Shown here: piece after piece, positions 1-64,000 of the stretch
Numbering within the stretch: the first letter of the stretch is position 1
How the letters are laid out: the number at the start of each line of letters is the position of its first letter
Source: Alphaproteobacteria bacterium
GTDB taxonomy: Bacteria > Pseudomonadota > Alphaproteobacteria > UBA828
Reading direction: 5' to 3'
Length of the DNA stretch: 64,000 bases
Assembly (NCBI GenBank): GCA_965237415.1
Contig: CBDEFM010000001.1
Location: forward strand, 288,001-352,000
Translations under genes and position numbers: made by a program
The notes under the pieces: generated by a model
Seen by the model: only the letters and a program-made list of their open reading frames with translations
The model's database searches: none
Told to the model about the DNA's origin: nothing

Positions 1-1003
1 CGGCAGCTACCGGGGCGAGGGCGAGGGCAAGGTCGAGAGCGCGCTGACCGGGCTCTATCCCTATGGGCGCTATGCGGTGAGCGACCGCGTGACGGTCTGG
101 GGCGTGGCCGGCTACGGGTCGGGCACGCTCACGCTGACGCCGAAGAACCCGGTGGAGGGCGAGGACGACAGGCCGATCGAGACCGATATGAGCCTGACGA
201 TGGGCGCGGTGGGCGTGCGCGGGGTGATGATCGAGGCGCCGGCCGAAGGCGGCCCGGAACTCGCGGTCAAGTCGGACGCGATGATGGTGCGCACGAGCTC
301 GGAGGCGGCAAGCGGCAGCGGCGGCAATCTCGCGGCGGCGGAGGCCGACGTGACCCGTCTGCGGCTCGGTCTGGAGGGGAGCTGGCGCGGCATCGAGGCC
401 GGCGGCGGCGAACTGACGCCGCGTCTCGAGATCGGGCTTCGCCATGACGGCGGCGATGCCGAGACCGGCTTCGGCCTCGACCTCGGTGGCGGGCTTGCCT
501 GGTCGCATCCGGCGAGCGGGGTCTCGGCCGAGCTCAGCGGGCGCGGCTTGCTGACCCACGAGGCCGGCGGCTTCCGCGACCGTGGTATCTCGGGCTCGCT
601 CGGCTGGGATCCGCGGCCGGAGACCGGGCGCGGGGTGAGCCTCACGCTGACCCAGACGCTGGGTGCGTCGGCCTCGGGCGGCATGGACGCGCTCTTGTCG
701 CGCGGCACCCTGGCGGATCTGGCGGCCAACGACGACGGGGCGGACGATCTGCAGCGCCGCCGTCTGGAGCTCCGGCTCGGCTACGGCGTCTCCGCCTTCG
801 GGGACCGGTTCACGGCGACGCCGGAGATCGGGCTCGGCCTGTCGGACAGCGCGCGCGACTACAGCCTCGGCTGGCGGCTCGGTCTCGACCGGTCCGGACC
901 GAACGCGCTCGAACTCCGGCTCGAGGCGACGCGGCGCGAGAGCGCAAACGACAACGCGGACCCGGAGCACGGCATCGGGTTCAAGCTGACGGCGAGCTGG
1001 TGA
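1..1003 (+). CDS. Autotransporter beta-barrel C-terminus of a large adhesin (5'-partial; paralog of 10564-19533)
   Basis: Open frame runs from the window edge; amphipathic beta-strand pattern ending ...GIGFKLTASW; nearly identical to 18531-19533. Confidence 0.9.
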   Translation, partial: GSYRGEGEGKVESALTGLYPYGRYAVSDRVTVWGVAGYGSGTLTLTPKNPVEGEDDRPIETDMSLTMGAVGVRGVMIEAPAEGGPELAVKSDAMMVRTSSEAASGSGGNLAAAEADVTRLRLGLEGSWRGIEAGGGELTPRLEIGLRHDGGDAETGFGLDLGGGLAWSHPASGVSAELSGRGLLTHEAGGFRDRGISGSLGWDPRPETGRGVSLTLTQTLGASASGGMDALLSRGTLADLAANDDGADDLQRRRLELRLGYGVSAFGDRFTATPEIGLGLSDSARDYSLGWRLGLDRSGPNALELRLEATRRESANDNADPEHGIGFKLTASW

Positions 1004-1058
1004 GGGCGCGGCGATGCGTCCCCTCGCCCACCCGTTCCGCGGAGCCGGCGCCCGGACC

Positions 1059-1660
1059 TCAGGCCCGGGTGACCTTCCAGAGGACCTTGCCGACGATATG
1101 GATGTCCGCGGCAAGGCAGGTATAGGCCGGGTAGCCCGGGTTGACCGAGAGCAGGCGCAGGCTCGGCGGGCCCGGCTCGCGGACCGGCTCGACGCGCTTG
1201 ACGACGAGGCCGTCGCCGTCCCACAGCACGAACAGCTCGCCGGCGCCGGGCATGGTGCGCCCGGTGTCGACCACCAGGCGGTCGCCCTCGCGCAGCTCCG
1301 GCTCCATGGAGATGCCGCGCACCTTGATGATGCGCAAGGCCCCGGGCTCGGCGTCGCCCTCGTGGCGGATCATCGCCTCGGGGAGCCGCCAGCGGGCCTT
1401 CTCAAGCACGAAGTCGTCGTTCCAGGCGCCGGGTCCGGCGGCGGCCTCGATCTCCATCTCGGCGACGCCGGTGGTGCGGGGCCGGGTACCGCGGTCCTTC
1501 TTCTTCCAGGGCTTGGGGGCCGGGAGCTCGGCATGGCGCAGCCCGGCCGGATCGCAGTCGAGCAGCGTGCCGAGCGCCTCGCTGTCCTGGAAGGAGAGCA
1601 CGCGGGGCATGCCGCGGGCGAGATATTGCTGGAGATAGGCCTTGTTGCGGCCGATGGCGA
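1059..1660 (-). pseudogene. 5'-truncated CI/LexA-like S24 peptidase repressor
   Basis: Matches 19601-20278 but lacks the first ~25 codons (start and first HTH helix); VRGISMEP and LVVKRV motifs retained. Confidence 0.85.
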
Positions 1661-2095
1661 TGAGTCGTCCTGGCCGTCGCCGTCGTCCTGCTCGTCGGCC
1701 AGCCGGTCATAGGCTTGCTCGACGCTCATGCCCTCCCACGCCTCGGCGTCGGGCGGCAGGGTGAAACCGGCGTCGCGCAGCAGCGCATGGGTGACGAGCT
1801 GCGAGGCCCGCTGCCAGCGTTCGGGGTCGCGTTCGCCCCGGCGGGTGTGATGCTTGAGGGCGCAGGCCAGCACCACGCGGCCGATCGCGGTCTCGATGAA
1901 ATGCGCATCGGTGTCCACGATCCATTGGGGCGCATAGCGGATTTCGCGGCTGTCGCTGGCCACGGTCTCGCGGCTGGCATCGGCCCGGAGCGGCAGCCTG
2001 AGCGCCAGGCTGCCGAAGAAGGGCTGGTCGCGCAGCAATGCGGTCACGCAGCCGCTGATCCGCTGCGCCGATTCAGACTGCATGCGGGCGGCCAT
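1661..2095 (-). pseudogene. N-terminal fragment of a DUF2201/VWA-associated putative metallopeptidase
   Basis: ALLRDQPFFGSLALRL...ALKHHTRRGERDPERW...GMSVEQAYDRL pattern; ATG at 2095 overlaps the upstream stop (TGATG); truncated at the 1660 junction. Confidence 0.7.
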
Positions 2096-2289
2096 CACGC
2101 CGCCCTCCGCGCGGGCTCGGCAGGGGCCTGGGCGTCCGGCGCGAAATACCCCGCGAACTGCTCCATCAGCGCATCGGCGTCGCGCTTCACCTGCGCCCGG
2201 GCGGCCGGGTCGAAGTTGCGCGACGGACGCAGCGTGTCGGGATCGACGCCGGCGATCTTGTCCTTCACCTGCTCGCACAGCCGCGCCAG
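2095..2289 (-). pseudogene. C-terminal piece of a DUF3150-like gene interrupted by IS21
   Basis: Removing the IS and one CGCCAG copy restores the frame ...NIFGDDALA|RLCEQVKDKIAGVDPDTLR... Confidence 0.7.
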
Positions 2290-2625
2290 TGCGGATTCTC
2301 ACCAACGTAGCCGGCCGTTCTCAATCAACGTAGCCGGCGATTCTCACTCAAGGTAGCCACCCAATCTCACCATGGTAGCCACCCCGGAGCGAAGCGAGGG
2401 ATCACGTTATTGTCGGCAGTTCTCCCTTCGCGATTTCCTCTTCAGCGATACCACCGCCGAAGGCCCTGCGGCAAGACGGGGGAGCATGGGGTGCGCGCGA
2501 CGCGTGACCCCTCACGAGTCGGAGCGGCGCGCGCACCCCATGCCGTCGCACGATCCGTTCCACCACTCCGACGCTCCGGAGCGAAGCGACGATTCTGCCG
2601 CGCGAAGCGCGGCCCCCTGCCGCGG

Positions 2626-3387
2626 TCATGACTTGGTAGCAGCGTCGGCATCATCGGTGCGCATGGACGTGCCGTGCAGCTCGATCCGGGTGGCGCCGTG
2701 GACGAGACGGTCGAGGATTGCATCGGCGAGGGTGGGATCGTTGAGCTGCCGGTGCCAGTCGGCGACCGGGAGTTGGCTGGTGGCGACCACCGAGCGCCGG
2801 CCGAAGCGATCATCGAGTATCTCGAGGAGGTCGCGTGCCCGCGCGCCGTCGATCGGCGCCAGGCCCCAGTCGTCGAGGATGAGCACCTCGATGCGGGCAA
2901 GATCGCGGTAGAGCTTCAGTATGGTGCCCTCGCCATGGGCGATCCGCAGATCGGTGAGCAGCCGCGGCACGCGCAGGTACTGGGCTTGGTACCCTTCGAG
3001 GCAGGCCTTGTGGGCGAAGGCGCACGCGATCCAGGACTTGCCGGTGCCGCAGGGGCCGGTGATCAGGATATTGGCGCCGTTGCGGACCCACACGCAGTCG
3101 CCGAGGCCGAGCACGAGGCTGCGGTCGAGACCGCGGGGGCGGCTCAGGTTGATGTCCTCGAAGCAGGCGTCCTGGTGGCGGAGCTGGGCCTTCTTGAGCC
3201 GCCGCTGTAGGGCTCTGGATCGGCGCTCGGCGATCTCGCGGTCGATCAGCAACGCGAGGCGGTCCTCGAAGGTCATGTCATCGAGGTCGTGGCGCGCCAT
3301 CTGTTCTAGGAAGGCGGCCTGCATCCCGGGTAGGCGCAGCTTGGCTATGCGCGCGGCCAGGGGGTGGGATACGGCGTTATCGGTCAT
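2626..3387 (-). CDS. istB: IS21 helper AAA+ ATPase IstB
   Basis: Walker A GPCGTGKS, Walker B LILDDWG, ADAILDRLVH, GTSMR. Confidence 0.96.
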   Translation of the reverse strand: MTDNAVSHPLAARIAKLRLPGMQAAFLEQMARHDLDDMTFEDRLALLIDREIAERRSRALQRRLKKAQLRHQDACFEDINLSRPRGLDRSLVLGLGDCVWVRNGANILITGPCGTGKSWIACAFAHKACLEGYQAQYLRVPRLLTDLRIAHGEGTILKLYRDLARIEVLILDDWGLAPIDGARARDLLEILDDRFGRRSVVATSQLPVADWHRQLNDPTLADAILDRLVHGATRIELHGTSMRTDDADAATKS

Positions 3388-4913
3388 CTGTAATACTCCG
3401 GTCCTCTAATGTTCGGATGATCGAGGGGCAGGGCCTCGGGTTCCTGCTCGGCGGCGGTGCGATCGGCGCCGGTGCGCAGGATGTTGTCGAGGCCGCGATA
3501 GGTTCGGGTGCCGAGCTCCAGCGCGTAGCGGCAGGCGGCGTCGAAGCGCGCCGGCTCGTGGCCGTTGGCGAGCCGCAGAACGCCGTAGCACGAGCGGAAG
3601 CCGAACTCCGGATTGGGATTGCGCTCCATGACCGCCGTGACGAAGGCGTGGACATGGGGGCCGAGATCCCGGGCCTTGTCCTCCAGCCGGACGCGGGTGT
3701 CCTCGACGCCGGCGCGCTGATGTGCCTGCGGCTGGTGTTCCCTGAGCGTGGTGGCGCGGCCTCTGGCCTGGCTGCGGAGATGGCTGGCAATCTGCCGGCC
3801 TCGGTGGAAGACGTCGATGACCGATCCGCGCAGGCGGACATCGACCTCCTTGCCGACGTACTGGTAGGGCACCGAGTAGAAGTGGCGGTCGATGGCGATG
3901 TGGTAATCGCGGTGGACCGTGTTCTTGCGCCACTGCGTGCGCTGCCAGCGCCGGTCCGGCAGGGACCGCATGTGGGGGAGATCGACACTCTCGAAACGGC
4001 TGTAGCGGTTCCCGCCCGTGCCATCGGCATAGGGGCGCTCGTTGATCTTCCGGGCCCGGACGGCGATCGCCCGGTTCAGCGACGCCAGATCATGGAAGAC
4101 ATGGTTGCGCAGCGGCGCCAGGATCCTGCGCTCAACGTGAAGCACTCCTTGTTCGACGAGTCCCTTGTCGCGCGGGCGCCGGACCCGCGCCGGCAGGCCC
4201 TGGACGCCGTAATGTTCGAGCAGATCGGCGTAGGTCTCGTTCAGGACCGGCTCGTAGCGCGACGGCTGCGTCACCGCCGGCTTGATGTTGTCGGGCACCA
4301 CCAGCTGCGGCGCCCAGCCCATGTCCTCGAAGCAGCGCACGTGCGAAGCGCACCAGTCCTCGATCTTCTGGGTCAGCGTCGCCTCGGCGTAGAGCCGCCC
4401 CGACACGCCCATCGAGGCCACGAACACCTGCGCCTCGTGCTCGACCCCGTCGACCAGGAGCGCAATCGTCATGCCGGCGTAATCGACGAACAGCCGCTCT
4501 CCGGGACGGCGATTCTGGCGCATCGTCACGTCCCGGCGCGGTCGCCATTCCCGGAACCGGCGGCACCAGGTCGGATAGCTCATCCCGTCGGGATGCGTCT
4601 CGCGCCATTCCTCCCACAGCAGCATCAGAGTCATGCCGCGGCCGGACAGGTCTTTCTCGACCTTCGCCCAGTCCACCTCCGGCCAATCCGAAGCCCGGGA
4701 CCTGCGGTAGAGCGCCGCCTCCAGGACCTCCTCGTCCAGGTCGCGGGCCTCCGGCCAGCTCAGCCCCGAGGCGGCAAACCGCTCCAGGATCTGCGCCACC
4801 GAGCGCCGCGCAAGGCCGCAGTGGGTGGCGATGGCGCGGGCGCTGCGGCCCTCGTCGAAATGAAACGCAAGAATCCTCTTCACCTTTCTCATCGGTAACC
4901 TTCCCTGTGCCAT
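3384..4913 (-). CDS. istA: IS21 DDE transposase IstA
   Basis: N-terminal HTH, LFVDYAG, VVPDNIK, PRDKGLVE, FYSVPY, HPNIRGPEYY; start placed at MAQGRLPM. Confidence 0.96.
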   Translation of the reverse strand: MAQGRLPMRKVKRILAFHFDEGRSARAIATHCGLARRSVAQILERFAASGLSWPEARDLDEEVLEAALYRRSRASDWPEVDWAKVEKDLSGRGMTLMLLWEEWRETHPDGMSYPTWCRRFREWRPRRDVTMRQNRRPGERLFVDYAGMTIALLVDGVEHEAQVFVASMGVSGRLYAEATLTQKIEDWCASHVRCFEDMGWAPQLVVPDNIKPAVTQPSRYEPVLNETYADLLEHYGVQGLPARVRRPRDKGLVEQGVLHVERRILAPLRNHVFHDLASLNRAIAVRARKINERPYADGTGGNRYSRFESVDLPHMRSLPDRRWQRTQWRKNTVHRDYHIAIDRHFYSVPYQYVGKEVDVRLRGSVIDVFHRGRQIASHLRSQARGRATTLREHQPQAHQRAGVEDTRVRLEDKARDLGPHVHAFVTAVMERNPNPEFGFRSCYGVLRLANGHEPARFDAACRYALELGTRTYRGLDNILRTGADRTAAEQEPEALPLDHPNIRGPEYYR

Positions 4914-5065
4914 CCCGTATCCCTCGGACCAATCGCGAAAGTCCGAGGCGTACGACGGCACCCTGAGTCGCACCAAAACCCGCCGCCCCGCAGGGGTGGC
5001 TACCTTGGTGAGATTGGGTGGCTACCTTGAGTGAGAATCGGTGGCTACCTTCGTGAGATTCCGCA

Positions 5066-5338
5066 CGCCAGCGCGTCGTCGCCGAAGATGTTGAGACGCG
5101 GAACCACGTCGACCAGGCCGCGGATGTTGTCGATCATCGAATCGCGGAACACGAGCGGCTTGCCGTTGTCGTCTTCCTGCAACCGCTCCGAAACGCGCTC
5201 CACGGCTTCGCCCAGGCGCCGGTAGAGGTCGGCGACGGCATCGTGCAGCCGCTCCTCGATCTGGCGCTCGATGTCGCGCTTGACCCGGTCGGTGTCGTCG
5301 CAGGCCAGCTTGGCGATAAAGTGGTCGGCGTCGGGGAC
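5066..5338 (-). pseudogene. Internal fragment of the DUF3150-like gene (continues at 2095-2289)
   Basis: VPDADHF...LVFRDSMIDNI...VPRLNIFGDDAL; the 5' part is missing and replaced by an integrase fragment. Confidence 0.65.
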
Positions 5339-5536
5339 CTTCGTCATTCGTATGCGTCCCGGGCGCTGGCACTCGGCGAGAGCCTGACGGTCATCGGCCG
5401 GCTGCTCGGCCACAACAAGGTCGAGACCACCGCCAAGTATGCCCATCTGGTTCGCGACGCGGAAAAGGCCGCAGCCGCGCGCACCGGCGACAGCATCGGC
5501 GCCCAGCTCATGCCCGTCGGTGCCGAGGCGGCGTGA
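5336..5536 (+). pseudogene. C-terminal fragment of a tyrosine integrase
   Basis: DLRHSYASRAL...IGRLLGHNKVETTAKYAHL (box II with catalytic Tyr); no N-terminal part. Confidence 0.85.
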
Positions 5537-5547
5537 AGGGGGAAACG

Positions 5548-5646
5548 ATGGCCGTACAGCAGAAGATCCTCTCCAACCGCACCGTGGCGGCGCTCAGGGT
5601 CGAACGGGACACGGTGTTCTGGGACCGGGACCTGACTGGATTTGGA
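5548..5646 (+). pseudogene. N-terminal fragment of a second integrase (arm-binding domain)
   Basis: MAVQQKILSNRTVAALRVERDTVFWDRDLTGFG, then abrupt switch to AT-rich unrelated sequence. Confidence 0.7.
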
Positions 5647-5950
5647 AATTACGATCCGATTTTGGTCTCGTGAATCAGGATAAACTATTGAATTAAATAA
5701 CTATATTGCACTTTCCATCTTCCGCGCGCACCCATGTATCATCGGTTCCGTAAGCACAGCACAAGGGGATTCACTATAGTCCAGGCGCATCCCTACGCGC
5801 TCTAGGCGTAGCATCCGTGATCGACAATCCTGGCGCGTCACCGTTCCTCCAGGCCGTGATGGCCCGGCCGGGCGGAGGAAGTGAATGGCCGCTGTCGAGG
5901 CGGCGGCGAAACCGTGCCGAGCCGATCGCTGACGCGCAGGCAGTCGAACC

Positions 5951-6097
5951 GGCGCCGGTGAAGCGCGGGGTCTCGACAAAGGTCTCGATGAGCACGGGAG
6001 TAGTGCTGTAGCGCTGGGTCCAGTCCTGGGGCAGTTGGCATCGGACGAGGGACAAGATGTGCGAGCTCAGGTTGGGGGTGGTAATCCAGGGGAGGAT
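5951..6097 (-). pseudogene. Fragment of a DUF4338 (DruA-like, IS-associated) gene
   Basis: ILPWITTPNLSSHILSLVRCQLPQDWTQRYSTTPVLIETFVETPRFTGA is the typical conserved block; no start or end. Confidence 0.7.
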
Positions 6098-6143
6098 GGG
6101 GATGCAAGTGGGGGCTCCCTTCTCGGCCTTTTGAGAGAAGCCT

Positions 6144-6797
6144 CTAGTTTTCTGTCGGTCCACACCTTTCCAGAACCTTTTCCCTTCGGTGACGGGCCAC
6201 AAGTAGGGCCAGCAGGAGTGTTGATGTCATCTTCGAGACCTTGAAAAAGGCATCCGCTACGTTGTAATAGTTGGCCTCTTCGTGCTTTGGATCCTCACCA
6301 GACACGACGAAATAAGCCATTTGATCCTCGGCATTCGTCCCAACTAAAGTGGGCCAGAAGTGCCGGAACGACAGGTGCACGAAATCGGACGTTTCTTCGT
6401 AGAGCTGCGTGACCCATGGATATTTCTCGGACAACCGCTCGTGCAGGTATGCATCTGTCATTGACTTCCCATTCTTTGATTTCAGTTTCCTGAACGTAGT
6501 CTCACCGTCGAAGATACGCTTAACGTCGATTTCAGGATCGGCCAATAGCGGGATTCCGTTGACCCTCATGGCCGTGTCGATCTGCGTGCGTACCAGGATA
6601 GTGGCGCAGGAGAAATTCCATCCTTCAACGAGTTTGCGAAAACCCAGGGACTGCGAGACCGTTCGCTTCATCGCTCCGAGCAGGAAATTGTCTATAGAGG
6701 AAATGGGTGCGCCTGACGGAAGAATCGACTGGCCCTTGCGTAGCAACTCGCTCTCAAGGCTCTCAATAGCGTTGAGGCGTTCAGCAAGACTCTTCAT
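6144..6797 (-). CDS. Hypothetical all-helical protein, DUF5677/HEPN-like
   Basis: Lower-GC intact ORF; LVRTQID and LYEETSDFVH motifs. Confidence 0.6.
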   Translation of the reverse strand: MKSLAERLNAIESLESELLRKGQSILPSGAPISSIDNFLLGAMKRTVSQSLGFRKLVEGWNFSCATILVRTQIDTAMRVNGIPLLADPEIDVKRIFDGETTFRKLKSKNGKSMTDAYLHERLSEKYPWVTQLYEETSDFVHLSFRHFWPTLVGTNAEDQMAYFVVSGEDPKHEEANYYNVADAFFKVSKMTSTLLLALLVARHRREKVLERCGPTEN

Positions 6798-6890
6798 TTG
6801 TCGCCTCCATCCCAATCGCTATCCCGTTCGTCGCAGCAACGCACCTCCCGTCTCCCTGCAATGGAACCGGCGCGGTCGGCGGTCGCGCCT

Positions 6891-7166
6891 TCACCGGTTG
6901 ACGGCATCGCGGAGCGCCTTGCCGGCCTTGAACGACGGTGCCTTCGAGGCGGCGACGGCGATGCTTTCGCCGGTCGCGGGATTGCGGGCCTGTCTTGCCG
7001 CCCTGGCCCTGGTCGAGAAGCGCCCGAACCCCGCGATGGCGACGGTGTCGTCATGCGCCAGAGCGTCGGTGATGGCGGAGAATACGGCAGCGACGGCACG
7101 ATTGGCGGTTGCGTTGTCCAGAGACGCCTCGGCGGCCACGCGGGCGGTCAATTCGGACTTGTTCAT
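6891..7166 (-). CDS. hup: HU-family DNA-binding protein
   Basis: MNKSEL...GFGRF...ARNPATGE...PSFKAGKALRDAVN. Confidence 0.95.
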   Translation of the reverse strand: MNKSELTARVAAEASLDNATANRAVAAVFSAITDALAHDDTVAIAGFGRFSTRARAARQARNPATGESIAVAASKAPSFKAGKALRDAVNR

Positions 7167-7989
7167 GGTGTATCCCCCGGGGTGCGATCGGACAGCCGCG
7201 GTCGGTGCGGCCTCCGGCAAGGGTGCCGATTCGCCGGGCGGCGATCAACGGGTGGTGTGACAACCCGGACCAACGGGTACGTCCCCGACCCGGCATGGCG
7301 TTGCGGGACGGGCTGAGTCGGGTTGGGGATGTCGAACCCGACATCGGGTACCGGGCAAGCGACCGGAGCCACGCGAGCCAACCGCGGTTGCCTCTGTGGA
7401 CATGGCGATGTCTTCCGATATGAGCGTGGGCAGACGGCGGTGGCGGATTTGCCCGTCGCGGAGGACAGGCCGGCCGCGCGGATGCCCCGCGCCTCCGGAT
7501 GCCCTCCCAGCATGAATTTCTACGCAAACGGCATTTTCGTTCCGGTCGGCACGCCGCCAATGAAAGCGGTGGTGCATGCGGTGCATGCGGATTGTCGAAC
7601 GCGTCCCGATCCCGGTCGAGCGCGTCGGCATGCGGCAGGACCGGAGGGTTCCGAGAGCATCCGTGTCGTCGCGAGCGGCAGCCGACCGGCATCGATCGCC
7701 GCGAACATCGGGCGCGTGAGATCCGGGCCGGTACCGCCTGGATGCGGGCGGTGTCGCATCGGAATCAGAAACGCCCGGAGAACGACGTGCCCCGGCGAGT
7801 ACCCCACGTTCGGTCGGGGTTTGAATGACGCGACGGCCGCCCCATACCAATCGATGGAGAACATGCGGCCGGGCGCTCATGGCGGGAACCGTATGTTCGA
7901 GAAGAGAAAGGATGTCATTTGTGGAGTCGCCGCCGCCGGCGGCGATTTCACCCGTTCACCCTCGTTGCCGATGGCGCTCGGCGCTGATG

Positions 7990-8150
7990 GACACCGTGTC
8001 CGGGCGCAGCGCCCGGGCCGGCGCAGCGCCGGGAGCGAATTGGTGGCGAGCCTGCACAGGGGACGCTGGAAGACCACCGCGAAGGTGAATCGCTACGCCA
8101 AGCGGTTGCTCACCCGTCGCAGGCACGCGAGTGACCTCGCGCGGGCGCGG
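7990..8150 (+). pseudogene. Decayed C-terminal fragment of a Cre-like recombinase paralog
   Basis: VSGRSARAGAA in one frame, then LHRGRWKTTAKVNRYAKRLL in another, versus ISGHSTRVGAA...LHAGRWKTTAMVNRYGERLL in 9363-10334. Confidence 0.75.
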
Positions 8151-9034
8151 GTCCGACTGACCGGGTTCACCGGTGCACCGGCAACCGGTATCGTGCCGAC
8201 GCCACCGCCGCGCGCGATTGCACGGGGAATCGGTATGCGATTTCGACGTCGCGCGGTCCGTGCAGCCCTTCATCGCAATCGCGCAAGGCGCCTCGCCCCG
8301 CGTGACGCACGACAGGGCGTTACCGGGCACCCACGGTCATTCGCACTGTGTCTGTCGACAGCCCCGCACAGTACAGCGCGCTCTCCGGCGAAGTGTGTCT
8401 GGAACTTCGGTGCGCGCCGGCTATCGTCGGCGTCAGTCACCGACGCACAGGCAACGAGATGGCTTGCATCGGCAAGGCGACGGACCGCCACCGGAGCGGA
8501 GTGCGCACACCGACCCCACTGGGCGCCCTCGCGGGTCGCGCCGCAACGACGATGTTGCATCCGCGCATTCGAAGGTGCGTCGACGGCCATCGCGCCCGGG
8601 GCGGGGGTAGCCGGTTGCAGGCGAAACACCCGAAGGCGTCCCCGTGCGGCAGGCCCAATGCCGGTCGAGCATCGAGGTTGCCGCAAACGGCATTTTCATT
8701 CCCGCCGCCGAGTCGATAGTCAGGTCGGTGCACGACACGGCAGCCGCGGCCGGAGGCGCGGACGGTGAAGCGGAGAGGATCGGAAAGCTCGGGAGCGGAG
8801 ACGGCGAACCGCCGCAACGGCGCCGGGGAATGCCGGGCGCGGCGGGCCGTCCATCGCGGCGCGACAGGCGCGATCTTGGCCACGGGCAGGCCATCGGACG
8901 GGCTGCTCTCGCACGTGTCGGGACGCGCATGCACCGAAGGCGCTCGAAGCGCCCGGTCGCGTCCGAAAAATTGTTTGAAAGCAACCGGTTGCGGCGGATT
9001 CCAAGCAGCTCTGGCCTGGAGTCCACGACACCGT

Positions 9035-9068
9035 TTGGCTCGCGATAACTGTTGTTATCGCGAGCCAA
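9035..9068. other. lox-like recombination site A (13-8-13)
   Basis: TTGGCTCGCGATA-ACTGTTGT-TATCGCGAGCCAA; perfect arms and an asymmetric spacer. Confidence 0.88.
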
Positions 9069-9254
9069 CTTGTCAATTCCTGCGTTTCCGACCGGCGACC
9101 CGGAGGCTGCCCAGTCTCGACCCGAACATCGTAAGCCGTGCCGGAACTCGATACAACCGGTTGGTTCAAGGGCGGTTTCTTCCTCCCGGGACGCGCCGAC
9201 TGTGATGCGCGCGCCTCCCTCGCCCGGAAGCCGACCCTGAGCCCGGCGACGATT

Positions 9255-9267
9255 TTGGCTCGCGATA
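9255..9267 (+). promoter_or_regulatory. Isolated lox-like half-site
   Basis: TTGGCTCGCGATA followed by ACA; no second arm. Confidence 0.65.
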
Positions 9268-9362
9268 ACATTTTCTGGAAATCCGCCCCTTGGCACGATT
9301 CCTGTCGGGCGCACGGCGCCGGACGCCGCCGTGGGTACGCCGCATGATACGCCACCGCGCCC

Positions 9363-10334
9363 CTACTCGCGATGCTGTAAACGGGCGAGCTGCGCCGCCC
9401 CGCTTCGCCGCGCCAGGAGGCGCTCGCCGTAGCGGTTGACCATCGCCGTCGTCTTCCACCGTCCCGCGTGCAGGATGGCCGCCATGCCGATGCCTTCGGC
9501 GACCATGTCCTGCGCCGCCCCGACCCGTGTGCTGTGCCCGGAGATGCGCTCGACGACGTCGCCGGGCAATCCGGCACGCTCGGCCATGGCCTTGAAGATG
9601 CGCGGCACCTGGCTCGCATCGAGCCGCTCGCCGACCGCACCCCGGTTCAGCGAGCGGAAGAGCATGCCTTGGCACACGCCGCTTCGCTCGAGCCACTCGT
9701 GCACCAGCGCCACGCTGTCGCGCGCAAGATACGCCGTCGCGCCCCGGCCTTCGGCGTCCGTCTTGGAGCGGCGCACCAGCACCGTGGCCGCGCCGTCGCG
9801 TTCTTCAACGATATCCGTCACTTGCAGCGCGACGAGCTCGCCCCGGCGCAGCAGCGTGTCGTAGGCGACGGCCAGTAGCGCGCGGTTGCGCGCATCGATG
9901 AGCCCATCGCCCATGGCGTCGAGCAGGCGCTCGCGCAGCGCCCCGGTGAGCCCCTTGGCCTGCGCCTGACGCCGGCCCGTTCGCCGGTGCATGCGCTGCA
10001 GCGCGCGTCGCACCGGCTCGCGTTGCGTCGTCTTTCCCACCCCCATCGCCCGGTGCGCGGCGGCGATGCTCGCCACGTAGCGGCGCACCGTCGCGGGCGC
10101 GCGGACCCGGGCCATGGCGTCGACGAACGCGGCGAGGGTCTCGGCGCTCGCGGCCAGCGCCGGCTCACCGCGCTCGGTGCACCAGGCGGCGTAGATGGCG
10201 AGGTCGGAGCGCAGCGCCCGCTCGGTGTTGGCGCTCAGCGCCCCGCGCGCGGCCTTGGTGCAGGCGTCGAGCGTGTCCCGGTGAGTCTGGCCGTCGCTCT
10301 CGCGCGGCGGGTAGCGAACGGCGTCTACCAGCAT
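9363..10334 (-). CDS. Cre-like tyrosine recombinase
   Basis: RNRALLAVAYDTLLRRGEL, RSKTD, SGHSTRVGAAQDM, AGRWKTTAMVNRY (R-K-H-R-W-Y set with Trp as in Cre); GGAGG RBS before ATG 10334. Confidence 0.93.
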   Translation of the reverse strand: MLVDAVRYPPRESDGQTHRDTLDACTKAARGALSANTERALRSDLAIYAAWCTERGEPALAASAETLAAFVDAMARVRAPATVRRYVASIAAAHRAMGVGKTTQREPVRRALQRMHRRTGRRQAQAKGLTGALRERLLDAMGDGLIDARNRALLAVAYDTLLRRGELVALQVTDIVEERDGAATVLVRRSKTDAEGRGATAYLARDSVALVHEWLERSGVCQGMLFRSLNRGAVGERLDASQVPRIFKAMAERAGLPGDVVERISGHSTRVGAAQDMVAEGIGMAAILHAGRWKTTAMVNRYGERLLARRSGAAQLARLQHRE

Positions 10335-10371
10335 GGGGAAGCCTCCAGGTCCGTGGAATACGGCCCGGAGA

Positions 10372-10405
10372 TTGGCTCGCGATAACAACAGTTATCGCGA
10401 GCCAA
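10372..10405. other. lox-like recombination site B, inverted relative to site A
   Basis: TTGGCTCGCGATA-ACAACAGT-TATCGCGAGCCAA; exact reverse complement of 9035-9068. Confidence 0.88.
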
Positions 10406-10563
10406 ATCGAGTGCGGCGGGGCGACCGGTTCGGACGTGGGCGAAGACGAGGAGCCACGGGCGATGTCGGGGCCATGTCCGCCGTGTCTCGGCTGGGAAGG
10501 GGGACGTCGGGCGCTCGCGCGCGGCGCCTGCGGCGACGAAGGCAAGGCCGGGGAGATGGGTTC

Positions 10564-13500
10564 ATGGCGAGAGTGAGACAGGCAACCGCGTCACGCGGCC
10601 GCACGGGGGCGCCGGAAACCGCCTCGACGCAGTGGGGGGCGCGGTGTCGGCAGGAGAAGCGAGCGGCAATCGCGCCCGGGAAGACACCGGAGGCGGCACA
10701 TGCGTCGCGACGGGAGCCGGTAGCACCCGTCTCCCGGCGGCGAGACTGCCCGCCTAGACCTTCTCCCACCGCGCGGTCCCCGCGCGGGCTATCTTCCTCC
10801 CTACTCGCTTATTTCGCGGCCGTCCCGGCGGCGGCGCTGCGCTGCCTGTCCCCGGATCGGGGTCCGGGGCAAGCCCCGCGCGCGGTTTCCTCCCGGCGCC
10901 GCGGCCCGCCTGCCGCCGCGCTACGCGCCGGGGCGGGCATCGCCCTGCTGCTGCTCGCCATGCTGACCGCCCTGCCGGCCCAGGCGCAGACCGACACCAC
11001 GGCGCCGACGCTCGTCACGACCAGCGCTCGCGGACCCACAGTCATTAGCACTGGCTTATCTCTCTACTTGATTTACGACGAGAATCTGGACCACGACAAC
11101 CATCCACCGGTCAGCGCCTTCAGCGTCATGGTCGATAGCAGTCCGATCACGGTGACAAGCGTAGAGGAAAGAACAACTATCAGCTTGAGGCTGAATCTGT
11201 CCCCCACCATCCGCCAGGGCCAGACCGTCACGGTGAGCTACACCGATCCGAGCTCGAGCAACGACGCCAACGCAATCCAGGACGCGGCCGGCAACGACGC
11301 CGCCACCTTCGCGAACCAGGCGATACGCAACATATCCACCGTCACCGGCATCCCCGGCGCCCCGACGGGGCTGTCGGCGACGAAGATGGGCGCCACGCAG
11401 ATCGACCTTTCCTGGACCGCGCCGACGGACACCGGCGGTGCGGAAATCACCGGCTACAAGATCGAGTGGTCGGCCAACGGCAATGCCCCCTGGAATGAGC
11501 TGATCGCGGACACCGGCAACACGGACACGACGTATTCCGACACCGGGCTCGCCTCGAAGACCACGCGCCACTACCGGGTTTCGGCGAGAAATTCCTTCGA
11601 CCTCGGCCCCGGCCCCGCCTCGAACGTCGACGACGCCACCACCGACGACATCGTCGGGCCGGTGCTGGTGAGGGTGTCGATCAACGCGTCCGGCGATAAT
11701 GTAAGGTTTTTCTTTGACGAGGCGCTTGACCAGCGCTCAGGAAAAACCCCGCCGGAGAGCGCCTTCGAGGTGCTGGCCGATGGAGTCCGGGTAGCGACAG
11801 ACGGTTTCGACGCGGTTTCGGAACCCCACCGTATTGTGCTCGTAACTACCGCCCCGACCATCAAGCAGGGCCAGACGGTCGTCGTCACCTACACCGACCC
11901 GAGCACGGGCAACGATCCCGTCGCCATCCAGGACCTGGCGGGCAACGACGCGGCGACCTTCACCACCGGCGTGTCGGGCGTCCCCGCGGTCGTCAACAGT
12001 TCCAACGTCGCGAATCCCGCCCCGGACGCGCCGACGGGGCTGACGGCGACGAAGATGGGCGGCACGCAGATCGACCTTTCCTGGACGGAGCCGGCGGACC
12101 CTGGCGATGCGGTAATCACGGGCTACTGGATCGAGGTCTCGGATACCGGCGCTACCGGCCCCTGGACCGAGCTGATCGCGGACACCGGCAACACGGACAA
12201 GACGTATTCCGACACCGGGCTCGCCTCGGAAACCACGCGCCACTACCGGGTTCGGGCGATCAATTCCTTCGGCCCCGGCCCCGCCTCGAACATCGACTCT
12301 GCCACCACCGACGACATCGTCGCGCCGGAGCTGGTGAGGGTGTCGATCAACGCGTTCGGCGATAATGTAAGGTTTTTCTTTGACGGGGCGCTTGACCAGC
12401 GCTCAGGAAAGACCCCGCCGGAGAGCGCCTTCGAGGTGCTGGCCGATGGAGTCCGGGTAGCGACAGACGGTTTCGACGCGGTTTCGGAACCCCACCGTAT
12501 TGTGCTCGTAACTACCGCCCCGACCATCAAGCAGGGCCAAACGGTCGTCGTTACCTACACCGACCCGAGCACGGGCAACGATGCCGCCGCCATCCAGGAT
12601 GCCGCCGGCAACGACGTGGCGACATTCACCACCGGAAAGGCGGGCGTCCCCGCGGTCGTCAACAGTTCCAATCAACCCGGCGTGAAGATATCCAAGACGG
12701 AACTGAGCATCGACGAAGGCGGCACCGGCACCTACACGGTGGCGCTCTATTCGCAGCCGACGGCGACGGTGACGGTCACGCCGTCGCGCACCAGCGGCGA
12801 TGCGGACATCACCGTGAGCGGCGGCCCCCTCACCTTCACCACGACGACCTGGAATGTGGCGCAGACGGTGACGGTACGCGCGGCCGAGGATGCGGATTTG
12901 GTTCGCGATACGGCCGTGATCGGCCACGCGGTGAGCGGCGGCAACTACGCCTCGGTCATGGCCGCTTCGGTGACCGTCACCGCGGCTGACAACGATGCGT
13001 CCAACGAGCCTGCCACCGGCAAGCCGACGATTTCAGGGACGGCGCAGGTCGGCCAGACGCTGACCGCGGCGAAGGGCAACATCAACGACCCAAACGGGCT
13101 GACCAAGGCCGACAACGACGAGACGGGCTTCGCCTACACCTACCAGTGGATCCGGGTGGATTCCGACGGCACGTCGAACCCGATGAATGTCGGGACCTCG
13201 AGCACCTACACGCTGGCGGCGTTGGACGAGGACAAGAAGATCAAGGTGGAAGTGAGCTTCCACGACGACAATGGCCACGCGGAGACGCGGACGAGCGACG
13301 CGTATCCGTCCGCGGACACGGTCCTGCCCTCTTCGGCGGTGAGCCTGTTGCTGTCGCCTGCATCGATCCGCGAGAACGGCGGCAGTGCCAGGATCAGGGC
13401 AAGGCTGAACGTGGCGTCGAGTGCCGAGACGACGGTCACGGTATCGGTCGAGCCGGTCCCGCCGGCGGTCGCCGGGGACTACGCGCTGAGCGCCAACACG

Positions 13501-16500
13501 GTGCTGAGGATTGCCGCCGGGCGGACCTTCAGCACGGGCCTGGTGACGCTGACGGCGGTGAACAACGATGTGGACGCGGACGACAAGACGGTCATCATCC
13601 TGGGCGATGCGGAGAACAGCGCGGGCGTTGGCGGTCCGGCCGAGGAGACGCTGACGATCGCGGACGACGATCGGGGCGTGCGGCTGGGCACGCGGTCGCT
13701 CGCGATCGATGAGGGCCGCAGCAAGGGCTACACGGTGGTGTTGGGGTCGCGGCCCACGGGGACGGTGACGGTGACGCCGCAGGTTCCGCCCGGCATGGTG
13801 ACGGTGTCGGGGCCGCTCCGGTTCACGCCGAGCACATGGGACGAGCCGCAGACGGTGACGGTGACGGCGGGCCAGGACGAGGACGAGGAGGACGAGTCGG
13901 TCCAGGTGACGCACGTTGTGTCGGGCGCGGATTACGGCGGCGTGACCGCGGACATCGTGCGGGTCACGGTGAGCGACGACGACGGCGGCACGGGCGTGCT
14001 GGAGGTGGGTGTGTATGACGGCTCGGACGGGGCCGGCGTCAAGGACCCGCCGCCGCAGGTGCATTTCGGGCAGCCGTTCAGGCTCGACCTGGTGTGGTCG
14101 CATCTGCGGACGAAGCATTGGGACAATCCGGAGTACGCGATCGGGCCGACCCGGGCGATCCGGGCGGTCGGCGGGACGGTGCGTGCGGTGCGGGGCCGGT
14201 TCAGCCCGCCCAGTAAGGGGGACCACGGCTGGGACCAGGCGCGCCTGACGCTCGAGGTCACGCCCGAGGCGAGCGACGGCAGCGACGACGTGACGCTGGT
14301 CCTGGAGCCGATGGATTGCAGCAGCAATGACGCGCGAGCGCTGTGCGCCTTCGCCAGCATCGGGAAGTGGACCGGCCTGGCGAAACGGGTGCGCTTCACG
14401 GTGCGCGGTATCACCGGTCCGCCGGAGGTGGCGCCGGCGGAGCTGGACCTGACGGTGACCCCGCAGGAGCGGCGCGGCACGGATATGTTCCTGGTGAGCT
14501 TCGACGCCGACGAGGAGGGGACGCGCTTCCGGCTGCAGACGCAGGCGGCCGGCGGGGATTGGACGAGAACGCGCGAGTGGACCGGGGCGATGCGCTCGGA
14601 GAACCAGCATCGGGTGACGGTCGACGGGGTGTCGCACGATGACGCCTACGAGTTCCGGGTGCGCTGGGAGAACCGCTTCGGGCCGGGGCCGTGGGCGCAA
14701 GCGAGCACGGCCGGCGCGGCGCCGGCGGCGCCGACAAGGCTCACGCTCACGGCGATGTACGACGCCAAGAGCCTGGCGCTCGCCTGGACCCCGGCGGCAG
14801 GCGGGGTGCGGATCGACCGCTTCCAGTACCGGATCGAGCGAATCCGTAGCGAGGAGCTGGTTATCCTTTCGGACACGGGGCCGATTCAATATTTGGGCAA
14901 TTGGATCGACATTCCGAACAGCGGAACGGGCGGCGCGAACCACCGTTCGTGGACGATCGGGGGGCTTGCGAACATATGGGCCGCCAGGATCCGGGTGCGC
15001 GCGGTGAGCGCGTCGGGCCGCGCGGGCGCGGCCTCGGCGGAAGCGGTGGCGGCGGTCGACGTGCCGCGGGTGGTGGACATCTCGATGGCGTCGGACCCCG
15101 GTGCCGACGGGTACTACACGTACGGAAACAGGATCGGGATCAACGTGAGGTTGAGCCGTCCGGTCCGCATCCCGGGTAACGATCGGGGACCGTCGCTGGA
15201 GGTCGAGATCGGAAGCCGCGTGTACAGCCTGGGGCTGGTGTCGATGCGGCAGTCGGTGGCGCATGAACTGATCGGACAGGCGCCGTTGTCGGGCGACGTG
15301 CTGTTCTTCGAGCACAGCCTTGGTACGGGTGACGTGGACCACAACGGGATCCGGGTGCCGGCCGGCGCGCTCAAAGGCAATGGCGGGCGGCTGCTCGACC
15401 TGACACCCGCGGGAGAAGACCAGGTGGCGGACCTCGCCGTGAGCACGGCAAAAACCTTCCCGGCGCACAAGGTGAACACGGTCCCGCCGGGCATCGTGCG
15501 CATGACCTGGCAGCAGAACCTGGACACGAAGGGCGTGGTGCGGGGCGCCGAGGTGCGCATCCACTACGACCGCGACCTCGACCCGGATTCGAGGCTGGAT
15601 CCCGGCAGGGTCCAGTACCGGGTGGCGTATTCGGAGTCGCGGGCGCTCGGCCGCAGCGTGACGGGACTGAGCATCGGCGACGCCACCGACGACGGGATCG
15701 ACAACCCCCGGACGGTGCGGCTGGTGCTGGCGCCGGTGGTCCACGATCCGAGCACCAACCCGCGCAACAGCCCGACGCCGCCCGAGACCGTGACGGTGAC
15801 CTATTCGGGAATGAAAGTGAGCGGGAACACCGGGCGGCGATACGGCCCCTTCGATACGCTGGGGAACCCCCTCGCGGGCTTCACCCGGGCGGCGGAGCAC
15901 CTGACCGCGACGCAGGCAGCGTTGGCGGCGGAGTTCCGAAACGTACCGCCCGAGCACAACAGCCCGTTCACCTTCGAGGTGCATTTCAGCGAGGAGGTCG
16001 CGCTCACCGAAGAGATGCTGCTGAACTCGGTCTTCACGGTGACCAACGGCACGGTGTCGGCCGCGCGGCGGCTCAATCCGCCGAGCAACATCGCCTGGGA
16101 GATCACGGTCGATTCGATCACCGAGGAGGCGGTGACGGTGGTGCTGCCGGAGACCACGGACTGCACCGTGGCGGGCGCGATCTGCACCTGGGACGAGCGC
16201 CCGCTCTCGGCGGAGATTTCGGCGACGGTGGCCGGCCCGCAGATCGTGGCGACGAGCGTGGTGACGAGCGCGGCGGTGACCAACGGTCCCGGAGACAATG
16301 GCACCTGGGACACCGGCGAAACCGTCGAGGCCGAGGTGCGCTTCAGCGCGCCGGTGACGGTGGTGGCGCCTCCGGGCTCCGGGCCGATCCTCGCCATCCT
16401 GCTCGACGGCACGCGCCGCGAGGCGGCGTACACCGGCGGTTCAGGCACCGACACGCTGCGCTTCAGCTACACGGTTGCGGAAGCGGACAACGGAGCCCGG

Positions 16501-19500
16501 AAGGCGCGCGTTGCCCCGAACGGGCTCGCGCTCAACGGAACGACCATCGGAGACAGTGAAGGCGTCGCGGCCGATATCGGTTTCTCTACCGCGCCGTATG
16601 TGACGGCTGTCGAACTCGCGGCGGATGGCTCGGGGGACGGGATCTGGACCCCAGGCGAGACTATTGCCGCCCGCCTCACCTTCAGCGAGGCGGTGACGGT
16701 GGCGGGCGGCACGCCGTATCTCTGGATCACGGTCGCAGGGATGCCGGGCGCGCTCGGCTACGCGTCCGGATCGGGAAGCGACACGCTGGTCTTCTCCATA
16801 GAGGTGCCGGGCGGGAGCCTCTCCGAAATCGAGGTGACGGCGGACAGTCTCAACGCCAACGGCGCGGCCATCGTGTCGCAGGCGAGCGGCATCGCGGCGG
16901 AGCTCGGCCATGACGGCACGGCGCCGGAGGCGGCGCCGGAGAACGCGGGCGCCACCGCGCTGACGGCGGCGTTCGCGGAGCTGCCGGAGAGCCACGGCGG
17001 CGCGGCGTTCACCTTCGAGCTCCGCTTCAGCGAGGCGTTCCCGATCGGCTACGAGACGATGCGCGACGATGCGTTCACGGTGACGAACGGGCGTGTGACC
17101 GGGGCGCGACGCCTCGACAATCCGCACCGCGAGTCCGTGCGCATGGAACCCAACCGGGTATGGGAGATCACCGTCGAGCCCGACACGGACGCCGGAGACG
17201 TCTCGATTGCGCTGCCTGAAACGACCGACTGCACCGCGGCCGGCGCGGTCTGCACCGGGGACAACCGCCCGCTCACGGCGGAGATTTCGGCGACGGTGGC
17301 CGGCCCGGCGCAGGCGGTGACGCCCCCGCCGCCGGGCTTCCGGGTCCGCTTCGAGGACTTCCCGTCGGAGCATGACGGGACCAGCGCGGTCGTCTTCAAG
17401 GTGATGTTCAACAAGAAGCCGGCGAACTACAGCTACCGCACGATGCGCGACAACACGCTCCTCGCCCGGCAGGGGAGCCAAGCGGTCACGCCCAAGCGGG
17501 CCAAACGCCTCAACGCACCGCACAGCGACCAGTGGCGGATCACGATCGAGCCGGCCTCCAAGGCGGACATGCACGTCGAGATCCGCCACACCACGGCGTG
17601 CACCGAAACGGGCGCGGTGTGCACGGCGGAGAACGAACAGCTCTCGAACCGGCTCTCGAAGACGATCCTCGGCCCTCCGGGGCTCGCGGTGGCGGACGCG
17701 CGGGTGGAGGAAGCGGCGAACGCGACGGTGGACTTCGCGGTGACGCTCAGCCGCGCGTCATCGTCGACGGTGACGGTGGACTATGCGACCTCGGACGGCA
17801 CGGCGACGGCGGGCAGCGACTACACGGCGACGTCGGGGACGCTGACCTTCGCGCCGGGCGACACGGCGAAGACGGTGTCGGTGCCGGTGCTGGACGACGC
17901 CCATGACGAGGACCATGAGACGTTCACGCTGACGCTCTCCAACCCCTCGGGCGGCAACGCCTGGCTCTCCGACGCCACGGCGACGGGCACGATCGAGAAC
18001 ACCGACAAGATGCCGCAGGCGTGGCTGGCGCGCTTCGGGCGCACGGTGGCCGACCAGGTGATCGACGCGGTGCAGGGCCGCATTCAGGCGCAGCCGAGTC
18101 CCGGGGTCGCGGTGAGTCTCGCGGGCCAGGCGATCGGCGCCAACGGATCGTTGTCCGGGGCCGGTTCCGCGGAGCCGGACGGTGCGGACGCGCGGGCGAC
18201 GCTGGCCGAGGAGACCGAGGCCCGGTCGCGGCTGGAGACGATGTCGAACTGGCTGCAGGGCGAGAATGAGGAGGATGGCAGTCGGGCCGGGTTCCAGTCA
18301 CGCAGCGTGACGGAACGCGACCTGCTGACCGGGACGTCGTTCTCGCTGACCGGCGAGGCCGCGGCGGGCGGCGGCTACGCGTCGCTGTGGGGCCGGGGCG
18401 CGGTCTCGCGCTTCGACGGCCGCGACGGCGATCTCACGCTCGACGGCGAGGTGACGAGCGCGATGCTCGGGGCGGACTGGACGCGCGATGCGTGGACCGC
18501 CGGGCTTCTGGTGTCGCATTCGCGCGGCGACGGCAGCTACCGGGGCGAGGGCGAGGGCAAGGTCGAGAGCGCGCTGACCGGGCTCTATCCCTATGGGCGC
18601 TATGCGGTGAGCGACCGCGTGACGGTCTGGGGCGTGGCCGGCTACGGGTCGGGCACGCTCACGCTGACGCCGAAGAACCCGGTGGAGGGCGAGGACGACA
18701 GGCCGATCGAGACCGATATGAGCCTGACGATGGGCGCGGTGGGCGTGCGCGGGGTGATGATTGAGGCGCCGGCCGAAGGCGGCCCGGAGCTCGCGGTCAA
18801 GTCCGACGCGATGATGGTGCGCACGAGCTCGGAGGCGGCAAGCGGCAGCGGCGGCAATCTCGCGGCGGCGGACGCCGATGTGACCCGTCTGCGTCTCGGG
18901 CTTGAGGGAACCTGGCGCGGCATCGAGGCCGGCGGCGGGGAACTGACGCCGCGTCTCGAGGTGGGCGTGCGCCATGACGGCGGCGACGCCGAGACCGGCT
19001 TCGGCCTCGACCTCGGTGGCGGGCTTGCCTGGTCGCATCCGGCGAGCGGGATATCGGCCGAGCTCAGCGGGCGCGGCTTGCTGACCCACGAGGCCGGCGG
19101 CTTCCGCGACCGTGGTATCTCGGGCTCGCTCGGCTGGGATCCGCGGCCGGAGACCGGGCGCGGGGTGAGCCTCACGCTGACCCAGACGCTGGGTGCGTCG
19201 GCCTCGGGCGGCATGGACGCGCTCTTGTCGCGCGGCACCCTGGCGGATCTGGCGGCCAACGACGACGGGGCGGACGATCTGCAGCGCCGCCGTCTGGAGC
19301 TCCGGCTCGGCTACGGCGTCTCCGCCTTCGGGGACCGGTTCACGGCGACGCCGGAGATCGGGCTCGGCCTGTCGGACAGCGCGCGCGACTACAGCCTCGG
19401 CTGGCGGCTCGGTCTCGACCGGTCCGGGGCGAACGCGCTCGAACTCCGGATCGAGGCGACGCGGCGCGAGAGCGCCAACGACAACGCGGACCCGGAGCAC

Positions 19501-19533
19501 GGCATCGGGTTCAAGCTGACGGCGAGCTGGTGA
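10564..19533 (+). CDS. Giant autotransporter adhesin (SwmB-like, FN3, Calx-beta/Ig-like repeats, C-terminal beta-barrel)
   Basis: ~2990 aa; signal-like ALLLLAMLTALPAQAQ; YTDPS..ND..AIQDAAGNDAATF repeats; PTGLSA..IDLSW..YRVRA.N FN3; VDYATSDGTATAGSDY Calx-beta; WLARFGRTVA linker; terminal W. Start uncertain (frame open from 10333). Confidence 0.92.
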   Translation: MARVRQATASRGRTGAPETASTQWGARCRQEKRAAIAPGKTPEAAHASRREPVAPVSRRRDCPPRPSPTARSPRGLSSSLLAYFAAVPAAALRCLSPDRGPGQAPRAVSSRRRGPPAAALRAGAGIALLLLAMLTALPAQAQTDTTAPTLVTTSARGPTVISTGLSLYLIYDENLDHDNHPPVSAFSVMVDSSPITVTSVEERTTISLRLNLSPTIRQGQTVTVSYTDPSSSNDANAIQDAAGNDAATFANQAIRNISTVTGIPGAPTGLSATKMGATQIDLSWTAPTDTGGAEITGYKIEWSANGNAPWNELIADTGNTDTTYSDTGLASKTTRHYRVSARNSFDLGPGPASNVDDATTDDIVGPVLVRVSINASGDNVRFFFDEALDQRSGKTPPESAFEVLADGVRVATDGFDAVSEPHRIVLVTTAPTIKQGQTVVVTYTDPSTGNDPVAIQDLAGNDAATFTTGVSGVPAVVNSSNVANPAPDAPTGLTATKMGGTQIDLSWTEPADPGDAVITGYWIEVSDTGATGPWTELIADTGNTDKTYSDTGLASETTRHYRVRAINSFGPGPASNIDSATTDDIVAPELVRVSINAFGDNVRFFFDGALDQRSGKTPPESAFEVLADGVRVATDGFDAVSEPHRIVLVTTAPTIKQGQTVVVTYTDPSTGNDAAAIQDAAGNDVATFTTGKAGVPAVVNSSNQPGVKISKTELSIDEGGTGTYTVALYSQPTATVTVTPSRTSGDADITVSGGPLTFTTTTWNVAQTVTVRAAEDADLVRDTAVIGHAVSGGNYASVMAASVTVTAADNDASNEPATGKPTISGTAQVGQTLTAAKGNINDPNGLTKADNDETGFAYTYQWIRVDSDGTSNPMNVGTSSTYTLAALDEDKKIKVEVSFHDDNGHAETRTSDAYPSADTVLPSSAVSLLLSPASIRENGGSARIRARLNVASSAETTVTVSVEPVPPAVAGDYALSANTVLRIAAGRTFSTGLVTLTAVNNDVDADDKTVIILGDAENSAGVGGPAEETLTIADDDRGVRLGTRSLAIDEGRSKGYTVVLGSRPTGTVTVTPQVPPGMVTVSGPLRFTPSTWDEPQTVTVTAGQDEDEEDESVQVTHVVSGADYGGVTADIVRVTVSDDDGGTGVLEVGVYDGSDGAGVKDPPPQVHFGQPFRLDLVWSHLRTKHWDNPEYAIGPTRAIRAVGGTVRAVRGRFSPPSKGDHGWDQARLTLEVTPEASDGSDDVTLVLEPMDCSSNDARALCAFASIGKWTGLAKRVRFTVRGITGPPEVAPAELDLTVTPQERRGTDMFLVSFDADEEGTRFRLQTQAAGGDWTRTREWTGAMRSENQHRVTVDGVSHDDAYEFRVRWENRFGPGPWAQASTAGAAPAAPTRLTLTAMYDAKSLALAWTPAAGGVRIDRFQYRIERIRSEELVILSDTGPIQYLGNWIDIPNSGTGGANHRSWTIGGLANIWAARIRVRAVSASGRAGAASAEAVAAVDVPRVVDISMASDPGADGYYTYGNRIGINVRLSRPVRIPGNDRGPSLEVEIGSRVYSLGLVSMRQSVAHELIGQAPLSGDVLFFEHSLGTGDVDHNGIRVPAGALKGNGGRLLDLTPAGEDQVADLAVSTAKTFPAHKVNTVPPGIVRMTWQQNLDTKGVVRGAEVRIHYDRDLDPDSRLDPGRVQYRVAYSESRALGRSVTGLSIGDATDDGIDNPRTVRLVLAPVVHDPSTNPRNSPTPPETVTVTYSGMKVSGNTGRRYGPFDTLGNPLAGFTRAAEHLTATQAALAAEFRNVPPEHNSPFTFEVHFSEEVALTEEMLLNSVFTVTNGTVSAARRLNPPSNIAWEITVDSITEEAVTVVLPETTDCTVAGAICTWDERPLSAEISATVAGPQIVATSVVTSAAVTNGPGDNGTWDTGETVEAEVRFSAPVTVVAPPGSGPILAILLDGTRREAAYTGGSGTDTLRFSYTVAEADNGARKARVAPNGLALNGTTIGDSEGVAADIGFSTAPYVTAVELAADGSGDGIWTPGETIAARLTFSEAVTVAGGTPYLWITVAGMPGALGYASGSGSDTLVFSIEVPGGSLSEIEVTADSLNANGAAIVSQASGIAAELGHDGTAPEAAPENAGATALTAAFAELPESHGGAAFTFELRFSEAFPIGYETMRDDAFTVTNGRVTGARRLDNPHRESVRMEPNRVWEITVEPDTDAGDVSIALPETTDCTAAGAVCTGDNRPLTAEISATVAGPAQAVTPPPPGFRVRFEDFPSEHDGTSAVVFKVMFNKKPANYSYRTMRDNTLLARQGSQAVTPKRAKRLNAPHSDQWRITIEPASKADMHVEIRHTTACTETGAVCTAENEQLSNRLSKTILGPPGLAVADARVEEAANATVDFAVTLSRASSSTVTVDYATSDGTATAGSDYTATSGTLTFAPGDTAKTVSVPVLDDAHDEDHETFTLTLSNPSGGNAWLSDATATGTIENTDKMPQAWLARFGRTVADQVIDAVQGRIQAQPSPGVAVSLAGQAIGANGSLSGAGSAEPDGADARATLAEETEARSRLETMSNWLQGENEEDGSRAGFQSRSVTERDLLTGTSFSLTGEAAAGGGYASLWGRGAVSRFDGRDGDLTLDGEVTSAMLGADWTRDAWTAGLLVSHSRGDGSYRGEGEGKVESALTGLYPYGRYAVSDRVTVWGVAGYGSGTLTLTPKNPVEGEDDRPIETDMSLTMGAVGVRGVMIEAPAEGGPELAVKSDAMMVRTSSEAASGSGGNLAAADADVTRLRLGLEGTWRGIEAGGGELTPRLEVGVRHDGGDAETGFGLDLGGGLAWSHPASGISAELSGRGLLTHEAGGFRDRGISGSLGWDPRPETGRGVSLTLTQTLGASASGGMDALLSRGTLADLAANDDGADDLQRRRLELRLGYGVSAFGDRFTATPEIGLGLSDSARDYSLGWRLGLDRSGANALELRIEATRRESANDNADPEHGIGFKLTASW
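11350..12672 (+). repeat. Intragenic tandem duplication of an FN3+SwmB-like unit (~666 bp)
   Basis: 11640-11905 matches 12306-12571 at offset 666 with few substitutions. Confidence 0.9.
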
Positions 19534-20202
19534 GGGCGCGGCGATGCGTCCCCTCGCCCACCCGGTCCGCGGAGCCGGCGCCCCTGGCGCGGTGTGCGGC
19601 TCAGGCCCGGGTGACCTTCCACAACACCTTGCCGACGATGTGGATGTCCGCGGCAAGGCAGGTATAGGCCGGGTAGCCCGGGTTGACCGAGAGCAGGCGC
19701 AGGCTCGGCGGGCCCGGCTCGCGGACCGGCTCGACGCGCTTGACGACGAGCCCGTCGCCGTCCCAGAGCACGAAGAGCTCGCCGGCGCCGGGCATGCGCC
19801 GCCCGGTGTCAACCACCAGGCGGTCGCCCTCGCGCAGCTCCGGCTCCATGGAGATGCCGCGCACCTTGATGATGCGCAAGGCCCCGGGCTCGGCGTCGCC
19901 CTCGTGGCGGATCATCGCCTCGGGGAGCCGCCAGCGGGCCTTCTCAAGCACGAAGTCGTCGTTCCAGGCGCCGGGTCCGGCGGCGGCCTCGATCTCCATC
20001 TCGGCGACGCCGGTGGTGCGGGGCCGGGTACCGCGGTCCTTCTTCTTCCAGGGCTTGGGCGCCGGGAGCTCGGCATGGCGCAGCCCGGCCGGGTCGCAGT
20101 CGAGCAGCGCGCCGAGGGCCTCGCTGTCCTGGAAGGAGAGCACGCGGGGCATGCCGCGGGCGAGATATTGCTGGAGATAGGCCTTGTTGCGGCCGATGGC
20201 GA
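18531..20202 (+). repeat. Direct repeat copy 2 of 1-1660
   Basis: Near-identical to the window start. Confidence 0.95.
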
Positions 20203-20278
20203 GCGAGGCTTCGGCGAGTGAGACGCCGCTCTGCCATAGCTGTTCGCGCAGTCGGTCTCGCACTGGGTCGCGCTCCAT
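19601..20278 (-). CDS. CI/LexA-like repressor (HTH plus S24 peptidase)
   Basis: SLAEASLAIGRNKAYLQQYL HTH; AAAGPG cleavage-like site; VRGISMEP (Ser) and VVKRV (Lys). Confidence 0.9.
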   Translation of the reverse strand: MERDPVRDRLREQLWQSGVSLAEASLAIGRNKAYLQQYLARGMPRVLSFQDSEALGALLDCDPAGLRHAELPAPKPWKKKDRGTRPRTTGVAEMEIEAAAGPGAWNDDFVLEKARWRLPEAMIRHEGDAEPGALRIIKVRGISMEPELREGDRLVVDTGRRMPGAGELFVLWDGDGLVVKRVEPVREPGPPSLRLLSVNPGYPAYTCLAADIHIVGKVLWKVTRA

Positions 20279-20310
20279 CGCGGGCTCCTCTGTCTATGCC
20301 TCACAGGTGC

Positions 20311-20362
20311 AGGATATCTCCTAACTAATCCTGTTGTCAACGGCGCGTGTTCGGTTTACGTT
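20311..20362. promoter_or_regulatory. Overlapping divergent sigma70-like promoters
   Basis: + strand TTGTCA(20334)-N17-TACGTT(20357); - strand TTGACA(20340)-N18-TATCCT(20316). Confidence 0.55.
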
Positions 20363-20369
20363 CGCGTCC

Positions 20370-21086
20370 ATGGCAAGTCTCGACCACCAGTTCCGCACCC
20401 TGCTGCACACCCATCTCGACCGCTCCGGCACGAGCGGGCGGCGCTTCGGGCTGGAGGCGCTCGGCGATCCGGGCTTCGTCGCTTCTTTGGCCAAGGGCCG
20501 GCGGCTGGGCCTGAAGACCGCCGACCGGGTGCTCACGTTCATCGGCCTCACGCCTCTGGCGCCCGCGTTCCGGCGCGAGGTCGAGGCGTTCCTGCGCCTG
20601 ACCGGGACCAAGGTCTATGTGCTCGGCGAGGGCGCGCTGAGCGACCCCTCCTTCATCGAACGGCTGCGCCGGGACGCCTCGTTCCGGCTCGGCACCGTGG
20701 AGCGGGTGCGGGGCTGGATGACGTGCCGCGCCGACGCGGCGGCGCTGGCCGCGATGCGCGACGCGGTCGCGGGCGTGCCGCTGCTCTCGGACGGGCCGGT
20801 CCCGTCCGGCGGCCCGTCCGGCGAGTGTGGACCACAGGGAGATCACGACATGAAACAGGACAACGGCAACTATCTGAGCACGCGCCGGGCGGCGGCCTTT
20901 CTCGGCCTCTCGCCGCGCACGCTCGACCGCTACCGGGTTACCGGCGAGGGCCCGGTCTATCACCGTTTCGGCAACCGCATCCTCTACCGCCGGGAAGACC
21001 TGGAGGCCTGGGCGGGTGCGCGCCGGGTGCGCTCGACCTCGGACGGCGGCGCCGGTTCGGCGTCGCACCCGCGGAGGACGGTCTGA
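20370..21086 (+). CDS. Regulator with two Cro-like HTH units fused to an excisionase/AlpA-like (HTH_17) domain
   Basis: FGLEALGDPGFV / LGEGALSDPSFI repeats; YLSTRRAAAFLGLSPRTLDRYR..GEGP.Y.RFG.RILYRREDL. Confidence 0.8.
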   Translation: MASLDHQFRTLLHTHLDRSGTSGRRFGLEALGDPGFVASLAKGRRLGLKTADRVLTFIGLTPLAPAFRREVEAFLRLTGTKVYVLGEGALSDPSFIERLRRDASFRLGTVERVRGWMTCRADAAALAAMRDAVAGVPLLSDGPVPSGGPSGECGPQGDHDMKQDNGNYLSTRRAAAFLGLSPRTLDRYRVTGEGPVYHRFGNRILYRREDLEAWAGARRVRSTSDGGAGSASHPRRTV

Positions 21087-21442
21087 TGGGTGCGCGGGTC
21101 GTGAATGTGCGGCGCATCGCGCCCCCACCGGTCCGGGCGCTGGTGTGGGCCGGGGTCCGGGTACTGGTCCCCGCGGGGGTGGCGCTGGCGGCGTCGTTTG
21201 GCCTCGCGGACGGGGCGTTCGCCTCGACCGACGACACCTTTTCCGGCCCGCTCGACACGGTGAGCGGCATCGTCGAGGGCACCGGCGGCCAGCTCGCCGC
21301 GGCACTCGCGGTGGGCGCGGCGCTGGTCGGCTCGGTGCTGCGCTTCAACGCCATGCAGCTGATGGGCGCGGTCGGCGTCGGCGTTGCGGCCGGGGCCGGG
21401 GTCGGCATCGTCACCAGCCTGGTCGGCACGGCGATCGTCTGA
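21086..21442 (+). CDS. traA: Conjugative pilin precursor (TraA-like)
   Basis: Long leader ending AFA, two hydrophobic helices, position immediately before traL. Confidence 0.65.
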   Translation: MGARVVNVRRIAPPPVRALVWAGVRVLVPAGVALAASFGLADGAFASTDDTFSGPLDTVSGIVEGTGGQLAAALAVGAALVGSVLRFNAMQLMGAVGVGVAAGAGVGIVTSLVGTAIV

Positions 21443-21455
21443 GGGTGCGGGAACG

Positions 21456-21749
21456 ATGAACGACACCGCGCGCCATACCATCCCGCGCCGCCTCGACGAT
21501 CCGGAGCGCTGGCTGTTCTGGACCGTCGACGAGGCGGCGGCGCTGATGGGCCCGGCGCTGCTCGGGCTCGCCGCCAACCAGTTCGTGCCGGGGCTGATCG
21601 CGGGGCTAAGCGGCTGGATGCTGCTCAGGCGCATCAAGCGCGGCGGCGGCGCCAACATCGCGCAATACGCCCTCTACTGGTTCCTGCCGGACTTCGTGCT
21701 GCGTCTTAAACGCACGCCGCCGAGCCATGTCCGGCGTTACGTGGGCTGA
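21456..21749 (+). CDS. traL: F-type T4SS TraL
   Basis: IPRRLDDPERWLFWTVDE...LYWFLP...TPPSHVRRYVG. Confidence 0.9.
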   Translation: MNDTARHTIPRRLDDPERWLFWTVDEAAALMGPALLGLAANQFVPGLIAGLSGWMLLRRIKRGGGANIAQYALYWFLPDFVLRLKRTPPSHVRRYVG

Positions 21750-21754
21750 CGGCG

Positions 21755-22306
21755 ATGCAGCGCACGGTACTTGAGGGCGAGCGGCGCCGCGCGCGGGATT
21801 CGCGCCTGGCGCTGGCCGGGCTGCTGGCGCTCTCGCTCGCGGCCAACCTGGCGCTGTCGGCGTCGCTGGCCTCGCGCGAGGGCATGACGGTGCTGGTGCC
21901 GGCGGCGGCGGGACCGGGCTGGGAGGTCGGCGAGAGCTGGGCCGGGCGGCGGTATCTGGAAGACATGGCGCGCACGGCGGCGGCGACGCTGCTGACGCTG
22001 ACGCCGGAGAACGCGGGCTATGTGCGGGAAGCCGCGGCGCGGATGAGCCACGCATCGGCGCGGGGCGCGATCGGCGCCTGGGTGGCCTCGGAGGCGGCGC
22101 GGATGGCGCGGCGCGACCTCGCGACCGCGTTCTATCCGGAGCGGGTCGAGATCGAGGCGGAAGCGCTCGCGGCCGAGGTCACGGGCGAGTTGGTGACCTG
22201 GATCGGCCGCGAGGAGGCCGCGCGGGCAAGCCGGACCTACCGGCTGGTGTTCCGCATGGACGGCGGGCGCATCGGGCTGCTGCGTTTCGAGCAACGGGAG
22301 GACTGA
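21755..22306 (+). CDS. traE: F-type T4SS TraE
   Basis: N-terminal TM, TVLVP, YLEDMA, LTLTPEN, GELVTWIG. Confidence 0.88.
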   Translation: MQRTVLEGERRRARDSRLALAGLLALSLAANLALSASLASREGMTVLVPAAAGPGWEVGESWAGRRYLEDMARTAAATLLTLTPENAGYVREAAARMSHASARGAIGAWVASEAARMARRDLATAFYPERVEIEAEALAAEVTGELVTWIGREEAARASRTYRLVFRMDGGRIGLLRFEQRED

Positions 22307-22308
22307 GA

Positions 22309-23202
22309 GTGAGAACCACGCAATCGATATTGCCGGCGATACTGCCGGCGCGCGCGGCGCCCCGGTCAGGGTCCGGGGCAGGCTGCCGGCGCACCGTGCG
22401 GGGCGCCCTGCTTCTTGTCCATATGGCCTGCGCGCTGGCGGCGGCGCCGGCGGCGGCGATGCAGGTGCTCGACGCGGTCGACCATGCCGAGCTCACGGCG
22501 GAGGTCTCGGCGACGGCGGTGAGCCGCATCGCGCTCGGCAATGACCGCATCGCGCGGGTGATCCGGGCGCCGGGCGGCTTCGAGACCGAGCACGACCCGG
22601 GCTCCGGCGACCTCTATCTGCGCCCGCTCGGAACCCGGGATGCGGGCGCTGGAATGGACGATACGGGGGACGATCCGCCCGAGACGGCGCCGGTGTCGCT
22701 GTTCATCGGCACCGAGAAGGGATTCACCTACCGGCTGACGCTGGCGGTCGCCGAGCGCGGCTCGGCGCAGATCCTGATCCGCAACGCCGCGGCCCAGGAT
22801 CCGGTCCGGAACGCCCCGGCGGCGGGCGATCCGCGGATCGGCGCCCTGGTGCGCCTGATCGGCGCGGTGGCGCGCCGCGAACCGCTGCCGGGCTATGCGA
22901 TCGAGGCCGCGGCGGCCGGCCCTGACGGCGCGGCCGGACCGGTCTTCGGCACCTTGGAGACCTGGCGCGGGCCGCGCTTCGAGGTCCTTGTGGTCGAGAT
23001 CCCGGACCGGATGTTGGTTGGCGAAACCCCTGGCGGACCCCTTTCCGGCGGACCTGGGGATGCGGCGGCGGTCGCCGCCCGGCTCGGCCCCGGCATCGCG
23101 GCGGCGTGGCTCGCCGGCCCCGGCACGGGGCCATCGGGCGGGCGCATCGCGGTGACGGTGCGCGAGCGAGCCGCGCCGGTGTCCGGGGGGACTTCGCGAT
23201 GA
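22309..23202 (+). CDS. traK: F-type T4SS TraK
   Basis: SRIALGNDRI, GDLYLRP, SLFIGTEKGFTYRLTL; gene order E-K-B. Confidence 0.85.
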   Translation: MRTTQSILPAILPARAAPRSGSGAGCRRTVRGALLLVHMACALAAAPAAAMQVLDAVDHAELTAEVSATAVSRIALGNDRIARVIRAPGGFETEHDPGSGDLYLRPLGTRDAGAGMDDTGDDPPETAPVSLFIGTEKGFTYRLTLAVAERGSAQILIRNAAAQDPVRNAPAAGDPRIGALVRLIGAVARREPLPGYAIEAAAAGPDGAAGPVFGTLETWRGPRFEVLVVEIPDRMLVGETPGGPLSGGPGDAAAVAARLGPGIAAAWLAGPGTGPSGGRIAVTVRERAAPVSGGTSR

Positions 23203-24473
23203 CGGCGCAGGGCACGGCCGGCCGGGCGGGCGCGATCGACGGCGAATCGCGCAAGGTCCGCAACCGCCAGATCGTGCTGTTCTCCGCCATCGCGGCGGCG
23301 CTGATGCTGGTGTTCGCGGTCTGGATGGGGTTCGGCGCCGGCAAGGCGCCCGCGCCGGGTGCGCGCATCGACGCCGAGCTCGCCGGTCCCGGCACCGCCG
23401 AGGACAGCTGGACCCGGCGCTCGGAAGGGCGGCTCGGGCTGATCGAGACCCGGCTGCGGGAGATGGAGACCCGGGCGCGGCAGCTCACCTCGGAGAATGA
23501 GCGTCTGCGGGGGCAGCTCAAGGACAACGACCGCAACGCGCGCGATGTCATCGACAAGTACAAGGCGGTGATCGACGAGATGCAGGGCGCCCGGGCCGGC
23601 ACACCGGCCCCGGCTCCGGATTTTGTTCCTGACGAGGAAATGTTCGCGCCGGGCGGCGCGGTCCGCCAATCCGCGGCGGGCACGGCGAACGCCCCGGCCG
23701 GGGCGCCCCCGGCCCCGCTGATCGAGAACTTCACGCTCGACGGCGCCGCGCCCGCACTCCTCGGCGACGATCCCGGAACGGTGGATGCCAAACCGCTCTC
23801 GATCTGGCTGCCGGCGGGCAGCCACGCCGAGGCGGTGGTGCTGGCCGGCGTCGACGCCTCGGCCGGGATCTCCAGCCAGGGCGATCCGCGCCCGGTGCTG
23901 CTGCGCCTCACCGGTCCGGCCTGGACGGCGGCGCCGTCTGCCGCGGCCGGGACCGCGCTGAGCGTCGATATCGCGGGCTGCACGGTGACCGGGGCTGCCC
24001 ATGGCGACCTCTCCTCGGAGAAGGTCTATGCGCGGCTGCGCACGCTGACCTGCGCCGGGCCCGAGCCCGGCACGGTGGTCGAGACCGAGGTCGCGGGCTT
24101 CGTCGCGGGGTCGGGCAAGACCGGGGTGCGCGGCCCGGTGGTGAGCCGCGAAGGCGCCTTGGTCCAGAAGGCGTTCCTCGCGGGCCTCGTCTCCGGCGTC
24201 GGCCAGGGCGTGGCGGGCGCCTTCCAGCCCCAGGCGGTGGCCACGGGCGGCGCGGCGGTCGCCAATACCGGGCTGGCCGATATCGGCCGCGCCGGCCTCG
24301 GGTCGGGCGCAGCCAGCGCCGGGCAGAAGGTTGCCGACTACATGATCCGCCGCGCCGAGCAGTACCAGCCGGTGATCCAGCTACGCGCCGGGACCCGCGT
24401 CACCGTGGTGTTCCTCGAAGGCGCGCGCCTCGACGGCGCGCCCGCCAGACCGGCCCCCCGAAAGGAGAAATAG
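23199..24473 (+). CDS. traB: F-type T4SS TraB (VirB10-like)
   Basis: TM and coiled coil, LPAGS...GVDAS, GDLSSEKVYARL..LTC, GVRGPVVSREG, RAEQYQPVI. Confidence 0.92.
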   Translation: MTAQGTAGRAGAIDGESRKVRNRQIVLFSAIAAALMLVFAVWMGFGAGKAPAPGARIDAELAGPGTAEDSWTRRSEGRLGLIETRLREMETRARQLTSENERLRGQLKDNDRNARDVIDKYKAVIDEMQGARAGTPAPAPDFVPDEEMFAPGGAVRQSAAGTANAPAGAPPAPLIENFTLDGAAPALLGDDPGTVDAKPLSIWLPAGSHAEAVVLAGVDASAGISSQGDPRPVLLRLTGPAWTAAPSAAAGTALSVDIAGCTVTGAAHGDLSSEKVYARLRTLTCAGPEPGTVVETEVAGFVAGSGKTGVRGPVVSREGALVQKAFLAGLVSGVGQGVAGAFQPQAVATGGAAVANTGLADIGRAGLGSGAASAGQKVADYMIRRAEQYQPVIQLRAGTRVTVVFLEGARLDGAPARPAPRKEK

Positions 24474-24474
24474 G

Positions 24475-25146
24475 ATGACCCATTCCATCCGACCGTGGCG
24501 CGGGCCACGGGTTGTTGCGGGCGCTGCCGTCCTCGCGGCGCTCGCCGGCTGCTCGTCGACCCATGTCGGGGAGTCCTGGCAGTGTCCGCTGGCGCAGGGC
24601 GGATCGTGCACGAGCGTCGCCGGCGCCGATCCGGCGGTGCCGGCGCGCGCCGGCGAAGCGATGGCCCTGCCCGCGCCGCTCTACCGGGTGCGCGCCGACG
24701 GAAACCGGGTGCGCGCTCGGGAGGCGGCGCGGGCCGAAAGACCCTGCGATAGCGAATGCGGCCCCCTCGCCTGGCTGGCGCGGTTGTTCGGCCCGGATAC
24801 GGAAGCCGGCGATGATTCGGCCGGCCCGGAATCCGCCACGGCGGTATCCGCGGTCCGGCCCGGTGCTGCCCTGCCCGCCTCGACCGGCGAGCGTCCGGCC
24901 GGCGATCGTCAGGTCGATCGTCAGGTCAAAGGGTCGGTCAATGAGGCGCCGGTCCACGACGATCCGGCCCCTGGCGATACGGCGGCTATCGAAGCGGCTG
25001 CGATGGATGCGCGTGGCGACGATCTGCGCGAGGCGGAGGTTGTCGGGCGCATCTGGATCGCGCCTTTCGTCGACGGCGACGGGATCTACCGCGAGGCGGG
25101 CTGGGTGCGCCTGGTGATCGCGCCGGCGCGCTGGCGGCTGCCATGA
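24475..25146 (+). CDS. traV: F-type T4SS lipoprotein TraV
   Basis: LAGC lipobox, WQCP..QGGSC.SV, RIWIAPFVDGDG. Confidence 0.88.
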   Translation: MTHSIRPWRGPRVVAGAAVLAALAGCSSTHVGESWQCPLAQGGSCTSVAGADPAVPARAGEAMALPAPLYRVRADGNRVRAREAARAERPCDSECGPLAWLARLFGPDTEAGDDSAGPESATAVSAVRPGAALPASTGERPAGDRQVDRQVKGSVNEAPVHDDPAPGDTAAIEAAAMDARGDDLREAEVVGRIWIAPFVDGDGIYREAGWVRLVIAPARWRLP

Positions 25147-27822
25147 CCGGATTCGGGATCCCGCGCCGCCTCATCGACCTGTTCGAGGGCTCGGCCGGGC
25201 TTGAGCCGTGGTCGCCGCCGGAGCTGCCGGCGGCGCTCGCCGAGCTGCTGCCCTGGCGCGCCTTCGACGAGCGGAGCGAGCTCTATGTCAACGCCGGCTC
25301 GTGCGGCTTCGTGATCGAGCTGCCGCCCTTTGCCGGGATCGACGCCGAGACCCTGGGCGCGCTTGGCGGTGCCCTGGCCGATGCGGCGCCGGAGCACTGC
25401 TGCGCGAGGCCACTGCACCGTCCAGGTGATCCACTGGGCGAGCCCGCGCTTCGGGGCGGCGCTCGCCGCCTGGGCGGCGCCGCGCGCAAGCGCGGGCGCG
25501 GTCCAGGCCGCGATGGCGCGCGGCCGCGCGGACCTGCTGCGGGACGCCGGCTGGCGGGCGCTGCATGCGGGTGGCCCGCCCTTCACGCTGTCCGATTACC
25601 GGGTCTTCATCGCGGCGACGCTCGCCGGTCCGGCGGGGCCGGCGGCGGAGACCGCCCTCGGCAGCTTCCGCCGCGCGCTCGAGGGCACGCTCGCCTCGGC
25701 GGGCGCGACGGCGCGGCGGATCGCGCCGGACGCGCTCCTGTCGCTGGCCGCCGAGCTGACCGCGCCGGATGTCGCGGGCGCCCAGGACGGCGGGCTCGAC
25801 CGCCCGCACCGGCGCTGGTCGCCGCGCGACCCGCTGCATCTCCAATGCGCCGCGCCCGGGCGCGCGCTCACCGTGGCGCCCACCGGGCTGGTGTTCCACC
25901 ACCCCGACGGCTCCGATGTCGCGGTCCGGGTGCTGTCGGCCATCGCCTTCCCCGAGGTCTGGCCGGGCTGGCGCGGCAACGCGCTGATCGGCGACTTCCA
26001 CCGCGATTTCCTGCAGCCCGGCTGCCCGGTGCTGACCGCGCTCACCATCGTGACCGGGGACGAGGCGGCGGGCGAGCGCGCCTTCCTCAAATCCGCCCGC
26101 GCGACCCAGCAGGCCGGCACCGGGCTGGCGCGCTACCTGCCGGGGCTGCCCGAGAAGGCGCGCGACTGGCAGGTGGTGACCGAGCGGCTGAAGGACGGCG
26201 AGCGCCTGGTCAAGGCCTGCTACACGGTCGCGGTCTATGCGCCGCTCGATGCGATCGACGAGGCCGAGCAGGCGGTGCGCGCGATCTATCACGGCCAGGG
26301 TTGGCGCGTGGTCGCCGAGCGCTATGTCCAGCTCCCCTCCTGGCTCACCTGCCTGCCGATGGCGCCGGCGGGCGGGCTCGACGCCGACCTCGCCCGCATG
26401 GGCCGGATGAAGACGCTGCTGACCTCGGCGGCGGTCGATCTCGCGCCGGTGCACGGCGAATGGCGCGGCCAGGGTGCCGCGCCCGACAACCCGCCCGCCC
26501 TTTTCCTCATCGGCCGGCGCGGCCAGCCCGCCTGCTGGTCGCCCTTCGCCAACGCGGCCGGCAACTACAACGTCGCCGTCACCGGCAAGTCCGGGTCCGG
26601 CAAGTCGGTGCTGATGCAGGAGCTGGTGGCCGGCATCGTCGGCGCCGGCGGCGAGGCCGTGGTGATCGACGACGGCCGCTCGTTCCAGCACACGGCGGAA
26701 GCACTCGGCGGCGCCTTCATCGCCTTCGGCAAGGACCCGGCCTGCCTCAACCCCTTCGCCATGATCGACGCCGGAACCGCGAACCGGGACGGCGACTATC
26801 GCGAGGAGTGCTTCGCGATGCTGGCCGGCGTGGTCGGGCGGATGTGCCGGCGGCGCGGGTCGATCGACGACATCGAGGCGGCGCTGATCGACGAGGCCAT
26901 CGCCGCGTCCTGGGACGAGGCCGGCAATGCCGCGGATCTCGGGACGGTCCGCAAGCATCTCGAAGCGCGGTCCGACCGCCGCGCCACCGACATGGCGACC
27001 GCGCTCGGGCCGTGGTGCCCGGGCGGCGCCATGGGCCGGCTGTTCGCCGGCGGCGACACCCCGGAGCTCGATGCGGCGCTGACCGTGTTCGAGCTCGCCG
27101 AACTCAAGGGCCGCGGCGACGTCCAGGGCGTGGTGCTGATGCTGGTGGTCTTCCTGGCGACCCAGCGCATGTATCACGGCCCGCGCACGCGGGCGAAGGC
27201 GATCGTCATCGACGAGGCCTGGGACCTGCTCTCGGGCGAGGACAGCAAGGCCTTCCTCGAAGGCGCGGCAAGGCGCGCCCGCAAATACCGGGGCTCGCTG
27301 ATCACCGGCACGCAATCGGTCAACGACTACTACGCCAACCCGGCCGCGCGGGCCGCCTGGGAGAACTCGGACTGGGTGATCTTCCTCGCCCAGAAGGACG
27401 AATCGGTCGAGCTCCTGAAGGCGGAGAAGCGCATCCACTGCGATCCGGGCATGGAGCGGGCACTTAAGAGTCTCACCACCGCCGACGGGCGCTTCGCCGA
27501 AGTCGTGCTGCACGGCCCGGACGGCTGGCGGGTCGCCCGCCTCGTGCTCGATGCCTGGTCGGTGGCGCTGTTCTCCTCGCGCGGCCCGGCCTTCACGGCG
27601 GTCGAGACGCTCAAGGCCGAGGGGCTCACCACCGCCCAGGCCATCGACCGCATCGCCGGCGGGACCGGCGCGGACGGTTCCGGTACAGGCGGCGGGACCG
27701 CGAGGGCCGGAGGGCGCGGCGACGGCACGAAATCCGCCCCTTCCAGCCGGGAAGACAACGAAGGCGGCTCCTTTTTTGAGCCCGAAGGAGAACGAACCGA
27801 AAACGCAAGGAGGGATGCATGA
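25143..27822 (+). pseudogene. traC: TraC (VirB4-like ATPase), frameshifted by a 16-bp insertion at 25401-25416
   Basis: N-terminus in the 25143 frame, remainder in the +1 frame with GKSGSGKS, IDDGRS, IDEAWDLL, RRARKY; deleting the 16 bp restores APEHCTVQVIHW. Confidence 0.9.
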
Positions 27823-28640
27823 GCGCAGACAGGACATCGGATGCCGCCGCGGCAACCGCGGGCGCCGGGCGGCGGCTCGCCTGGCCGGGCGATCCGGAGA
27901 CCGTGGCCGCTGCCGATATCGACTTCGAGGCGCTGGCCCATGTGCTGGCCAACACCTGCCTCTGGGGCGGGCGCACGCGCCGTTACCACGCGCTGGCGGC
28001 GCACGCGCTGATCGCGAGCGAGGAGATCGAGGCGCTCGACGGGCTGGGCGAAGAGGACCGGCGGGTGCTCGCGCTGCATGCGCTGCTCAAGGACGCGCCC
28101 GCGGCCTGGCTCGGCGTCGGGGCAATGGACACGCAGGGGGCGGCATCGCAGCGGGGGGCGGAGCGCGCCAACCGCCTTGCCGCCGGCATCGAGCGCGCGG
28201 TCCGCGAGGCCGCCGGGCTGGATGCGGTGCTGGCCGTCGAGCATGCCGAGCTGCTGCGCTTCATCGCGCGCATGACGGCGGCGTCGGAGCGCCGCGACCT
28301 GTTCGACGCGGGCGAACCGGGACCGGCGCCCGGATCGGGTCCGGGCCAGGCCTGGGCCGCGTTCCCGCCGCTCAAGCGGCGCATCCGCCCGCTCGGGCCG
28401 GGCCGCGCCGCGAAGCTCTGGCTCGCCCGCTTCCGGGCGCTCGCCCGCCCGCCCGGCGGCGCCGGCGCGGGGGCAAATGCGACCGGCGCGGGCAATGACC
28501 GCGAAACCAATGACGGGACCAATGACGGGGAGGACAGCGATGTCGCGGACGTATCGGCGAAGGAAGGACCGGAGAAACGGGCAGCGGCACGGACACCGGC
28601 ACGGACACCGGGGGGCAGGGATGAACGCAAGGCGGCGTAG
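27819..28640 (+). CDS. Degenerate HD-domain phosphohydrolase-like protein
   Basis: DIDFEALAHVLANTCLWGG.T...ALAAH...ALLKDA (the HD motif reads KD). Confidence 0.65.
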   Translation: MSADRTSDAAAATAGAGRRLAWPGDPETVAAADIDFEALAHVLANTCLWGGRTRRYHALAAHALIASEEIEALDGLGEEDRRVLALHALLKDAPAAWLGVGAMDTQGAASQRGAERANRLAAGIERAVREAAGLDAVLAVEHAELLRFIARMTAASERRDLFDAGEPGPAPGSGPGQAWAAFPPLKRRIRPLGPGRAAKLWLARFRALARPPGGAGAGANATGAGNDRETNDGTNDGEDSDVADVSAKEGPEKRAAARTPARTPGGRDERKAA

Positions 28641-28869
28641 GCCCCGCAATGCGCCGGGCTGCGTGCAGGTCGTGCAGGACGCCGAGGCGGTGTTCCGCTC
28701 AGGCGTCCTCGCCGGCGTGCTGTCGGCCGAGCGCTCCGCGCGCAACTGGGCCGGGCACTACATGTACCTGTTCCACGACGAGGACGGCACCGCCTGGTTC
28801 AAGCACCGCGATACCCGCGTGCACGTGACGATGACGGCGCGCCAGCGCGCCGCGGGGTACCGGGGATGA
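28621..28869 (+). CDS. Small hypothetical protein
   Basis: Fills the gap with overlapping start/stop; NWAGHYMYLFH...FKHRDTR motif. Confidence 0.6.
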   Translation: MNARRRRPRNAPGCVQVVQDAEAVFRSGVLAGVLSAERSARNWAGHYMYLFHDEDGTAWFKHRDTRVHVTMTARQRAAGYRG

Positions 28870-29297
28870 GCGAGCTCAGGGTGCTGGCCGCAGCGGTGCT
28901 GCTGGCCGGCGGGGTCGCGGCCGCGGTCTCGGCGACCGTGCTGCGTTACGGCCCGGCGATTGAATCGTCGATCGTGGCGGGCCATGGCGCCGACGCGCCG
29001 GCCCGGATCGCAAGCGTGCGCCTCGGCGAGCTGGCGGCGGACCATGCCCTGCGGGTGGCCCGCGCCGGGACTTCGCCGGGGGAGACCGCGGCGGCAACCC
29101 GGGCCTGGGCGGTGGCGCTGGAACGGGCGCTGGCCCGGGTCGCGGCCCATCATCGCGCGGTGCTGCTGCCGGCGCGCGCCGTCGCCGCCGGGGCGCCGGA
29201 CCTCACGGCCGAAATCGAGGCGGCGATGGCCGCGGCGATTGCGGAGCCGATGGCGGACCGGGCGCCGCCGCAACCCGCGCCGGAGACCAGGCCATGA
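28866..29297 (+). CDS. trbI: TrbI-like F-type conjugation protein
   Basis: N-terminal TM; AVLLP..AVAAGAPDLT motif; position between traC and traW. Confidence 0.7.
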   Translation: MSELRVLAAAVLLAGGVAAAVSATVLRYGPAIESSIVAGHGADAPARIASVRLGELAADHALRVARAGTSPGETAAATRAWAVALERALARVAAHHRAVLLPARAVAAGAPDLTAEIEAAMAAAIAEPMADRAPPQPAPETRP

Positions 29298-29920
29298 GGG
29301 CCCGGTCGATGACGGTAAGGGCGATCCTCCGCGGCGCCCGTCCGGGGCGGCGGCGCCGCGCCGATATCGCGCTCGCCTGCATGGCGGTGCTGGCGCTGCT
29401 GTGGCTGGGCGCGGCCTCGCGCATCCATGTCAATGCGAGCTGGTCGGACGGCGCCTGGGGCTATGCCGCCTTCCCGCTGTTCGGCAATCCCCGGATCGGC
29501 GACCGGGTGCTGTTCGAGCCGCCGGACTCCCTTGGATCTCCGGTGCCGTATCTCAAGACCGTGCGCGGCCTGCCCGGCATGCGTATCGCCGTCGACAAGG
29601 ACAGGACGGTCCGTATCGACGGTGTGGCGCTCGGCCGGGCCAAGACCCATGCCCTCGACGGGCGGGCTCTGGAGGCAATCGCGCGCGGCGTTGTGCCACC
29701 CGGCCACTACTACCTGCACGCCGATCATCCCGACAGCCACGACAGCCGCTATGCGGAGATCGGCCCGGTGCCGCGCGCGCGCATTCTGGGCCGCGCCGTG
29801 GCGCTGCCGGACCTGCCCTGGCTCGGCCTGAAGGGGCCGCTGGTGGGGCCGGAGGATGCCGGAATTGCGCCAGGCGCCGAACAAAGCCCGCCGCGCCTGC
29901 CGGCGGGAGCGGCGCCATGA
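29294..29920 (+). CDS. S26 conjugative signal peptidase (TrhF/TraF-P-like)
   Basis: VNASWS, YLKTVRGLPG, HPDSHDSRY..IGPV....ILGRA. Confidence 0.88.
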   Translation: MRARSMTVRAILRGARPGRRRRADIALACMAVLALLWLGAASRIHVNASWSDGAWGYAAFPLFGNPRIGDRVLFEPPDSLGSPVPYLKTVRGLPGMRIAVDKDRTVRIDGVALGRAKTHALDGRALEAIARGVVPPGHYYLHADHPDSHDSRYAEIGPVPRARILGRAVALPDLPWLGLKGPLVGPEDAGIAPGAEQSPPRLPAGAAP

Positions 29921-30597
29921 GGCGGTCCGCAATGTTACGCAGCCTCGCGCTGCCGGTCCTCGCGATCCTGTTCGCGGCCGGCGCGGCATCGGCGAAGGAC
30001 CTCGGCGTGCGCGGCCAGACCTGGCCGGTCGCAGAGCCGGACCTGCTGGCGCAGATCGAGTCGCGTCTCATGGAGATGGAACGCTCGGGCGAGCTGGCCC
30101 GGCTGCAAGAGGAAGCCCGCGTCCGTGCCCGGTCGCGGCTGGAGGCGCCCGAACCGGTGGCGGGAATCGCACCGGCCAGGACCGGACGCACCCGCCTGTT
30201 CGACCCGTCGATCACCGTCGGGCGCGACATCCGTGCCGCCGACGGGACCGTGATTGCGGCCGCCGGAACGCGGGTCGATCCGTTCGCCCATGCGCCGTTC
30301 ACCCGCGACCTGCTGTTCATCGACGGCACCCGCGAGGCGGAAATCGCCTGGGCGCTCGAACGGACCCGCGACGGGGACAGGCCATCGACGATCGTGCTGC
30401 TGGCGGGCCGGCCCCTCGACCTCGCGCGGCGCCACGGCCGTCCGTTCTTCTTCGACCAGGGCGGGCGCATCGCCCGGCGCCTCGGCCTTGCCGCCACGCC
30501 CTCGCGGGTGACGCGCGACGGCGCGCATCTGCGCATCGACGAAATCCCGCTCGACGACCACGCGGCAGACACGCGGCGCGGCCGCGGCAATCCATGA
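29917..30597 (+). CDS. traW: F-type T4SS TraW
   Basis: KDLGVRGQTWPVAEPDLL, FDPSI, LLFIDG, FFFDQGG. Confidence 0.93.
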   Translation: MRRSAMLRSLALPVLAILFAAGAASAKDLGVRGQTWPVAEPDLLAQIESRLMEMERSGELARLQEEARVRARSRLEAPEPVAGIAPARTGRTRLFDPSITVGRDIRAADGTVIAAAGTRVDPFAHAPFTRDLLFIDGTREAEIAWALERTRDGDRPSTIVLLAGRPLDLARRHGRPFFFDQGGRIARRLGLAATPSRVTRDGAHLRIDEIPLDDHAADTRRGRGNP

Positions 30598-30644
30598 ACC
30601 CGCAGGACCAATCCCGATGAAGAGAAGGACAGGAGGAAACAGCG

Positions 30645-31088
30645 ATGCTGAACATGAACAGGGTGACATTGCTCGGCCGCGCCGGGCGCGATCCGGAGCT
30701 CCGCACCATGCGGAGCGGCGACCGCGCGGCGTCGTTCAGCCTGGCCACCACGGAGCGGTGGAAACGCCAGGACGGGCAGACCGAAGAGAGTACCGAATGG
30801 CACCGCATCGTGGTCTACGGGGCCGCGGTCGAGGCGGTCGAAACGATGGTGCGCAAGGGCTGCGCGGTGCTGATCGAGGGCCGGCTCGCGGTGCGCGCCT
30901 GGAAGGACGGCGAGGGCCGCGACCGGCAGGTGACCGAGATCGTCGTCGCCGGCCGGCAGGGCCTGGTCAACGTGCTCTCCGGACGCCCGCAAGCAGACAC
31001 GCAGGCGGGCACGGATACGGAGGCGGCGCCGGCCGCGGGCGGGCCGCCCGCAACCGCGGACGCGGCGCCGGCCGGTGGGCCGGCATGA
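30645..31088 (+). CDS. ssb: Single-stranded DNA-binding protein (no acidic tip)
   Basis: NRVTLLGRAGRDPELR, FSLATTERWK, TEWHRIVVYG. Confidence 0.92.
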   Translation: MLNMNRVTLLGRAGRDPELRTMRSGDRAASFSLATTERWKRQDGQTEESTEWHRIVVYGAAVEAVETMVRKGCAVLIEGRLAVRAWKDGEGRDRQVTEIVVAGRQGLVNVLSGRPQADTQAGTDTEAAPAAGGPPATADAAPAGGPA

Positions 31089-32086
31089 GATGCCGTTTCA
31101 TCCTCCTGTTGGCGTTGGTCTCGTTCGCCGTGTTTCCGGTTGGAACCGCGTCGGCGCAGACCTGCACCGGGCGCTTCGTCAACCCCATCACGGATGTGTG
31201 CTGGGAGTGCCTGCTGCCGATCTCGATCGGCCCGATCTCCATTGGCAGCGCATCGGGCGCTCCCGACACGGCCAACCCGTCCTCGCCGATTTGCCTGTGC
31301 GGCTCGCCGATCCCCCGGATCGGGCTCTCCCTCGGAGTCTGGGAGCCGGCAAGGCTAATGGACGTGTCGCGGGCGCCCTGGTGCTTCCCCAATCTCGGCG
31401 GCCTCACCATCGATCCGGGGTTGCCGGCGGCGCGCGGGCGCACCGGGTCCTCGGGCGGCGACGGCGCCTCGGGCTCGGTCTGGCACGCGCACTATTACGT
31501 CTATCCGCTGCTGTCCTGGATCGGGGCGCTGCTCGACCTCGGCTGCCTCGAAGCCGGCGGGCTCGATATCGCCTGGACCTCGGAGCTCGACCCGGCCTGG
31601 CTCGACGACGAGCTGTCCTTCCTGCTCAACCCGGAAGCCGCGCTCTTTGCCAACCTGCCGGCCCAGGCGGCCTGTGCCGCCGACTGCGCGGCGTCCTCGG
31701 CCGGGCTGCCGCTCGATCCGCTGTTCTGGTGCGCCGGCTGCCAGGGCGGGATGTATCCGCTGACCGGCAACGTCGCGGCCCATGTCGGCGGCGTCCAGGC
31801 CTCGCTGCTCGCGGCCCAGCGCCTAGTCTACCGGCTGCACCGGCTCGGGCTCGCCTGGGGCACGTTCGGCTCCGGGGCGCTCTGCGGGCGCTACCCGATG
31901 CCGGTGATGAAGAAGTCGCAATACCGCTGGCAGATGACCCAGCCGGTGCCGGCCACGACGCCGTTCCTGGGCTGCAACCCGACCGGTCGCTCCTCGGTGC
32001 TCTGGGAAACGCTGCGCGAGCTCCCGGTCGCGGGCGAGAGCTTCGGCTACCTGCTGTGGCGAAAACGCAACTGCTGTTTGCTGTGA
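31085..32086 (+). CDS. traU: F-type T4SS TraU
   Basis: CTGRFVNPITDVCWECLLP...LFWCAGCQG...LWRKRNCC. Confidence 0.95.
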   Translation: MRCRFILLLALVSFAVFPVGTASAQTCTGRFVNPITDVCWECLLPISIGPISIGSASGAPDTANPSSPICLCGSPIPRIGLSLGVWEPARLMDVSRAPWCFPNLGGLTIDPGLPAARGRTGSSGGDGASGSVWHAHYYVYPLLSWIGALLDLGCLEAGGLDIAWTSELDPAWLDDELSFLLNPEAALFANLPAQAACAADCAASSAGLPLDPLFWCAGCQGGMYPLTGNVAAHVGGVQASLLAAQRLVYRLHRLGLAWGTFGSGALCGRYPMPVMKKSQYRWQMTQPVPATTPFLGCNPTGRSSVLWETLRELPVAGESFGYLLWRKRNCCLL

Positions 32087-32130
32087 ACCCTTTGAAAACA
32101 CAAGTGAAAACCGTCCGACAAGGCTCCGCA

Positions 32131-32871
32131 ATGACCGCTATCCGCTCCCGCAACGTCGCTATCTCCCTCGCTGCTGCGATGCTGCTGGCCGCATGCTGCG
32201 GCCCGGTCCGGGCGGACGACGCCGGGCCCGTCGCCGTTCCCGGCGATGGCGCGTCGAAGGCTGCGCGCACCCTCGTCGATGAGGTGCTGCGCAAGGCCGG
32301 CGGTAGTGAAAACGGCCTCGGCGACTGGACGCAGAAGATCATCGGAGATGCCCTCGACCGCGCGTCCGGCGCCGCCGGGGCCACCCCCGCTCCGCTGCCG
32401 GCCGAACGCCACGCAGCGGGCACGCGGGCAGGTCTCGCCGGGCGGCCGAACAGCGCGGAAATCATCGTCTTCACCAGCCTGTCCGTTCCCGCCGCGAGCT
32501 GGGCGCAGTGGGCGTCCGAGGCGGCGCGGGTCGGCGTGCCGCTGGTGCTGCGCGGCGTCGGCGAAGACGGATTGCGCGCGACGGTCAAACGAATCGGCGA
32601 CCGGATCGATACGCACAAGGTCGGCATCGCCATCGATCCGCGCCTGTTCCGGCTGTTCGGCGTGACCCGTGTCCCCGCCGTCGTCGCGGTCCCGGGCGGC
32701 GTGCCGCCCTGCCGGAGCCGGGGCTGCTCGGACGATGCACAGCCGCCCTTCGATCGCGTCGCCGGGAATATCGGTCTCGCCGCCGCCCTCGAAGCCATCG
32801 CCGCCGAGGGCGGGCCGGGCCGGGACATTGCACGGCAGCATCTCGGGCGGCTGAGAGGAGAAGAGCGATGA
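32131..32871 (+). CDS. trbC: F-type pilin assembly protein TrbC
   Basis: VFTSLSVP, LVLRG, IDPRLFRLFGVTRVPAVV, DRVAGNI. Confidence 0.9.
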   Translation: MTAIRSRNVAISLAAAMLLAACCGPVRADDAGPVAVPGDGASKAARTLVDEVLRKAGGSENGLGDWTQKIIGDALDRASGAAGATPAPLPAERHAAGTRAGLAGRPNSAEIIVFTSLSVPAASWAQWASEAARVGVPLVLRGVGEDGLRATVKRIGDRIDTHKVGIAIDPRLFRLFGVTRVPAVVAVPGGVPPCRSRGCSDDAQPPFDRVAGNIGLAAALEAIAAEGGPGRDIARQHLGRLRGEER

Positions 32872-34007
32872 CCGTGGAGATTCAACCCGAGCGGATCGAC
32901 GTCCTGGTCGACCGGGCGACACGGATTGTCCGCCTGCTGGCCTGGCTCGTGGCGCTTGCCTGTGCGGTGCTCCTGTTCGCCCTCCTCTCGGCGGCGGCGG
33001 CGGCGGCGGAAGATCCGAAGGCGGCCGCCCGCGAAATCGGCCGGGCGGGAACCACGGCGGCGGGCGCGATCGCGAAGAGCGCCGGCAGCGCGGCGACCGT
33101 GCCGGGCTATGCCGGGACCGACGTGCCCGAACGCGGCATCGGGGCGGGCGCGCTACAGGACGCGGCGAAAGCAAGGCTCGCCGATCCGCACGATCCCGGC
33201 GGGGCGGCCGGGCGCGCGGTGATCGAGGGCACCGTGAACCGGCCCGCCGCGGAGGTGCCGGCGAGCGATCCGGCGGTGGTCCGCTCGGAGGGTATCGCGG
33301 TGTCGCCGCAGTCCCCGGCCCATGGTGCTTCCGGGCTCGCCTCGGGCAGCGTCTCCGACTGCGGCAAGGAGCTTGAGGATGCCCAGGATGGCGGGGCCTG
33401 CGGCGCCGTGCGCTGGTGCGTGGGCGCGGGCTGCGAGAGCGTATCGGGGCAGTCCAACACCGGGTTCGTGAACGCCACGACCCGGCTCAACATGGCGCTG
33501 GAGCTCGGCGGCGAGGAATTCGACCGCGACGACATGCGCTTCTTCACCGGCAAGCGCCGGGCCTGCACCATCAGGCTGTTCGGCCTCGCCAACTGCTGCA
33601 AGAACTCGGGCGCCCTGGTCGGGCTCGCCGGGTGCAGCGCCGAAGAGATCGAGCTCGCGGAGGAACGCAACGGCGGCAACACCCACTATCTGGGGAGTTA
33701 CTGCGCGAAGCGCACCTTCTTCGGGGTGTGCATCCGCCGGGCGCGCGCCTGGTGCGTGTTCGGCTCCAAGCTCGGGCGCATCCTGCAGGAGCAGGGGCGC
33801 AGCCAGCTCGGGGTCGGCTGGGGCGACTGCCGGGGGCTGTCGGTCGCCGAGATCGAGGGCATCGACTTCGAGAGGCTCGACCTCTCCGAGTTCACCGAGA
33901 ACCTGATGGACGGTGGCCAGGAGCCCGCGATCTCGCTGCCCGAGGCGGGCGACACGCAGTCGGTCATGCGGGACCGCGTCCGCGACTTCTACCGGCGGGG
34001 CGAATGA
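32868..34007 (+). CDS. traN: Mating-pair stabilisation protein TraN (short form)
   Basis: Cys-rich; NCCK, HYLGSYC, WCVFGSKLGRILQEQGRSQLG, CRGL, IDFERLDLSE. Confidence 0.92.
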   Translation: MTVEIQPERIDVLVDRATRIVRLLAWLVALACAVLLFALLSAAAAAAEDPKAAAREIGRAGTTAAGAIAKSAGSAATVPGYAGTDVPERGIGAGALQDAAKARLADPHDPGGAAGRAVIEGTVNRPAAEVPASDPAVVRSEGIAVSPQSPAHGASGLASGSVSDCGKELEDAQDGGACGAVRWCVGAGCESVSGQSNTGFVNATTRLNMALELGGEEFDRDDMRFFTGKRRACTIRLFGLANCCKNSGALVGLAGCSAEEIELAEERNGGNTHYLGSYCAKRTFFGVCIRRARAWCVFGSKLGRILQEQGRSQLGVGWGDCRGLSVAEIEGIDFERLDLSEFTENLMDGGQEPAISLPEAGDTQSVMRDRVRDFYRRGE

Positions 34008-34822
34008 TGACGCCCGGCATGAAACATGCGGTCGTGGCGTGTGGGGTCTCGATACTCCTTGCCGGGCCGCTCACGGCAGAGGCCGCGGGCGGCGAATGGC
34101 GGTCCTGGTGCAGCCCCGACGGCTCGAACGCTTCCCTCGGCTGGCACTTCTATTGCGACCGGGACGAGGCGTCGGAACCGGAGGTTCGTGCGCCCGCACC
34201 GCAATCCGGGCAGCAGAGCGCAACCGGGCGAATCCTGGAGATTCGCCGGCAACTGGAAGAGGCCCGCGCGGCGGCCGTGCTCGATCCGACGCCGGATAAG
34301 GTGGCCTCCTATCTGCGCCTGCAACAGGAAACCCTGCAACGCGCCGCCGCTTTTTCCGACGTGTTCCGCCGCACGGTTTGGGCGACGCCCGAGCTCGACT
34401 ACACCCTGAAACGCCCGGTCGGCGCGCTCGCCAAGCAGCTCTGGTCCGACGAGCGGCGCGAGGCACGAAACACGGCGCTGGCGCGGCTCGGGGAGCGCTA
34501 CGGGCTGATCTATCTCGGCCATGCCGGCTGCGCCGGATGCAAGGTGTTCGGCCCGCTGCTGCGTGCATTCGCGACGCGCCACGGCCTCGACGTGCTGGCC
34601 GTGTCGATGTCCGGCGAGGCGCTGGAAGGCTGGCCGGAGGCGGTGCCCGACAATGGCCGAGCCGCCAGGCTCGGGCTTGCCGGTTCCCCGGTCCCGGCCG
34701 TCGTGCTGTTCGACACGAAGACCAAGCGGGTGCTGCCGGTCGGCTTCGGCGTGATGGCCGAGGACCAGCTGGCGATGCGCATCTTCACCCTCACAGCGCA
34801 GGAGCCCGGCCGTGACTATTGA
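34004..34822 (+). CDS. traF: F-type T4SS TraF (thioredoxin-like)
   Basis: LGWHFYCD, AVLDPT, PELDYTL, CAGC. Confidence 0.92.
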   Translation: MMTPGMKHAVVACGVSILLAGPLTAEAAGGEWRSWCSPDGSNASLGWHFYCDRDEASEPEVRAPAPQSGQQSATGRILEIRRQLEEARAAAVLDPTPDKVASYLRLQQETLQRAAAFSDVFRRTVWATPELDYTLKRPVGALAKQLWSDERREARNTALARLGERYGLIYLGHAGCAGCKVFGPLLRAFATRHGLDVLAVSMSGEALEGWPEAVPDNGRAARLGLAGSPVPAVVLFDTKTKRVLPVGFGVMAEDQLAMRIFTLTAQEPGRDY

Positions 34823-36248
34823 TCCGAGAATGGGCGCGATTTGCGCCGCCCTGGCGCTCGCGCTGACGGGCGCCATTCCCGGTGCAGGCCCCGCCTCCGC
34901 CGACGTGCTGTCGGAGATGAACCGCTTCTGGCAGGGCGCGGCGGTCAACACCACCGGCCCGACCGCGTTCCAGGGCCAGGCCTCGGGCCACTGGACGCTC
35001 GGCAATCTCTATCTGAGATCGCCGGTGCGCTCGGAGCAGGTCGCGACGGTGAACCTGCCCTCGTTCCGGGCCGGCTGCGGCGGCATCGACGCCTTCGCCG
35101 GCGCCTTCTCCTTCATCGACTCCGACCAGTTGATCGCGTTTGCCCGCGCGGTCGCCCAGAACGCCGCCGGCTTCGCCTTCGAGCTCGCCCTGGAGACCAT
35201 CTCGCCGGTGATCGCCGAGACCATGTCGAAGCTGCGGGCGCTGGCGCAGTGGGTCAACAGCCAGAACCTGAACAGCTGCGAGACCGCCCAGGCGCTGGTC
35301 GGCGCCGCGTGGTCGAAGAACGACCGTGCATCCGCCTCGATCTGCGCCGCCATCGGCACGTCGCAGGGGATCTTCTCGGACTATGCCGCGGCCAAGCACG
35401 GCTGCGGCTCGGAGGGCAAGCGCAACTCGACGCTGGCGTCCGCCTCGGGCGCCATGGCCGACCAGGTGCCGGTCAATGTCAACTATGCCTGGAAGGCGGT
35501 TCGGGCGTCGTCCTTCCTCGCGGGGGATGCGCAGCTTGCGGAGTTCGCGATGTCGGTCACCGGCACGGTGATCGTCACCGCGCCGACCTCGGACGGGGAT
35601 TCGTCGGGTCCGCGCGTCCGCATCCTCGAGCCGCTGGCCCTCGACCGCCGCGTGACGGAAATCCTGATGGAGGGCGGTGGCGACCTGCCGGTCTATCGCT
35701 GCGATACGACGGCGCTCTGCCTCAACCCGACGCTCGGGCGGGTGACCATACCGGCCGACCGGGGCTTCCGGGCCCGCGTCGCCGACCTGCTGCGCGATCT
35801 GGTCGACGCGGTACGGACCGACACCGCGCCGCCGGCCGAAGCGCTCGGGCTGGTCAACCTCACCACGCTTCCGGTCTACCGGGTCGCCAATACCGCCGCG
35901 GCCTATCGCGGCGCGGTGGTCGACCAGGAGATGGACGCGCTGGCCGAAGCCGTCGCGCTCGACATATTGCAGGTCTGGATCTCGGACCTGCACCGCACCG
36001 TCGAGGAACGCGCCGGGACGCTGGACATCGCCGACGGCGAGCAGTTGCGGCGCTGGCGCGAGGGGCTGCGCGCCAACCGCATTGCGCTCGCCCGCCACCG
36101 CCACGAGGGGCTGGAGCGTTTCAACACGGCGCTCTCCGTGGTCGAGAAGCTGCGCCTGATCGAGACCGAGCTCGCCGGTGCGCTCAGCGCCGACCTGCGT
36201 GCCGCCCTGGCCTTCGCGCGCGGCGGCGCCGGCGCCGGATCGCGATAG
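34812..36248 (+). CDS. traH: F-type T4SS TraH
   Basis: AFQGQASG, LPSFRAGCGGIDAFAGAFSFI, NLNSCETAQALV. Confidence 0.95.
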   Translation: MTIDPRMGAICAALALALTGAIPGAGPASADVLSEMNRFWQGAAVNTTGPTAFQGQASGHWTLGNLYLRSPVRSEQVATVNLPSFRAGCGGIDAFAGAFSFIDSDQLIAFARAVAQNAAGFAFELALETISPVIAETMSKLRALAQWVNSQNLNSCETAQALVGAAWSKNDRASASICAAIGTSQGIFSDYAAAKHGCGSEGKRNSTLASASGAMADQVPVNVNYAWKAVRASSFLAGDAQLAEFAMSVTGTVIVTAPTSDGDSSGPRVRILEPLALDRRVTEILMEGGGDLPVYRCDTTALCLNPTLGRVTIPADRGFRARVADLLRDLVDAVRTDTAPPAEALGLVNLTTLPVYRVANTAAAYRGAVVDQEMDALAEAVALDILQVWISDLHRTVEERAGTLDIADGEQLRRWREGLRANRIALARHRHEGLERFNTALSVVEKLRLIETELAGALSADLRAALAFARGGAGAGSR

Positions 36249-36251
36249 CGC

Positions 36252-39215
36252 ATGTTCGAACTCTTCACCCTCGGCGGCGGCACCTACCTGGTCGACCTGC
36301 TGAACGCGGTCGCCGCGATCACCGGCGGCGATGCCTATGTGACGCTGGCCCAGCTCGCGGGCGCGGCGGGCCTCGCCTGGGTCCTGTTCAGAACGGCGTT
36401 CGGCGGCTCGTGGAAGGACAATGCGAAGTGGATGCTGCTGTTCGTCGCCGTCTGGGGCGCGATGATCGTGCCCAAGGCGACGGTCCGGGTGGTCGACCGG
36501 ATCGACCCGGCGCTCGCGCCCGCCGTGGTCGCCAATGTGCCGATCGGTCTCGCGCTGTTCGCGTCATTGACCTCGCAGGTCGGCGACGGGCTGACGCGGC
36601 TCACCGAACAGGCCTTCACCCTGCCGGACGATCTCGCCTACCAGCGTCACGGCATGATCTTCGGGGCGCGCCTGGCCGCCGCCGCGACCCGCCTCGAAAT
36701 CACCGACACCGTGTTCGCCCGCAACCTCCGCAACTACGCCCGACAATGCATCTTCCACGCCCTGCTGCTCGGCCATATAACCGCCGACGATCTGCGCGAA
36801 TCGACCGATATATGGCGGCTGGTCACGGCTACCGGTTCGCCCTCGGCGGGCGCCTCGCCCGCGCGCATGTTCGAGTTCGCGACCCGGCTGCCCGCCGTCG
36901 GCACCGGGGCGACCCCGATGATGCGCGAGATCGTCACCTGCCAGGTCGGCGCGGGCCGGCTCAACGCGCTCTGGGCGGGCGAGATCGCACGGGCCGGCAC
37001 GGTGTTCGGGCGAAGGCTGTTCCCGGGCGAACGCACCGACGCGCTCGCCCGCGCGGAGTTTCTGGCGGCCCTGCCCGCCGCCCACGACTTCCTGGTCGGC
37101 GCCTCGCGCTCGGCCGGCGAGATCATGCGCCAGCAGATGGTGCTGAACGCGATCCACGACGCCGGCGAGCAATGGGCGGCGGAAGCCGGCAACGCCGCCG
37201 CCTTGCGCTCCTATACCGAGGCCCGCGCCGAGGCCCAGACCGTGTCCGCCTACCGGGCCATCGGCAGGCAGGCCGAGACCTGGGTGCCGCTGCTGCGCAT
37301 CGTCTTCGAGTGCCTCTATATCGGCGCCTTCCCGATGGCGGTGCTGCTGATGCTGACCCCGGCGGGGACCGCGATATTCCGCTCCTATGTCACGGGGTTG
37401 GTCTGGCTCCAGTCCTGGGGGCCGCTCTACGCCGTCCTGCACCGTATCGCCATGGGCGAGGCGGCCGAGCGCATGAACGCCATCGCGGCGATGCCGGGCG
37501 GCGATATCGGCATCTCGCTGGTGGCGCAGGCCGGAATCCGCGCCGTGGCGTCGGATGTCGCGGTGATGTCGGGCTATCTCTCGATGTCGGTGCCGTTCCT
37601 CGCCGCGGCGCTCGCCTACGGGCTTTCCAAGGCGACGGTGCTCGCGACCTCGGTGCTGGCCGTCGGCCAGGACGCGGCCTCCTCGGCGGCGCATGAAAGC
37701 ACGACCGGCAACCTGTCGCTCGCCAACACGAGCCAGGATACCCATCGCTTCGCCACGCTGGAGGGGCGCCAGATCCGCACGTCGGCCCATGTCGATACCG
37801 ACCGCTATACCGGCTATGCGCCGGCCGGCGCCGGGATGACGGTGACCGGCGACGGCACTGTGGTGGCGGATGCCGGGGGCGCAACCAGCCGCATACCGGC
37901 CGCCGGGGTCAGGTTGTCGGAGTCTCTGGCGACCAGCCACGAGAACCGCGCGTCCGAGGCGCGCACCCTGTCGCGCCACTGGTCGGCGGAGGCCGGCATG
38001 GCGCGCAACGCAGCCGTGACCGACGCCACTCAATTGGTCGAGCGCTACAGCCATGACGTTAATACGGGCGAGGCCCATGCCCGCGGGGTTACGGAAAGCG
38101 AGAGTTCCCAGGCGCAGGCGCTCGAATCGCATGTCGAGAAGATGTCGGAGACGGCCGGGATCACCCGGAACCAGATGGCGACCCTCGTCGGCGAGGCGAA
38201 GGTCGGCGGAGGCTGGGACTTCATCGTGAAGATCGGCGCCGACGGCTCGGCGTCATGGCGCGGCCAGACCATCGAGAAGGAGGCCTGGAACCGCGTGAAG
38301 GACTATGACGAGAGCAATCAGGTGACCGAGCTCTGGTCGCGCGTCTCGGACGCCTCGCGCCGCTATTCCACCGCCACCGGCGAGAGCGAGGTGGCGAGCC
38401 TCGACGAGAGCCTGTCGGCCAATCTCACCCGCATGCGCCGCTTCGAGGAGCGCGCTTCGCTCTCGCGCCAGGAATCCGAGACCTGGTCGGAGCAGGCGGC
38501 GCAGGTCCGCTCCGACGCCCAGTCGATCGAGCGCGAGCTCGGCCAGCCCTTCTTCGCCTGGCTGTCGGAGCGCGAGGGCGCGGACGGCCGGCCGATCGGC
38601 GCCGCCGGCGCGATGCGCCTCGCCTCGCCCCAGACCGCGGAGGATGCCGAGTCCTTGCGCGAGCACGCCGCCGCCTTCATCGCGGAGCGCTTCCCGGCGC
38701 CGGCCGGGCCGGATCCGGCGACGATCGGCGGCGAAGCGGAATACGGCGCGGCCCGTAACACCCTTTCCGAATCTTACGCCCGCGAGACCGCGGCCGCCCA
38801 TGGCGGCTGGTCCGAGGGCGTGCGCGACCGGGCCTATGTCGCCGGCGCGCCGATACCGGGCGAGGTGGAGGCGGCGGCCCGGGGCGAGCGGGCAGGAACG
38901 CGTGCCGACATGATGGTGAGCGAGGCCGGGCGCGAGGCGCGGACCGGACTGACGCAGCAGAAGGCGCGGGAAGGCCGCGTCGGCGTGGCGGTCGAGACGG
39001 AGAGGCCGTTCGAGGAACACGCCACCCGGGACCTGCCGGTGGTCGGCGACTGGCTCGCGGGCAAGCTCTACGGCACCGCGAAGAACGCCGTGCCGGACGG
39101 CAACGACGTATCGGGCGAGGACGCAGGGAGCGATGCCGGGGACGCGGAGACCCCGGCGCGCCCGTCCGCCGAAGACATGAAGCGGTGGCGCCACGGCGGC
39201 CGGAACAGGGATTAG
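36252..39215 (+). CDS. traG: F-type T4SS TraG
   Basis: LFTLGGG.YL..LLNAVA, VANVPIGLA, LVWLQSWGPLYAVL; long polar C-terminus. Confidence 0.93.
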   Translation: MFELFTLGGGTYLVDLLNAVAAITGGDAYVTLAQLAGAAGLAWVLFRTAFGGSWKDNAKWMLLFVAVWGAMIVPKATVRVVDRIDPALAPAVVANVPIGLALFASLTSQVGDGLTRLTEQAFTLPDDLAYQRHGMIFGARLAAAATRLEITDTVFARNLRNYARQCIFHALLLGHITADDLRESTDIWRLVTATGSPSAGASPARMFEFATRLPAVGTGATPMMREIVTCQVGAGRLNALWAGEIARAGTVFGRRLFPGERTDALARAEFLAALPAAHDFLVGASRSAGEIMRQQMVLNAIHDAGEQWAAEAGNAAALRSYTEARAEAQTVSAYRAIGRQAETWVPLLRIVFECLYIGAFPMAVLLMLTPAGTAIFRSYVTGLVWLQSWGPLYAVLHRIAMGEAAERMNAIAAMPGGDIGISLVAQAGIRAVASDVAVMSGYLSMSVPFLAAALAYGLSKATVLATSVLAVGQDAASSAAHESTTGNLSLANTSQDTHRFATLEGRQIRTSAHVDTDRYTGYAPAGAGMTVTGDGTVVADAGGATSRIPAAGVRLSESLATSHENRASEARTLSRHWSAEAGMARNAAVTDATQLVERYSHDVNTGEAHARGVTESESSQAQALESHVEKMSETAGITRNQMATLVGEAKVGGGWDFIVKIGADGSASWRGQTIEKEAWNRVKDYDESNQVTELWSRVSDASRRYSTATGESEVASLDESLSANLTRMRRFEERASLSRQESETWSEQAAQVRSDAQSIERELGQPFFAWLSEREGADGRPIGAAGAMRLASPQTAEDAESLREHAAAFIAERFPAPAGPDPATIGGEAEYGAARNTLSESYARETAAAHGGWSEGVRDRAYVAGAPIPGEVEAAARGERAGTRADMMVSEAGREARTGLTQQKAREGRVGVAVETERPFEEHATRDLPVVGDWLAGKLYGTAKNAVPDGNDVSGEDAGSDAGDAETPARPSAEDMKRWRHGGRNRD

Positions 39216-39226
39216 GCGTGACGGTG

Positions 39227-39586
39227 TCAGCGCAAATGATTGTCGTCGTGCAGCAGCCGGTCTTCGTCCTCGCCGAGCCAGTCATAGCGGCCTGTGCGGG
39301 ACGCAAACTCGTCGATGTCCCCGTCATCCTCCGGAAACCGGTGGCGGCGGAAGGCGGACCAGTCGCCGTGCCGGAAACCGTGCAGGAGCGCGCCCGCGAG
39401 GCTGGCGAGCACCGTCCAGGCGATGGCCGCCAGCCACAGCGGCCCGAGGAGCGCGGTATCGGCGCCGGAGCCGAGCGCGGCGCCGGTCGCGAGGACGGCG
39501 AGCGCGAGCGGGCCGAGCACGGCGGCGGGCGCGCGCCAGGCCGCGCGGCGGCCGCTCTGCGTGGACATCGTTTGCACCATGGTCAT
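39227..39586 (-). CDS. Small two-TM membrane protein, possible entry-exclusion factor
   Basis: Two hydrophobic helices; convergent with traG. Confidence 0.55.
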   Translation of the reverse strand: MTMVQTMSTQSGRRAAWRAPAAVLGPLALAVLATGAALGSGADTALLGPLWLAAIAWTVLASLAGALLHGFRHGDWSAFRRHRFPEDDGDIDEFASRTGRYDWLGEDEDRLLHDDNHLR

Positions 39587-39753
39587 GACCTCCGGGCATA
39601 CACAGGGGATTGCGTTGCGGATCGGGCCGGCGAAGCGCGCTTCACCCTCTCCGCCCCGGGTCCCTTCGCCCCGCCCCCCGCCCGCCTCGACCTCCGGGCG
39701 CAGCGAAGCAGGCGCCTGTCGAAGACACCGGATTGTTCGGGGAGGCCCCTGCC

Positions 39754-41991
39754 ATGAGAACGGTCGGCAGCAGCACGCTGCGCGGCGGCCAGACCGTGTT
39801 CCACGGGCTGCGCATGTGGGGACAGCTCCTGCGCGCCGCGGTCTTCCTCTCCGCCTTCGCCATCGTCGCGGCGCCCGGCTGGCACATCTGGCGCAACACC
39901 ACCGGCTACGAGTGGTATGCCGCCGGCCTCGTCACCGTGGCCGAGGCCAAGCTCGGCATCGGCTACCGCGAGACCGCGATGCAGGAGGTGCGTATGGCGG
40001 ACGGCAGCACCGCCGTGCTCTCGGTCCGCGAGCTCGCCCGCTCGCCCCGGGCTCTTGCCGTGCGCGATCGGCTCAAGGACGAGGTGTTCGCGAGCGCCTG
40101 GCTCGGCGCCAAGGCCTCGCTCGCCGTCATCGGGCTGTTCCTCGCGCTGTTCTGGTACCGGGGCTGGCAGCTCCACCGCGCGCGCCGGGTGCGCGGCGCC
40201 GAGCTCGCCACCGCGCGGCAGCTGCGCCGCCGCGTCCAGCCGCTGCCGGCCCGCCTGCTCCAGGGCCTCACCCTGCCGTTCGGTCCGGGCCGTCCCGGCC
40301 CCTACCGCATCGCCGGCGTGCCGTTTCCCGAACGCATCGAGACCCAGCACACCATCGTCTCGGGCACCACCGGCTCGGGCAAGACGGTGCTGATCTCCAA
40401 TCTCGTCACCCAGATCCGAGCCCGCGGCGAGCGCTGCGTCATCTACGACAAGATGGGGAGCTACACCCAGGCGTTCTACGATCCCGGCCGCGACGTGCTG
40501 ATGAACCCGCTCGATGCGAGGGCGCCGCGCTGGTCGCCCTTCTATGAGGCCCGCAGCCCGCGCGACTTCGACATGATGGCGGCGGCGCTGATCCCGCAGC
40601 AGAAGGACACCGTCGACCCGTTCTGGGTGACGGCCGCCCGCCAGCTCTTCTCGAACGGGGCCGGCGTGCTCTGGGAGCGCGGCGTCCGGGAGAACAAGGT
40701 CCTGGTCGACCATCTGCTCAAGACCGAGCTCACGGCGCTCGCCAAGGCGATGGAAGGCACCGTCGCCCAGTCGATCGTCGATCCCGAGAACCCCAAGACC
40801 GCGCTCTCGGTGCGGGCCATGCTGACCGCGCATCTGGGCGCGCTGGAGTTCCTGCCCGATACCGGCGATCCGTTCTCGATCCGCGACTGGATATCGCGCG
40901 AGGGCGGCGGCGGGTGCCTGTTCCTGACCTCGCGCGGCGACCAGCATGCGTCCTTGCGCGGCCTGATCTCGACCTGGCTGGAGATCGCGGTCAACGCGAT
41001 GCTGTCGCTCGCTCAGGACGACGGGCGGCGCATCTGGGTCATCCTCGACGAGCTCCCCACCCTCCACCAGGTGCCGTCGCTTCAGCCGGGCCTTTCGGAA
41101 TCGCGCCAGTTCGGCGGCTGCTTCGTGCTCGGCGTCCAGGTCATCTCGGCCCTGCGCGACCTCTACGGGAGGAACGGCGCCGAGACCGTCTCGGGGCTGT
41201 GCGGCACCCGCGTCGTGCTGGCCTCGCCCGACCGCGACACCGCGCAATGGTCGGCCGACAGCCTGGGCCGGAGCGAGGTCGAGGAGGTCGCCGAGGGCTT
41301 CTCCTACGGCGCCAACACCATCCGCGACGGCGTCTCGCTGACGCCGAAGCGCGAGCTCCGGGCGCTGGCGCTGCCGTCCGAGATCATGCGGCTCGAAAAC
41401 CTCGCAGGCTATCTCCGCTTCCCCGGCCCGCTTCCGGTCGCCACCATCCGCCTCGACTACGTCGACCGGCCCAAGGCGGCCGAGCGCTTCGTGCCGCGGG
41501 ACGACGCGCGGGACGACGCAGGGGACGACGGGCGGGGGGACGGGCCGAAGGCGGAGCCGTCGCCGGCCTTGCCGAAGCCGGACGATGGCGGCCCGGACAC
41601 GGCGGCGGCAACGGAAGCGGAGATGCCGGACCCGCAGGGCGAGCTCGAATTCTGGTCGCAGGCCTGTGACGGCGACTCCCGTGACGACTCCGGCAGCAAC
41701 CCTGGTTCGGAGCCGTCCCCGGCGGCACCCGACGCGGCGGTAGGAGAGGACCGCGAGGACGAGGCGGACGGCAAGGCGGGCGTTATGGACGTCCCGCCGT
41801 CGCCGGAGTTGCCGGCGGAGGAATCCGAGGCGGAACGAACGGACCGGCTGGCGGCCGTTGACGGTGAAACGCCTGGCTCTGCCGAACCCGCCGCTCCCGC
41901 CGGCAACCGGAAGCAAGACGGCATCGGCGGCTCCGGCTCCGCGTCGCAGGCTCCCGTTCCCGCCCGCTCCAGGGCACGCGAGTGGTTCTGA
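39754..41991 (+). CDS. traD: Type IV coupling protein TraD
   Basis: RGGQ, VRGAEL, GTTGSGKT, IYDKMG, ILDELPTL, SRQFGGCFVLG; acidic C-terminal tail. Confidence 0.95.
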   Translation: MRTVGSSTLRGGQTVFHGLRMWGQLLRAAVFLSAFAIVAAPGWHIWRNTTGYEWYAAGLVTVAEAKLGIGYRETAMQEVRMADGSTAVLSVRELARSPRALAVRDRLKDEVFASAWLGAKASLAVIGLFLALFWYRGWQLHRARRVRGAELATARQLRRRVQPLPARLLQGLTLPFGPGRPGPYRIAGVPFPERIETQHTIVSGTTGSGKTVLISNLVTQIRARGERCVIYDKMGSYTQAFYDPGRDVLMNPLDARAPRWSPFYEARSPRDFDMMAAALIPQQKDTVDPFWVTAARQLFSNGAGVLWERGVRENKVLVDHLLKTELTALAKAMEGTVAQSIVDPENPKTALSVRAMLTAHLGALEFLPDTGDPFSIRDWISREGGGGCLFLTSRGDQHASLRGLISTWLEIAVNAMLSLAQDDGRRIWVILDELPTLHQVPSLQPGLSESRQFGGCFVLGVQVISALRDLYGRNGAETVSGLCGTRVVLASPDRDTAQWSADSLGRSEVEEVAEGFSYGANTIRDGVSLTPKRELRALALPSEIMRLENLAGYLRFPGPLPVATIRLDYVDRPKAAERFVPRDDARDDAGDDGRGDGPKAEPSPALPKPDDGGPDTAAATEAEMPDPQGELEFWSQACDGDSRDDSGSNPGSEPSPAAPDAAVGEDREDEADGKAGVMDVPPSPELPAEESEAERTDRLAAVDGETPGSAEPAAPAGNRKQDGIGGSGSASQAPVPARSRAREWF

Positions 41992-41992
41992 G

Positions 41993-44974
41993 ATGCTCTC
42001 GATCGGGGCGCTGACCTCGGCGGCGCAAGGAGCGTCCTACTACGAACGCGATGGCTACTACGCGAAGGACGATCCCGACCACCGCGCCGCCAGCGCCTGG
42101 GCCGGAAAGGGCGCGGCCGAACTCGGGCTCGACGGCCCGGTCGACGCCGAGGTCTTCCGGGCGGTCCTGGAAGGCAAGGTGCCCGACGGCTCGGGGCAAC
42201 GACTCGGGCGCCGCGGCAAGGACGGGGAGATCGCCCACCGTCCGGGCCGCGACCTGACCTTCTCGGCGCCGAAATCGGCCTCTCTGGCGGCGCTGGTCGG
42301 CGGCGATGCGCGCATCGTCGAGGCCCACGACCGCGCGGTGAAGGCGACGCTCGGCTGGATCGAGAAGAACGCGGCCGAGACCCGGATGCAGGACCGGGAT
42401 ACCGGGAAGATGGTCCGCGTCGGCGGCCAGGAGATCGTCGCCGCCACCTTCCGCCATGACACCTCGCGCAATCTCGATCCGCAGCTCCATACCCATGCCG
42501 TACTGGCGAACATGGTGAAGGGCCCCGATGGCAAGTGGGACGGCAAGTGGCGGACCATGGCCAATGAAGGATTGTACGAACGCCAGAAGCTGATCGGCAT
42601 GCTCTACCGCAACGAGCTGGCAAGTGGTCTGGCTCGGCTCGGCTACGACATCGAGAAGACCCATGCCGACGGGCGCTTCGAGATCGGGGGCGTCTCGCGC
42701 CAGGTGGTTGAGGCGTTCTCGACGCGCCGCGCCGAGATCGAGGCGGCGATGGCGGAGCGCAATCTCGGGAACTCGGCGGACAATCCCCGCCTCGCCGAGC
42801 GGGCGGCGCTGATGACCCGCGCCGGGAAGCGCGATGTCGACCGGGACGAGCTCCGGGGCGTCTGGGAGAAGCAGGCGGCCGAAATCGGGTTCGATGTACG
42901 GGGACTGGTTGCCGACGCGGCGTCGAAGACCGCCGCGCCGGCCATGCAGGGCCCGGAAGCGGTGGCGGAACGGAGCACGGCGCGGGAATCGATGCCTGCC
43001 GGGAGCCGCGATGTGGCCGGTGCGCCGGGCGTGGATAGGGCGGCGGCGGACAGGTCCGACCTGGAGGGAAGACCGGCCGCGGGGGCCGTCGTCTGGGCGA
43101 TGGCGCATCTCTCTGAGCGCGAGGCGGTGTTCGCCCGCGCCGATCTCTTCGCCGCGGCGCTTGCACACGCGCCCGGAGCCGTCTCGATCGCCGACGCCGA
43201 ACGCGAAGTCGCCGCGCTGGAGAAGGACGGGACGCTGCACGCCGCGCGCCTGCCGGGCGCGGAGGACTCCCTGGCGACCGACCGGACCGTCGGCGAGGAA
43301 CGCGAGACGGTGGCGCTGATGCGCGCAGGGTCCGACCAGGGGCGCGCGCCGATGCGGGGCTGGTCGGTCCAGGGGTATCTCAACAAGGGACCGCTCACGG
43401 CCGGCCAGAAGGATGCCGTCAAGCTGATCCTGTCGGCGAAGGACCGGGTGGTCGGCGTCCAGGGCTATGCCGGTACCGGCAAGACGACGATGCTGGATAG
43501 AGCGCGGACCCTCGCCGGGAAGAAGGGCTACCGCATGCTCGGGCTCGCGCCCTCGGCCTCGGCGGTGAAGACGCTGGCGGCAGAGGCCGGCATCGAGAGC
43601 GAGACCCTGCAAAGGTTCCTCGCGCGCAATGCCGGCGTCGCCCAGGGCAGGCTCACGAAGAAGGGCGCGAAGGAGATGCGCGCGGCCTTTGCCAAGACCA
43701 TCCTGGTGGTCGACGAGGGCTCGCTCGCCTCGACCGTGCAGGCCCGCGACCTGCTGCGGATCGCCAACGAGGTCCGCATCCCGCGCGTGGTGCTGGTCGG
43801 CGACGCCAAGCAGCTGGATGCGGTCGATGCCGGCAAGCCGTTCGCCCAGCTCCAGGCCGCGGGCATGCGGACCGCGACCATGGACGAGATCATGCGCCAG
43901 CGCGATCCGGAGCTGAAAGCGGCCGTCGAGGCGAGCCTGAAGGGCGATATCGCCAAGGCCTTCGAGAAGCTCGGCAGCAATGTCGCCGAGGTGAAACCCG
44001 ACAATATCGCCGGCGCGGTCGCCGCGCGCTGGCTCAAGCTCTCCCCGGAGCAGCGCGAGAACACAGGCGTGATGGCGCCGAGCCATGCGCTGCGCCAGGA
44101 GATCAACGGCCATATCCGCGAGCGCCTCGCCCGCGAGGGCCGCATCCACGGGCCCGTGATGGCGGCCGAGCGCCTGGTCTCGAAGGGCTACACCAATGCC
44201 GAGAAGGCGCTCGCCGGGAACTATGCGGTCGGCGATGTCGTCGCTTTCCATCGTCCCTACAAACGGATCGGCGTCGAGAAAGGCGACGAACGCCGTGTCA
44301 CCGGCGTCGACCACAAGGCCCGCACCGTGCTGCTCGACGACGGGAACGGCAAGACCGCTCACTGGAAACCCGGCGAGATCGGCGGACGGCAGGGCGGAAC
44401 CGAGGTCTACCGGGCCGAAGGGATCGAGCTGCGCGCCGGCGACCGCATCCGCTGGACCCGCAACGATGCCGGTCTGGGGCTCGTGAACAGCCGCACCGCC
44501 GAGGTGGTCTCGGCGGCCAACGGACAGGTGGCGTTCAGGCTGGAGGATGGCCGCAGGCTGGATCTCGGCAGCGGCGATCCGCAACTGCGCCATCTCGACC
44601 ATGCCTGGGCCTCGACCGTGCATGCGTTTCAGGGGCGTACCGTCGATGCGGTGATCGCCGCCATGGAAGCGCGCCACCCGCATCTGACGACGCAGAAGTC
44701 GTTCTACGTGGAAATCAGCCGCGCAAGAGACAGAGCGGAGCTGGTCACCGACGACGCGGCGGAACTCCGGGCCCAGCTCCAGGCCGTCACGGGCGAGCGC
44801 ATCGCGGCGCTCGAAGGGATCGGCGAGATGCCCCGCGAGGCGGCGGGCAAGGGTGCCGAAGCGGCGAAAGTGGGGGCCGGGAAGGAACCGGACCAGCCCG
44901 TGGCACAACAGAAGGACCGCGATCTACTGGCACCCGAACGTGGCAAGGCGGCGGGGATGGATCTCGGGCTGTAA
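41993..44974 (+). CDS. traI: MOBF relaxase-helicase (TrwC/TraI)
   Basis: YYERDGYY, DLTFSAPKS, HDTSRNLDPQLHTH, QGYAGTGKTT, VGDAKQL, TVHAFQGRT, YVEISRAR. Confidence 0.96.
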   Translation: MLSIGALTSAAQGASYYERDGYYAKDDPDHRAASAWAGKGAAELGLDGPVDAEVFRAVLEGKVPDGSGQRLGRRGKDGEIAHRPGRDLTFSAPKSASLAALVGGDARIVEAHDRAVKATLGWIEKNAAETRMQDRDTGKMVRVGGQEIVAATFRHDTSRNLDPQLHTHAVLANMVKGPDGKWDGKWRTMANEGLYERQKLIGMLYRNELASGLARLGYDIEKTHADGRFEIGGVSRQVVEAFSTRRAEIEAAMAERNLGNSADNPRLAERAALMTRAGKRDVDRDELRGVWEKQAAEIGFDVRGLVADAASKTAAPAMQGPEAVAERSTARESMPAGSRDVAGAPGVDRAAADRSDLEGRPAAGAVVWAMAHLSEREAVFARADLFAAALAHAPGAVSIADAEREVAALEKDGTLHAARLPGAEDSLATDRTVGEERETVALMRAGSDQGRAPMRGWSVQGYLNKGPLTAGQKDAVKLILSAKDRVVGVQGYAGTGKTTMLDRARTLAGKKGYRMLGLAPSASAVKTLAAEAGIESETLQRFLARNAGVAQGRLTKKGAKEMRAAFAKTILVVDEGSLASTVQARDLLRIANEVRIPRVVLVGDAKQLDAVDAGKPFAQLQAAGMRTATMDEIMRQRDPELKAAVEASLKGDIAKAFEKLGSNVAEVKPDNIAGAVAARWLKLSPEQRENTGVMAPSHALRQEINGHIRERLAREGRIHGPVMAAERLVSKGYTNAEKALAGNYAVGDVVAFHRPYKRIGVEKGDERRVTGVDHKARTVLLDDGNGKTAHWKPGEIGGRQGGTEVYRAEGIELRAGDRIRWTRNDAGLGLVNSRTAEVVSAANGQVAFRLEDGRRLDLGSGDPQLRHLDHAWASTVHAFQGRTVDAVIAAMEARHPHLTTQKSFYVEISRARDRAELVTDDAAELRAQLQAVTGERIAALEGIGEMPREAAGKGAEAAKVGAGKEPDQPVAQQKDRDLLAPERGKAAGMDLGL

Positions 44975-45150
44975 TGGGCAAAGCGAGGCGTGCGCACATC
45001 TGAGTCCGAAGCGGACCGCCGGAGACGGCGATATCCCCTTGCGGGGTGATGATGGCGGTTTGGGGAGACGCGCGAAAATGCCGGGCAGTCGAGCGCGGGC
45101 ACCTTCCTATCCGATCGATTTGGACTGAATGAGCGGTCCATTCTCTGAAT

Positions 45151-47355
45151 TCAACGAGGACCACCGGTCGATGTAAGTGCGTCGCTGGCGGAGGTGGGGG
45201 TGGTGTCAGTGTCGGGCTTTTCCAGCGCAAGGATTGCCGTTCGCATTTCTTCCAAGCGGTCAACGATATCCGACCTCATGCGGACGGATCGTGCGAATTG
45301 TTGCCAACGCTTGAACTGCTCAAGCAAGGCCCCGACCTGCCCCGATTTCCGATTCATTACTTCGTACATTGTGGCCGGCGAAGCGCCGTTGCGGTAGGCA
45401 TTCAAGCAACATTCGGCCACCATGGCGTCATCTCCTCCGAGGGAGTCTATATCTCGGAAGAGGAATTCGCTGTACCTTGATGCGGTGGCTGAATCGTCCG
45501 ATTCGGGCAAGCCGTCCGGTGTGGCCAGGCTACGAAACACGATTGGATGCAGGGCGAACAAGCACTTGATGTGCATCTCTATGCGTTCGGTCGGATTCCA
45601 TGGGGAATTCGTAAGCCAACAGTCCCGAACCCCTTCGAACACCTTGCCCCACAACGCCGCTGCATCGTCAGGGGATTCATCGGGCTGCGACATCAACCAA
45701 CGGATCGCCGACGTTCCGGTCGCGAGAAGGAACAGTGTAGGCGCCAGAGCATCGCCATCACGGGTTTCTCGGCAGTGCTGGGCACGCCGTCTGTGCTCGG
45801 TCAGCAATTCCCATGACTTTAGCCAGCGCGAGGCGGGTTCATCCGTGTTTGCCAGAAGGTATCCGCAATTCTTCGCCGGCATGCTGTCCGGGTCACGAAT
45901 CAGAGCGGCTTCGGTCTCGAAGGCCGAATCCCGTGAGACCAGCAAGGCATCGAGCCGGTCAAGCAGTGCACGTACGTTTTCTGAAGACCCGTTGCCGATC
46001 CTGTGGTCGAGCAACGCGATTATCGAAAGCGCTCCGAGGCGTGGACTTGTTTCACCGTCGTCGGGCGCCGCGGGCTTCACAGCGGTGATCTTGGCGAGGT
46101 CCGGGCGTTCCGGTAAGACCACAATGGCGGAGATCGCATCTTCCGCGAGACCTGCCCTGGCAAGACCGAGAGCGATCCATTCGATCAGTTCGTCTTCATG
46201 AAGGTGATCCTGGCGGTCACCTTCGGCAGCACGGCCCCGCCCGCGGTGCATGCGTTCATCCGATGTCTTGAGCAGAAGCCACCACGCACCAAGGAACCGC
46301 CCGTCCTGTCGCGCCATGATAATTTGGCCGATCTGTTCGAGCCATGTTGAAAGGGTGTCTTTGGTTTCATCGTTGGTTTCCGAAGCGACCCTTCGGTTGT
46401 CGTTGGCTCGGCATGCCGCGCGCCATAGTTCCCGGCAATGCTGCTCCACAGATTCCAGTAAGAGGAAGGCTGGTAACCGGTGATTCCACGACTGGTTGTC
46501 ATCGCTGCAAATTGGTGCGGCCTCAAGCGCGGCGGCGATCTGGCAACGGTCGTGCAGGATCGTGCAGTACTGAAGAACCTGGCGGATCGGGTGCGGAAAG
46601 TCGAAGCTGTCCACATGATCAAGGACGGCTGCTTCGTCAACCGAAAGTATGGCTGGAATCATATCGAGGCAGCGGTAGTGGACCGGAAACCATTGGCCTC
46701 CGTCCATCCAGAGATCCTCAATTGAGGGTTTCGAACGCCACTCGTCCACGGCGGCATTGAAAGCTGGTCGTTCTCTCGTAGTGGTTCCGATCCCCGGATC
46801 CCTCTTGATGGCGTCGATACACGCCTTCAGGTCCGACAGTATCGCCTCGAATGCCAACGGACACCTGCGCAACAGTTCGCGAAGTGACTCTTGGTATGCG
46901 CAGTCGACGGACCCGCCGGAACCGGAGAGCGTCCAGAGTATGCGAAGTCGGTGTCTCGGGACGGGATTCCCTGTTTGCAGTTCATCGACCAAGGCCTTAG
47001 CCAGAGCCTGTCCTAACAGCCAAGCCAGACCGTTCTTCTGGTCATCTTCGCCTCGCTCCAGCAGACCTTTGAAAGATTCCTCGAGAGATTGTCGCCGCGT
47101 TGGATCGGGAAGACGGTCGAAAGACCGCATGGGAGAGTGTTCAGGCGGAAGCGCGAGGAGGTCCGACAGGCCGTTGATTCCGCTCCGGACGTCCAAAACA
47201 TCCATGCTGAGCAATGCGCGCCTGCACCAAAGCGCGAGGGCAGAAACGATGTCCGGGGCGTCTGCGAGCGCTCGCGCGGCTTCCCGCGCGGCGTCGGCTT
47301 CCTGCCGAGATTCTGCGAGCCAAGCCTGATTGTGTTCGAACATCGGGTCACGCAT
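45151..47355 (-). CDS. Large alpha-helical hypothetical protein (cargo)
   Basis: 734-aa intact ORF, lower GC, GGAGG RBS, no motif recognised. Confidence 0.8.
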   Translation of the reverse strand: MRDPMFEHNQAWLAESRQEADAAREAARALADAPDIVSALALWCRRALLSMDVLDVRSGINGLSDLLALPPEHSPMRSFDRLPDPTRRQSLEESFKGLLERGEDDQKNGLAWLLGQALAKALVDELQTGNPVPRHRLRILWTLSGSGGSVDCAYQESLRELLRRCPLAFEAILSDLKACIDAIKRDPGIGTTTRERPAFNAAVDEWRSKPSIEDLWMDGGQWFPVHYRCLDMIPAILSVDEAAVLDHVDSFDFPHPIRQVLQYCTILHDRCQIAAALEAAPICSDDNQSWNHRLPAFLLLESVEQHCRELWRAACRANDNRRVASETNDETKDTLSTWLEQIGQIIMARQDGRFLGAWWLLLKTSDERMHRGRGRAAEGDRQDHLHEDELIEWIALGLARAGLAEDAISAIVVLPERPDLAKITAVKPAAPDDGETSPRLGALSIIALLDHRIGNGSSENVRALLDRLDALLVSRDSAFETEAALIRDPDSMPAKNCGYLLANTDEPASRWLKSWELLTEHRRRAQHCRETRDGDALAPTLFLLATGTSAIRWLMSQPDESPDDAAALWGKVFEGVRDCWLTNSPWNPTERIEMHIKCLFALHPIVFRSLATPDGLPESDDSATASRYSEFLFRDIDSLGGDDAMVAECCLNAYRNGASPATMYEVMNRKSGQVGALLEQFKRWQQFARSVRMRSDIVDRLEEMRTAILALEKPDTDTTPTSASDALTSTGGPR

Positions 47356-47592
47356 TGAGTGTCCTCCAGAAATCTACGAACGATTCCCCGACGCAAGTGC
47401 CGGTGACGAACCATGGTTTGCTAACCGCGGGCGAACCGGATATCTGCCACCCACGAGGGCGCAGGGATGCCGGAGGGCTGTGTGTCTCTGTTATATCCAG
47501 GGCCACGAAGGTTGCAGAGCATTTGATGCCGAAGGGGGGGGTATATGGTTGGATCGCAGAGACAGTGCCTATGGCTGGTCGCAGGAGCCTGT

Positions 47593-49188
47593 TCATCGAC
47601 ATGGGATCCAAGCTGCCAAACGGTCGAGCCATGACCGAAGGCGGCATTTCTTGGGTGTTGCCGCTTGACTTGACAACCACTCGGACAGGGCCGGAGCATC
47701 TTGCCAGAACTCTTCAAGCCGCAGGATGACCTGCGCCGGAGAGGGAAGGCGGACGATCATGCTGGCGCGCTCTCCTATCGTGTTTAAGGAGTTTCCCGAG
47801 AACCAGACGTTCTCATCAACGACCAAGAACCGGTCGTGCACAGCGGCCTTTTTGCCGGATAGGACACGAATCTCCGGCTTTACGCGATAGGTCGTGAATG
47901 TTTGATTTAGGTAGTCAAGAAGCTGCAACTCGGATTCTTTTCCTGCTTGAGCGCCCTGACCTGAAGCTTTGAGTCCTTGGGCTGAAGTAAGAATGCGCAA
48001 CTGAACGTCGGTGCGCCGAATAGCATGTCCAAACTGCAACAGTTCCCGGCCGGCGAAATAGGGATCGACGATCAAGACCTCATCACGAGCATCGCCGATC
48101 TTCTGGCGCACATATTTTTCAGCCTTGGATGTATCGTCATGGAACCATTGCTGATCGTAATCGCACGAGGCTCGCCGGCTTTTCGCAGCTGCCAAGCGTG
48201 AAACGATGTCAGAATCATCCAGCGCATCGCCAGTAACGGCTTCCCCCGCGTCTTCGAGTTCGTCGACTTCATACGTATGGGCCGGGCGTTTGCGGCCCCC
48301 CCGGGGCACCTGAATGCTTTTTCGGCGGCTTGCCACTTCGAAACCGACGCGTATCTTTCTTATGATGGTGCCAGGTTCGCGCCAGGAGAGCAGGCCGTGT
48401 TCAGGGTGCGTGACCGACCGCCCCTCCCTGTAGATTTTCGCCGGCGATTGGAAAATCGCTGTCGTTTCACTGCCGAACGGGTGAATGAACGGATCCATGC
48501 GTCCACGCAGACGCTCGTTGACAACCTCCAAGCGCAACCCGGCGAGAGATTGGCCCTTGCGGGGCACAATTTTGTACGCCACGGTTTCCGCGTCACCCAG
48601 GCCCGGCTGCTCAAGGTGCGACTTGGCGATGGACCGGAAGAGTGGGTTCGGGGCGACTAGACAAATCGCGCCCTGGTACTCGGAATAGATGTCGACCATG
48701 TCGAAATTCATCCACTCGGACAGTTTTGTTCGGATTTTTTCGTCACTAATGAGGCCAGTGATCCCCGAAGCGAGGGGGTTCTTTGGAAACAGGAAATGGG
48801 CCCGCGAACCCTGCATCCAGTCTGGTGCGAACGCCAGTTCGTTCGAGGTAACCAATGCAGGCCAAGGTGGTTCCTGAAAAAATGGGCCACCTAGGAGCTT
48901 CATACCGTCACCCGGCGTTAGGAGATCCGGATCGGCGGGCAGAACAGGGTCGGCGCAGAAGGCGGCCGTATACCATGAGATTGCGTCGCTCACGGAAAGA
49001 GCGAAACGCCGATAGTGGATGTGTCTGCGACCCTTGTTTCCGACGCGGGCATTCTTTGTTGGACAACCAGGTACGCGGCAGAACTCGGTGGGGCGCAGCT
49101 CCACCATGGCGAAGAGCAAATGCCGGATTTTGTCGTCGCGAAACCAGGCAAGGTGGATGACTGCCTGGTCATATCCGTCAAAGTTCAT
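47593..49188 (-). CDS. Protein with C-terminal PLD-like nuclease domain (VPA1262-like architecture)
   Basis: VLIVDPYF, HDRFLVVD (HxK/RxxxxD), SGNSLNTIG; start uncertain (49188 or 49239). Confidence 0.75.
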   Translation of the reverse strand: MNFDGYDQAVIHLAWFRDDKIRHLLFAMVELRPTEFCRVPGCPTKNARVGNKGRRHIHYRRFALSVSDAISWYTAAFCADPVLPADPDLLTPGDGMKLLGGPFFQEPPWPALVTSNELAFAPDWMQGSRAHFLFPKNPLASGITGLISDEKIRTKLSEWMNFDMVDIYSEYQGAICLVAPNPLFRSIAKSHLEQPGLGDAETVAYKIVPRKGQSLAGLRLEVVNERLRGRMDPFIHPFGSETTAIFQSPAKIYREGRSVTHPEHGLLSWREPGTIIRKIRVGFEVASRRKSIQVPRGGRKRPAHTYEVDELEDAGEAVTGDALDDSDIVSRLAAAKSRRASCDYDQQWFHDDTSKAEKYVRQKIGDARDEVLIVDPYFAGRELLQFGHAIRRTDVQLRILTSAQGLKASGQGAQAGKESELQLLDYLNQTFTTYRVKPEIRVLSGKKAAVHDRFLVVDENVWFSGNSLNTIGERASMIVRLPSPAQVILRLEEFWQDAPALSEWLSSQAATPKKCRLRSWLDRLAAWIPCR

Positions 49189-49564
49189 CGCCGTAACTCC
49201 CGATACCCCTGTCGCAGTCGCAGCGGGGTTCCGGAACAAGGGACGCGGCTGCGCAACACAAGGTCAATCCCGGATTCCGTCTCAAAAAAATGCACACGCA
49301 TCTCAGGAGTCGGCGAAATGAGGCGGAACCCAGCGGTGTCAGTCTGGCTGATCCGGTGGAGGTCGTGCGTTTTCGGGCGTATATGACGAGAGCGCCCCAT
49401 CCAGATTTCGGCCTGACCCGCTCGATTGACGGCTTGTCGAAATTCCAAGGCTGGAGGTCGTCGAGGCGGTCGCTGGCGGTGGCTTTGACGGCAAAGTGCG
49501 GGCCAATTGCCCGCGGTCCGGGACGGTGAAGTGAATTCCGGGAAATACCAGTGGAGCGGGCGCA

Positions 49565-49963
49565 TCACTTGCCCTCTCGCGATGTCTCGCGGACCAGCTC
49601 GGCCTGAGAGTCACGTGCCGCCTCGATGATCTTTTCCAACGCGTCATCGCGTCCTTCGGAGAGCATTTCATCGCGCTTCAGGGTCGCAACGATATAGGTG
49701 CTCCGGTAAATCCGGCGGATCGTTTCGACCATCTCGGCATCGAGGGCGGCGATTCTGCCCTCGGCGACGTCGACCGCGGCGGTGCGGACGTACTCGGCCG
49801 CGGGGATTCCCCGCTTGTTTGCGGCGCGTTCGACGCTTTCCCACTCTGGATCGGAGAAGCGGATGGTCTTCGCGCGGCGCGTGTCGGCCCGTTTTTCCTG
49901 GCCTTCCGCGGCTTTTTCGTTCGGTTTCTCGTCGTTTTCATCCATGTTTTTTTTCCGAGGCAT
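49565..49963 (-). CDS. Ribbon-helix-helix relaxosome accessory protein
   Basis: KTIRFSDPEWESVERAA...PAAEYVRTAA; adjacent to the oriT candidate. Confidence 0.75.
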   Translation of the reverse strand: MPRKKNMDENDEKPNEKAAEGQEKRADTRRAKTIRFSDPEWESVERAANKRGIPAAEYVRTAAVDVAEGRIAALDAEMVETIRRIYRSTYIVATLKRDEMLSEGRDDALEKIIEAARDSQAELVRETSREGK

Positions 49964-50035
49964 AGCGGTGGCTGCCCGCAAAACGGCTTGAAGGCGCGCG
50001 AAACGGGGCGCCCGAATGTCGAGTGTGCACGCATC

Positions 50036-50264
50036 GGCGAATGCCAAATAGCATGCGCGTAGGAAACTACCTGATTCGGGGCGAATGCCAAATAGCATCC
50101 GCTCGCACGAACTCCAGTCAAAACAAGGGGTTGGCGCGTATGCTCCAGAGCATTCGCTCGGTCCAACAACACCCAGGCGTCGAAAGGCACCGAGAGAGGC
50201 CGAAAGGGCACGACATAAGTGCCAATGGCATACACCCGCAGCCTGCTGCGTGGGGTGTGAGACC
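50036..50264 (+). other. oriT candidate with MOBF nic site (cut predicted 50258/50259)
   Basis: TGCGTGGGGTGT|G at 50247-50259 equals the F nic core; hairpin CGCAGC-CT-GCTGCG; 19-bp direct repeats GGCGAATGCCAAATAGCAT at 50036 and 50080. Confidence 0.8.
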
Positions 50265-50618
50265 CAAGGCCGCCCCGGCGGTACGGAACAGCCAATCGAG
50301 CGGCAGAAGCGATGGGGGAATCGATGCCGGCGAAGCCGGCGGAGGGGAGCCGCCACGGCGCTTGAGTGGCGGGCACTGCGGCCAGCGCCGAAGGCAGTCG
50401 CGCGAAGCGCGCTGCCGGAGGCGCGGGCGGAGGTGTCCGAACTGGTGCGGACACCGATGCACGGCGCGGTGCGCGGCCCGGTGACGGGCGAAGCCCGCAC
50501 CGGCGACGCGGGAGCGGAACGCGACACGGCGAGCGCTGCGCGAAGCGCGAGCGCGAGAACCGGACGGCGGATGCCGGGCACGGTGTGCGGAACTTCGGCA
50601 CGGCCTGTCAGCCTGGAG

Positions 50619-50727
50619 GGCAAGCGGAGCGCGCAGTGAGCGTAGCGAACGGAGGCGATAGGGATTGCAGTGGAAATCGGAGCGCAGCGGAGATTGGAGC
50701 GGAAAGCCCGGCCCGAAGGGATCGCCC
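50619..50727. repeat. 109-bp intergenic repeat, copy 1
   Basis: Ungapped similarity to 52371-52479. Confidence 0.85.
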
Positions 50728-51048
50728 AAATCGAACGCATGAACAATCGCAAGCCTATGCCTATGGAGCACCAACACCATCGGCATGATGACCAGCATCG
50801 GCCTCGGAGTCACCGTCAGCATCAGCGACACTGCCATCAGCATCGGCGTCGTCACCGACAGGGCGCGGACATCGCCATCACGGACAACGACGGAAGGGGA
50901 AACACCGAAGCGGGGACGATGGCGCACGAAGTGAAGAGGCTTGCGCTGGCGTTGCGGACTCGTCGAGTGCACGCGGCGATGCAGGGGAAGAGCGGCGTAG
51001 GCGCCGCGCGCAGCGAAGGCGGTCGCGGCGGTGCTCGTGGTGACAACC

Positions 51049-51085
51049 AAAAAGAAAGGGCCACGCCGCCGAAGCGACGCGGCCC
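51049..51085 (-). terminator. Intrinsic terminator after the DUF2493 gene
   Basis: GC stem with TTCG loop followed by a T-rich tail on the - strand. Confidence 0.7.
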
Positions 51086-51100
51086 GTAGTGGCGGTGCGG

Positions 51101-52024
51101 CTATGCGGCGCAGCGTTGCACCGGGATGCCGAGCTTCACGGCCTTGTCGACCAGGTTATCGGTGATGCCGGAGCCGGGGAAGGCGATGACGCCCTTCGGC
51201 AGGAGGTTCAGCAGCTCGTCGTTGCGCCGGAACGGAGCGGCCCGCCCGTGAGCGTTCCAGTCCGGCTTGCACACCACCTGGTGGACGCCGTTCCGCTCTG
51301 CCCACTGCGCCGCGATGCGCTCGATGCCGGGGCCGCCGCCGTGCACGAGGATGATGTCCGCGTACTTCGCCTTCGCCCTGTCGAGGCGGGCGATGACGGC
51401 GTTCGCGTCGGTGACCTGCTTCCCGCCCGCGATGGCGACCAGCGTTCCCTGGGGCAGGTGCGCCCTGGTCTGGCGGTCCTTCCTCGCGCGCATGAAGTCG
51501 CGTGCGTCGATGGCCGCCGAGGTGAGCTGCTTCGTCTGGCTGGTGTTCGAGCCGCGTCGCGGTCGCCAGGTGTCGCCGGTCTCGATGCGGTAGGCGTCGG
51601 CCACTGCGTCGCGTAGCTGCTCGAAGGCGTCGCGCCGGTCGCCGAGGTTCTGTGCGCGGTCGGTGACCAGCTCCAGCTCGCGGGACTTTATCTCGGTGCC
51701 GTCCTGGCTGGTCTGAAGGTCGCGGAGGTCCGGGCTGAGGCGGTCGACGCTGCGGTCGAGTCTGCGGACCTGAGCGTCGAAGGTGTTCACGAACCCCCAG
51801 AGCAGGCTCTCGCGTTCGTCGGCCATCTGGAACCCGTCCGGTCCCACCCCTTCGGCGATGATGCGGAACGCTTCGCTCACCGCGCAGGTGGCGTCGTCTT
51901 CGTCCCAGACTTCGCGGGGGTCGAACTCGCCGCGCTCGGGCGTCGCGCCGAAGAGCTGCGCGTTCTCGCAGACCGTCGCGGTCGCTGACTGGTTCTGTGT
52001 GTCGATGCTGTCGATATCGTGCAT
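51101..52024 (-). CDS. DUF2493/YspA-like SLOG-domain protein
   Basis: VAIAGG, LVHGGGPG.E..A..WA, PDWNAHGRAAPFRRND, IAFPGSGI. Confidence 0.85.
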   Translation of the reverse strand: MHDIDSIDTQNQSATATVCENAQLFGATPERGEFDPREVWDEDDATCAVSEAFRIIAEGVGPDGFQMADERESLLWGFVNTFDAQVRRLDRSVDRLSPDLRDLQTSQDGTEIKSRELELVTDRAQNLGDRRDAFEQLRDAVADAYRIETGDTWRPRRGSNTSQTKQLTSAAIDARDFMRARKDRQTRAHLPQGTLVAIAGGKQVTDANAVIARLDRAKAKYADIILVHGGGPGIERIAAQWAERNGVHQVVCKPDWNAHGRAAPFRRNDELLNLLPKGVIAFPGSGITDNLVDKAVKLGIPVQRCAA

Positions 52025-52370
52025 GTCATTCTCCTGATTGGAAGTGAAGAGGCATCTGCCCCTGTGCGCCGGACCCTCCCGACGTGTTCGTATTGATTCA
52101 CGCGCGCGCAGGGGAGCCACCGGGGCCGGAATGAATGGCCCGGTGGTGTGCGCGAGTGGTGCGGGCGCAGGGAGCGCAGCGACTGAGCCACGGTCGCGCG
52201 CGCCGACGGGACTAGGCGCTTCAGCGCCGTTTCATTGCGAGTCCCGGCCGCAACGGAGCGCTAGCGGAGTGGAGGACCCCGAAGGGGTTGGCGCACTGAG
52301 CACGTGTGGGACAATGCGAATACGTCGGGAGGAGTAATTGTTTGGGACCCCTCCAACCCCGTCTTGCTTT

Positions 52371-52479
52371 GGCAAGCGGAGCGCGCAGCGACCGAAGGAA
52401 GCGGAGGCGAGAGGGATCGCAGCGGAAATTGGAGCGAAGCGGAGATTGCAGCGAAGAGCCCGGCCCGCAGGGCTCGCCC
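52371..52479. repeat. 109-bp intergenic repeat, copy 2
   Basis: Ungapped similarity to 50619-50727. Confidence 0.85.
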
Positions 52480-52518
52480 GAATTCCCCTGTTGGAAGCGC
52501 ACCGCCCCCGAGGCTGAC

Positions 52519-52854
52519 TCACGCATCGGCCTGCTCGGCGAGCTTGTCGGACGCCCAGGCTGCCGCACGCGCCAGCACCGTGCCGTGACAGGGCAAGGGC
52601 ACGCAGTGACAGGCCAGCCAACACCCGTCGAGCTCGGCGAGCTCTTCGAGCGTGACCTCACCCGCGCGGATGCGGCGCCAGAGGTCGGTGCGGTAGAGCG
52701 CGATGACTTCTTCGCGGCTTCCGTCGCGACCGATCTTGAACTTGTTCCCCCACTTCGTGCGCCGGTCGACCAGCACGGTGTTGTTGTGGATGTGGGCATA
52801 TTCGAACTCCTCGCGGAGCCGGGGCTCGTGCTTCAGATTGATGACTGCGTCCAT
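52519..52854 (-). CDS. DUF4326 family protein
   Basis: VDRRTKWGNKFKIGRDGSREEVI..Y...LACHCVPLPCHG.VL. Confidence 0.88.
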   Translation of the reverse strand: MDAVINLKHEPRLREEFEYAHIHNNTVLVDRRTKWGNKFKIGRDGSREEVIALYRTDLWRRIRAGEVTLEELAELDGCWLACHCVPLPCHGTVLARAAAWASDKLAEQADA

Positions 52855-53879
52855 GACCTCTCTCCTCTCTCCCGAAGGGCTTGCCCTTCACTCGGCTCTC
52901 CTCTTCCTCCCGCGAAGCGGAACAAGGAGCTGAGCCGCGCGGCGAGCGATACGGGACCGAGTGCAACGAGGTCGTCGTTGAAGTCCCCGCCTTCGGGGGC
53001 GATGACGAAGGCGGCGACGCCCGCGCGCGCGCAGCGCCGGGCGAGGCGCATCGCCGCCTGCTCGCCTTCGATGTCGTTGTCGCGGGCGATGACGAGGCGC
53101 GCGACGCCGGGCGGAGGCGCGAACGCGCCGAGGCTCCCGGCGGAGAGCGCCGCCGCGGCGGTGATCGCGGGGACCGCGGTCACGAGCGACAGCACCGTCT
53201 CGATGCCCTCGCCGACGAGGAGCGAAGCGCCGTCGGCGGGCTTGCCGAACCGGACGGCGCGCCCGTAGATGCGCCCGAGCGCCTTCCTCGGCGTTGCGAC
53301 GCCCGCCTTGGCGGGCGCGCGGGCGTCGAGCCAGGTGCGCTGCACGCCGGTGACGGCGCCGTCGTCGCCGGTCACGGCGGCGACCAGCGCCGGGAGGCGG
53401 CGCACCGTCGGGCCTTCGCGGTAGCGAAGCTCGGGGTGGAAGCGCAGCGCCGCGAAGCGGCAGCGTGCGAGACCGCGTGCATGGAGATAGCGCTCCGCGT
53501 GGGTGCCGTCGATGGCGCGGCAACGCTGCCACAGACGGCGCGCCGCTTGCGCCGCGTCGTAGCTGTCGCCCTCGCTCGCGGCCGGCGCAGCCGGCAGGGC
53601 GAGGAAGGCGCGGGCCTCGTCGAGCGCCGCGCGCAGCGTCGGCGCGCCCGAGCGATGGCGGACGAGGTCGAGCAGGTCGCCATGCTGTCCCGTCGCGCTG
53701 TCGGTCCACTTCCCGCGCGTACCGGGGCCGGCGAGGCGGACGTAGAGCGAGCGGCCGCGGGCGCCGTCGAGGTCGCCTGCGACCCAGTAGCGGCCCTGCT
53801 TGCGACCATGGGGGAGATAGCGCCGGCAGACGGACTCGGCCTGGGCGCCGAGCGCGGCGGCGATGCCGGCCGCGTTCAC
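52833..53879 (-). CDS. Toprim-domain primase-like protein
   Basis: GKWTDSATGQHGDLLDL, GVQRTWLD, VGEGIET, IARDND, DFNDDL; GTG start inferred. Confidence 0.85.
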   Translation of the reverse strand: MNAAGIAAALGAQAESVCRRYLPHGRKQGRYWVAGDLDGARGRSLYVRLAGPGTRGKWTDSATGQHGDLLDLVRHRSGAPTLRAALDEARAFLALPAAPAASEGDSYDAAQAARRLWQRCRAIDGTHAERYLHARGLARCRFAALRFHPELRYREGPTVRRLPALVAAVTGDDGAVTGVQRTWLDARAPAKAGVATPRKALGRIYGRAVRFGKPADGASLLVGEGIETVLSLVTAVPAITAAAALSAGSLGAFAPPPGVARLVIARDNDIEGEQAAMRLARRCARAGVAAFVIAPEGGDFNDDLVALGPVSLAARLSSLFRFAGGRGEPSEGQALRERGERSWTQSSI

Positions 53880-54085
53880 GGCGCGGCTCCGGCGGGAGCG
53901 AAGCGAGATATCGGCATGAAGGACTCCTCGGGTCTCACGGGGGACACCCGATACCGGCCGGCCCGGCTCTCGCCGGCGCCGGATGGCGAGCGTGCCGCGC
54001 GAAGCGCGGGCGCGATGCCCGAACGGGAGCGGACTCGAAACACATTGGAAAGAGAAACGGCCGGGGCGCGAAGCGCCGGCCCGGC

Positions 54086-54631
54086 TCACGGGGCGCCGGC
54101 AAGCCGTCCGACGTCTATCCGGCCAATCCATGCGGCGGAGCGCGCCGCGGGGTCGTCGTCGCGAAGGTGCTGGCGGAGCTCCATCCACAGGCGCCCCAGC
54201 ACGTTCGCGCCGAAGTAGCTGTCGCCCGCCGGCTTGGCGCCCCACCAGGCGTCGCGGGTCGATATCTCCACGATGGCGCGCTCACCGGTACGCACGAGCT
54301 CGGCGTCGACGGCGGCCGCGTTCTTCTCGCGCTTCATGCGCAGGACCCAGCGCATCACGTTCACCCGCCGGGCGGTCCAGCGCGGGTCCAGGCCCGGTAC
54401 CGGGCTGCGTCCGATGGCGGCGGCCTCGCGCGCCGTCGGGGCGTTCGCAATCCGCTGCTGCACATCGGGGGCGGCGGCGAACTTGGCGGCCTGGTACAGG
54501 TGTTCCGAGGTGGCAAAGGTCCACGGGCCAGCGGCGATCGGCACGGCCAGCGGCTGGAAGTTGCTGAACGCGCCCCAAGCCTCGCGGGTAAACCGAAACC
54601 CGCACACGTCGTCCTTCTCGTAGATTCGCAT
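54086..54631 (-). CDS. NADAR family protein
   Basis: FSNF, TSEHLYQAAKF, IVE.S.RDAWWG, GANVLGRLWMELR. Confidence 0.92.
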   Translation of the reverse strand: MRIYEKDDVCGFRFTREAWGAFSNFQPLAVPIAAGPWTFATSEHLYQAAKFAAAPDVQQRIANAPTAREAAAIGRSPVPGLDPRWTARRVNVMRWVLRMKREKNAAAVDAELVRTGERAIVEISTRDAWWGAKPAGDSYFGANVLGRLWMELRQHLRDDDPAARSAAWIGRIDVGRLAGAP

Positions 54632-54768
54632 GCTGTCGTCCTCCGTTGCGGGCGGCGGGCTCTACTCGTTTCTTCCGCCCCTCACGAACCCAAACGCTCG
54701 CCTCTGCCCGGCTCGGGGAAGCGCGCGCGCGAGGCTCCGACCGATACGGTCTCCAATCGGTCCGCACG

Positions 54769-54800
54769 AGAAAGGGGCCGACGCGCGAAGCGCCGGCCCC
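54769..54800 (-). terminator. Terminator-like hairpin
   Basis: GGGGCCGGCGCTTCGCGCGTCGGCCCCTTTCT on the - strand. Confidence 0.65.
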
Positions 54801-54814
54801 TGTCGGTTCTCGTC

Positions 54815-55156
54815 TCACTCGTAGCGTGGCCGCGTTCTCGGAAAGTCCGCGCCGGCGTGCGGCTCGATGCGCAGCACGGGCCACCCGGTGCAGAGCACCG
54901 AATCCGGCGGGTGAAGCCCCTGCCGGCGTTCGGCGATGGCCGGCGCCATCGCATCGCGGGCCGCCGTCGCCGAGGCGATGGTGGAATACGTGCCGCGGCA
55001 CGCGACGAAGGCGCCGGTGTCGTACCACCACCCGCCTTCCTCCGGCCCGCCGAAGGCGCGGTTCGTCCGGTACTCGTTCAGATGGAACGGCACTTCCGGC
55101 GCCGGCCGTCCGGCGTCGGCGTCCCGGCAGGCGATTGCGTTTGCTGCGTCGCTCAT
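54815..55156 (-). CDS. Hypothetical protein with GGPEEGGWWY motif
   Basis: RAFGGPEEGGWWYDTG; C-terminal FP..RPRYE. Confidence 0.75.
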   Translation of the reverse strand: MSDAANAIACRDADAGRPAPEVPFHLNEYRTNRAFGGPEEGGWWYDTGAFVACRGTYSTIASATAARDAMAPAIAERRQGLHPPDSVLCTGWPVLRIEPHAGADFPRTRPRYE

Positions 55157-55243
55157 GTGCGGGTCTCTTTCAGCGTGGGGGATGCGGGACTCTCTCGACA
55201 CGAGTCCCGTTCACCCTCTCGACGCGCGCCTCGTGCTCCGGCG

Positions 55244-55813
55244 CTACCCGGCCAACGTGCGGAACGTCGCCGAGACGCGCGTCGCGGACTCGCGCACGCT
55301 GTCGGCGCGGTCGATGCCATGCACCCACCGCTGGCGTGCTGGCCCGGCGAGGACCAGGACCGAGCGCCGGGGGAGCACCGCGACCTCGTCGCCGGGCATG
55401 GCGCCGCTGGCGTACGGACGGGTGCCGCGGGGCCGGAACCGCATCGGCCAGTCGGCGCCGAGCGAGAGCGAGGCCACGACGGGACCAAAGTCGCGGTGGT
55501 CGGCGTGCATGCCGATACCCTGTCCGGGGCGGTACTCGTTGACGATGCACTGCACCGGGAGCGCGCCGCCGAAGTGCGGCCGGAGCCGAACGGCCATCGC
55601 GTCGGTCCAGCGTGGGAACGGCGTGGCCGGGAGCGGCCGGCTCGACCCCCTGTAGTCGTAGCGGAACCCGTAGTGCTGCACGCGGCGGCGGAGCTCGGTG
55701 AACCAGGGGGCCTCGGCGATGCGCAGGAGGATGCGCCCCTCCTCGGCGGGGGTGACGAAGTCCGGGGCGATGACCGCCCCGCTGTCGAAGATGCTGGTGG
55801 TGTCGCGCGGCAT
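55244..55813 (-). CDS. alkB: AlkB-family 2OG-Fe(II) dioxygenase
   Basis: RRVQHYG, IVNEYRPGQGIGMHAD, SLSLG, WVHGI, RVSATFR. Confidence 0.9.
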   Translation of the reverse strand: MPRDTTSIFDSGAVIAPDFVTPAEEGRILLRIAEAPWFTELRRRVQHYGFRYDYRGSSRPLPATPFPRWTDAMAVRLRPHFGGALPVQCIVNEYRPGQGIGMHADHRDFGPVVASLSLGADWPMRFRPRGTRPYASGAMPGDEVAVLPRRSVLVLAGPARQRWVHGIDRADSVRESATRVSATFRTLAG

Positions 55814-55901
55814 GCTCTCTCTCCTTCCCGATATGGACATCCACACGGGCATCCACTCGGACTCCGGCGGACGGTGGGCGGGGAGACTCGAAGCCATCGG
55901 C

Positions 55902-55936
55902 AAAAAAAAGGGGACCGACGCCGAAGCGCCGGCCCC
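55902..55936 (-). terminator. Intrinsic terminator after ssb
   Basis: GGGGCCGGCGCTTCGGCGTCGGTCCCC followed by T8. Confidence 0.85.
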
Positions 55937-55968
55937 CGAGGTGGGAGGGAGGAGGAAGCGACGGTCCG

Positions 55969-56430
55969 CTAGAAGGGGATCTCGTCGTCGAGGTCGGTGG
56001 GCGCCGGGGTGCCGCCGGCAGGCATGGCCGACCCGTTCGCGGGCGCCTGGTCGCCGGAGGTCGCCCCGCCGTTGCCGTTCGGGCGGTCGAGGAACTGCAC
56101 CCGCCCGCCGGGGACGAGGAGAATCTCGGTCGAGAACCGGTCGCCGTCCTCACCCGGCTTCGTCCAGCGCCGCGTCTGCAGCTTGCCGTCGATGTAGACC
56201 AGGCGGCCCTTCTTCGCGTGCCGCTCGAACATGTCGATGAGCCCGTCCTGGAAGGTCACGATGCGGTGCCACTCGGTCTTGTCGACCTTCTCACCGGTCT
56301 GCTTGTTGATGTACGACTCGTCGGTCGCGATGCTCAGGTTGGCCACGCGGCCCCCCGAGGTGAGGTGATTGACGGTGACGTCGGCGCCGAGGCGGCCAAT
56401 CAGTTCCACGCGGTTGAGTCCGAAAGCCAT
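55969..56430 (-). CDS. ssb: Single-stranded DNA-binding protein
   Basis: NRVELIGRLGAD, TEWHRIV, GKLQTRRW, C-terminal DLDDEIPF. Confidence 0.95.
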   Translation of the reverse strand: MAFGLNRVELIGRLGADVTVNHLTSGGRVANLSIATDESYINKQTGEKVDKTEWHRIVTFQDGLIDMFERHAKKGRLVYIDGKLQTRRWTKPGEDGDRFSTEILLVPGGRVQFLDRPNGNGGATSGDQAPANGSAMPAGGTPAPTDLDDEIPF

Positions 56431-56530
56431 GGGTAGTCTCCTTCATGGTCTGGATATTGACGATGGGTTTGAACCCGCCGGGGGCCTGGGACACTCTCCC
56501 TAACCCCCTTCGGTTCACTTCTCACTCGCT

Positions 56531-56668
56531 TCACTCCTCCTCTACGGCGTCGCCCCGAGGGTCGAACGGGGCGGGCTCTGCGAGGATGTCGTGGATGGCA
56601 CGGCTGCCGAGGCCGATGTGCGCGAGCAGGTCTGAGCCGGAATGCGATTCGATGTCGTAGTCGAACAT
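56531..56668 (-). CDS. Small acidic protein (45 aa)
   Basis: AGGAG RBS; MFDYDIESHSGSDLLAHIGL...DAVEEE. Confidence 0.5.
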   Translation of the reverse strand: MFDYDIESHSGSDLLAHIGLGSRAIHDILAEPAPFDPRGDAVEEE

Positions 56669-56784
56669 GGGACGGGTCTCCTGTACGGGTGTCGCGCCCG
56701 ACACCGGGAGGGGAGCGCATCTCCCTCTCCCCTGCCGGGCGTTCGCCCGGCTCGCAGCAACGCTCTGGCTCGAAAGACGTGGGG

Positions 56785-57312
56785 TCAGGCAGCGCGGCGA
56801 ATGGCGAGGAGTCGCTCGCAGGCTTCGCGCGGACACATGGCGCCGAGATTCAGCACGGGAATGCCATGCTCGGCGGCGATGCGCAGCCCCATCCCCGTGC
56901 CACCGGCAATCGCGCCGCCGGACGTGAACGCGACCACGGCATCGACGGGCCGGTCGAGGGAAGGCCGAAGCAGAATCGCGGAGTTCCGAGCGTGCAGCTT
57001 CCGTGCGGCCGGCGAGCAGCGATGCCAGGCGGGGTGCAGACGCGCTGCCACGGCCATGCAGACGGAGAGCTCGTCCGGTGTGAGGGCGCGGCAGTCCGGC
57101 CCCCCGTGCCCGTTATAGCCGCGCCACGGGAGATAGAGTGTGCGCTGGCCGGCCGGCGAGCCCCCGGCAAACGCGGTATCGGCACCGTCCGCGCCGCCGC
57201 TCGCGAGATGCCAGCCCGTTCGCGCGAGCCATCCCGCCATCACGGTCATGTCGCGCAAAGTGGCGGCGGGTGTGGCGCGTGAGCCGATGCCGGCATAGGT
57301 CAATGTCGTCAT
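56785..57312 (-). CDS. SLOG/DprA-like Rossmann-fold protein
   Basis: YAGIGSRATP, SGGADGADTAF, YLPW, HPAW, LHARN, GGTG. Confidence 0.85.
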   Translation of the reverse strand: MTTLTYAGIGSRATPAATLRDMTVMAGWLARTGWHLASGGADGADTAFAGGSPAGQRTLYLPWRGYNGHGGPDCRALTPDELSVCMAVAARLHPAWHRCSPAARKLHARNSAILLRPSLDRPVDAVVAFTSGGAIAGGTGMGLRIAAEHGIPVLNLGAMCPREACERLLAIRRAA

Positions 57313-57442
57313 GTCGCGGTTCCTCCCGGGGACGATGGGTGCCGCGTCACTCTCTCCGGTCGCGGCTGTCACCCTCCACTGGCTGTCCTCGAACCCGGAC
57401 AGGGAGGGTCGGCCATGCGCGCCCGGAGAGGATTCGGTCCGC

Positions 57443-57698
57443 TCAGAGGAGTCCGCGTTCCGCGAACGAGACCACCTCTCCGTCGCCGACGACGAAGTGG
57501 TCGATAAGACGGACGTCGACGAGCGTGAGCGCCTCGGCGAGTCGCTTGGTGATGGCGCGGTCGGCGAAACTTGGCTCGGCAACGCCACTGGGGTGTCCGT
57601 GGGCGACGACGATCGCGGAGGCGTTGTGCATCAGCGCTCTTCGCACCACCACGCGCGGATGAACGGAGGCGCCATCGACGGTGCCGTTGAACAGCTCC
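57443..57698 (-). pseudogene. radC: RadC (JAB domain), C-terminal part
   Basis: [17 protein letters not shown]...AHGHPSG..EPS.AD...IDHFVVG. Confidence 0.9.
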
Positions 57699-57863
57699 AG
57701 ATGTTGCATGCAACATCTGGAGATTAATGTTGCGGCCACTGTTATGTTGTAAACTGTAGCAACTAATTGTTTCATATGAATTTACTTAGGATATACATAA
57801 CATAATTCTCTTCATGGCACGGGTCGGGCATGCTCGTGACTCCAACAACACGGAGACACGACC

Positions 57864-59114
57864 ATGTTCGAATCACTGTTCACAGGACGCAGAACGCTTG
57901 AGACATACAGGGCAGCGCCCCTCTTGGACTGCCGGGTGCGATACCTCGGGAATCGTGCTGAGTCGGGTGCCAACGTCGTCACATTGCGTACCATTGCAGT
58001 GCATCAGCTTCGTCTCGTTCTCCTTCTCGATTTCGCGGAAGGCGATACCGTCAGCCTTGGACAGATAAAGGCCGCTGCCGAAGAGTGGTCCTGTCCTGGA
58101 CTGCACAGAATTTACAAGCCCTCATCATCGAGGCGGAGAGCGGATTTTGTTGGGCAAGTCGTCCAGTGGCTCCGATTCCTGGGCATGTTTGAAGAATCCG
58201 ACGACGTCAAACACGCTCACACTGCCGAGGTCGGCGCGTATGAGGATTGGATGCGCGACGAGCGCGGTTTCTCAGAAGCCTCCATCTACCGTTATTGCAG
58301 TTACGCGGATGAGTTTTTGGAATGGCTGGGCGCCAACGATCTGACGCTAGGTTCGGTTCGGATTACCGACATCGATCGCGCGATCGCGGCCAAGCAGGCC
58401 AGAAGACGCTACAGCCGCTGGACGATACGGAACTACGCTGTCGGTTTACGCACGTTCTTCCGCTTTGCCGAACGTCAGCGCTGGTGCACGCAAGGCATGG
58501 CCGAGGGAATCATCCCTCCACGGATCTATGCGACGGAGTCGGTGCCTTTGGGCCCGACCCGGGACGACGTGCAGTTGCTGCTCGCGAGTACCGAGCGCGG
58601 CAGACCAATGGACAAGCGCGACCGCGCAATCCTGATGATTCTTATTGCTTACGGGCTGCGAAGCGGGGAAGTCTGCGGACTGCAGCTCAACGATGTCGAT
58701 TGGGAGAACGAGAGGTTGCGAGTGCGCCGATCGAAGTCAGGTCGAACGCATTTCTACCCCCTGTCCCGGGGCGTGGGCCAGGCCATCATCCGGTACGTTC
58801 TCGAGGTCCGTCCGCCGCTCGCCGAACGCACTCTCTTCGTTACCGTGAGAGCTCCATTCAGACCGCTCAGTCCGAGCGGCATGGCGGAAGTCGTTAGAAG
58901 CCGCTTCGAACGTCTCGGCATCGTCGCCCGGCGTATGGGGCCCCACGGACTACGACATGCGGCCGCTCAGCATCTTCTCGACCAGGGCATGTCAATGAAG
59001 GTTGTTGGGGATTTTCTCGGACACCGTCACCCGTCGAGTACGGGGGTTTACGCCAAGGTCGACCTCAGCACCCTTCGGGAAGTGGCCGATTTCGACTTGG
59101 AGGTGCTGGCATGA
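57864..59114 (+). CDS. ritA: RIT tyrosine recombinase A
   Basis: RDRAIL...YGLRSGEV, HGLRHAAA, LGH, VYAKVDL. Confidence 0.92.
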   Translation: MFESLFTGRRTLETYRAAPLLDCRVRYLGNRAESGANVVTLRTIAVHQLRLVLLLDFAEGDTVSLGQIKAAAEEWSCPGLHRIYKPSSSRRRADFVGQVVQWLRFLGMFEESDDVKHAHTAEVGAYEDWMRDERGFSEASIYRYCSYADEFLEWLGANDLTLGSVRITDIDRAIAAKQARRRYSRWTIRNYAVGLRTFFRFAERQRWCTQGMAEGIIPPRIYATESVPLGPTRDDVQLLLASTERGRPMDKRDRAILMILIAYGLRSGEVCGLQLNDVDWENERLRVRRSKSGRTHFYPLSRGVGQAIIRYVLEVRPPLAERTLFVTVRAPFRPLSPSGMAEVVRSRFERLGIVARRMGPHGLRHAAAQHLLDQGMSMKVVGDFLGHRHPSSTGVYAKVDLSTLREVADFDLEVLA

Positions 59115-60055
59115 CTCTCCAAGAAGCAATGGGGCAATACATTGAGTGGCGACAAGCCCACGGCGCGCGTTTCGAGAGTGTTGGGGCCGTGCTCAGGATG
59201 TTCGTCAGATTCGTTGGTGGCGAGACGGACTGCGATGCCGTTACCAATGCGCAGGTCTGCGCGTTTCTCGCGGGGAATCGGCCACTTACCCACTACCGTG
59301 TCGCGAAGTACTCGTCACTGTCGGTGTTCTACCGGTATGCGATCAGCCGCGGTTACGCGAGCCGATCGCCGCTGCCTGACAATGAGCCGAGGACTCCGGC
59401 GCGATTGCCGCCGTACATATACTCGTACGAGGAACTGCGGCGTCTCTTTGAGGCGATAGACGTCAGCCGAACGCGGGCGTTGCAGCTTGACGCGTACACA
59501 CTCCGCACCCTGCTGCTTCTTCTGTACGGGGCCGGCTTGCGCCGCGGTGAAGCGCTGGGCCTCACGGTAGCGGATGTCGACCTCTCAGATGCGGTGCTCA
59601 CCGTGCGCGACACGAAGTTCTTCAAATCCCGCCTGGTTCCCGTGGGTCGTCCTCTCGGCGATGCGCTGAGATCGTATGCGATACAGCGCATGAAACGGCC
59701 TCTCCAGAAAGGGAAGGAATCAGCCTTCTTGGCGAGCTGGGACGGCGCAAAGCTGAAGGTAACGACCGTTCGGGCCGCGTTCGAAAATCTCCTGCGTGAT
59801 GCTGGAATCCCCAAGGCAAACGATTTGCGCCAACCCCCGCGCCTGCATTCGTTCAGGCACAGCTTTGCCGTCCATCGGCTGACTTCATGGTATCGGGAGG
59901 GCGCGGACTTGCAACGGTTACTGCCAGCGCTTTCTACCTACCTTGGCCACAAGAATCTGGCAGGCACGCAAGTCTACCTCACGATGACACCAGAACTGCT
60001 GCACCAAGCTTCACTTCGGTTCGAGCGCTACGCGCGGGGAGAAAACGATGAGTGA
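59111..60055 (+). CDS. ritB: RIT tyrosine recombinase B
   Basis: PYIYS, YGAGLRRGEA, TKFFKSRLVP, HSFRHSFAVHRL..WY, LSTYLGH, YLTMTPEL. Confidence 0.93.
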   Translation: MTLQEAMGQYIEWRQAHGARFESVGAVLRMFVRFVGGETDCDAVTNAQVCAFLAGNRPLTHYRVAKYSSLSVFYRYAISRGYASRSPLPDNEPRTPARLPPYIYSYEELRRLFEAIDVSRTRALQLDAYTLRTLLLLLYGAGLRRGEALGLTVADVDLSDAVLTVRDTKFFKSRLVPVGRPLGDALRSYAIQRMKRPLQKGKESAFLASWDGAKLKVTTVRAAFENLLRDAGIPKANDLRQPPRLHSFRHSFAVHRLTSWYREGADLQRLLPALSTYLGHKNLAGTQVYLTMTPELLHQASLRFERYARGENDE

Positions 60056-61043
60056 GACACAGACCGTGGGACCCTGGATCGAACGGTTTCTCTTCCAGCA
60101 CATCGTCACGGAGCGCAATCTCTCGCGGAATACCCAGAAGAGCTACCGCGATGCATTCTTGCAGTTGATGCCATTCGTCAGCGGCAAGGCCAGAAAGCCC
60201 ATAGAGCGACTGGCGTTCCGCGACTTCACGGCCAAGCGCATCCTGCAGTTCCTCGCCCATGTCGAGGAGGACCGGGGGTGCACTGTTCAGACCCGCAACC
60301 AGCGCTTGGCGGCTATCCGGGCGTTTGCCGGCTACGTGGCCAGCCGTGAGCCAGGGCACATCGGATGGTGCGGTCACATCCGCGCTCTTCAATCGAAGAA
60401 GAGCACACCCCAACAGATCACCTGGCTGACCTTGCAGGAGATTAATGCGTTGCTCGAGGTGCCTGACCGAAGCACGGTACGCGGTCGAAATGAATACGCC
60501 CTCCTGCTGTTTTTGTATAAAACTGGAGCTCGTGTCTCGGAAGCGATACAGCTACGCGTAGGCGATCTGCAGATCATGCGTCGAGACCAGGGACATGCGC
60601 TCGTTACCCTACATGGTAAGGGCGGTAAGGTACGACAGTGCCCGCTGCGGCCAAACACGGAAGGCGTGCTGGCGGACCTCGTAGACGGACGCGACCCGGG
60701 CGAACCGGTCTTCCTTAGCAGGCTTCGAAAGCCGTTTACTCGGTTCGGCGTGTATTGGGTTGTCGACCGTTGTTCGGCCCGCGTTCCAGCGTTGTCCGGG
60801 AAGAAAGTAACGCCCCACGTGCTGAGGCACACCACGGCGTGCCACCTCGTCGACGCCGGTGTAGATCCCAACACCGTGCGCGCGTGGCTTGGCCACGCGT
60901 CGCTCAATACCACCAACATCTACGCCGAGATCAGCCTCGAAATGAAGGCCAAGGCGATTGCAATGTGCGACATGGCTGAAGACGGACCGACGCAACCGTG
61001 GAAGGAGAACAAGGGTCTCATGGCAGCACTGCGAGCTTTGTGA
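60048..61043 (+). CDS. ritC: RIT tyrosine recombinase C
   Basis: SYRDAF, TRNQRLAAIRAF, TGARVSE, GKGGK.R..PL, TPHVLRHT, WLGH, IYAE. Confidence 0.93.
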   Translation: MSETQTVGPWIERFLFQHIVTERNLSRNTQKSYRDAFLQLMPFVSGKARKPIERLAFRDFTAKRILQFLAHVEEDRGCTVQTRNQRLAAIRAFAGYVASREPGHIGWCGHIRALQSKKSTPQQITWLTLQEINALLEVPDRSTVRGRNEYALLLFLYKTGARVSEAIQLRVGDLQIMRRDQGHALVTLHGKGGKVRQCPLRPNTEGVLADLVDGRDPGEPVFLSRLRKPFTRFGVYWVVDRCSARVPALSGKKVTPHVLRHTTACHLVDAGVDPNTVRAWLGHASLNTTNIYAEISLEMKAKAIAMCDMAEDGPTQPWKENKGLMAALRAL

Positions 61044-61135
61044 TTGCAGGAGATTATGTTGCGGCGGTCTGAGTCCTTCTGACAGCCAGTCAAGAACCTT
61101 GTGATCGCCGTAACATAACAGTGGCCGCAACATTA

Positions 61136-61590
61136 AGCTCCTCGTAGGCGATGGGCTGGTGCCTGTTGTCGAGGAAGATGGCGACGAAGACCTCGTTCCG
61201 GCGTCCGCGAAGGCGGGCTTCGAGGTAGCGCCGGGTGTGGTTGGGCGAAGTGAGCGCGCCGTCGCGCCGAAGCCGGGCCTCCATCCAGCGGGCATGCAGC
61301 TCGAGGACGGCATGGACACGCGCCCGGTCGTCGGCAGGCAGGAGGAACAGGCGCAGCGTGTCGTCGGGATCGTCGAGGAGCTCGCGCAGGCCGCCCGCGG
61401 CGGCGAGCGTGGCAGCGTCGATGTCGACTCCGAGGAGGCCGAGCAGCTCATGGTCGTCGAGGGCGGCGGGACCCGCACGCCCGACGCGGGCAAGCAGCGG
61501 CTCGGTCGGCGTCGATGCGGCGCCCGGCGCGGCATAGAGAGCGGGGGCTTCGGAGCGCACGGCGGGGGCGAGTGCGGTTTCGTGGGACAT
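61136..61590 (-). pseudogene. radC: RadC, N-terminal part
   Basis: GPAALDDHELL...EVFVAIFLDNRHQPIAYEEL joins in frame to FNGTVDG once the RIT is removed. Confidence 0.88.
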
Positions 61591-61827
61591 GACGGCTCCA
61601 TCGTCGGCAAGGGGGGGAGCGGCCCGGAGGCTCTCTACTGCCTCCGGGGACCGCGCCCTTCCGACGCTCGACTCCGCCTCGCGGACGGCGAGGCGGCGTG
61701 GCGTGGCCGTTATCTCAGTGGGAGGGCGACGAGGGTGCCGGTAGGGGGCGCATCGGGGCGGATCGCGCGATGGAGTTGAAGGCAGCGGACGGCGGGCCGG
61801 CTGCGCAGCTACGCGGCCCGCCTCGGC

Positions 61828-62097
61828 TCAGTGCCAGGAGTCGTCGCCGGGCTCGGGGGTCTCGGCGCGCATGGACCGGGCCGCCAGCGCGGTCCAGTCC
61901 TCTCTCGAATGCCCGAGCTTCCGGTTCAGCTTGTCGCACAGCGTCTCCGCATCGTCGACGGTGAGCGCTACAAGGGCCGTGGGCACATAGCCCTCCATGC
62001 CCTCGAAGACGATGCGGATTTGCTGCACTTCATCCTCGATGTCGTAGGCGGGGCAGAATGCGTAGTTCGGGTCGTCCGGCAGGGTGTGGGCGGCCAT
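61828..62097 (-). CDS. Small acidic hypothetical protein
   Basis: GGAG RBS, normal codon pattern, co-oriented with neighbours. Confidence 0.6.
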   Translation of the reverse strand: MAAHTLPDDPNYAFCPAYDIEDEVQQIRIVFEGMEGYVPTALVALTVDDAETLCDKLNRKLGHSREDWTALAARSMRAETPEPGDDSWH

Positions 62098-62244
62098 GAC
62101 GGTGCTCCGTTCGATGGAGTGAAGCCCGCGGACGGCAGGCCGGCGGTACGTACCCCGCCGGGCCGGCAACGGGCGTGAATGGCGGTCGAACGGCCGGCCC
62201 TCGCTGGCGGACGAAGGGCCGGCCATACGTATCACGTCTGTGGC

Positions 62245-64000
62245 TCAAGCGGCGAGCGGCCAGCGTTCGAGGATGCGTTCCAGCACCTCGGCGCCGGGGG
62301 CGAAGGCGCGCGCCCGGAAGGACACGATCTCGACCGTGCAGCCGATGCGCCTGAGGGTGGCGGTATCGGTGTCGGCCGGTCCCTCGATCTCGACGCGGTC
62401 GGCGCCCATGATGCGCCGGCGCGAGAGCCGCCATCCGTTGGCGAGAGGAAGCGCGGTGCCGCGTCCCATGATGGCCTCGAAGGCTTCCGGTCCGGTCATG
62501 GCGAAGCCGCCGTCGAGGCCGAAGGCGGTGCGCGCGGCGCTGACCTGCTCGGCGTCGAGCACCCGGCCGATGAGGGATTCCCCGGTATCGGCGGTGAGCC
62601 GGCGCACGCGCATGTTCTCGAAGGGCAGCCGGTCCCAGATGGGCAGCAGCAGGCCGGCGGCGAGCCAGAAGCGCGACTCCCGGTGCGTGGGCAGCTCCGC
62701 AATTTCGTGCTCCCAGAGCATGTGCCACTGCGCCTCGTCGGCACGCCGCCAGTTGGACGCGTCGAGCTCGGCGCGTGCCATGGTCTCGCGCGTCGCGGGA
62801 CGTACCAGCCGGACCCGCTCCTGCACCCCGCCATCGTCGAACATGCGCGACGGCGCCGGCAGCAGGACGGCGGCGCGTTTGGAGCGGGCGTTGACGACCA
62901 GCCTCGGCTTGCCGTTCGGTCCGGGCTCGCGTTCGCCGATGGCGATTGCGGTCTCGGCGGTGGTGGGCTCCAGCCGGTCGCGGCGCAGGATTTCCACCAG
63001 CTCGGTGGCGGCCCCGGTGCCGGGGTGCTCATACAGGGTCTCCCGGCCGGCCAGGACAAGCGAATCGGCGCGCACGGTCTCGACCCCGACCTCGAAGGTG
63101 CCGGCCTCGACGGCCTGCTCGATATTCTCCGCGATCCGGGCCTCCAGCTCGGCGAAGAGCTCGTTCTGCTCGTCGATGGGGAGGGCCAGCAGCCGGTTGA
63201 GGAACCGGGACATGGGCGGCAGATCCTCCTTGAGATTGCCCTCGTGGACGAGCTTGAGGCCGGTGGCGTCCTCGAAGCGCGCGATGGCCCAGCCCGGGAT
63301 GTGGCCCCGCCAGAGCGCGATGTAGAAGCGCCGCAGCGCCGCCTTGGCGTAGGCGCTCTCCAGGTTGTCGCTCTCGCGGAACAGTGCCGCATCGCCGCCG
63401 CCCATGGCGGTCTGGGAATCGCGCTGCCCCCTTGTAATCGCACCCAGGGAGTCGAGCCTGCGCGCGATCGTGGCGATGAACCGCCGCTCGCCCTTCACAT
63501 CGGTGGCGACGGGCCGGAACAGCGGCGCGCTGGCCTGGTGCGTGCGGTGGGTGCGCCCGAGCCCCTGGATGGCCTGATCGGCGCGCCAACCGGGTTCCAG
63601 CAAGTAGTGGATGCGCCGCTCGGTATTGCCGCAGGAGAGATCGGCGTGATAGCTGCGCCCGGTGCCGCCCGCCATCGAGAACACCAGGATGTGCTTGCTT
63701 CCGTCCATGAACGCGGCGGTCTCGGCGAGATTGGCGGAAGCGGGCCGGCTGCGAAGCGCCAGGCGCTCGCCGCGCGCGTCCGCAATCTTCACCACCCGGC
63801 GCGACCGGCCGGTGACCTCGGCGACGGCGTCGTTCCCGAAACGGTGCACGATCTGGTCGAGCGCCGACTGCACCGGCGGCAATGCCGCGAGCTTCTCGAT
63901 GAGCGCGTCGCGGCGGGCAACGGCCTCTTGGCACAGCACCGGATTGCCGTCGTCGTCGAACACCGGGCGCGACATCACATTGCCGTCGTCGTCGGAGAAC
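62245..64000 (-). CDS. Strawberry-notch family helicase (methylase-helicase), 5'-partial
   Basis: AEVTGR, AGGTGRSYHA, RRIHYLLEPGWRADQAIQGLGRTHRTHQ, GERRF, ARRLDSLGAITRGQR, FLNRLL. Confidence 0.92.
   Translation of the reverse strand, partial: FSDDDGNVMSRPVFDDDGNPVLCQEAVARRDALIEKLAALPPVQSALDQIVHRFGNDAVAEVTGRSRRVVKIADARGERLALRSRPASANLAETAAFMDGSKHILVFSMAGGTGRSYHADLSCGNTERRIHYLLEPGWRADQAIQGLGRTHRTHQASAPLFRPVATDVKGERRFIATIARRLDSLGAITRGQRDSQTAMGGGDAALFRESDNLESAYAKAALRRFYIALWRGHIPGWAIARFEDATGLKLVHEGNLKEDLPPMSRFLNRLLALPIDEQNELFAELEARIAENIEQAVEAGTFEVGVETVRADSLVLAGRETLYEHPGTGAATELVEILRRDRLEPTTAETAIAIGEREPGPNGKPRLVVNARSKRAAVLLPAPSRMFDDGGVQERVRLVRPATRETMARAELDASNWRRADEAQWHMLWEHEIAELPTHRESRFWLAAGLLLPIWDRLPFENMRVRRLTADTGESLIGRVLDAEQVSAARTAFGLDGGFAMTGPEAFEAIMGRGTALPLANGWRLSRRRIMGADRVEIEGPADTDTATLRRIGCTVEIVSFRARAFAPGAEVLERILERWPLAA

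Follow-up and report, generated by a model that had tools for sequence, protein, structure and literature searches.

Cre-type systems such as Cre/loxP, SCre/SloxP, VCre/VloxP, Vika/vox and the YR series consist of a two-domain tyrosine recombinase of about 320-345 residues, with a common catalytic hexad, and one 13-8-13 site adjoining its gene. Invertible switches, to our knowledge, are normally fixed, lineage-specific loci. In the Hin/hix H segment of Salmonella, the recombinase gene shares the segment with an outward promoter, which in one of the two orientations serves a neighbouring surface-protein operon; that recombinase, Hin, is of the serine type and depends on an enhancer and on Fis, and its locus is single and fixed. 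At fimS (FimB/FimE) and ipuS (IpuA/IpuB) of E. coli, tyrosine recombinases flip a promoter for adhesin genes, and the inversion of fimS employs IHF. The invertible DNA at these two loci spans 0.2-0.3 kb between short inverted repeats, the recombinase genes lie outside it, the enzymes belong to types other than Cre, and their sites lack the 13-8-13 palindromic form. The pdif modules of Acinetobacter plasmids are mobile, have two inverted sites (11-6-11, recognized by host XerC/D), carry cargo, and leave no target duplication. PMC6083910 describes ipuS as driving a LuxR-type regulator together with an autotransporter.

The cassette described here lies in an alphaproteobacterial window, by which we mean the whole stretch of 64,000 nucleotides that was analysed. 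Its enzyme is of the Cre type and its sites have the 13-8-13 geometry, with GATA abutting the spacer, a feature reported for active YR sites in PMC10250229. It differs from the Cre-type systems in having two inverted sites around the gene rather than one, in adding an accessory half-site, an IHF-like motif and an outward -35 hexamer, and in being chromosomal, multi-copy and distributed across phyla. Unlike Hin, it is of the tyrosine type and belongs to a mobile family; unlike fimS and ipuS, which resemble it in the proposed promoter flip, it holds the recombinase gene within the invertible DNA; and unlike the pdif modules, it brings its own recombinase. Our literature searches found no Cre-type recombinase enclosed by inverted sites, and no such invertible switch in sponge symbionts; Table S2 of PMC10250229, with about 500 predicted Cre-type pairs, may list relatives. 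Our preferred reading, held with somewhat better than even confidence, is that the window cassette belongs to a large, horizontally spread family of invertible promoter cassettes, Hin-like in arrangement but Cre-type in enzyme. Table 1 gives the features of the locus.

Table 1. Features of the cassette and its neighbours, in window coordinates.
Feature	Position	Strand	Remarks
Whole cassette, 1371 bp	9035..10405	-	Bounded by the outer edges of both sites
5' lox-like site, 13-8-13	10372..10405	.	Gene-orientation spacer ACTGTTGT; ends 37 nt before ATG
3' lox-like site, inverted relative to the 5' site	9035..9068	.	Gene-orientation spacer ACAACAGT
Shine-Dalgarno GGAGG of the recombinase gene	10342..10346	-	Conserved CGGAGGC block about 25 nt past the 5' site (conservation read from 34 non-redundant long-form loci)
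Cre-type tyrosine recombinase, 323 aa from ATG	9363..10334	-	Sole ORF between the sites
Accessory half-site (one arm plus 2 spacer-proximal bases)	9255..9269	-	Exact 15-mer in A-rich context
IHF-like motif AACCAACCGGTTG	9154..9166	-	98 bp upstream of the 3' site; 1 mismatch to WATCAANNNNTTR
-35-like TTGACA, outward-pointing	9071..9076	-	2 nt inside the 3' site; conserved in the family
-10-like AACAGT in the 3'-site spacer	9048..9053	-	17 bp past the -35; 3/6 match in the window
Giant surface-type protein, 5' side	10333..19533	+	Longest ORF 3066 aa; SWM_repeat, fn3, Calx-beta
Divergent HU/IHF-family gene, 3' side	6891..7220	-	Bac_DNA_binding 5.9e-30

The recombinase and its paired sites

The first-pass annotation had proposed that two exact, inverted 34-bp lox-like sites enclose the recombinase gene. 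A pattern search for TTGGCTCGCGATA-N8-TATCGCGAGCCAA re-found exactly these two occurrences in the window with 0 mismatches, and 0 matches across 100 dinucleotide shuffles of it; the two spacers are reverse complements, as an inverted pair would have them. The palindrome of each site stretches to 15-4-15, so that asymmetry is confined to the central 4 bp (TGTT/AACA). A half-site search of the window at up to 3 mismatches gave 7 matches, 5 of them exact, against 1.6 expected. A likeness to SloxP, which the annotation had suggested, held on comparison with SloxM1 as given in PMC3082901: the two agree at 6 of 8 spacer positions, in the inner CGATA, and at 7 of 13 arm positions overall. An Rfam search of 8300-11200 at E <=0.1 returned no match.

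The Cre-like motifs claimed for the 323-residue protein (SGHSTRVGAAQDM, GRWK and VNRY) are all present as quoted. Pfam model PF00589 (Phage_integrase) scores 73.3 bits (2.6e-20) against a cut-off of 27.1, while the best score with an NCBIfam Xer model is 49 bits, far short of the cut-off of 335. Among solved structures the best match is Cre (2.8e-23), with residues 28-308 aligned to Cre 32-330, and the match to XerD is far weaker (5.5e-7). The catalytic hexad R163, K191, H267, R270, W293 and Y302 aligns to Cre R173, K201, H289, R292, W315 and Y324, in the Cre numbering of PMC10250229, and all six residues are invariant in 8 family members. Values of dN/dS are 0.30-0.39 against copies L002, L022 and L025, and 0.22-0.39 across 8 pairs. 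The enzyme encoded by the window copy is predicted to be active. Hairpin-telomere resolvase-like action on the palindromes was considered and rejected, given a protein of Cre size that resembles Cre from end to end and no other support for the idea. An integron-like use of folded single-strand substrates was considered as well and dropped.

Identity to P1 Cre is 29% and to any plasmid-borne relative at most 49%, and full-text literature searches did not find the site sequence; as far as checked, enzyme and site therefore appear to form a new pair, and the question whether it had already been described is answered in the negative to that extent. The position of the 5' site relative to the start codon is kept family-wide. 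No promoter for the recombinase gene was found; the gap between the 5' site and the gene is too short to hold one, and upstream of the single site of a Methylorubrum relative only weak hexamers were seen.

The closest annotated homologs, L102, L115 and L116 (46-49% identity), are on plasmids of Methylorubrum and Methylobacterium, where they adjoin maintenance genes such as VapC/AbrB toxin-antitoxin pairs, whereas the cassette is chromosomal. Each has a GATA-N8-TATC site 72 bp before the annotated start, in the geometry of the 5' site of the cassette. Five plasmid relatives were compared (42-49% identity), and four have one upstream site, at -72 in three and -99 in one; an inverted partner site was found in 0 of 5. 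Because these relatives are single-site, we count the paired inverted sites as the derived state.

Copies, horizontal spread and inversion in relatives

The genome that contains the window has four intact copies of the cassette, two remnants and one orphan site. Related stretches number 328 in species-representative genomes of at least four phyla. Homologs were scanned for paired flanking sites, as had been suggested: both sites are present in 69 of 87 analysed loci, and the pair is inverted in all 69, although the loci are not independent, many being paralogs or orthologs. By the criteria used, 18 loci lack one or both sites; in three of these (L027, L029 and L068) the contig ends less than 190 bp past the gene, and in two (L057 and L097) the 3' site lies 1.6-2.2 kb downstream. 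Over eight variable positions, arms agree at 6.23 within a cassette against 4.35 between cassettes, so by this comparison the arms co-vary with their own cassette. Copies 3 and 4 of the window genome have arms in common and different spacers.

Homology between copies often stops at the edges of the sites. Copy 2 is 86.4% identical to the window cassette over 1392 bp, with homology running from -6 to +1 of the site edges, and for the Vicinamibacterales copy L025 the boundaries fall at 0/0. Both boundaries lie within 15 bp of the sites in 26 of 684 aligned pairs, and the 5' boundary does so in 295; in a cross-phylum pair with 79% nucleotide identity, homology likewise stops at the site edges. 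The family tree shows cross-phylum nesting with support of 95-96, and dS between the window copy and the Vicinamibacterales copy is 0.44. Comparison of the copies thus shows spread of the cassette across phyla as a site-to-site unit. Occurrence within the taxon is patchy, with 6 positive among the 20 other genomes of its genus and none among 23 from elsewhere in the family. Direct repeats of 3 nt or more, as expected of a target-site duplication, flank 2 of 43 loci, against 5.9% in mismatched-flank controls. With 7300-12400 as query, the 20 other genus genomes yielded no empty site and no orthologous flank, their matches being limited to the recombinase and parts of the repeat protein. A genome scan for site pairs without a recombinase gene found none, but only one orphan single site and one remnant. 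A solo TTGACA-plus-site remnant persists at G000:C2:3838744. A sponge association of the carriers is a lead rather than a result, based on the name 'Spongia_Bin9' for L024 and on the styles of other bin names.

The first-pass annotation had inferred a cassette of about 1.3 kb that flips its own recombinase gene, and comparative support for this comes from its nature as a discrete unit, from the inverted site pairs, and from loci L050 and L062 of one MAG. Their cassettes are 96.7% identical and in the same orientation, while both flanks are swapped and reverse-complemented (94.6% identity over 646 bp; 81.6% over 871 bp). The flanks have kept their outer arms, and the sites of L050 are hybrids of those of L062, in exactly the arm combinations that a crossover inside the spacer predicts. 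Alignment of the two loci thus shows a past site-specific inversion in relatives of the window cassette. Further, L098 is flipped relative to a conserved neighbour when compared with about 14 Longimicrobiales and Vicinamibacterales loci, and L065 and L069 show a second flip-type difference of this kind.

Outward promoter candidate, tail elements and neighbouring genes

In 38 of 69 loci a TTGAC begins 8 nt ahead of the 3' site, at a position that is fixed although the surrounding stretch is variable. Among 43 non-redundant loci, the -35 matches in at least 5 of 6 positions in 30, against 1 of 43 at the mirrored 5' end, which was used as a control; an outward promoter at the 5' end was rejected on this ground. 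The -10-like hexamer in the spacer is less regular, with A at position 2 in 38 of the 43, T at position 6 in 30, and a match of at least 4/6 in 18; many spacers end in C where a -10 expects T, and a -35 of at least 5/6 occurs together with a -10 of at least 4/6 in 9 loci. A strict sigma-70 scan of 8600-11100 gave 0 promoters, the candidate being missed because its -10 matches at 3/6. A Caulobacter-type promoter consensus was rejected for a misfit in spacing. The conserved elements suggest that the 3' site may have outward promoter activity. A promoter split in this way, its -35 carried by the mobile part and its -10 lodged in the spacer where crossover takes place, would be a compact design.

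Long-form cassettes have further elements in the tail between gene and 3' site. The accessory half-site, missed by the first-pass annotation, lies 199 bp upstream of the 3' site in the window and at 174-212 bp in 25 of 34 non-redundant long-form loci, and it follows the arms of its own cassette (6.64 against 4.44 of 8). With WATCAANNNNTTR, which we take to be the IHF consensus, an IHF-like motif with at most 1 mismatch was found at 85-99 bp in 15 of the 34 loci, against 0.6 expected, and an exact one in 4, against 0.02 expected. A role for IHF at the tail is suggested by these counts. Given half-site and motif, the long form may not be a simple recombinase/site system.

The genes beside the cassette differ between its two sides. 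A long divergent ORF fills the 5' flank in 38 of 69 loci. Among 52 scanned 5'-side ORFs, in overlapping sets, Calx-beta domains occur in 12 and fn3 in 11, besides SWM, LRR, cadherin, Big_5, He_PIG, RTX and SRCR domains. The giant gene in the window, whose true start is probably several hundred bp further in, has a paralog of 2700 aa next to copy 3. Neighbours of this kind, giant proteins with cadherin, fn3, Calx-beta or LRR domains, belong to a class thought to mediate host interaction in symbionts. On the 3' side, 51 ORFs include 12 GAF-PAS-HK-REC-OmpR-type regulators, 2 of the LysR and 1 of the LuxR type, and 1 HU; an adhesin-type domain occurs there in 1 of 51 only, at the flipped locus L098. 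The HU/IHF-family gene of the window, which scores below all NCBIfam cut-offs, lies 1.8 kb from the cassette and is co-directional with the outward promoter candidate, and paralogs with 59-71% identity occupy the same relative position in six other loci. Between the 3' site and the HU-family gene there is no consistently conserved gene. Two blocks in this interval are common to L049 only. The arrangement is suggestive of control of neighbouring genes by the cassette.

The promoter candidate faces away from the adhesin gene in nearly all assembled loci. Free and unbiased flipping is therefore not what is seen, and flipping may be rare or strongly biased.

Competing explanations and the proposed switch

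Much of the distribution would suit a cassette that is mainly a selfish transposable element, with the sites as terminal inverted repeats, the Cre-like protein as transposase, and inversion and neighbour pattern as by-products: it is multi-copy, with remnants, in one genome, its homology stops close to both sites in the 26 copy pairs, it is patchy, and it nests across phyla. We nevertheless consider this unlikely. The cassette's only gene encodes a tyrosine recombinase, with no DDE, HUH or serine transposase, and a conservative tyrosine recombinase cannot excise DNA between inverted sites; target-site duplications and empty sites are not found, and the non-random context and the conserved outward -35 would be left unexplained. 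The paired inverted sites might instead serve cassette exchange, as a natural analogue of recombinase-mediated cassette exchange that would resemble the pdif modules: a double crossover between two site pairs would trade the contents of one locus or replicon for those of another, and inversion would be incidental. This would accommodate the site-to-site unit common to distant genomes, the extra DNA between some sites (spans of about 1.9 kb in L050 and L062, and the displaced 3' sites of L057 and L097), and the shared arms with different spacers of copies 3 and 4, but it requires an existing landing pad of two inverted sites, of which the genome scan found no recombinase-free example, and it leaves the first insertions unexplained; we judge it distinctly improbable.

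About as improbable, in our view, is that the switch acts on the 3'-side gene, whether regulator or HU/IHF-family, or on the recombinase itself, the adhesin link being a matter of insertion preference or shared regulation. The 3'-side genes of the window clade lie 1.1-1.8 kb off across intervening DNA that is not conserved, and the flipped L098 cassette faces an fn3 protein, even though the 3'-side gene (HK-RR in 12 of 51, LysR, LuxR-type, HU) is the one that the promoter candidate faces in almost every assembly, and the window is one of 7 loci with a co-directional HU-family paralog. A Cre-like system for ordinary dimer resolution or maintenance, with a duplicated site and no inversion function, is already disfavoured and has very little probability left: the single-site plasmid relatives do have the same geometry of site, 38 nt and ATG, but the copies of the cassette are chromosomal and multi-copy, the second site is inverted wherever both are present, and an inversion product is seen in L050 and L062.

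As an invertible promoter cassette, the element would probably work as follows. The recombinase would bind the four co-varying 13-bp arms of the two inverted 34-bp sites, and strand exchange within the 8-bp spacers would flip the 1.3-kb segment that holds its own gene. The -35 TTGACA inside the 3' site and the -10-like hexamer of the spacer would together make an outward-firing promoter; as the sites are inverted, the -10-like hexamer would read outward at both junctions, and a flip would take the promoter away from one neighbour and give it to the other. The half-site and IHF-like bend site in the 300-bp tail of the long form probably organize a higher-order complex around the 3' site. With the cassette oriented as in the window, the promoter candidate would point towards the HU/IHF-family gene and away from the gene for the 3066-aa surface protein, which it would face after a flip. 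It is family membership, the promoter candidate, the accessory arm and the association with giant adhesins that change the view of what the cassette is for.

More tentatively, and with a good deal less than even confidence, we propose a portable phase-variation module, made up of the recombinase, its two inverted sites, the accessory arm and half a promoter, that moves between phyla in a shared, apparently host-associated habitat, and plugs in between genes for giant adhesin or eukaryotic-like-repeat proteins and genes for regulators. Its insertion would follow a route that is new for conservative recombinases with inverted ends. Such a module would be a ready-made heritable toggle for any recipient, and a self-contained switch that spreads across phyla from site to site would be a new route to phase variation. 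A switch on giant surface proteins would make surface heterogeneity directly testable. As a natural library, the family would moreover supply dozens of Cre-type recombinases with their own sites, co-evolved and potentially orthogonal; with arms and spacers that co-vary, these many pairs are candidate orthogonal tools for genome engineering and material for deciphering the recognition code of Cre-type enzymes.

At the window locus itself, runs X1, X2, X3 and X8 consist of short metagenome contigs, all of which begin or end within the 34-bp sites (8652-9064 and 9039-9410 are examples), and orientation is unreadable from them. A joint of the 'opposite strands' type connects 9064 to 10098/10099, with a depth of 34.3 in X1 and 25.2 in X2 (side 34), and differs from the site-to-site joint expected for inversion. 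Summed read depth is in the hundreds to thousands over the gene against about 30 on the flanks, because related copies are recruited at the 90% likeness setting.

The window cassette and its place among lox-type systems

The first-pass annotation had described two exact 34-bp lox-like sites, inverted around a 323-aa tyrosine recombinase, and this observation on the window cassette is confirmed. The two copies of the 13-8-13 site (no match in any of 100 shuffles) have spacers, ACTGTTGT and ACAACAGT, that are reverse complements of each other, so the sites are inverted; their palindrome reaches 15-4-15. The recombinase matches Pfam PF00589 (2.6e-20), and its residues 28-308 align with Cre at 2.8e-23, as compared with only 5.5e-7 for XerD. 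Residues R163, K191, H267, R270, W293, and Y302 align with the catalytic residues of Cre and are invariant across eight family members. With dN/dS of 0.22-0.39, the recombinase genes of the family are under purifying selection. About 15-50 nt past the stop codon, the window and the aligned positions of other long-form loci (defined by span, below) carry a conserved TATCAT/TATGAT block, which lies in a hairpin-like context in some relatives and may serve as a -10 element or belong to a terminator.

Positions of features, in the window unless prefixed G000:C2 (a contig of the window's genome)
Feature	Position	Strand	Remark
5' site	10372-10405		34 bp
3' site	9035-9068		34 bp
Accessory half-site	9255-9269		exact 15 nt, third occurrence; motif search of window
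Tyrosine recombinase gene	9363-10334	(-)	323 aa; sole gene between sites
TATCAT/TATGAT block	9344-9349	(-)	
HU/IHF-family paralog	6891-7220	(-)	
HU/IHF-family paralog	G000:C2:2250785-2251057		
Recombinase fragment	7989-8150	(+)	C-terminal ~55 aa
Blocks similar to L049 flank	8204-8511, 7820-7920		between 3' site and HU-family gene
Copy 3	G000:C2:3020684-3022080		
Copy 4	G000:C2:3124707-3126102		
Remnant L011	G000:C2:2247122-2249631		
Orphan site	G000:C2:3838744-3838777		

Among annotated genes, the nearest relatives are carried on plasmids of Methylobacterium and Methylorubrum (46-49% identity); identity to P1 Cre is 29%. Of the five plasmid relatives examined, four carry just one GATA-N8-TATC site, which precedes the gene (at -72 in three cases and at -99 in the fourth), and an inverted partner is absent from all five; the paired arrangement is thus a derived state of the cassette's clade. 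The likeness to SloxP noted in the first-pass annotation holds against the SloxM1 sequence given in PMC3082901: six of the eight spacer bases agree, as does the inner CGATA. Searches of article full texts turned up no description of the cassette system.

A family of mobile cassettes

With 4.75 Mb in 2 contigs, the window's genome contains four intact cassettes, with protein identities of 100, 86, 68, and 66%, plus fragments. All four share one layout, namely 5' site, 37 nt, gene, tail with half-site, and inverted 3' site, while the arm sequence is specific to each copy. In copy 2, each of the five half-sites (one arm plus two spacer-proximal bases) has a G replaced by A, and the arms of copies 3 and 4 are ATTGCGCTCGATA. 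Copy 1, in the window, aligns with copy 2 over 1392 bp at 86.4% identity, and the homology ends at offsets of -6 and +1 from the site edges; the two have a spacer in common and lie on different contigs. Copies 3 and 4, 100 kb apart on one contig, have the same arms and different spacers, ACTGTCGT and ACTGTCAC, a difference that would prevent recombination between the two.

Six of 20 other genomes in the genus contain homologs, as against none of 23 genomes from nine other genera of the taxonomic family. When one genome per species was scanned, 328 stretches proved to encode relatives. The 80 top-ranking ones (60-84% identity), often several per genome, come from records labelled Alpha- and Gammaproteobacteria, Vicinamibacterales, Longimicrobiales/Palauibacter, and Chloroflexi, and were combined with seven loci from the window's genome and genus into a set of 87. 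When these homolog neighbourhoods were scanned for paired sites by fixed criteria, as the first-pass annotation had envisaged, both sites were found at 69 loci, and the spacers were inverted in all 69 and direct in none. Three of the 18 other loci are on contigs ending less than 190 bp past the gene, and two have a 3' site 1.6-2.2 kb away. A compact form with a span of 1100-1199 bp, from Longimicrobiales and Vicinamibacterales, accounts for 20 loci; the span is 1300-1499 bp in another 47 and near 1900 bp in the remaining two. At eight variable arm positions, sites share 6.23 within a cassette vs 4.35 between cassettes, and the accessory half-site likewise tracks the arms of its own cassette (6.64 vs 4.44).

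In 26 pairs of copies, the homologous stretch ends no more than 15 bp from the site on either side. The window copy is 79% identical at the nucleotide level to L025, from Vicinamibacterales, with boundaries of 0/0, and 84% identical to a copy in a Gammaproteobacteria MAG, again bounded within 15 bp. In a tree of 86 family proteins, Vicinamibacterales copies nest once within the Longimicrobiales clade (support 96) and once, in the window's clade, beside a copy from Gammaproteobacteria (support 95). Copies 1 and 2 of the window's genome group apart from copies 3 and 4, in another clade. The dS between the window copy and a Vicinamibacterales copy is 0.44. The cassettes show no target-site duplication (direct repeats of 3 nt or more at 2 of 43 loci, vs 5.9% in controls with mismatched flanks), and no empty site was found in 20 other genomes of the genus.

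In Longimicrobiales and Vicinamibacterales (L073, L074, L079, L080, L082, L084, L085, L087, L088, L091, L093, L094, and L100), a larger repeated unit begins at base 1 of the 5' site, takes in a hybrid GAF-PAS-HK-REC-OmpR-type gene past the 3' site, and extends for 2.5 kb or more beyond that site; on the opposite side, the giant genes have no DNA-level homology.

Inversion and a candidate promoter at the 3' end

Two loci of one Rhodobacterales MAG, L050 and L062, hold cassettes 96.7% identical in the same orientation, and the 5' flank of each is the reverse complement of the other's 3' flank (94.6% over 646 bp, 81.6% over 871 bp). Each outer arm has remained on its own flank; the sites of L062 have matched arms and those of L050 are reciprocal hybrids, the result expected of crossover within the spacers. 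This pattern indicates that inversion has occurred in the past of family members. Judged against a conserved neighbouring gene, flip-type differences also separate L065 from L069, in the position of a MalT/LuxR-type regulator, and L098 from other loci, as its HK-RR gene, of which only 214 aa are left, starts 159 bp outside the 5' site rather than about 160 bp outside the 3' site. Inversion in relatives and the discrete site-to-site unit support the proposal that the cassette flips its own recombinase gene, a reading now considerably extended. At the 5' end, L050 and L062 also carry a tandem pair of sites separated by 47 bp, the inner site with arms unlike those of the outer; their tail is 820 bp long.

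The 5' flank of cassettes is unconserved. Only some 25 nt and a conserved GGAGG separate the 5' site from the ATG, a spacing so short that a promoter has no room between site and gene. At the other end, TTGAC begins exactly 8 nt ahead of the 3' site in 38/69 loci, in an otherwise variable stretch. Among 43 loci with dissimilar flanks, TTGACA is matched at 5/6 or better at this position in 30 and at the mirrored 5'-end position in one. The -10 position, at 16-18 bp spacing, falls on spacer bases 16-21 (TACAGT, AACAGT, TACAAT, and similar), with A2 in 38, T6 in 30, and at least 4/6 matched in 18; both hexamers are good in only nine. Because the sites are inverted, the -10-like hexamer reads outward at both junctions. 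These sequences suggest that a -35 element travels with the cassette and that a candidate promoter is split across the crossover site; a strict promoter scan did not detect the window's candidate. In their tail, 25/34 long-form loci have a half-site at a distance of 174-212 bp from the 3' site, and 15/34 have a motif within one mismatch of the IHF consensus at 85-99 bp from that site (0.6 expected from shuffles).

The Hin H segment carries its recombinase and an outward promoter inside invertible DNA, and the cassette, with its recombinase and candidate outward promoter, appears similar. Functionally it may also resemble fimS and ipuS, tyrosine-recombinase adhesin switches (PMC6083910). It differs from all three in its Cre-type enzyme, its lox-like sites, the candidate promoter split over the crossover site, and the mobility of the whole unit across phyla.

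Remnants of cassettes also occur. L011 is 5'-truncated (gene end, half-site, tail), and its tail is split by some 2.1 kb of inserted DNA with an ORF of 600-695 aa, beyond which come TTGACA and a 3' site; its arms are those of copy 1 and its spacer differs (ACTACAGT). An orphan lox-like site with two arm mismatches, preceded by TTGACAGG, has the cassette 3'-end structure (TTGACA plus site) without a recombinase and may be a fossil leaving a fixed promoter behind. The fragment in the window comes from another family recombinase (50% identity to residues 266-320), contains GRWKTTAKVNRY, and points at the cassette's 3' end; no accompanying lox-like site was found, and it is probably a decayed older cassette.

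Neighbouring genes

A long divergent ORF fills the 5' flank in 38/69 loci, including the window; a co-directional one fills the 3' side in 7/69. Nine of the first ten 5'-side ORFs searched against Pfam have cadherin, fn3, SWM, Calx-beta, LapA, He_PIG, or LRR domains, and one is a sulfatase. Across 52 such ORFs, whose domain sets overlap so that counts are not additive, Calx-beta (12) and fn3 (11) occur along with SWM, LRR, Cadherin-like, Big_5, RTX, and SRCR; housekeeping genes are few (release factor 3, an ammonium transporter, a relaxase). The 51 3'-side ORFs include 12 GAF-PAS-histidine kinase-receiver-OmpR-type regulators, two LysR, one LuxR-type, and one HU protein, and only one, at the flipped locus L098, has an adhesin-type domain. 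Copies 1 and 3 flank paralogous proteins of 3066 and 2700 aa; copies 2 and 4 do not.

Seven loci of the window's clade (the two in the table, L022, L023, L028, L030, and L049) have a divergent, co-directional HU/IHF-family paralog 1.1-1.8 kb past the 3' site. It scores below all NCBIfam cut-offs and, with the IHF-like tail motif, might be a cassette-associated bending protein. Two blocks ahead of this gene in the window resemble the corresponding flank of L049 alone (73-79% identity), and neither showed a clear reading frame.

Metagenome runs at the window locus yielded short contigs breaking at the 34-bp repeats. Over window positions 9367-10433, summed contig depth in runs X1, X2, X3, and X8 (90% likeness) is tens of times that of the flanks, and many related copies of the recombinase gene are therefore present in those metagenomes.
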